Origin: Methanosarcinales archaeon
Lineage (GTDB): Archaea; Halobacteriota; Methanosarcinia; Methanosarcinales; Methanogasteraceae
Length of the DNA: 28,977 nucleotides
NCBI GenBank assembly: GCA_030640725.1
Contig: DAOWIV010000047.1
Location: 1 to 28,977, forward strand
Direction of reading: 5' to 3'
Shown piece after piece: positions 1 through 28,977 of this stretch (position 1 is its first letter; every line of letters starts with the position of its first letter). The notes beneath the pieces are model-generated. The model was not told the DNA's origin and did not search any database. It saw nothing but the letters and a program-made list of their open reading frames with translations. The position numbers and the translations under genes were made by a program.

Positions 1-34
1 AGATGTGTTCGCAGTTGGCGCATTTATGAGGCAT
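1..34 (-). CDS. 5' end of a Zn-ribbon protein (DUF2072/OapC-like), runs off the window
   Basis: Manual translation from ATG at 34 gives MPHKCANCEHI, matching the MPHxCxxC start of archaeal DUF2072 Zn-ribbon proteins. Only 11 codons are visible. Confidence 0.5.
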   Translation of the reverse strand, partial: MPHKCANCEHI

Positions 35-141
35 AACAAGTATTCTCACGTTCATCGGTATTCTTTTTATCTGTCGCACGAGGTGGTTGGCAACGCTTCA
101 ACTGATGCGATGTTATGATGAATCGGCAATTCCCGGTAAGC

Positions 142-576
142 CTACAATTCCTTCACCATTGCGATCTCATCGCAATCAGGGAACTTCGGACATTTGATGC
201 ATTCGCCCCATACCTTGTGCGGAAGCACATTCTTATCAACCTCCACAAACCCGTATCTCTGAAAATAGCCGGGTGCGCGGGTAAGCGTGAAGATCGTAGT
301 GATTCCGAGTTCCTGCGCCTCGCTCATGGACGCATGTAAAAGCAGCGAACCGATGCCCTGATTGTGCGCATCCTGCCGCACTGCAAAGGATATGACCTCT
401 GCAAGGTTATCCCAGCAGACATGGAGAGCGCAGCACCCGAGCAGTTGATCTTCGCTTGCACAGACCGTAAAATCCCGGATTCGGTCATATAGCTCGCTAC
501 GCGATCTCGGAAGCATAGTCCCGTCCATGGCATATCCATTGACCAGTTCATGCACCTGATCCACATCCTGCACCAC
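142..576 (-). CDS. Short GNAT N-acetyltransferase (ArgA-like amino-acid N-acetyltransferase family)
   Basis: Acetyl-CoA motif AHNQGIGSLL and conserved tail LPHKVWGECIKCPKFPDCDEIAM. The true start is probably upstream of GTG 576 (see findings). Confidence 0.85.
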   Translation of the reverse strand: MVQDVDQVHELVNGYAMDGTMLPRSRSELYDRIRDFTVCASEDQLLGCCALHVCWDNLAEVISFAVRQDAHNQGIGSLLLHASMSEAQELGITTIFTLTRAPGYFQRYGFVEVDKNVLPHKVWGECIKCPKFPDCDEIAMVKEL

Positions 577-623
577 CGCCTTCCGGATATGATAATCCGT
601 GCGATGCTTCGTATGACGTCCTG

Positions 624-631
624 TATTTATA
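624..631 (-). promoter_or_regulatory. Putative TATA box for the acetyltransferase
   Basis: TATAAATA on the minus strand just after the stop codon of the upstream gene. Confidence 0.5.
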
Positions 632-634
632 TGA

Positions 635-1549
635 TCACCTGCGCTTCTGCCCCATTCTTGTAACCAAGAGGATCAATGCGAATATAGCGGCAAACACGCA
701 ACCACTCAACAGATATCTGAAAGCCGTTGACTCTGCAAGCCGAACGTTCCATTTATCGCTACTGCCACCGTCATCTGGCGATGATTGTGATGATGATTCG
801 TTTTCATGCGCGGATTCTTCTGCATCTCCCATGGTCCTGACGTATTCAGGATCCTTGAACTGCGAAAGCCCGCGCAGGTGCGCAACCCCGCCCTTCGCAT
901 CCCATGACACCAAGTCCAGTTTCGCAATCAGGATGGTGTGATAGTCTCCCCCGATCTTCTTCATATACACAAACCGCCTCTTATCAGGATCGTCTCCGTA
1001 CATTTTTTCCTGTTTAACTGTTTCATCCCCTTTGTACAGTGTCAGAATGGCGTTGTTGTCAGCAATAGACTCTACCCCAAGTTCGTATCCTTCTTTCAAA
1101 GGTTCCAGATCGCCTTCCCCGATGTTTACAGACACATCACTGATCAAAGGGTAATCGAATGACCGATCAGGATCGATGTACTGTTCAACAATCACCGAGA
1201 CTGTGTTTGAGGTAGTGTCGGTTTCTCCCAGCGATATTTTTATGATATCGTAATTAACGTCACCAAGCTCCTTTTCATATATGTAAGAACTCTTTTTGGA
1301 TATATCCGGGTTCGCAATTTTCTTGCCGCCATTCGATATGTCGATCGTCGCGCCGTCATTCCTGACATCCCCCACCCTGAGCAGGTAGCCCTGTTCCAGA
1401 TCTATGGAACGCCCGGTCTCGATGTCGCCATCAAAATAGAAGATGGTTGCCTCATGGACGTTTCCGGCGCAGGCTGGTATGCATACGGTTACACACAGCG
1501 ACAGCACAAACGCCAGACAGACCCCGTGCATTGCGCCCTGAGCGGTCAT
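635..1549 (-). CDS. Membrane-anchored surface protein with Methanosarcinales S-layer-like domains
   Basis: Hydrophobic signal peptide. Two related segments (LEQGYLLRV.. / LKEGYELGVESI..LTLYKGDE..FVYMKK) resemble the S-layer duplication domain. Ser/acidic linker, C-terminal TM helix and basic tail RMGQKRR. The start may be ATG 1531. Confidence 0.7.
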   Translation of the reverse strand: MTAQGAMHGVCLAFVLSLCVTVCIPACAGNVHEATIFYFDGDIETGRSIDLEQGYLLRVGDVRNDGATIDISNGGKKIANPDISKKSSYIYEKELGDVNYDIIKISLGETDTTSNTVSVIVEQYIDPDRSFDYPLISDVSVNIGEGDLEPLKEGYELGVESIADNNAILTLYKGDETVKQEKMYGDDPDKRRFVYMKKIGGDYHTILIAKLDLVSWDAKGGVAHLRGLSQFKDPEYVRTMGDAEESAHENESSSQSSPDDGGSSDKWNVRLAESTAFRYLLSGCVFAAIFALILLVTRMGQKRR

Positions 1550-1937
1550 GGGGTTTGTTCTCCGGACAGTTTTTCGTGTGGTTCTCCGGGCATGTTCATG
1601 AGAGTAGTGTGGTATTATTTTACTATTATGGCTTGCGGGTGCATTGCAGCAGGAGGGTGCAGGCTGATGCCCGGGCAGGCAGTTTCATGTTTGCCTGCGA
1701 ATATCTAAAGATGCCGGCTAACACCGGATGGCATAACAATCACACATTTAGGGCAACGTTTTTTTACAAGTGAACCTATTGTTATACGCCAGAACCGGTT
1801 TGCATGGCACCATGACATCCGGATATTATGGCGCTACTCATAACCATCTGAATAGAGATGCAAGGGTAGTGGCAAGCCGTAAACGCGAACCTATAGTCCG
1901 GGTTTGGGAACCGATGCTTGGCAAGTGAGGAAGATAA

Positions 1938-2693
1938 ATGAGTCGTTCAGGATCGGGCGATGAAACGCACGAGAGCGGGGACATTGACCCGCGCATCGCA
2001 GAGCTGGAAAGGGTGAACAAAGATCTGGAAAAGAAGATCGCTGAACAAGAGCGCGCAGAGGGGCAGCTTACGGCGTCGCTCTTGGAGAAAGAGATGCTTC
2101 TACGCGAGGTTCACCACCGGGTTAAGAACAATATGCAGGTCATCTCCAGTCTCCTCAAGATCCAATCCGGGTATGTCAACGACGATGTGCGCGGGATGTT
2201 TGAAGAGTGCCAGCACCGGATACTGGCGATGTCTCTCGTCCATGAGAATCTTTACAAGTCAAAAGACATGGCAAGCGTCGATTTTAAGGAGTATATCAAG
2301 ACTCTGCTCCATGACGTGTTCTGGTCTTACGGTTACGGGGTTAGCACCGGCAGAATCAAGCTGGAGATGAATGTCGAGGATGTTTCGTTCAGTGTCGGTG
2401 ATGCCATGTCATGTGGATTAATCATCAATGAACTGGTCTCCAATTCCTTGAAACACGCTTTTCCAGAGGGGAGATCGGGCAAAATCAAAGTTTCACTCCG
2501 CTCACTCGGCGAAGGCAGATTTGAACTGGTTGTCGGCGATGACGGGATCGGGGTGGCGCAGCATCTGGATTTCAGGGATGTGGCAACGCTTGGTATGCAT
2601 CTGGTTATCCTGCTGGCTGAAGATCAGCTTCGTGGCGCAATCGAGCTTGATAGAACCGGCGGAACCGAATTCCTGATTACGTTTGAGGGTTAA
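1938..2693 (+). CDS. HisKA_2-type histidine kinase with no sensor domain
   Basis: H-box [18 protein letters not shown]-box [14 protein letters not shown]1 DDGIG and G2 TLGMHLV. Only a coiled coil precedes the H-box. Confidence 0.9.
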
Positions 2694-2697
2694 AGTG

Positions 2698-3609
2698 ATG
2701 AAAAAAGAGATATTGATTGTTGAAGACGAAAGAATCGTCGCCGAAGACGTTCGGATGATTCTGAAGAATTTTGGATATACGGTCTCTGCAATCGTGTCGT
2801 CAGGCGAGGAGGCCATCGCCCGGGCAGGGGCGGAACTGCCTGATCTGGTGCTGATGGACATCGTACTCAAAGGTGAGCTGGACGGGGTTGAGGCGGCTGA
2901 ACAGATACGGTCTGCCCTTCACATTCCGGTTGTATACCTGACCGCCTATGCAGACGGCGACACACTTAAGCGTGCAAGGGTGACCGCGCCTTATGGGTAC
3001 GTTGTCAAGCCGTTTGTCGACAAAGAACTCTGCTGTATCATAGAGATGGCTCTTTACAAGAGCCAGCGGGAAAAGAGGATGGAACAACTCGCTGCGATGA
3101 TGAGTACCATCCGGAACATCGACAAGATCACCACCGAAGAGAAAGACCCGGGGAGGCTGATCCGGAGGATCTGCGAAGGTTTTATCGAGACACGCGGCTA
3201 TCGCCACGCGTGGATCGCGCTCAACGACGAACCATACCTGCTTGCAGGCGCCGGAAAGTCAGGGGTGGGCAGGGAGTTCTCGCAGGTAGAGGAGCGCATG
3301 AGGCTCGGCGAGTTGCCTGATTGTGCCAGACAGGCGATCGGGCAATCCGAAGTTGTCACGGTTCGGAGTCCGTCTTCTGTCGGTGCATGTGCCGGCTGTC
3401 CGCTGCTAAAGCGGTGCGATGGTGGAGAAACGCTCACGGTCAGGCTGGAAGCGGGCGAAACGATCTGCGGGCTGTTATCTGTGGCACTCCCTCCAGATCT
3501 TGCTGCAGGTGGGGCAGAGTCGCCGCTGCTTACAGAGGTTGCCGGGGATATCGCATTTGCGCTAAACAGCATAAGACTGGAAGAGCTACGTAAGGGGAGA
3601 TGCGATTAA
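2698..3609 (+). CDS. Response regulator receiver domain fused to a GAF domain
   Basis: REC motifs ILIVEDE, LVLMDI, YLTAY and VVKPF, then a GAF-like region (RICEGFIETRGYRHAWI...GLLSVALP..EVAGDIAFAL). ATG 2698 preferred over the ORF-track TTG 2683. Confidence 0.85.
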   Translation: MKKEILIVEDERIVAEDVRMILKNFGYTVSAIVSSGEEAIARAGAELPDLVLMDIVLKGELDGVEAAEQIRSALHIPVVYLTAYADGDTLKRARVTAPYGYVVKPFVDKELCCIIEMALYKSQREKRMEQLAAMMSTIRNIDKITTEEKDPGRLIRRICEGFIETRGYRHAWIALNDEPYLLAGAGKSGVGREFSQVEERMRLGELPDCARQAIGQSEVVTVRSPSSVGACAGCPLLKRCDGGETLTVRLEAGETICGLLSVALPPDLAAGGAESPLLTEVAGDIAFALNSIRLEELRKGRCD

Positions 3610-4115
3610 AAGCTGAAATCAAGCGTTTGGAGTGTTTTGCAGGTATTCCGGTGCATTGGGTGCCGGGTTTGGGGGGGTGGTACAATAAAACAGGTTTCCG
3701 GGCAGGATGGTATACTTCGCACCGCCACAAACTGAGCTTTTTTGCAAATGTGTCAGCGATGTGGTGACACACGCGAAAGACGTGACGATAGAGATGACGC
3801 GCTTCGCGTCTCTCTCGCCTTTCTCGTTAAATTGGAGAATAAAAACGCAAAGATCGAATAAACCTCTTGATTGGCTATCATGTTGTACATGCCCTGGTCT
3901 TGTGTATTCATGGCCAAATTGGCAATTACAAAAGTCGCCGTTTATGCCGGTAATGAGTATACGTCAGGGAAATCGGTGGCAAGGGGGTTTATGTTTTGAT
4001 CGGTCATACATCAATTGGGTTGACCGATGGTGTTTTTCACTGCATCTTTGAAAGTCAAGTTAAAAAAGACGACCGTGTTCTGTCAGGCGCCGTGAAACGT
4101 AATTTTGGTGAAAGC

Positions 4116-4143
4116 GATGGTCGCTGAAATGTATGCGACCATC
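4116..4143 (-). terminator. Hairpin downstream of rpsJ, possible terminator or processing site
   Basis: Perfect 9-bp inverted repeat GATGGTCGC / GCGACCATC with a 10-nt loop, about 33 nt after the rpsJ stop. Confidence 0.4.
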
Positions 4144-4175
4144 TGACAAAAATCGCAGTGAATCAAACCGACTGA

Positions 4176-4487
4176 TCAATTCTCAAGCACAATCTCTATG
4201 TTGACGTTGTTCGGAACGTTGATGCGCATCAATTGCCTGAGCGCGCGTTCATCAGCGGCGAGGTCAATCAGCCGCTTGTGCACCCGCATCTCCCAGTGAT
4301 CCCATGTCTCAGTCCCTTCACCATCAGGACTTTTCCGGATCGGGACTACCAGTCGCCGGGTTGGCAGTGGGATCGGACCGGCGATGCTGATGCCGGTTCG
4401 TTCTGCAATCCCTCTGACTTGTTTACAGACGGAGTCCAGCTCTTCCGGGTTCGTACCAGTTAATCGTATTCGAGCTTTCTGAACCAT
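4176..4487 (-). CDS. rpsJ: 30S ribosomal protein S10 (uS10)
   Basis: [40 protein letters not shown] motifs. Lies directly after tuf. Confidence 0.98.
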
Positions 4488-4517
4488 TTTAGCACCGATA
4501 AAAAGAGAGTAGGAGAA

Positions 4518-5786
4518 TTACTTCTCCTTGATGCTGATGCACATGCCAGCAGCAATGGTCTGCCCCATATCGCGTATGGCAAATCTGCCAAGCTGTGGGA
4601 TCTTCTTGATTTCCTCAATGACCATCGGTCTTGTTGGCTTGATCGTGACGATCGCTGCATCGCCTGCCTTGATGAATGCAGGGTTCTCCTCGAGAACGTT
4701 TCCTGAGCGTGGATCAAGCTTCTTGTCAAGCGATATGAACATACATGCGGCCTGAGCGGTGTGGCAGTGGAATACCGGCGTGTATCCGACAGATATCGCT
4801 GACGGGTGCTGGAGTACCACGATCTGGGCTGTGAACTCATCAGCGACCGTTGGCGGGTTGCTGGCAGGTCCGCACACATCGCCTCGACGCACATCCTTCT
4901 TGCCAACGCCCCTCACATTGAATCCGATATTGTCGCCAGGCACAGCTTCAGGGATCTCTTCGTGGTGCATCTCGATCGATTTTACCTCGCCACTGGCGCC
5001 ACTTGGCATGAATACGACGTTGTCGCCCGGTTTCATGATTCCGGTCTCGACACGCCCGACCGGCACGGTGCCGATACCTGAGATCGTGTACGCATCCTGA
5101 ACAGGAATGCGCATCGGCAGGGTTGTTGGTTTTTCAGGCTCAGTGAATTGATCAAGAGCTTCGAGAATGGTCGGTCCCTTGTACCACGGCGTGTCCTTGC
5201 TCTTTTCGGATATGTTTGCGCCGAAGAGTGCGGACGTCGGTATGAAGTTCATGTCGGCAGGGTTGAACCCGACCATCTTGAGCAGGGTGCTGATGTCATC
5301 TTTGACCTCATTGAACCGCTCCTCGCTGTAATCGACAGAATCCATCTTGTTGATCGCAAGGAGCATCTGGTTGATTCCGAGCGTTCTTGACAGGAATACG
5401 TGCTCCTTGGTCTGCTCCATGACCCCGTCCTTTGCATCGACGGTAAGTATCGCGGCGTCCGCCTGTGAAGCGCCGGTGATCATGTTCTTGACAAAGTCCC
5501 GGTGTCCGGGGCAGTCCACGATAGTGTAATAGTATTTATCGGTATCAAATCGTTTGTGTGCGATATCAATGGTGATGCCCCGCTCTCGCTCTTCTTTCAA
5601 GGAATCCATAACCCACGCGAATGCAAATGAGCCTTTACCCTTCTCTTCCGCTTCTGTTTTGTACTTCTCGATGATATGCTCCGGCACGGTACCGGTCTCG
5701 TATAGCAGCCGTCCGACAAGCGTCGATTTTCCGTGATCGATATGTCCGATGACCGCTAGATTCATGTGTGGCTTTTCTTTTGCCAT
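4518..5786 (-). CDS. tuf: Translation elongation factor EF-1 alpha
   Basis: [25 protein letters not shown] and NKMD motifs. Start corrected to ATG 5786 (MAKEKPH) with an AGGAGG RBS, giving 422 aa. Confidence 0.98.
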
Positions 5787-5828
5787 GTTTATCCTCCTGA
5801 TTGGTTTGTATATCTTCACTGGTGCGGG

Positions 5829-5843
5829 ATATTAAATGTTTTC
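5829..5843 (-). promoter_or_regulatory. BRE-TATA promoter of tuf-rpsJ
   Basis: GAAAACA-TTTAATAT on the minus strand between the tRNA 3' end and the tuf RBS. Confidence 0.65.
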
Positions 5844-5847
5844 ACCA

Positions 5848-5922
5848 TGCTCCGATCGGGATTTGAACCCGAGTCACGGGATTGAGAGCCCCGCATGATT
5901 GGCCGAGCTACACTATCGGAGC
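5848..5922 (-). tRNA. tRNA-Glu (anticodon CTC), no intron, CCA not encoded
   Basis: GCTCCGA/TCGGAGC acceptor stem, anticodon arm CGGGG-CTCTCAA-TCCCG, T-loop GGTTCAAATCC, discriminator A. Length 75 nt. Confidence 0.95.
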
Positions 5923-5958
5923 GTATGAAGCCATACCCAATATCTCTACATCATTGCC

Positions 5959-5992
5959 ATATTAACCTTTCGAGAGATCGAAAGATATATAT
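5959..5992. promoter_or_regulatory. Back-to-back BRE-TATA promoters for tRNA-Glu (-) and atpC (+)
   Basis: Minus strand GAAAGG-TTAATAT at 5971-5959. Plus strand GAAAGATATATAT at 5980-5992. Confidence 0.6.
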
Positions 5993-6025
5993 CGAACAAA
6001 ACATCAGGAATGCGCAGGTGAATTA

Positions 6026-7072
6026 ATGTTGCGAATACCGTGGAAACGCAAACAGGGAAGCAAGAGTTACGCGTACTTGTGCGCAAGAGTACGTGCAATG
6101 AAGAGCAAATTACTGCCAAAAGAAGACTATCCGAGGCTGATGAATATGGAGGTTGCAGAGATCACCAGATTTATCGAGGATTCAGAATATAAAGCAGACG
6201 TTGATGAACTTGCGCAGAAATATGATGGCATCAATCTGACAGAGCACGCTCTGAATCAGAATCTTGCGTTAACATATCGAAAACTGCTCAACATATCAGC
6301 AGGGGAAGCACACAGCATGATCTCCAGTTATTTTATGCGGTGGGATATCTGGAATATCAAAACTATTCTCAGGGGGAAGCAATATGGGGCGTCTGATGAA
6401 GAGATACTTGAATCTGTAGTCTCTGCCGGGCAGTTTGGGTACCATGACCTGATTGCGCTTGTACAGAAGGACACCCCTGGAATTATCGGGGTTCTGGAGC
6501 AAGATTATCCACTCGGTGACTATTCCGAAGATCGGCTGGACCACTTTGAGAATGCACTGGATATATTTTATTACGAGAGACTGTCCAGGATCGAGGCGGT
6601 GCGTAGTCCAAAATCAAAGAGCCACAGGTTATTTTCAGAGATGATCCGGACAGAAATCGACATAATAAATTTAAAAACGCTATTTCGGTCTGCGAAGGCA
6701 GGTGTCCGCAGAGAACAGATCGTCAGTATGTTGGTCCCGGGCGGGTTGAAATTGAACATGATCTCGTTAAAAAAACTGGCAGGACTTTCATTTGGTGAAT
6801 TTGTCATGTCGCTTAAGGATTATCCGTACTGGGAGCCCATCTCCGGTATCGTGACCGAAGATATGGAATCCTTGACCAGCGTGGAGATCGGACTGGACAA
6901 ATACAGGCTCGAATACGCCACACAGACATCGCATTACTACCCGCTCTCGATCGTGCCGATTATGGACTATATCCTGTGCAAGAAGAACGAGGTGAACAAT
7001 ATCCGGATGATTGCGCGTGGCAAGGAAGTCGGGCTTCCGGATGACGTGATCCGGAGTAAACTGGTTTTGTGA
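6026..7072 (+). CDS. atpC: A/V-type ATP synthase subunit C
   Basis: YAYLCARVRAMKSKLL, WDIWNIKTILRGK, EIDIINLKTLFR and KKNEVNNIRMIARGK motifs. AGGTGA RBS. Confidence 0.93.
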   Translation: MLRIPWKRKQGSKSYAYLCARVRAMKSKLLPKEDYPRLMNMEVAEITRFIEDSEYKADVDELAQKYDGINLTEHALNQNLALTYRKLLNISAGEAHSMISSYFMRWDIWNIKTILRGKQYGASDEEILESVVSAGQFGYHDLIALVQKDTPGIIGVLEQDYPLGDYSEDRLDHFENALDIFYYERLSRIEAVRSPKSKSHRLFSEMIRTEIDIINLKTLFRSAKAGVRREQIVSMLVPGGLKLNMISLKKLAGLSFGEFVMSLKDYPYWEPISGIVTEDMESLTSVEIGLDKYRLEYATQTSHYYPLSIVPIMDYILCKKNEVNNIRMIARGKEVGLPDDVIRSKLVL

Positions 7073-7132
7073 GTATAATTTACGGAAAACCGCAGAATAA
7101 TCGGGTTGTTTTGCCGGGCACAGCACCTAACC

Positions 7133-7540
7133 TCACTCTGCCTCAACAATCTCCCTGAGCCGCTCAACCGATATCTTCGCAGGTTTCTTCACGGCAGCAG
7201 GAGCCTCTTCGTACGGCAGTTCTGCAATCGCGCTTGCGATCGCAGGGAGTATCGCATACTCCTTCTGGATCGAGTAAAACCCGGGACGGGCTCCTCCGCC
7301 ACGGTCCGCACGGCATCTCCTCGGATCCCCCGGAACAAAGCCCCGTTCCTTGATAAACGCACCCGGATCGATCTTTCTGATGGTATTAACAAGTGCCCGA
7401 ACGATCGCCTCTTCTCCGTGTATGAGCAAGCCATAGCAAGTTTCCTTGATCGTGACATCGGCATGGAGTTCGTAGATCAGGAGATGCATCTCACTTGGCA
7501 GTTCCGATGAAAGCACAACGAGTCTGGTGATTTTACCCAA
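7133..7540 (-). CDS. mmp6: Methanogenesis marker protein 6
   Basis: IKETCYG and KERGFVPGDPRRCRADRGGGARPGF motifs. TTG start with GGAGGT RBS, directly after marker 3. Confidence 0.88.
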   Translation of the reverse strand: MGKITRLVVLSSELPSEMHLLIYELHADVTIKETCYGLLIHGEEAIVRALVNTIRKIDPGAFIKERGFVPGDPRRCRADRGGGARPGFYSIQKEYAILPAIASAIAELPYEEAPAAVKKPAKISVERLREIVEAE

Positions 7541-7543
7541 CTC

Positions 7544-9049
7544 TCACACCTCCGTTACGTAAACAACATCCCCTTCCCCTACATCACGCAGTTTCTCAAG
7601 ATCGATAATTCTTCCAATGATGTTTGTGTAGGCGAATTTCTCGCCGGATGGTCCGTATCTTGAATCATCAGTGAGTTTCACGCCGATCATCTGGGCGTAC
7701 TTCGCAGCCTGACTTGTAACACCAATTTCGCCGGCTGGCACGACTTCTTCCGGCACGTTCTCCGGCATGATCTCTTTCTTGACCTCTGGCACCTTGAATA
7801 GTCGCGTATCCTCGTACGCTGTAAAGACAGGAAGCGCGCCGATAGGTGATTTGAGAAGCCCGAGGGCATGTCTGAAGAAACCGATCGTAGTCGGGGCGAG
7901 ATCATCATACAGTTCGATCTTCAGGAGATTCTTCTCAGAAACGCCGCGTACGGTGACATCACCAGCCCCTACAATCTCCAGTGTGGTCTCAGGCATCTGT
8001 TCCACGACTATGTCACTGTTCTCGACTTCCCCCTCGCGATGCATGGTTATGCCGCGTCCCAAAAGCTCCTCTTCCGCGCTTTTTAGCGTTTTTCCAAGCA
8101 GCATGATGCGTTCGGGGTGGATGTCCAGCGCAATGGCATGATCCTTCTCTATAAGCTGGATCAATTCCATGCCACGACTTACACTGCCAACCACCGAATG
8201 ACTTGGGGACGAGGTTTTGTCGAGTTTTGATATGTATACGCGCCCGAGTCCGGCGCCGACGGATCTAACCGTTATTATGCCAGCTTTTCTCGGCTCTTTC
8301 TGCTCGAAAGGACATTCTTCACCCTGCAGCGATTCTATGGATGCAAACGAATGCGCAATGGTGCTAAATGTTAGTGTATTGCCCTTTGCCGACGCCAGAA
8401 AGTGTTCTGCACCGTACGGGGCACCAGAGGACAAATCGACCACGGCGTACGTGAATATGCGCATCCCCTGCTCGATTTTAGTTGAGAGATCGGTTGTCAC
8501 AATCTTGTCAACGACCGTCTCCCACCGCTCGACAGGAGCGATTCCTGTGATCGAATCGCCAGTGGTCAAGGAATCGACGATACCTTTGCCGCTCACGACC
8601 CTACCGATGATGCCGCCATCAGCGGGTGCACCATGTACCGCGGTGTGCAGTTGTTTTGATATGACCAGATGTGTGTGATCCGCGTCATATCCACCCGTGC
8701 CGAGGAGCACGTCCCAGCGCGTGTATTCGCGGTCCAGATGCGATGGTACGATACCCGCTTTGAACGGACCGAATGCGATAGCTTCTCGCCCGGTCCACCT
8801 GACCCCGGAGGTTGCGATCTCTGATTGCACATCCTGCCAGATATCCTGATATGCAGAGAGTTCGACCCCGATATTGCCTTTTGTCGTGCTGATCAGGTAC
8901 TCAGCCGTGGCTTTCTTTGACTCCTCAGTTCCCTTGATGATGGCGATCGCGGTACCTCTGTAGGGAACCTTTACACTCTTTAAAACGTCTGCAAGTGTGG
9001 AATCGTCCGCAACCACGAGCGGATCGTTATCAAGTTCGATGTCGATCAT
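7544..9049 (-). CDS. mmp3: Methanogenesis marker protein 3
   Basis: Duplicated cyclophilin-like architecture, IELYDDLAPTTIGFFR, PEN and RYGPSGEKFAYTNIIG motifs. TGATG overlap with atwA. Confidence 0.9.
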   Translation of the reverse strand: MIDIELDNDPLVVADDSTLADVLKSVKVPYRGTAIAIIKGTEESKKATAEYLISTTKGNIGVELSAYQDIWQDVQSEIATSGVRWTGREAIAFGPFKAGIVPSHLDREYTRWDVLLGTGGYDADHTHLVISKQLHTAVHGAPADGGIIGRVVSGKGIVDSLTTGDSITGIAPVERWETVVDKIVTTDLSTKIEQGMRIFTYAVVDLSSGAPYGAEHFLASAKGNTLTFSTIAHSFASIESLQGEECPFEQKEPRKAGIITVRSVGAGLGRVYISKLDKTSSPSHSVVGSVSRGMELIQLIEKDHAIALDIHPERIMLLGKTLKSAEEELLGRGITMHREGEVENSDIVVEQMPETTLEIVGAGDVTVRGVSEKNLLKIELYDDLAPTTIGFFRHALGLLKSPIGALPVFTAYEDTRLFKVPEVKKEIMPENVPEEVVPAGEIGVTSQAAKYAQMIGVKLTDDSRYGPSGEKFAYTNIIGRIIDLEKLRDVGEGDVVYVTEV

Positions 9050-10653
9050 CAGTCATACATCTCGTCGCGTTCGCCTGCATCGAGTTCTGCGACAATGGTC
9101 TTCACATCACCGATACTGATGACCTTGCCGTTTCGCATCAGGGCTGCACGGTCGCAGACATCTTCAACAAAGTCCATGTCATGCGACACGATTATGAATG
9201 TCTCACCAAGTTCCTCTCTCGCCTCAAGGATCGATGTTGTCACGTCCACCCGGGTCACCGGATCCATCGTTCCGGTTGGCTCGTCAAGAATGATGATTCT
9301 CGGCTCCTTGATCAGCACCTGCGCCATTGCAACACGGTGCGCCTCTCCAACACTCAGTTCATCAGGCATCTTCTCGAGAACCTCACGCGCCCTCTCTTCG
9401 GTGAACCCGGCGGTTTTCAGGACGATAATGGATTTTCGCTCACCCAGTTCACCGGGAAGTTCCAGCCCGATCGATTCGGTCAGGTTATCGAGCACGTTCC
9501 TGTGTGGATAGAGTGAATACTCCTGATGCAGAAGTCCGATGTGCTTGACGGCTCGTCCTGCCCGCTCAGCGCCTCGATCGGTCAGATCGATCCAGTCATC
9601 CCCAATCCGGACATCGACATCTCCTGCTGTTGCATTCACCGAACCATTGAGGATCTTTGATGCAGTGGTCTTTCCTGCGCCGCTGACACCGACGAGACCA
9701 AAGATCTCGCCTTCACGTACCTCAAACGAGGCGTTATCCACCGCACGCACGACGCCACGGTCCACCGAGATGTAAGTCTTCTTCAGATCCTTAACCCTGA
9801 TGATCGGCTCTCCGATATCTGCCGTGAATGAGCCGACCGTGCCGACCATGCTCATGAACCGTTCGACGACCGTCTTTGGGTCGCCCTGTTCGATGATCTC
9901 GCCTTCCTCAAGCAGGATTGCCCGGTCAGCCAGTTCTTCGATGACGCCGGACCAGTGCGAGGTGATCGCGAGCGTCATGCCGAAATCATCCTTTGCATGT
10001 GTGATACTCTCATGCACAGCCTCAGCGGTCCTCCGGTCAAGCGTTCCGGTGGGTTCGTCTGCAAGAAGCACCATCGGAGCCTTGGCAAGCTGCCGCGCAA
10101 GCACAACACGCTGTTTCTCGCCGCCGCTCAGTTCTCGTGCAACATGCATCATCCGGTGCGAGAGATTCACCTGTTCAAGTAAATCAGCCGCCACATCAAC
10201 AGCCGATACGGCGGGATGCCCGATCTCGACGAGCGCATTGATCACGTTTGTGATCACACGTTCGTCCCCATACAGCGCGAAGGTGCGCTGGAGCATGATT
10301 GCAATCCGGTTTGCAATGCTCCGCCGCAGCGGACTATATTTGTCAAGCGTTACAAAATCGCCGTCGATCGGTGTGAGTTTTGTCTCGCACTTCGGACAGG
10401 GTTTTCCTATCTTGCTCGGCGGTTCGACATGAGCACAATTCTCACAGTATGCAACGTGATAAATAACCTCTCCGGAACTCATCTCGTGCTCTTTGATTCC
10501 TCTTAATAGATGCATCAGCACAGTCTTTCCTGCGCCGCTGCGTCCGAGAATCCCAATACATTCACCTTCTTCTATTGTTAGATTGATGTCTTTCAGAACC
10601 TTTTTGCCCTTGAATTCCATGTCCAGGTTCTTGATGTCTATGAGGGCTGCCAT
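9049..10653 (-). CDS. atwA: Methyl-coenzyme M reductase system component A2 (double ABC ATPase)
   Basis: Two Walker A motifs (GRSGAGKT, GVSGAGKT), signature LSGGEKQR, a Cys insertion CENC..CPKC and no TM segments. AGGAGG RBS. Confidence 0.95.
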   Translation of the reverse strand: MAALIDIKNLDMEFKGKKVLKDINLTIEEGECIGILGRSGAGKTVLMHLLRGIKEHEMSSGEVIYHVAYCENCAHVEPPSKIGKPCPKCETKLTPIDGDFVTLDKYSPLRRSIANRIAIMLQRTFALYGDERVITNVINALVEIGHPAVSAVDVAADLLEQVNLSHRMMHVARELSGGEKQRVVLARQLAKAPMVLLADEPTGTLDRRTAEAVHESITHAKDDFGMTLAITSHWSGVIEELADRAILLEEGEIIEQGDPKTVVERFMSMVGTVGSFTADIGEPIIRVKDLKKTYISVDRGVVRAVDNASFEVREGEIFGLVGVSGAGKTTASKILNGSVNATAGDVDVRIGDDWIDLTDRGAERAGRAVKHIGLLHQEYSLYPHRNVLDNLTESIGLELPGELGERKSIIVLKTAGFTEERAREVLEKMPDELSVGEAHRVAMAQVLIKEPRIIILDEPTGTMDPVTRVDVTTSILEAREELGETFIIVSHDMDFVEDVCDRAALMRNGKVISIGDVKTIVAELDAGERDEMYD

Positions 10654-10729
10654 CTACGTACCTCCTATGTTTTGGAACGGTAAGCGATATCGATCATATT
10701 TGCTTAACAATCCCTACATCAATCGTACT

Positions 10730-10741
10730 ATATTAAACTTT
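10730..10741 (-). promoter_or_regulatory. BRE-TATA promoter of atwA-mmp3-mmp6
   Basis: AAAG-TTTAATAT abutting the moaA stop codon. Confidence 0.6.
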
Positions 10742-11664
10742 CACACATCAGGGCTGTAATACGGCTTTCGCATGGCGACTGCCTTCTCAAGCAGGGCATG
10801 CATCGCATCTTCAGTCGCGTCAGATATGTCAACGAGACCGTCGTTACTGAGCAGGCACCCCTTTAATTGCCCACATGCGGTCACACGCAGCCGATTGCAG
10901 TTTGCGCAGAACTCCGAATTGTCGATCGGTCGCACGACTTCGACCTCGGCTCCGTCGATCAAATATTTCTTGCGGCGGTGCATCTCTCGCGTAACAACAG
11001 TGGACGCCCGTGCGCGCAGCATGTCTTCGATGCCACCCATATCAACACGCCCGGAAACTCCTGTAAAATCCATAAGTTCAATGATCTGGAGTATAACATC
11101 CCCGGACTCTCGTGCGAAATCGATCAGGTCCCATATCTCGTCGTCGTTTGTGCCACTCAGTAGCACCATATTCAGCTTGACTGGCGTAAGCCCCGCATCC
11201 ACAGCAGCAGCGACGCCGTCCAGCACCGAATTTAGCATATCGTGCCCGGTGATACACCGGTACCGGTCAGGCTGCAGCGTGTCAAGCGATATGTTCACTC
11301 GGTGCAGACCAGCCGCCGCAAGATCGTGCGCACATTCCGAAAGAAGCGTCCCGTTGGTCGTTACAGAGATATCCTTCATGCGCGGAAGGTTGCTTATGAT
11401 ATCTGCAAAATCACTGCGGAGGAGCGGTTCACCTCCTGTGAACTTGATCCTGCGCACGCCGTGGGCAAGCGCAGCACGCACAAGCACTGCGATCGTCGCT
11501 CTACTAATCTCGCTTTGCGCACGCGCCGGTGTGTGCGGTGATATCGATTCACCCTCCCCGTGGCAGTAAATGCAACTCAGGTTACACCGCTGCGTAATGG
11601 ATATGCGCAGGCTTGTGATTTTGCGGTTGTACGGGTCGATTAATGGGGCGTGTATGTTTTGCAT
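10741..11664 (-). CDS. moaA: GTP 3',8-cyclase (radical SAM, molybdenum cofactor biosynthesis)
   Basis: LRISITQRCNLSCIYCHGEG, IKFTGGEPLLR, VNISLDTL and the second cluster motif FCANCNRLRVT..G.LK.CL. Confidence 0.95.
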   Translation of the reverse strand: MQNIHAPLIDPYNRKITSLRISITQRCNLSCIYCHGEGESISPHTPARAQSEISRATIAVLVRAALAHGVRRIKFTGGEPLLRSDFADIISNLPRMKDISVTTNGTLLSECAHDLAAAGLHRVNISLDTLQPDRYRCITGHDMLNSVLDGVAAAVDAGLTPVKLNMVLLSGTNDDEIWDLIDFARESGDVILQIIELMDFTGVSGRVDMGGIEDMLRARASTVVTREMHRRKKYLIDGAEVEVVRPIDNSEFCANCNRLRVTACGQLKGCLLSNDGLVDISDATEDAMHALLEKAVAMRKPYYSPDV

Positions 11665-11778
11665 GTCTTATGTAGCCGACATCTCGCACAACTAACCATC
11701 AATTGTTGCCCTGGATGCACTACCAAACAACCCGCTCACCAAAACACATAACACGAATACTCGCGCATTTACGCCATT

Positions 11779-13083
11779 ATGACTATCATGCGAACTCATT
11801 ATGCATCCGGGATCATGCCTGAGATGGATGGCGATACCGTCACGGTCGCCGGCTGGGTACACGAGATCCGCGATCTTGGAGGGATCTGCTTTCTTGTGCT
11901 GCGAGACCGGGAAGGATTTATACAGGTCACTATGGTCAAGAAGAAGACCGATCCAGACCTCTTTGACATGGGCAGAAGACTGAACCGAGAATCTGTAGTT
12001 CTGGTAACCGGGGTTGTGAAAGAGGCAAAACAAGCTCCAAATGGATACGAAATCATCCCACAGAGCGTGGACATGCTTTCGGAGGCGGAATCCCCTCTGC
12101 CTATGGATGTCACCGAAAAGGTCGGGGCAGACATCGATACACGCCTTGATTCAAGGTTTATAGATCTGAGACGAAGAACGACGCTTGCAGTATTCGCGAT
12201 CCGCAACCACGCCTTGAAAACGGTTCGCGATTTTCTTGCAAGCGAGGGGTTCATCGAGATTCACACTCCGAAGGTGGTTGCGGCTGCGACAGAGGGTGGC
12301 ACGGCGTTGTTCCCGATTACCTACTTTAACAGAGAAGCATTCCTTAATCAGAGTCCGCAACTGTACAAACAGATCATGATGTCAGCGGGTTTCGATCGAG
12401 TGAGTGAGATCGGAGCGATCTTCCGTGCTGAGGAGCATGACACCCTGCGGCACCTCAATGAGGCTACGTCGATCGATATCGAGGCGAGTTTCATGGATCA
12501 TTCGGATGTGATGGAGATTCTTGAGCGATTGGTTCATGACGTGTATGTGGGCGTGTCGCGCCAGTGCGTGCCGCAGTTAGAAGCGCTCGGGGTCGAGCTT
12601 GCCGTGCCCGAACTGCCGTTTCGGCGGCTGACTTATGATGACGCGCTTGAGATCGCACACCAGCAGGGGCACGAGATCGAGTGGGGCGATGACTTTGGCA
12701 CTGTTGCCGAGCGCGCTGTGGGGAGTGCAGTCGGCGAGCACTATTTTATCACCGATTGGCCCTTGCATATCAAACCGTATTACACCCGCCCGCGTGAGGA
12801 TGATTCGCGCTACAGCAAATCGTTTGACCTGATGCACCCGCGCATGGAACTTGCATCGGGTTCGCAGCGTGTCCACTCTCACAGCCTGCTGTGCCAGAGG
12901 ATTGTGGCATGCGGACTTGACCCCGACGGCTTTGATTTCTACCTAAAAGCGTTCAGGTACGGAATGCCTCCTCACGCTGGATGGGGGCTTGGTGCAGAGC
13001 GACTGGTCATGACCATGCTTGGCGTCGAAAATATCCGTGATGTGGTGTTGTTCCCCCGTGACCGAAAACGCCTCTCGCCTTAG
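11779..13083 (+). CDS. aspS: Aspartyl-tRNA synthetase, non-discriminating (Asp/Asn) type
   Basis: OB-fold [32 protein letters not shown] and [15 protein letters not shown]. His in WVHE and Pro in QAPNG are the residues associated with non-discriminating archaeal AspRS. Confidence 0.96.
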
Positions 13084-13113
13084 TTATTACGGGTTAAAAT
13101 ACAATTATACGCC

Positions 13114-13129
13114 CGAAATCCTTAATAAT
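13114..13129 (+). promoter_or_regulatory. BRE-TATA promoter of cdc6
   Basis: CGAAATCC-TTAATAAT about 45 nt upstream of the GTG start. Confidence 0.55.
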
Positions 13130-13171
13130 GATGCAGTTGAAGTGAATTTAGCAACATCTGGAGGGTGCTTT

Positions 13172-14434
13172 GTGAGAAATACATCTATAGCGGAAGTTAT
13201 CGAAGGATTGCTTGAATCGAAATCGATGTTCCGGAACCGGGATGTGCTCCGTTCGACATACATACCGGAGTACCTCCCACACCGGGACCGTGAGGTTGAG
13301 GCGCTCCTCAAAATTCTGGTCGTAGCACTACGTGGGGACACTCCGTCAAACATCCTGATCTATGGGAAGACAGGGACTGGAAAAACGGCAGTTACTACAC
13401 ACGTTGGGGACGAACTCGAGAATGTGGGGGAAAAGCGCGGGATACCGTGCAAGGTTCTGTACATGAACTGTGAGGTCATTGATACCCAGTACCGGCTACT
13501 CGCCAACCTGGCGCGGAGTTTTGGCAGGCGGATTCCGATGACCGGATGGCCCACCGATCAGGTATACTCTGAATTCAGAAGTGCGGTCGATTCGACGGAA
13601 CAAGTCGTGGTCATCATACTCGATGAGATCGACAAATTGATAAAGAAAGGCGATGATGTGTTATATAGCTTGTCAAGAATCAATTCCACGCTAAACCACG
13701 CTAAAGTCAGTCTTGTGGGGATTTCAAATGATTTGACGTTCACAGAGTTCCTTGATCCAAGAGTCAGAAGCTCTCTTGGGGAAGAGGAGATTGTTTTTCC
13801 GCCGTACAACGCTGATCAACTGGCAGACATCCTGCGCCAGCGCGCCGAGATGGCGTTTGGCAACGGATCGCTCAGTGACGATGTGATCTCACTGTGCGCC
13901 GCACTTGCGGCAAGAGAGCATGGTGACGCACGCAAGGCGCTCGACCTGCTCCGGGTCTCGGCAGAACTTGCCGAACGGGACGGTTCGATGATCGTGCATG
14001 CGGCAAACGTCAGGAAGGCGCAGTCCAAGATCGAGTCTGACCGGGTTGCAGAAGTCGTAGTGACGCTTCCGACCCAGTCGAAACTGCTGCTGTACGGCAT
14101 CACAATACTTGATAGAGCCACTGAATCGATGCGGAAGCCAAGTGGCAGAAAGATCATGTCCACCGGCGAGGTTTATCGAATCTATAAGCGCATGTGCGAT
14201 GTGCTCGATCTTGATGTGCTGACACAGCGGCGAATCACCGAACTGATCTCAGAACTCGATATGCTGGGGATCGTGAATGCCACAGTCGTCAATCGCGGGA
14301 GATATGGCATGACCAAGGAGATATCGCTCGAAACGCCGGCTGATCACGTCCATAATATGCTGATCACAGACACCCGCCTGCAGCCGCTCATTGACATGAA
14401 ATTCAACTCGTTCCAGACGCAACTTGGGAGGTAA
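13172..14434 (+). CDS. cdc6: Orc1/Cdc6 replication initiator
   Basis: LPHRD, Walker A GKTGTGKT, Walker B ILDEID, RVRSSL, HGDARKALDLL and a winged-helix end with VNRGRYG. Start corrected to GTG 13172 after a GGAGGG RBS. Confidence 0.95.
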   Translation: MRNTSIAEVIEGLLESKSMFRNRDVLRSTYIPEYLPHRDREVEALLKILVVALRGDTPSNILIYGKTGTGKTAVTTHVGDELENVGEKRGIPCKVLYMNCEVIDTQYRLLANLARSFGRRIPMTGWPTDQVYSEFRSAVDSTEQVVVIILDEIDKLIKKGDDVLYSLSRINSTLNHAKVSLVGISNDLTFTEFLDPRVRSSLGEEEIVFPPYNADQLADILRQRAEMAFGNGSLSDDVISLCAALAAREHGDARKALDLLRVSAELAERDGSMIVHAANVRKAQSKIESDRVAEVVVTLPTQSKLLLYGITILDRATESMRKPSGRKIMSTGEVYRIYKRMCDVLDLDVLTQRRITELISELDMLGIVNATVVNRGRYGMTKEISLETPADHVHNMLITDTRLQPLIDMKFNSFQTQLGR

Positions 14435-14511
14435 TGGATGGGATATCCTCGTGAGTTTGCCTGCAGGTCTTTCAATGGCAAAAATTGCATGATCGTTGAG
14501 GGGGCAGGGAC

Positions 14512-14541
14512 TTTTTAACTGCGTCTGGCAAGTTAAAAAAA
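14512..14541. terminator. Putative bidirectional terminator between convergent cdc6 and cooC
   Basis: Perfect 9-bp inverted repeat TTTTTAACT / AGTTAAAAA, giving T-runs on both strands. Confidence 0.5.
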
Positions 14542-14620
14542 TACGATGGAACGTATATTGCGCAGGACCCGAAACAACGAACACCTGCCCCTTAAACCCG
14601 CAAGCTGCACCAACCGCAGT

Positions 14621-15364
14621 TCATATTCCGAGCAACTCGCATATCCTCTCGATCTCCATGACCGCGCTCGAATCATCGGGCAGATCGATCAGCGGTGTTC
14701 CGTTGAGATCGTAATCCGCAAGCTTTGCGTCAAACGGGATCGTTCCGGCGATCTCAAAGCCGAGTTCTGATGCCTGCGTCACCAGATTCTCTTTATTTTC
14801 GGGCGTAACCTTATTCAGAATGATATACATTTTTTTGAATCCGAGATCAAGTTCGGCAACAAGATCGCGTATCCGCTCGGCGGTTGTCAGACCTTTGCGC
14901 GAGCCGTCGGTCACCACCAGCAGGCGATCCGGATCGCGGATGATCTTCCTGCTGAGATGCTCCATGCCGGCTGCGGTGTCGATGATCACAAGATCGTAGT
15001 TCTTCGTGATCCGGTCCATGATGCTGCGCAGCAGGTTGTTTGCATAGCAATAGCAGCCGGCTCCGTCCGGCCTCCCCATCACGAGCAGGTCGTAACCAGC
15101 ATTCTCGATCAGTATCTCGTATATCCGGGATTCGAGCAGCCGCATCTTGTCGATATCGGGCGGGAGATCGCCCATCAGGAGCTCCCTGACATCACCCACG
15201 GTTCGGTCAGCGGTCTCGCCGAGTGCCTCAGGAAGGTTGGTGTCAGGGTCGGCATCGACCGCAAGCAGCACCCGACCTGTGCGCACGATATGCCTGATCA
15301 GCAGCGTGGCAACCGCGGTCTTCCCTGTTCCGCCCTTTCCTGTGATTGCGATGGTTGTTGTCAT
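14621..15364 (-). CDS. cooC: CooC/AcsF-type nickel-insertion ATPase (CODH/ACS maturation family)
   Basis: ITGKGGTGKT, AVDADPDTNL, MGRPDGAGCYC (CxC) and DTAAGMEHLSR motifs. Confidence 0.9.
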   Translation of the reverse strand: MTTTIAITGKGGTGKTAVATLLIRHIVRTGRVLLAVDADPDTNLPEALGETADRTVGDVRELLMGDLPPDIDKMRLLESRIYEILIENAGYDLLVMGRPDGAGCYCYANNLLRSIMDRITKNYDLVIIDTAAGMEHLSRKIIRDPDRLLVVTDGSRKGLTTAERIRDLVAELDLGFKKMYIILNKVTPENKENLVTQASELGFEIAGTIPFDAKLADYDLNGTPLIDLPDDSSAVMEIERICELLGI

Positions 15365-15416
15365 GCCACATTCTCCTCAATGCGAGGGGCATAAGGTTTT
15401 CTGATCGACCGGAACT

Positions 15417-15638
15417 TCAGCCTCGCGAGATGATGTGAAACCGGATCAGGTAGATGCAGACCACGATCACACAAAACGAGAAGATCGCACGGAAGATCGA
15501 TGCGTACTGGTACTCAAACCACGTACCGATCACATCCTGTACCGAGAAATAGAAGTGGAGCGTGGCAACGAGCATAAGAAACATCGCTATCACGAACATT
15601 CCGGTTCTGAATTTGCTTTCAAGATTGTTATCAGCCAT
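15417..15638 (-). CDS. Small two-TM membrane protein of unknown function
   Basis: 73 aa with two hydrophobic stretches. TAATG stop-start overlap with the upstream gene. Confidence 0.7.
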   Translation of the reverse strand: MADNNLESKFRTGMFVIAMFLMLVATLHFYFSVQDVIGTWFEYQYASIFRAIFSFCVIVVCIYLIRFHIISRG

Positions 15639-16591
15639 TAGTCCTCCCTCCTTCTGATACGGGTAAGTACGGCGACCATAATCGTAATTGCAGCCAGCAT
15701 AGAGGTAAATCCGGGGGTTTTCTTCATCCCAGCTGTTCCTTCCCCGTAATCCCTCGATTCCGGTTCTGGCATGAAATCATCGACCCGAATCTTGTCTGAG
15801 ACGATCTCTTCGTCCTTCGGGATCGTGCGCTTCGGGTTGAGCTGCACCACACCCTCTCCGCGCTCAACGATGGTATCGTTCTTCCAGATCAGCGCCTCAA
15901 CGATGTAATTGTAGCCATCCGGAACCGCGATCTCACAACTACGGATGATCGTTGTCTCTTTCTTGATGCTTCCGGTTGTGATCCAGACCTTGTCGGCAAG
16001 CAGTCCTGCATCGACCTCACGGGCTTTGACGAGCATCGACAGGTTCTCACTCGTGGAGTCGCCCTCGTTTGTGAGGTAGAGATCCACACCAATCACGACT
16101 CTTGAATCGGTCACATTCTTCACCAGAAAGTCCATCTCCTGAATCCTGATACCTATATCATGGATATTTGGGGTCAGATCGCCGATACCAGAGATTTGCA
16201 TCGATTGTCGCCTCAATCGCCTATCCTCTTCGAATAAAACAACATCGATCCGATAGCCGCCCTCTCTCCCGACACTGATCAGTTGTGATACCGGCAATGT
16301 TTTATCCTTGTCGATGCTTCCGGCAGAGGTCGTTGTCTCGCCCACAAGGAGTCCTGATGCAGAATCAAACGCTTTTAAGATTAGTTTTGCTTCCCCACTC
16401 TCACCATCCCCCCGGTTCTCGACATAAGTCGTCACATTCAGCAGAACGTCGGTGCTTGTGACCCGCTCTGGCGATATATCGGTCTCTGCGATCGTGAGCC
16501 GGCTTTCTTCAAAATCCCGGAGACACCCGCAGGTCATGAGCGATATGATGAGTATGGTGCATAAGAGTGCGATTCTCGTTTTTCGGCGCAT
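15638..16591 (-). CDS. Surface protein with N-terminal lipobox and C-terminal PGF-CTERM sorting signal
   Basis: Signal peptide ending LMTCGC, two internally repeated beta-rich domains, then TPGF, a TM helix and RIRRR. Confidence 0.85.
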   Translation of the reverse strand: MRRKTRIALLCTILIISLMTCGCLRDFEESRLTIAETDISPERVTSTDVLLNVTTYVENRGDGESGEAKLILKAFDSASGLLVGETTTSAGSIDKDKTLPVSQLISVGREGGYRIDVVLFEEDRRLRRQSMQISGIGDLTPNIHDIGIRIQEMDFLVKNVTDSRVVIGVDLYLTNEGDSTSENLSMLVKAREVDAGLLADKVWITTGSIKKETTIIRSCEIAVPDGYNYIVEALIWKNDTIVERGEGVVQLNPKRTIPKDEEIVSDKIRVDDFMPEPESRDYGEGTAGMKKTPGFTSMLAAITIMVAVLTRIRRRED

Positions 16592-16906
16592 TGTTATTGA
16601 TTATCTGTTAGAGTGTAATAAATGTTGTTTTATGTGCGAAATTGGTTTGTAATTTCCATGAGAGGTAATCAAATAGTTGAACGGTAGCTACGAGGGCAGG
16701 ACGGTTCAAGGAGGCACATAAGGTTTTTCCTCGAATTTCGATATACTTTGCGAGGATGTGATGGCTGTGCATGAATATGCACAAACAAAGGTGAAATTGG
16801 CGTCAAGGGCGCGGCGGAACAAACCTATCCGGGAAGGAAATTCCCAAAAATTAATATCCAACCATAGTTTATTTCAGTAGGTAATATATAAAAATCTGGT
16901 TAAAAT

Positions 16907-17053
16907 CACGAATGACACGAATTTTACGAACCACACGAATCACCACTTTTACGAGTGCATGGAAAGCACGCACACCGGAAATTTCAGAAATACGCGGTGT
17001 GTGCCAATGAACAGGACAAATTCGTGGCATTCGTCCGATTCGTGCCATTCGTG
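16907..17053. repeat. 147-bp MITE/REP-like element with 4+4 inverted 9-bp-period repeats
   Basis: YACGAAY at 16907, 16916, 16925 and 16934. ATTCGTS at 17020, 17029, 17038 and 17047. Inner 9-bp stem at 16969-16977 / 16995-17003. Confidence 0.85.
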
Positions 17054-17107
17054 TTAAATATCTTGCACCAACACATTATATGAGCGGTGGCAGGTCAGGA
17101 GAACTCC

Positions 17108-19240
17108 TTACCTATCCTTATTCAGTGCCCCTCTGCTCCACCCTTCCACGAGTTCCCGCGACCACGCGCCATCGCAGACGATCATCTCGTCCCGGATCCA
17201 CTGTGGCAGGTGCTGCCTGACACCAAGCCGTTTCTCCTGTGAAAACCGTGCGTCGCAGAGTACAAGAACTCCGGTCTCGTCTGCTGACCTGTGCACCCTG
17301 CCGATCGCCTGAAGCGCTTTGTTTATCGCAGGAAGCGTATATGCGATGAACATTCCCTGTTCTTTCCCGTATTTTCGCTGGTAGTATGTGTTTACGAGTT
17401 TCTGCACCTCTGAGAATGCCGCGAGCGGAAGTCCAACGACGATTGCCCCTTTCAGGGCTTCTCCGTAATAGTCGATCCCTTCGCTCATCTTTCCACCACA
17501 TACTGCAAGCAATACCCCTTTCTCCATGCTGCGTCCCGATTCAAAGAACCGTTTCAATAGATCCGGGACATGTTTCGACTCTCTTGGCTCAGTGTACAGT
17601 ATCTTTCCGGATTCGTCCGCCATGCTCTCGCAGTACTCAAGATACTGGTCCATCATGAAGTATGATGTGAAATAGATAGCAACATTGCCCGAAACCCCTT
17701 TTATCAGCGCAGATATGTGAAACTCTATCTCTCTTCGATTTTCAGCATCGTTCCGGTACGCAGACTGGGTTGTTGCATTTTTTGCCCCGAGCACGAGTCG
17801 TTTCTCCTTCGGAAACTGGTTCGGGATGGCTAACATCTCAGCCCGCCCGCGCTTGCCGAAATAGTAGAGTTCATAAGCGTCCGGGGGGGACAGGGTCCCT
17901 GAAATCATCACAGTGGCGTGGACCGTATCAGCGATGCCTGATATGATCGGGCTTGGGTCGAGGCTGCGGATCTCAAGCGTCAGCCATCGATCCTCGCTCA
18001 TCGATTTTACGGGAAGATATGAGGAATCATCTTTTGCAAGGTGCGCCATGAACAGGAATTCGGCAATTCGCCCGAGAAATACATCGGCTGACTCAGAGGA
18101 CTTCTGTTTCCGGTTTCTGATGTTCTGCGCGAGTTTTAAGAGGTCAGAAACAGTCTGGGAATCATCCCGGGCGAGTCCAAGCCCGCCGTCTGAGTAGATG
18201 AAATCCGCAAACATCCTCGGATCGAACCAGTCTTCCCCCTGTTTTTTGTTCTGCCAGTTATCGAGCGTCTTTTCCATATATCTCTTGATCTTTGAGAGAA
18301 TGTCCTTTGCTGATCTGGCTATGATCCGGTCTTTCTCTCCTGAAAACTGGTTTACCTCGGATATCGCCTTATCGACGGCGTGCATCGTGATCGTGTCGCT
18401 GTTGATGCTTCTCACCGTGTCTCCGAGGTTGTGCGCCTCATCAATGAGTAGAATCGTATTTTCCGGATCGATCTCGAGCCAGTCAAAGAGAACATCCCGT
18501 CTCGTGTCGTCAAAGACGTGGTTGTAATTCAGAATGATAATGTCGGCGTTCTTCACGCTGATCGCCATCACTTCGTACGGGCAGGTCTGTGTGCAACGCT
18601 CCTGTAGCTCTTCAGGGTATAGAATCTCCTGTATGATCGATTCACTATCCTTCTTCGACTGTTTCGACGGTCTGAAATTCTCCACGCCCTCGAAAGTGTA
18701 TGCTTCCTTTGAAAACAGGTAATACGGACAGAACGTGCGGTATCCCGGAGTTTCGCCCCTGATCTCTGATTCTATCCCTGGATCGCTCGCCGGATCATAG
18801 ACGTTGTACTCCTGCGCACTCCGATTGTCCCGCCGCATCTTCTCGTGCAGTTTCGCTTCAAGAAAGTCCATCGTGAAGACCTTCATGAGATCGCATCCTG
18901 CGTAGACGTTCTCGAATTCGCCAGCCAGTTTACACATCTTTGGCTTTCCAACGAGATATGCGACCTTTGGAGTGTGTTCGGTCTCTTCCCTGATCTTTTT
19001 AATCTCATCGAGGTACACTCCGATCTGGCTCACGGTTCTGAGCACGACGACGATCTTGTTTCTTCCGCGGTTTGCAAGGAGTGATGCAATCACGCTGGTC
19101 TTGCCGCTTCCTGTCGGCGCATCGATCGCAAGGACGCGGTGTTCGCCGGCACGGGCGACTTCCTGCACCCGATCAAGCATCGTGTCCTGATGAGGGCGGA
19201 AGGCGGGGTAAGGAAACCAGTCTCTGTAGTTTTGGGTCAT
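17108..19240 (-). CDS. XPD/Rad3/DinG-family Fe-S DNA helicase
   Basis: Q-motif FRPHQ, APTGSGKT, four Cys (KMC, GC, FCPY, TCPY), DEAH, SGTL, SEGID and QAIGRVHRS. ATG 19240 preferred because the upstream extension is repeat-derived. Confidence 0.92.
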   Translation of the reverse strand: MTQNYRDWFPYPAFRPHQDTMLDRVQEVARAGEHRVLAIDAPTGSGKTSVIASLLANRGRNKIVVVLRTVSQIGVYLDEIKKIREETEHTPKVAYLVGKPKMCKLAGEFENVYAGCDLMKVFTMDFLEAKLHEKMRRDNRSAQEYNVYDPASDPGIESEIRGETPGYRTFCPYYLFSKEAYTFEGVENFRPSKQSKKDSESIIQEILYPEELQERCTQTCPYEVMAISVKNADIIILNYNHVFDDTRRDVLFDWLEIDPENTILLIDEAHNLGDTVRSINSDTITMHAVDKAISEVNQFSGEKDRIIARSAKDILSKIKRYMEKTLDNWQNKKQGEDWFDPRMFADFIYSDGGLGLARDDSQTVSDLLKLAQNIRNRKQKSSESADVFLGRIAEFLFMAHLAKDDSSYLPVKSMSEDRWLTLEIRSLDPSPIISGIADTVHATVMISGTLSPPDAYELYYFGKRGRAEMLAIPNQFPKEKRLVLGAKNATTQSAYRNDAENRREIEFHISALIKGVSGNVAIYFTSYFMMDQYLEYCESMADESGKILYTEPRESKHVPDLLKRFFESGRSMEKGVLLAVCGGKMSEGIDYYGEALKGAIVVGLPLAAFSEVQKLVNTYYQRKYGKEQGMFIAYTLPAINKALQAIGRVHRSADETGVLVLCDARFSQEKRLGVRQHLPQWIRDEMIVCDGAWSRELVEGWSRGALNKDR

Positions 19241-19319
19241 CTGAAGTTGTTTGGAGTTGTTTAAGGTCATTTGTTTGATGGATGTCATTCTTTCACATCA
19301 GGATCGTATCTCATAATAG

Positions 19320-20042
19320 TTAATCCGTATTGTCCCTACTATTTCTACCGTCCCTGCCGCCCCGGTCACCCCGGCGGCTGTTCAGAGAAGGGGGCACATC
19401 CGGAACTCTCGAAGCGTTTCGGGCATCCGGGGCATTTCTGGCGTGGGTGGCACCTTTGTCCCCGCGAAACATCTTTGCAACGATATACATCTCAGCGCTT
19501 GCCTTGCGTGATGCCATGGGCGAGTGTGAATATACGTTTCTGAAGAGCGACTTCACGCTTTGCAGATATCCGGCGAATAAATCGCCATGAAACACTTTGA
19601 CAACAAAATTGCCGCCCGGTCTCAGGATCTTTTGTGCGCAGGCAAGCGCATGTTCAGCCAGATCGACCGACCGGGCATGGTCATAGCTCCAGTCGCCGGC
19701 AAGGTTTGGGGCGGCATCAGAGAGCACCACGTCAGCACTACCGACAACCTGCCTGATCGCACTGATGGTCTCCTCTGACCTGATATCGCCTCTGATGGTG
19801 ACGGCGCCATCGATGCGGCTGATCGATTGGAGATCCACGCCAACGACCGTGCCACGGTTTCCTGCAAGTTCCGCCGCCACCTGTGTCCAGCCACCCGGCG
19901 CCGCACCCAGATCGACAACTACATCGCCACGTCTGATGATGTGGAACCGTGTATTGATCTGTTTGAGCTTATACGCTGCTCTTGATCGATAACCTTCTTT
20001 CTTTGCCATTTTGTAGAAATGATCATGCCGGTTGCGCGCCAT
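19320..20042 (-). CDS. rlmE: 23S rRNA (uridine-2'-O)-methyltransferase RlmE/FtsJ
   Basis: GYRSRAAYKL, VDLGAAPGGW, VLSDAAPN, FVVKVF and SRKASAEMY motifs. Confidence 0.95.
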   Translation of the reverse strand: MARNRHDHFYKMAKKEGYRSRAAYKLKQINTRFHIIRRGDVVVDLGAAPGGWTQVAAELAGNRGTVVGVDLQSISRIDGAVTIRGDIRSEETISAIRQVVGSADVVLSDAAPNLAGDWSYDHARSVDLAEHALACAQKILRPGGNFVVKVFHGDLFAGYLQSVKSLFRNVYSHSPMASRKASAEMYIVAKMFRGDKGATHARNAPDARNASRVPDVPPSLNSRRGDRGGRDGRNSRDNTD

Positions 20043-20053
20043 TGTCTGGTATC

Positions 20054-20899
20054 ATGGCAGGCACGCCACATAATATGAACGAAACGAACAAGACCGGTGA
20101 GACAATCGAGACCGACGAGACAATCGAGAAGGCGGAGCGCGTGAAAGATGCGCTTTTGGAACGCGGCAGCATCCTGATCGCGTTCTCCGGAGGTGTGGAT
20201 AGTTCGGTGCTCGCAAAACTTGCAAAGCTCGCAGAGCCGGGCGGTGCAACGGTGCTTGCCGCAACCGCCAGCTCAGAGCTGCTCGGGGATCGCGGGCTTG
20301 CCCACGCCAGGAATATAGCAGATGAGATCGGCATAGAACTTCAGGTCTTCAAGTTTAGGATACTCGAAGATGGCGAATTCACGGAAAATCCGCGTGACAG
20401 GTGTTATCACTGCAAAAAACACATGATCATGGAATTGCAGAAGATCGCAGCAGAAAACAGGATCGAAACAATCGCGGATGGGACAAACATGACCGATCTT
20501 GCCAGGGATAGACCGGGATATGCTGCGATCAGGGAAGCGGATGTTTTCACACCGTTTGTAGATTTTATGCTGGAGAAGTCGGAAATCAGGGAGCTTGCCC
20601 GACATTTCGGACTCTCTGTCGCAGATGTCCCGTCAGAGTCGTGTTTTGCCACCCGGATCCCACATGGAACCAGGATCACGATTCCACGACTCTCTCGTAT
20701 TGCGAAGGCTGAATCGGTGCTCCATGCACACGGGCTATGCAGTGTCAGGGTCAGGACCTGGGGGCACGACCGGCTCGCATGTATCGAGGTCCAGCCCCGT
20801 GATCTCGACCGGTTCATCGCTGTGCAGGAGGATGTGACCGATGCATTTGGGCGGATCGGGTTTGATCGCGTGGTGCTTTATAGGGTTCGGGATGTGTGA
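20054..20899 (+). CDS. larE: LarE-like PP-loop ATP-dependent sulfur transferase
   Basis: AFSGGVDSS, RCYHCK, DGTN..D..RPG and SCFATRIPHG motifs. The start is ATG 20054 or 20075, because the ORF-track start at 19982 overlaps rlmE. Confidence 0.85.
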   Translation: MAGTPHNMNETNKTGETIETDETIEKAERVKDALLERGSILIAFSGGVDSSVLAKLAKLAEPGGATVLAATASSELLGDRGLAHARNIADEIGIELQVFKFRILEDGEFTENPRDRCYHCKKHMIMELQKIAAENRIETIADGTNMTDLARDRPGYAAIREADVFTPFVDFMLEKSEIRELARHFGLSVADVPSESCFATRIPHGTRITIPRLSRIAKAESVLHAHGLCSVRVRTWGHDRLACIEVQPRDLDRFIAVQEDVTDAFGRIGFDRVVLYRVRDV

Positions 20900-21100
20900 T
20901 CAAGCAGTGCTGCGAATGGTCAGGATCAGCACAGACCTTGCAAATGATGATCAATTCGACGTTGCAATAATCTTTGCCGCCGGTTTGCTCGTGGTATCAA
21001 GCTCAACTTCGGAATCCAAAAAAACAGCCGCTACCATTCAATTATCCCCAAAAAACCCGGGAATTCTTACGTCTCGGTATGGTTCTTCCACGACTTTTCA

Positions 21101-22432
21101 TCATAACTGTCGAGCCACAATAGCACCCGGGCGCACAGTCACATACCCAACCGGATCCTTCACAGCCACCACATCAAGCGCAGTAACCACCATATCCGCA
21201 CCCGCCGCTCCGGCTAAACTCGGCACAGTACGCCCCTCGTCGCCTGAGACCAGTTCCTTCACGTACAATCCAGCCTCACACTCGATTCTGATCACGGCAA
21301 AGTCCTCTGAGAACGATTCAAGCATGACCGAATACACCTTCCGCACCCGCACCAGATCAGCTCTCCGGTGGACGACCCTTGATGGTGTGCGCTGCCTGAT
21401 CGTGCCGGTTATGGCGTCAAGCGCCCTGACCAGCATATCCTGATCCACGCCTGCACACGAGACTGTTGCAAGATAGACCTTGTCATGTTTCATTGATTTC
21501 AGTTTTCCGACCATCTCGCGGTCAACGAACGTGAGACCAGAGACAACGACCCTTCCTTCACAGTATTCATTGATCTCCTGAGTAAGTGCTGCAAGATCGG
21601 TGCTGCGCCTGTGAGGCTCCCTGACTTCGATGATGAACGGACGCCCGTCCCCGAGCATACGTGCGTCAACATCTTCACGCCCGGCTCCGTGAAAGACGGT
21701 GTCAACAGCGGACATTGCCTCGATGACGCGGGTTGCGATGAGTTCTTCGACCGATTCAACACCCATCTGCCCTGTAAAGCCGCATTCCTCGCACCCCTTC
21801 CCATGGCATGCCCTGCACGACCATCTGGTCTGCGGGATGCCGCGCATCAATTTCTTATACCTGCCGTAGATGTAGACCGACCTGATCTGCAGGCAAACCG
21901 CCGCATCTGCAAGATCGAGTATGGCAACGACGTCCGGTTTTGTGAAATCCACGCTTTTCTGCGTCTTGTCTGCTATGAGCTTGCCGACCTCGCGGTTGAG
22001 TTCGGATTTAAGCGGCTCAGCATAATCGGTCCCGACAATCTCCCATAGCAGCTCCTCGTTCTCGGATAATAGCCCGCTTAACCGCGTTCCGACAAGGAAC
22101 GTCTCGTGTTCGCACCCGTCCAGAGCCTCAAGCGCCCTTGACGCCCAGGTGTCCAGTTCCTCAAATGCCCCGTTACAGACCCAGCACCGTCCCGATCCCG
22201 CGGCCTCCGTATCTGCACTCGTATCTCTGGCACCTGCATCCTCTCCCCCATCGTCTGCGCCCACGTCCGCGATCATGTCGAGCACCAGCCGGATCGCACG
22301 CCCGCGCTCCAGATTTGTCGTGCCGGTCGAGAGCTTTGCAAACTGCCGTCCAAGACAGTGGTCGCAGATTGTACCCTCACGCAGGATTGCGCGTGCGATC
22401 TCTAAGATCAGACTGTCACGGTCATGACTCAT
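21101..22432 (-). CDS. pus10: tRNA pseudouridine(54/55) synthase Pus10
   Basis: [29 protein letters not shown], catalytic [11 protein letters not shown] and [11 protein letters not shown]. Start corrected to ATG 22432. Confidence 0.95.
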
Positions 22433-22892
22433 CTGGTATCTCAAGCTCCCCGCTATCGATTGCCCGCTGCGCATCTCTCGGCGGCATCCCCTCAACGGTC
22501 ACGCCCATCGGCACGCACGTACCGATAATCTCCTTTGCAGTCTGTTTCGGCGTGTAAGAAAGAACATCGTCCTGTTTTGCGCGTGCAATCCGCAGCACCT
22601 GCTCGATGGTAAGATTTCCAACAATTTCATCCTCTGAAGCACCCTTTTCGATCCCGATTTCCTTCAGGATCAGGGCAGGAGTCGGAGGTATTCCGACCTC
22701 GATGGTCACATTCTTATTAGCATCAACGATTACCTTGACAGGCACCTGCATGCCGTCAAATTCCTTTGTCGCCTCGTTGATGTCATCGACCACCTGCTTG
22801 ATATTGATACCAAGCGGACCAAGCGACGGACCAAGTGGAGGTCCGGCAGTCGCTTTTCCGCCGGGAACCAGTGATTCTACGATGTCTACCAT
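22422..22892 (-). CDS. rpl11: 50S ribosomal protein L11 (uL11)
   Basis: [23 protein letters not shown] and [14 protein letters not shown] motifs. AGGTGA RBS. Confidence 0.97.
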
Positions 22893-23008
22893 TTCATATC
22901 ACCTTTGTGTTAGGGGGATTGTAACTGCATGGTAGATAAACTCACTCTGGCAGTTTTCGGACACTTGATAGAAATCCTTTTGGCGACCTGCCCTCACATT
23001 CAGCATGT

Positions 23009-23887
23009 ATGACTGAACTTGTGGTATTCGGGCAGGATGAGATGAAACATTACCTGCGCCTCTTCGCAGAGGCGATCAAACTCGGTCTCCGCTTCAATCT
23101 GCTGATAGAAGGACCGCCCGGCACAGCAAAGACGCTTGCCGTGAACCAGATGATTGCTTCGCTGAGAGCCGATATCGGGGACGTTCCTTATGTCCGGGTG
23201 ACTGGCAGCCATGACGCGCTCCCGTGCGACCTGATCGGCGACCTCGACATCGGAAAGTACAGGGAGGGTGAGATGGATATCCTTTCCGGACCCCTTTTTC
23301 GTGCGCACGGCAGCAACATACCTGGAATTGTGTATGCAGACGAACTGAACCGGTTCAGCGAGTACACGCTAATCATATTCACCGAGATCATGGCAGAGTG
23401 GCAGGTATCGTTCCCGAAGACCCCGCTCACCAAGCCGCTCCGCGCAAACGTGATCGCAACCATGAACCCGTACGACATCTCTGGCATCACCGATGTGCCG
23501 CAGCACATTCTGGACCGGTTCAATGCAAGGATCGTGGTCAATTATCCTGACAAAGAGACCGAACTCATGATCATAGCCCAGCACGCAGATTATTACTATA
23601 AAAGTCTTGCACCGCGCCTTAAAAAACTGTTCTCTCCGCTCATAAGTACCACGAGAGCGATGCGGAAGCTCGGAGTCCATCTTGGACCGAGAATATATCT
23701 GTCAACCCTTGATCTGCTTGCGCTGGAACTGTCCTCAAACGGTCCGGTCGATCACGAGACTGTAATCTGGCATTACGAGAATGCAATTCGGTCCAGGATC
23801 GGAAACCTTGATGAAGACAAGCAGTCCGAATTCCTGAGCACTGCATCGATCGCGCTGCGCGGGGAACTCACCGGGCAGAAGAGGTGA
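23009..23887 (+). CDS. MoxR/ChlI-like AAA+ ATPase
   Basis: Walker A GPPGTAKT, DALPCDLIG, Walker B YADELNR, sensor-1 ATMNP, arginine finger LDRF and sensor-2 GPR. Confidence 0.88.
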   Translation: MTELVVFGQDEMKHYLRLFAEAIKLGLRFNLLIEGPPGTAKTLAVNQMIASLRADIGDVPYVRVTGSHDALPCDLIGDLDIGKYREGEMDILSGPLFRAHGSNIPGIVYADELNRFSEYTLIIFTEIMAEWQVSFPKTPLTKPLRANVIATMNPYDISGITDVPQHILDRFNARIVVNYPDKETELMIIAQHADYYYKSLAPRLKKLFSPLISTTRAMRKLGVHLGPRIYLSTLDLLALELSSNGPVDHETVIWHYENAIRSRIGNLDEDKQSEFLSTASIALRGELTGQKR

Positions 23888-24007
23888 GTGGAGGGGGCGC
23901 TCCTCGCGATCAGAAACCGTGCCGGTTGCAGTTGGCAGTTTGCAAATCTTACCCGCCACCACACGCACCGGTTACATTAAATACCATTGGCAGCGAGAAT
24001 ACCGGAC

Positions 24008-24247
24008 ATGGATGTAACTAATTTATCTGAACTTCAGGATGCGGTGGACGTCAGTGAAAAAGAGTTTTCGGAAGTATCCAAATCGATAGCAGGGTTGGAA
24101 GAATCAGAATATCAGGACAATGAGACCTATATGTCTGATTTTTATGAGCGTATCCATCTGTTCATGGATAAAACAACCGAACTAGTCACATCATATCGAG
24201 AATACATCGCTGCGCTTGAGGATGCATGTACAGAGCAAGGAGAATAG
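24008..24247 (+). CDS. Small acidic helical protein of unknown function
   Basis: 79 aa from ATG 24008 with 21 Asp/Glu versus 5 Lys/Arg. TATA-like ATTAAATA at 23976-23983 suggests a leaderless mRNA. Overlaps the cfbC start by 22 nt. Confidence 0.7.
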
Positions 24248-25023
24248 CTATCTACGGCAAAGGCGGGATTGGTAAGTCCAGCACAGCGTCAAACGTTGCA
24301 GCAGCGTGTGCTGACGAAGGGCGTTCGGTTACCATCATCGGATGTGATCCGAAGAGCGACTCCTCGATCACACTGCTAAGTGGCAGGCGGATTCCAACGG
24401 TAATGGACTTGATGCGGCAGGGGGTTGAGTTATGCGAGGAAAACGTCGTTTATGAGGGTTATAAGGGTGTTAAATGCGTGGAAGTCGGTGGACCCGAGCC
24501 AGGAGTCGGCTGCGCCGGCAGGGGCATCATCATCGCCGTAAATATGCTGCAAAAGGTCACATCTGCCATCAAGGACAGTGATCTCGTGATCTATGATGTG
24601 CCTGGCGACATTGTGTGTGGCGGCTTTGCGGCACCGATTCAGAAGAATCTGGTCAACGAGGCATACATTCTTTCATCTGGTGAATATATGCCAATTTATG
24701 CTGCAAACAACATCGCAAAGGGACTTCAAAAGCTAAAAATGCCGCTGAGTGGTGTAATCTGTAATTCAAGAAACGTTACACGAGAAAAAGAGATCATAAC
24801 CGAGTTTGCATCTGGAATCGGGAGTGAACCCGTTGCATTCATACCAAAAGACGATATCGTGCAGGAATGCGAGCGGGAAGGCTTCTCTGTGATCGAAAGA
24901 GCGCCGGATTCCGCAATCGCCGACGTATACCGAAAGCTTGCGACTGCGATCATGAATTGCGAAGAATCCGTGATACCGGTTCCGATGGATGATGCTCGTC
25001 TGCGTGAATTGATCAAAGTATAA
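24226..25023 (+). CDS. cfbC: NifH-like reductase subunit CfbC of the Ni-sirohydrochlorin a,c-diamide reductive cyclase (F430 biosynthesis)
   Basis: [59 protein letters not shown] and [13 protein letters not shown], all closely resembling Methanosarcina CfbC. Confidence 0.88.
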
Positions 25024-25047
25024 AAGAGTATAGAAGGCTGCAAAATC

Positions 25048-26091
25048 ATGAACAAACGGGTCGTACTTGATATTCTCACAAACATTCTGAAATCGCAAGG
25101 GTATAGCGTAAAGTTGCATAATGCGGGCTGGGATAGTCCGATGAACATGCTGGATACCAATCCGGCTGATTCGATGGTTGATCTGGTGGTGGAAAAGGAT
25201 GGAAATACAACATACATCCGGTGTGGAGAGACCGAAGACGATTTGCAGCGTTTTGGAAGCACAGTACGCGGATCTGCCGACGCTTTATTCATATCTGACG
25301 AAATCACTGATTGGACCGGCGTTTTTGCAGAACAGCACAGGATCAGGACGTGGGATCGTGACGAACTTGAGATCCGCATAGGAAAGGCGATCCTTGCAGA
25401 GGCAGAGGGCACGCATTATGATTTTCTGGGATCAGCAAGCTATGGTTATGACCGATACGGCAGAAACAACAGGATTCTGATGCCAGAGAGCACAGAAACT
25501 GCTGCTCGCACCGTCGATGATACCAACTCGTGCAATCTGCTCCAGTTGCGATGCGCTCCGATCATGGTGGATGAAAAACGTGCGATATCGACCGCAAAAG
25601 GGTTTGTCAGCGATATAAGGAATGTTGCCATAGAATTTGTGCCTTTCTGGAATTACAAATGCGATGTTGATGGATATCAGCAACATAAAACGAAGATGGT
25701 GCATATATCAGCCCAGGATCGGGGTGCGATCAATGCTCTCAATAAGCAGAAATATGAATACATAATGGAGATACGCGATCAAATATCAGTTCCTTGCGAG
25801 AATTACGCGATAAACAGTTCGGTCATGTCAAAAGAAGAAGCTGAGAAACTGATACTGGACGATGCAATCACGAGCAACACGAAAACCATGTCATTCACCA
25901 GTAAATCCGGCGATGCCATCATAACCGAGCACAAAACCATAAAACCGAGACCGGGAGACATTACGCTCGCTGTGGAGCTGGTCTATCTGCCGTTCTGGGC
26001 GGTTGACGGTGCGAGCCGCAGCATCAAGATCAATGCCTGCGACGGTAGCGCTGTGACTGAACCGATCGACGACGATATCGAGTTTCTATAG
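25048..26091 (+). CDS. Hypothetical protein with a degenerate Mrr-like PD-(D/E)XK N-terminal domain and a duplicated C-terminal module
   Basis: ILKSQGYSV..VDLVVEKDG..YIRC resembles the Mrr fold. Repeated motifs FVPFWNY..AINALN and YLPFWAV..KINACD. Confidence 0.6.
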   Translation: MNKRVVLDILTNILKSQGYSVKLHNAGWDSPMNMLDTNPADSMVDLVVEKDGNTTYIRCGETEDDLQRFGSTVRGSADALFISDEITDWTGVFAEQHRIRTWDRDELEIRIGKAILAEAEGTHYDFLGSASYGYDRYGRNNRILMPESTETAARTVDDTNSCNLLQLRCAPIMVDEKRAISTAKGFVSDIRNVAIEFVPFWNYKCDVDGYQQHKTKMVHISAQDRGAINALNKQKYEYIMEIRDQISVPCENYAINSSVMSKEEAEKLILDDAITSNTKTMSFTSKSGDAIITEHKTIKPRPGDITLAVELVYLPFWAVDGASRSIKINACDGSAVTEPIDDDIEFL

Positions 26092-26157
26092 ATATGCTGG
26101 AAGTATAGTCCTTTTACGTGTTCCAGCCGATTCGTTGTATATGGAGACCTGCAAAAT

Positions 26158-27303
26158 ATGCTTCCCACAGACTTAATCGACCGCGCCCGCGCTGGCGAAT
26201 GCACAAAAGAGGATGCAGCGCTCCTTGCCACCGCACCGCTTCCAGAATTATTTCGGCTTGCTGACGAGCTACGCGCAGAAGCAGTCGGCGATACTGTAAC
26301 ATACATCCTCAACCGAAACATCAACTTCACGAGCCAGTGTATCGGAACATGCCGGTTCTGCGCATTCAGAGACCCGAGGGGCTACCGGATGGATATATCC
26401 GAGATTCTCGAGAAGGTGCGGGAGGCAGTCAGCACCGGCGCAACCGAGATCTGCATTCAGGGCGGGCTTCTCCCGGATATGCGACTGGATGGCTACTGCG
26501 AGATTCTTGAATCGATCAAATCCGAGTTTCCGGATATTCACCTGCATTCATACTCGCCGATGGAGGTTTACCATGCGTCACGAGACGGGGTGGGTGTCAA
26601 AGACGCGCTTGTTGCGCTGAAAGGTGCAGGGCTTGACACGATGCCGGGAACCGCAGCAGAGATCCTTGTGGACCGGGTGCGCAAAAGAATATGCCCGGGC
26701 AAGCTGAATACGGAAGACTGGGCAGGTGTCATCAGGACTGCGCACAATCTTGGCATCAGAACGACTGCAACGATCATGTACGGGCACATCGAGACGATGC
26801 AGGATCGAATCGACCACATCCTCCTGATACGGGATATCCAGAAGGCGACCCGTGGGTTCACAGAGTTTGTGCCGCTGCCGTTCATGCCGTACAACAACGA
26901 ACTCGGAAGCGAGATGCTCAAGAGCGGTAATTACGGCATCACTGGAATCGACGACCTGCGGATGCATGCGCTCGCACGAATCGTGCTCCACACCCACATC
27001 AAAAACATTCAGGCGAGCTGGGTGAAGCTCGGGACAAAACTCGCCCAGTACGCGCTCCATTGCGGCGCAAACGACCTCGGGGGGACACTCATGGAAGAGA
27101 AGATATCAAAATCAGCAGGGGCAACGTCAGGCGAATACATGTCGCCCGCGGAGTTTGAATGGATCATCGGAAAGGCGGGAAGGGTGCCGGCGGTGCGGGA
27201 TACGCTCTATTCACATCAGCAAACTTTTCACCAAACTTTTCACAAAAGTTTGATCAAAAACTGCCCTCCGGGCGGGGCAGCGACTTCAATTACTACGGAT
27301 TGA
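26158..27303 (+). CDS. cofH: FO synthase subunit CofH (radical SAM), with a repeat-derived C-terminal tail
   Basis: NRNINFTSQCIGTCRFCAF, EICIQGG, MPGTAAEIL, TATIMYGH, QASWVKLG, GANDLGGTLMEE and RDTLY. Confidence 0.93.
   Translation: MLPTDLIDRARAGECTKEDAALLATAPLPELFRLADELRAEAVGDTVTYILNRNINFTSQCIGTCRFCAFRDPRGYRMDISEILEKVREAVSTGATEICIQGGLLPDMRLDGYCEILESIKSEFPDIHLHSYSPMEVYHASRDGVGVKDALVALKGAGLDTMPGTAAEILVDRVRKRICPGKLNTEDWAGVIRTAHNLGIRTTATIMYGHIETMQDRIDHILLIRDIQKATRGFTEFVPLPFMPYNNELGSEMLKSGNYGITGIDDLRMHALARIVLHTHIKNIQASWVKLGTKLAQYALHCGANDLGGTLMEEKISKSAGATSGEYMSPAEFEWIIGKAGRVPAVRDTLYSHQQTFHQTFHKSLIKNCPPGGAATSITTD
27220..27277 (+). repeat. Two-hairpin repeat, copy A, with a 12-bp tandem duplication
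   Basis: CAAACTTTTCAC twice (27220, 27232). Stem CAAACTTTT-CAC-AAAAGTTTG, then ATCAAAAA and CTGCCC-TCC-GGGCGG. Confidence 0.85.
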
Positions 27304-27336
27304 TGAAGTGCGGGTCATTTCATACGGAGACTTCCG

Positions 27337-27870
27337 ATGGCTGAAAATCTACCTGTAAAAAACGACTCTCAGATCCTGCTTTACCAAACGGAAAGCGGTC
27401 AGACTAAAATAGAGGTCCTGCTCGAGGACGAGACTGTCTGGCTGACGCAGAAGTTGATGGCGGAGTTGTTCCAGACAACAAAGCAGAATATTAGCCTGCA
27501 TATCCAGAACATTTATGCGGAGGGTGAATTGACACCAGATTCAACCGTCAAGGAATACTTGACAGTTCAAAAAGAGGGAAGCAGACAAGTTTCCAGAGTG
27601 GTTGATTTTTATAATCTGGATATGATCATCTCTGTCGGTTATCGCGTAAAATCCCATGTTGCCACTCGATTCCGCCAATGGGCGACTCAGCGACTGCGGG
27701 AATATATTGTCGAGGGTTTTGTTCTTGATGATGAGCGGTTGAAAAACCCGGATCAGCCTTTTGATTATTTTGATGAACTTCTGCGCCGCATCCAGGACAT
27801 TCGCACGTCTGAACGACGGTTTTACCAGAAGATAACCGATATTTACGCCACAAGCATCGATTACGATCCA
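27337..27870 (+). pseudogene. Truncated RhuM-family (virulence RhuM) gene; the ORF reads on through repeats to 28176
   Basis: WLTQKLMAELF, YNLDMIISVGYRVKS, FRQWAT..LREY..GFVLDDERLK and IRTSERRFYQKITDIYATSIDYDP. Homology stops at aa 178, exactly where the repeat array begins. Confidence 0.85.
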
Positions 27871-28147
27871 CGATTTTTTCACAAAAAATCGAGTAAAAAC
27901 TGCCCTTCGGGCGGGGATGACGATATGCATCTTTACATAACGAAGGACGATATCTCTATAAAAAATCGAGCGAGAAATGCCTTTCGGATGGGAGTTACAG
28001 TTTTTGATCAAACTTTTGTGAAAAGTTTGCGAGTGAGAAATGCCCTTCGGGAGGGGGGTGGCAATATGCATCTTTACATACGAAGGACGATTTTTTCACA
28101 AAAAGTCGAGCGAGAAATGCCATTCAGGAGGGGGGTGATGATACACT
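27871..28147 (+). repeat. Degenerate tandem array of four two-hairpin units, with an inverted copy-A segment inside
   Basis: Units start at 27871, 27948, 28009 and 28088. Each has a 21-nt hairpin, an AG-purine-rich linker and TGCCYTTCGG-like sequence. ATATGCATCTTTACATA(A)CGAAGGA occurs at 27923 and 28065. Confidence 0.88.
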
Positions 28148-28293
28148 TAAGTGTGCACTGGAAAAGAACGCATTGAAGGAAGGAATAATGACTGATAAAT
28201 TCTTTGGAACACAACCAATACTGAGACAATGCACCCAATCGAGCAGACCCTGCAGAGAGATGGTCATGAATACCAAAGCAGAGGATCGATACA

Positions 28294-28977
28294 ATGACTA
28301 ACGCAGCCACAATCGGTGTTGTTGGCTACCACAACACTGGAAAGACGACTCTCGTCTGTGAACTGATCGAACGATTGAGAGGGCAGGGATATTCTGTGTC
28401 CACGGTAAAGAACATTCCAAAAGATGGATTTTCGATGGATGCAGAGGGAACAGACACATGGAGACATGGTGAATCGGGCGCCGGGGTGGTGGTCGCGAGC
28501 ACTTCGGATGAGACCACCTTCATCATGAAGACCGGCATGCCGCTTGAGGATATCCTGAGAATCACGGACAGCATGACGTCCCCTGATGTGATAATCGTTG
28601 AGGGGCACAAGACCGAGGCGATCCCGAAGATTGTTCTCGGCGAGATGCCAATCGAGAGCGAGGACGACGTGCGCAGGTACGATCCCGCAACCGACGACTT
28701 CGATTGCCTTTTCGATTACATAACAGAGACAATCGAGGTCAAGAAGACGTACAACAAACTTCCGGGGATGAATTGCAGAAAATGTGGATACAATGACTGC
28801 ATGGAGATGGCAGAGGCGATATTTCGGGGGGAAAAGGCAATATCCGATTGTCTGATGCAGGAAGGATTTGTGAGAGCTACCGTTGATGGAAAAGAGATAC
28901 CGATGGGGCCATTTGTCCAGGATATTGTCTCAAAGACGATTTTTGGGATGGTTGCGTCTCTGAAAGGCGTTGATTAC
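28294..28977 (+). CDS. mobB: Molybdopterin-guanine dinucleotide biosynthesis protein B with C-terminal Fe-S domain (partial, runs off window)
   Basis: Manual translation: IGVVGYHNTGKTTL, DAEGTDTWRH..SGA, DVIIVEGHK, then LPGMNCRKCGYNDC..C. GAGGA RBS. Absent from the ORF track because it has no stop in the window. Confidence 0.9.
   Translation, partial: MTNAATIGVVGYHNTGKTTLVCELIERLRGQGYSVSTVKNIPKDGFSMDAEGTDTWRHGESGAGVVVASTSDETTFIMKTGMPLEDILRITDSMTSPDVIIVEGHKTEAIPKIVLGEMPIESEDDVRRYDPATDDFDCLFDYITETIEVKKTYNKLPGMNCRKCGYNDCMEMAEAIFRGEKAISDCLMQEGFVRATVDGKEIPMGPFVQDIVSKTIFGMVASLKGVDY

Follow-up and report, generated by a model that had tools for sequence, protein, structure and literature searches.

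Between cofH and mobB, the window (the whole stretch of DNA that was analysed, 28,977 nt, from a Methanosarcinales archaeon) carries a set of short hairpin units and a fragment of a RhuM-family gene (27337..27870, plus strand), which retains 111 of 252 Pfam positions, all N-terminal, and is broken off precisely at the foot of unit 1. Five hairpin units (copy A and units 1 to 4) had been claimed in an earlier note on this DNA, and all five are present where it had placed them.

Hairpin units of the cofH-mobB interval

The units are built from modules in a set order: a 21-nt palindrome (versions P1 to P4, loop CAC), an A-rich linker, a small GC hairpin with a G-run (G), and optional tails T1 and T2. 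The palindrome is AT-rich, with a perfect 9-bp stem and a 3-nt loop (P1, CGATTTTTT..; P2, CAAACTTTT..; P3, AAAACTTTT..; P4, CAACCCTTT..).

Copy A (27232..27277, plus strand) is a short P2-type element, with a P2 palindrome (27232-27252) followed by the linker ATCAAAAA and a GC hairpin (CTGCCC-TCC-GGGCGG) plus GG. It is abutted, inside the cofH reading frame, by a 12-nt duplicate of half a palindrome (left arm and loop, CAAACTTTTCAC; 27220..27231, plus strand), a doublet also seen before 26 P2 copies elsewhere. Copy A has displaced the native end of cofH and supplies the last ~27 codons; cofH orthologues without the element end ...HQQQPGGVATR-stop.

Element 1 (27871..27947, plus strand) comprises an intact P1 palindrome (27871-27891), a linker and GC hairpin (27892-27916), and a T1′ tail (27917-27947), with unit 1 of the earlier note (27871-27916) lying within it. 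Element 2 opens (27948..27997, plus strand) with a P1 palindrome whose left arm is decayed (27948-27968) and a linker with a degenerate GC module (27969-27994), which together form unit 2 (27948-27994). Nested in element 2 is an inverted P2 unit (27998..28058, minus strand) made up of the reverse-complement linker CAGTTTTTGAT (27998-28008), a P2 palindrome with a GTG loop (28009-28029), and a forward linker with GC hairpin (28030-28058); unit 3 corresponds to 28009-28058. A second T1′ tail module (28059..28087, plus strand; 89% identical to 27913-27939) closes element 2. Element 3 (28088..28160, plus strand) has a P1 palindrome (28088-28108), a linker with a decayed GC module (28109-28135), and, from ~28134, a T1-like tail that is common to single-unit orthologues; its first part is unit 4 (28088-28135), in which the GC hairpin is lost. 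The two inter-unit tail modules (29-31 nt; 27917-27947 and 28059-28087) belong to the elements and were missing from the earlier note. The window array consists of three head-to-tail P1 elements and one P2 unit.

The shared architecture that had been proposed holds in that the intact units fold as claimed (fold z-scores, −2.3 to −4.6), with the correction that the unit 3 palindrome runs the opposite way. Because unit 3 is inverted and preceded by the reverse-complement linker, it forms a 32-nt perfect inverted repeat with copy A. The decay of unit 2 (left arm; z-score, +0.5) and the G-T wobble in the stem of unit 4 (one A>G change; z-score, −0.5) were both confirmed.

The closest relative (95%-identical orthologue) has one unit at the site where the window has four, and element 1 is the sole unit at the orthologous site in G001/L072, G024, G017, and G020. 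RhuM is full length in nine relatives and cut at the identical junction in five genomes. A single ancestral P1 element that truncated RhuM has probably grown to three P1 elements and one inverted P2 unit. A separate P2 unit has taken over the end of cofH.

Architecture, abundance, and distribution of the family

In the 1.8-Mb genome (G000), the 11-mer TTTTCACAAAA is found 74 times, versus 0.76 expected, and a locus census by blastn-short gave ~59 loci of the family. The genome has 80 perfect 9+3+9 hairpins, 72 of which are of this family. The canonical element is ~111 nt long (P1-G-T1-T2), and P2 units lie inverted, inside or behind it, with a 62-nt period; they can be repeated in tandem, in arrays that reach five identical 62-nt units. 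This grammar (P1 forward, P2 inverted) is fixed across the ~59 loci of G000 and ~110 loci of relatives, and the order P1-G-[inverted P2-G] was seen in >60 loci. Palindrome feet are CGAT, CAAA, AAAA, or CAAC, and the tetranucleotide GTAG is confined to T2, remote from the palindromes. In the 111-nt element, the 5′ end aligned with the reverse complement of the 3′ end at 10/17 positions at best, centred on CAC, and showed no convincing terminal inverted repeats; both ends can form hairpins with CAC/GTG loops, in opposite loop orientation.

Further copies were thus found both genome-wide and in relatives, which establishes a genuine repeat family. By BLAST, it is present in 26/26 genomes of the GTDB family (ANME-2c, "Ca. 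Methanogaster") and in 1/34 genomes of other families of the order; a covariance-model search, suggested in the earlier note, recovered all 26, with weak matches only elsewhere. Named records with the repeat are ANME-2c, "Ca. Methanogaster," and cold-seep Methanosarcinales metagenome-assembled genomes (MAGs). A diverged sister family, in which stems stay perfect and loops vary, occurs in one other Methanosarcinales genus, which has four repeat-bearing genomes and for which closed single-contig genomes are available. Rfam (both strands, permissive threshold) gave no match, IMG/VR viral contigs gave no exact match, and the papers searched give no account of these sequences nor of MITE- or REP-like repeats in ANME-2.

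The family genomes are all fragmented MAGs (56-94% complete), so the copy numbers and array structures, as assembled, are lower bounds. In contigs from public DNA runs, summed depth over the repeats was 100 to 400 times that of the flanks; repeats were also present in RNA-library contigs, which have no bearing on transcription or array order. The four-unit array was seen in this MAG only, and the public assembler contigs shown leave 27870-28022 unbridged, so that its internal order rests on assembly. An assembly artefact, or chance similarity, might be read from that. Against such an origin, 26 independently assembled genomes carry the family, at orthologous positions, the units bear unit-specific substitutions, counts are ~100-fold above expectation, and a related family exists in closed single-contig genomes; we consider it extremely improbable.

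The earlier note had taken compensatory stem changes as covariation and as a sign of selection on structure rather than on sequence. The first part stands for the stems between subfamilies: P1, P2, P3, and P4 differ at 5 to 6 of 9 positions, compensated every time, with 6/9 pairs changed on both sides and 99% of cells paired. In the GC hairpin, covariation is weak (one pair only). The second part is not supported, as sequence within a subfamily is near-invariant (149/155 P1 copies identical, across genera) and old orthologous copies (window units 2 and 4; G008) decay without compensation. A palindromic double-stranded binding site would yield the same "covariation." The near-invariance of P1 across genera could also mean selection for a host function.

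Insertion sites and the search for an enzyme

Comparison of filled and empty orthologous sites reveals insertions. In the window, the 8-mer ATGAAAAA (2698..2705, plus strand), which is the start codon of a response-regulator gene, is an empty target site; in L105 (6631-6742), it is filled by a canonical 111-nt element with the 8-mer on both sides. Further pairs are L054 versus C80, C7:3690-3802 versus G006, and C7:7672-7863 versus G003 and G008. Canonical elements are flanked by A-rich target duplications of 7 to 9 bp (AT[A/G/T]AAAAA), in which the third base agrees between the left and right copies in 8/10 elements. For short P+G units, the target duplications are roughly 17 to 43 bp, e.g., ~17 nt, about 24 nt (L094 versus C216), and 43 nt (G009 versus G012, in mobB). 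Duplication length is therefore not fixed across the family (7-9 bp in canonical elements; ~17, 24, and 43 bp in short units), which is unusual for a single DDE transposase. A 24-nt "duplication" in L079 was rejected as a target duplication, being a tandem duplication of element and flank.

The position of the elements relative to genes bears on whether they are host regulatory elements (a terminator, an mRNA 3′-end stabiliser, or a binding site of a dimeric DNA-binding protein) that selection and recombination have spread and maintained. In 21/29 cases (P = 0.024), the P1 side is turned towards the 3′ end of a co-directional open reading frame (ORF); in 14 of those 21, it lies ≤20 nt from the stop codon or overlaps it, and P1 usually begins 0 to 20 nt past a stop codon. 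Both palindrome arms contain T6 runs, and T5 follows the GC hairpin on the reverse strand. The identity of P1 copies across genera, the presence of the repeat in every genome of the family, and the perfect stems of the sister family despite its varying loops point the same way. A regulatory origin nonetheless seems unlikely to us, given that elements are present or absent at orthologous sites of close relatives, with duplicated targets, that they are inserted within genes (inside RhuM in G003, at the mobB 5′ end in G009, and at the cofH 3′ end), and that orthologous copies decay and tandem arrays reach several identical units. The data are compatible with a regulatory role as secondary co-option, not as origin or spread.

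The two ends of the element differ. The P1 junction is the same throughout, next to an A-run in every case, and the other end is heterogeneous (consensus positions 42, 46, 68, 75, and 121), resembling 5′ truncation. Retroposed copies of a small structured RNA, inserted by target-primed reverse transcription at A-runs in the manner of a SINE, would fit these ends, as they would the spread of target duplications from 7 to 43 nt, the lack of clear terminal inverted repeats, and a reverse strand that ends in a hairpin and U-run; a reverse transcriptase gene was found in 5/5 family genomes tested. We give this origin little credence, since the G000 reverse transcriptase is of the common group II intron maturase type and lacks an endonuclease domain, duplications are consistently 8 bp in canonical elements, whose T2 end is precise, the internal T5/T6 runs would stop archaeal transcription before the P1 end, and neither an Rfam match nor evidence of a discrete transcript in public-run contigs was obtained. 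Movement by a mechanism undescribed in archaea is also improbable, though somewhat less so. The elements would then be prokaryotic SINE-like retroposons, copied from a small hairpin RNA by target-primed reverse transcription where A-runs occur, or be moved by a hairpin-recognising integrase with flexible stagger; such a mechanism would jointly explain why the P1/A-run junction is constant and the opposite end is not, as well as the lack of clear terminal inverted repeats and the 7- to 43-nt duplications.

No autonomous partner or cognate enzyme was found in the genomes searched (56-94% complete). Among about 200 loci, no ORF was enclosed by a P1...T2 pair, and a 125-nt conserved block did not continue into an ORF. 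Long "elements" of 314 to 435 nt, considered as autonomous copies, were nested insertions of a second, classical MITE, and a 2.1-kb extra segment in G003 and G008, considered as a transposase, turned out to be a pair of ATPase genes (AAA_21/AAA_15). On C110, an ORF present in several copies matched no Pfam family and, from its C-terminal sequence, appears to be a decayed IS transposase gene. Inspection of Y1_Tnp, RVT_1, Cas1, DDE_Tnp_1, and TnpB loci for adjoining modules gave two incidental adjacencies only and no consistent linkage; no TnpA or TnpB gene was bounded by these hairpins, though IS200-type TnpA and TnpB genes exist in these genomes.

The earlier note had likened the hairpins to those of REP/RAYT and IS200/IS605. 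In a REP/BIME-RAYT or IS200/IS605-derived (PATE) system, they would be single-stranded DNA that a Y1 HUH transposase cleaves and rejoins. High-copy short perfect hairpins, a mosaic with alternating orientation, and extragenic 3′ sites agree with this, and upstream of the Y1_Tnp gene of G000 (C280; 113 bits) lies a T1-like stretch of 24 nt. Co-occurrence with the Y1 transposase was not borne out: the gene is multi-copy and equally common with the repeat (21/26 genomes of the family) and without it (27/34 in families lacking the repeat), and P, G, or T2 modules adjoin it in none of 13 loci inspected. The G000 Y1 protein has an IS200-type YIQNQ motif, only IS200-type Y1 proteins having been found in Archaea (Quentin et al. 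2018, PMC6006769), and the palindrome foot lacks the GTAG/CGTC tag (PMC3733652). The target duplications, which are not a product of HUH Y1 transposition, argue against a REP/RAYT or IS200 mechanism, and we regard it as very unlikely.

The units are probably members of a modular family of mobile DNA that is non-autonomous and specific to ANME-2c/"Ca. Methanogaster." The idea that they are substrates for an enzyme encoded elsewhere survives in part: orthologous sites that are filled in one genome and empty in another show the elements behaving as substrates for a DNA-moving activity encoded elsewhere, and the analogies to REP/RAYT, IS200/IS605, and attC are not supported. Such an enzyme would recognise the palindromes, either as a hairpin or as a dyad-symmetric duplex, and the element would be integrated at staggered nicks in A/T-rich DNA. 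Arrays may grow when new elements insert head to tail or nest in older ones, or when copies recombine unequally within their GC modules. With their T-runs and hairpins, elements would be tolerated in 3′ regions and are probably useful there as transcription stops.

Comparison with known systems and significance

In bacterial REP systems, the RAYT gene is usually single-copy and is flanked by and co-distributed with its repeats, and REP insertion occurs without target duplication. The ANME-2c family resembles REP/BIME/REPIN (PMC2817692, PMC3116915, and PMC3733652) in its short palindromes, which number from tens to hundreds and form mosaic clusters of alternating orientation with defined linkers, as well as in its location just downstream of genes and its lineage-specific sequence with several palindrome subtypes. 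It differs in its archaeal host and in its stems, which are AT-rich and perfect, whereas those of REP are GC-rich and imperfect. REP palindromes have a conserved GTAG or CGTC tetranucleotide at the foot (PMC3733652); the ANME-2c repeat has no such tag and no flanked RAYT gene, and it has target duplications.

Prokaryotic MITEs (PMC10969869 and PMC11602168) are likewise small, non-coding, and multi-copy, with insertion polymorphism, 7- to 9-bp target duplications, and occasional in-frame or gene-end insertions. Unlike them, the family has no clear terminal inverted repeats (its ends are hairpins), no related full-length IS was found, and duplication length varies in the short units. Subterminal hairpins are the recognisable feature shared with IS200/IS605 ends and PATEs; the insertion site of IS200/IS605 elements lies 3′ of a fixed tetra- or pentanucleotide and is not duplicated, whereas ANME-2c elements duplicate their target, and PATE end hairpins lie on one strand, whereas those of ANME-2c elements are opposite in loop orientation.

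The pneumococcal BOX element is modular, boxA-boxB(n)-boxC. It shares with the ANME-2c family a fixed order of three module kinds, the middle one varying in number (here, P1-G/[inverted P2-G]n/T1-T2), strong predicted secondary structure, an intergenic location, and the fact that the mobilising enzyme of neither is known; sequence is unrelated and the host domain differs. An integron attC site, which lies near intI and attI at the 3′ end of a gene cassette, forms an imperfect hairpin with extrahelical bases and recombines without target duplication; the ANME-2c stems are perfect, without bulges, and the units have no cassette ORFs and lie at ~59 dispersed loci. In sequence and position only, the hairpin and T-run directly downstream of a gene resemble an intrinsic terminator.

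Mosaic hairpin repeats of the REP/BIME kind, like their RAYT enzymes, are regarded as bacterial; the ANME-2c family is archaeal and has a different insertion signature. It is abundant and apparently active in ANME-2c methane oxidisers, a biogeochemically important lineage. Gene ends are rewritten by it (the cofH C terminus, RhuM truncation, and duplication of the mobB start by insertion), which affects annotation, and its position at many contig ends (~24/59 loci of this MAG lie within 150 nt of one) helps explain why ANME-2c genomes stay fragmented. The sister family, in a related genus with closed genomes, probably offers a tractable system in which to look for the binding or mobilising protein and to probe terminator function.

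Hairpin units, module order and distribution

The five hairpin units reported between cofH and mobB in the earlier note were confirmed at their positions and belong, as it proposed, to a genuine repeat family, with ~59 loci in the window's own 1.8-Mb genome (G000; module mapping; ~24 of them <150 nt from a contig end). Judged by the searchable literature, the family is undescribed. Copy A carries the palindrome CAAACTTTT-CAC-AAAAGTTTG (27232-27252) and unit 1 carries CGATTTTTT-CAC-AAAAAATCG (27871-27891); unit 2 has lost its left arm (27948-27968), unit 3 is the copy-A palindrome reversed in orientation with loop GTG (28009-28029), and in unit 4 a single A>G change puts a G-T pair into the stem (28088-28108). 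After each palindrome come an A-rich linker and a hairpin of the CTGCCC-TTC-GGGCGG type together with a G-run; in units 2 and 4 this hairpin is degenerate. Two tail modules of 29 to 31 nt between units (27917-27947 and 28059-28087) and a 12-nt half-palindrome doublet 5' of copy A had been overlooked. A 32-nt perfect inverted repeat (27232-27263/27998-28029) arises because two P2 units and their conserved linker stand in opposite orientation.

The 11-mer TTTTCACAAAA, common to the units, occurs 74 times in G000 (0.76 expected). Out of 80 perfect 9+3+9 hairpins in this genome, 72 were palindrome versions P1 (39, two with an altered loop base), P2 (29), or P3 (4). Modules followed a fixed order across the G000 loci and ~110 loci of relatives: P1, linker plus small GC hairpin (G), zero to five inverted P2-G units (62-nt period), and tails T1 and T2. 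The canonical element, P1-G-T1-T2, is 111 nt long (e.g., contig C10:814-926), with 90 to 97% pairwise identity between copies. By this grammar, the window array comprises three P1 elements arranged head to tail, and an inverted P2 unit is nested in the second of them. At locus L079 (4269-4670), a canonical element plus 85 nt of its flank is duplicated in tandem (199 nt). Outside the window, G000 also carries another MITE, of classical type, whose terminal inverted repeats are GGCTCTTTG.../...CAGAGAGCC (C43:2825-3025, C98:~3130-3480, and C30:~1880-1900); this MITE has repeatedly inserted into the T1 module at ATACTTTT, with an 8-bp duplication.

An exact-pattern scan of species-representative genomes matched >110 stretches, nearly all from MAGs named ANME-2c, Ca. 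Methanogaster, or cold-seep Methanosarcinales, and a search of viral contigs for the pattern gave no match. Covariance-model scans and BLAST recovered the further copies in relatives that the note had called for, in 26 of 26 genomes (four genera) of the window's GTDB family. By the same methods the repeat was essentially absent from other families of the order, with genus g13 the sole exception: 4 of 12 sampled genomes (those four 99% complete, one a single contig) had 42 to 67 weak matches each. These are a sister family, with 10-bp stems (CAAACTTTTT/AAAAAGTTTG, AAAACTTTTT/AAAAAGTTTT, CAAGCCTTTT/AAAAGGCTTG, and AAAACCTTTT/AAAAGGTTTT), variable loops, a retained ATCAAAAAC linker, and 110-nt tandem arrays. 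In one such array (L265:1330-2330, on G084:C2; 110-nt period), each unit contains a CCGG-TGTAA-CCGG hairpin and the ATCAAAAAC linker in addition to two palindromes rich in AT (CAAGCCTTTT.. and AAAACTTTTT..). Several ANME-2c repeat copies lie on short contigs L062 (JAYEME010000210.1, from the "Thermodesulfobacteriota" sulfate-reducer MAG089) and L044 (Ca. Methanolliviera GoM_oil), both probably mis-binned ANME-2c.

Insertion sites and the cofH-RhuM-mobB interval

Comparison of orthologous sites between genomes yielded filled/empty pairs. At locus L105, ATGAAAAA stands at both ends of a canonical element, and the element-free window has a single ATGAAAAA (2698-2705); further pairs were L054 and C80 (ATTAAAAAA/ATAAAAAA) and C7:3690-3802 and G006 (TTTTTAAT/TTTTAAT), and the element at C7:7672-7863 is missing from G003 and G008. 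Canonical copies are flanked by AT[A/G/T]AAAAA, and the variable third base agrees left and right in 8 of 10 elements, an agreement that points to target duplication and away from a core carried by the element. At short P+G units the duplications are longer and have since diverged: ~24 nt, including RBS and ATG (L094 versus C216); 15 to 20 nt for a P4 copy; and, for a P2+G unit within the mobB 5' end in G009 (L186:2244-2380; empty in G012, L188), an imperfect 43 nt that repeats the start codon and first ~12 codons. The non-P1 end is heterogeneous, consensus similarity stopping at 42, 46, 68, 75, or 121, and no convincing terminal inverted repeats of the element were found. At one site where G000 has a canonical element, G003 and G008 have a 2.1-kb gene pair encoding an AAA_21/AAA_15 ATPase and a 185-aa protein (L156:5300-6800; L169:1-1500 in G008; G003:C12:15209-17307); G006 has neither. 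The pair looks like a defence module.

In most relatives a full-length RhuM lies between cofH and mobB (nine keep it). In G000, G001, and three genomes of another genus, RhuM is truncated at one shared junction, GATCC|N|CGATT, after which come one P1-G unit and ~170 nt of other sequence; four units, ~217 nt extra, occur only in the window. The truncated allele (window 27337-27870; loci L171-L194), with its identical P1 junction in two genera, is ~93% identical between them, compared with ~81% for adjacent cofH, suggesting recent exchange of the segment between genera. G003 has a P1-G-T1' element within an otherwise full-length RhuM. In genomes without copy A, cofH ends ...HQQQPGGVATR*; in the window its last ~27 codons are encoded by the element. 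In G008 the orthologue of copy A is decaying; in G005 it carries one pair change with compensation (T-A to C-G) and one change without it.

Stem pairing and candidate enzymes

In alignment A1, whose rows are hand-chosen subfamily representatives, 6 of 9 helix 1 pairs were altered on both sides with 99% of cells paired, a score reached by 0 of 500 shuffles and far above slid controls; one helix 2 pair changed on both sides. Variation inside subfamilies is near zero (149 of 155 P1 copies identical), and the pattern is equally expected of a duplex site with dyad symmetry to which a dimer binds. Given representative-picked rows, subfamily invariance, and this duplex alternative, the covariation noticed earlier supports a requirement for self-complementarity in the "master" sequences; taken alone, it does not establish that the substrate is single-stranded. 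Folding of single strands, likewise proposed, held for intact units (z-scores, −2.3 to −4.6); units 2 and 4 folded no better than shuffles.

The suggested association with HUH (Y1) transposases was not borne out: Y1 occurred in 27 of 34 genomes of repeat-free families versus 21 of 26 in the repeat family, and IS200-type genes showed no linkage to repeats at 13 loci. IS200-type proteins are the only Y1 proteins reported in Archaea (PMC6006769). Genes for group II intron RT, Cas1, DDE_Tnp_1, and TnpB were present, none consistently adjoining repeats. The reverse transcriptase (L207; G000 C279:541-2295) is of group II intron type (RVT_N, RVT_1, and GIIM; endonuclease domain absent), and comparable single genes were found in the other four genomes of the family that were tested. 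G000 has just one IS200-type TnpA gene (L031; C280:896-1510); an exact 24-nt T1-like stretch, TTTTCATTTACGAAAAAGTATATC, lies 62 nt upstream of it and may reflect either a shared promoter-like motif or a T1 module that received an insertion. Downstream of the gene are three tandem repeats of 21 nt.

Class of element and possible function

By the defining tests, the ANME-2c repeat does not belong with REP/RAYT, IS200/IS605, or attC, the analogies first offered. It works in like manner to bacterial BIME, BOX, and MITE elements. Elements are oriented with their P1 side toward the 3' end of a co-directional open reading frame in 21 of 29 cases (P = 0.024); for 14 of those 21, the P1 side is ≤20 nt from the stop codon or overlaps it. 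Both palindrome arms carry T6 runs and the reverse strand reads as a GC hairpin followed by T5, so that, judged from sequence, the elements could plausibly act as two-way transcription stops.
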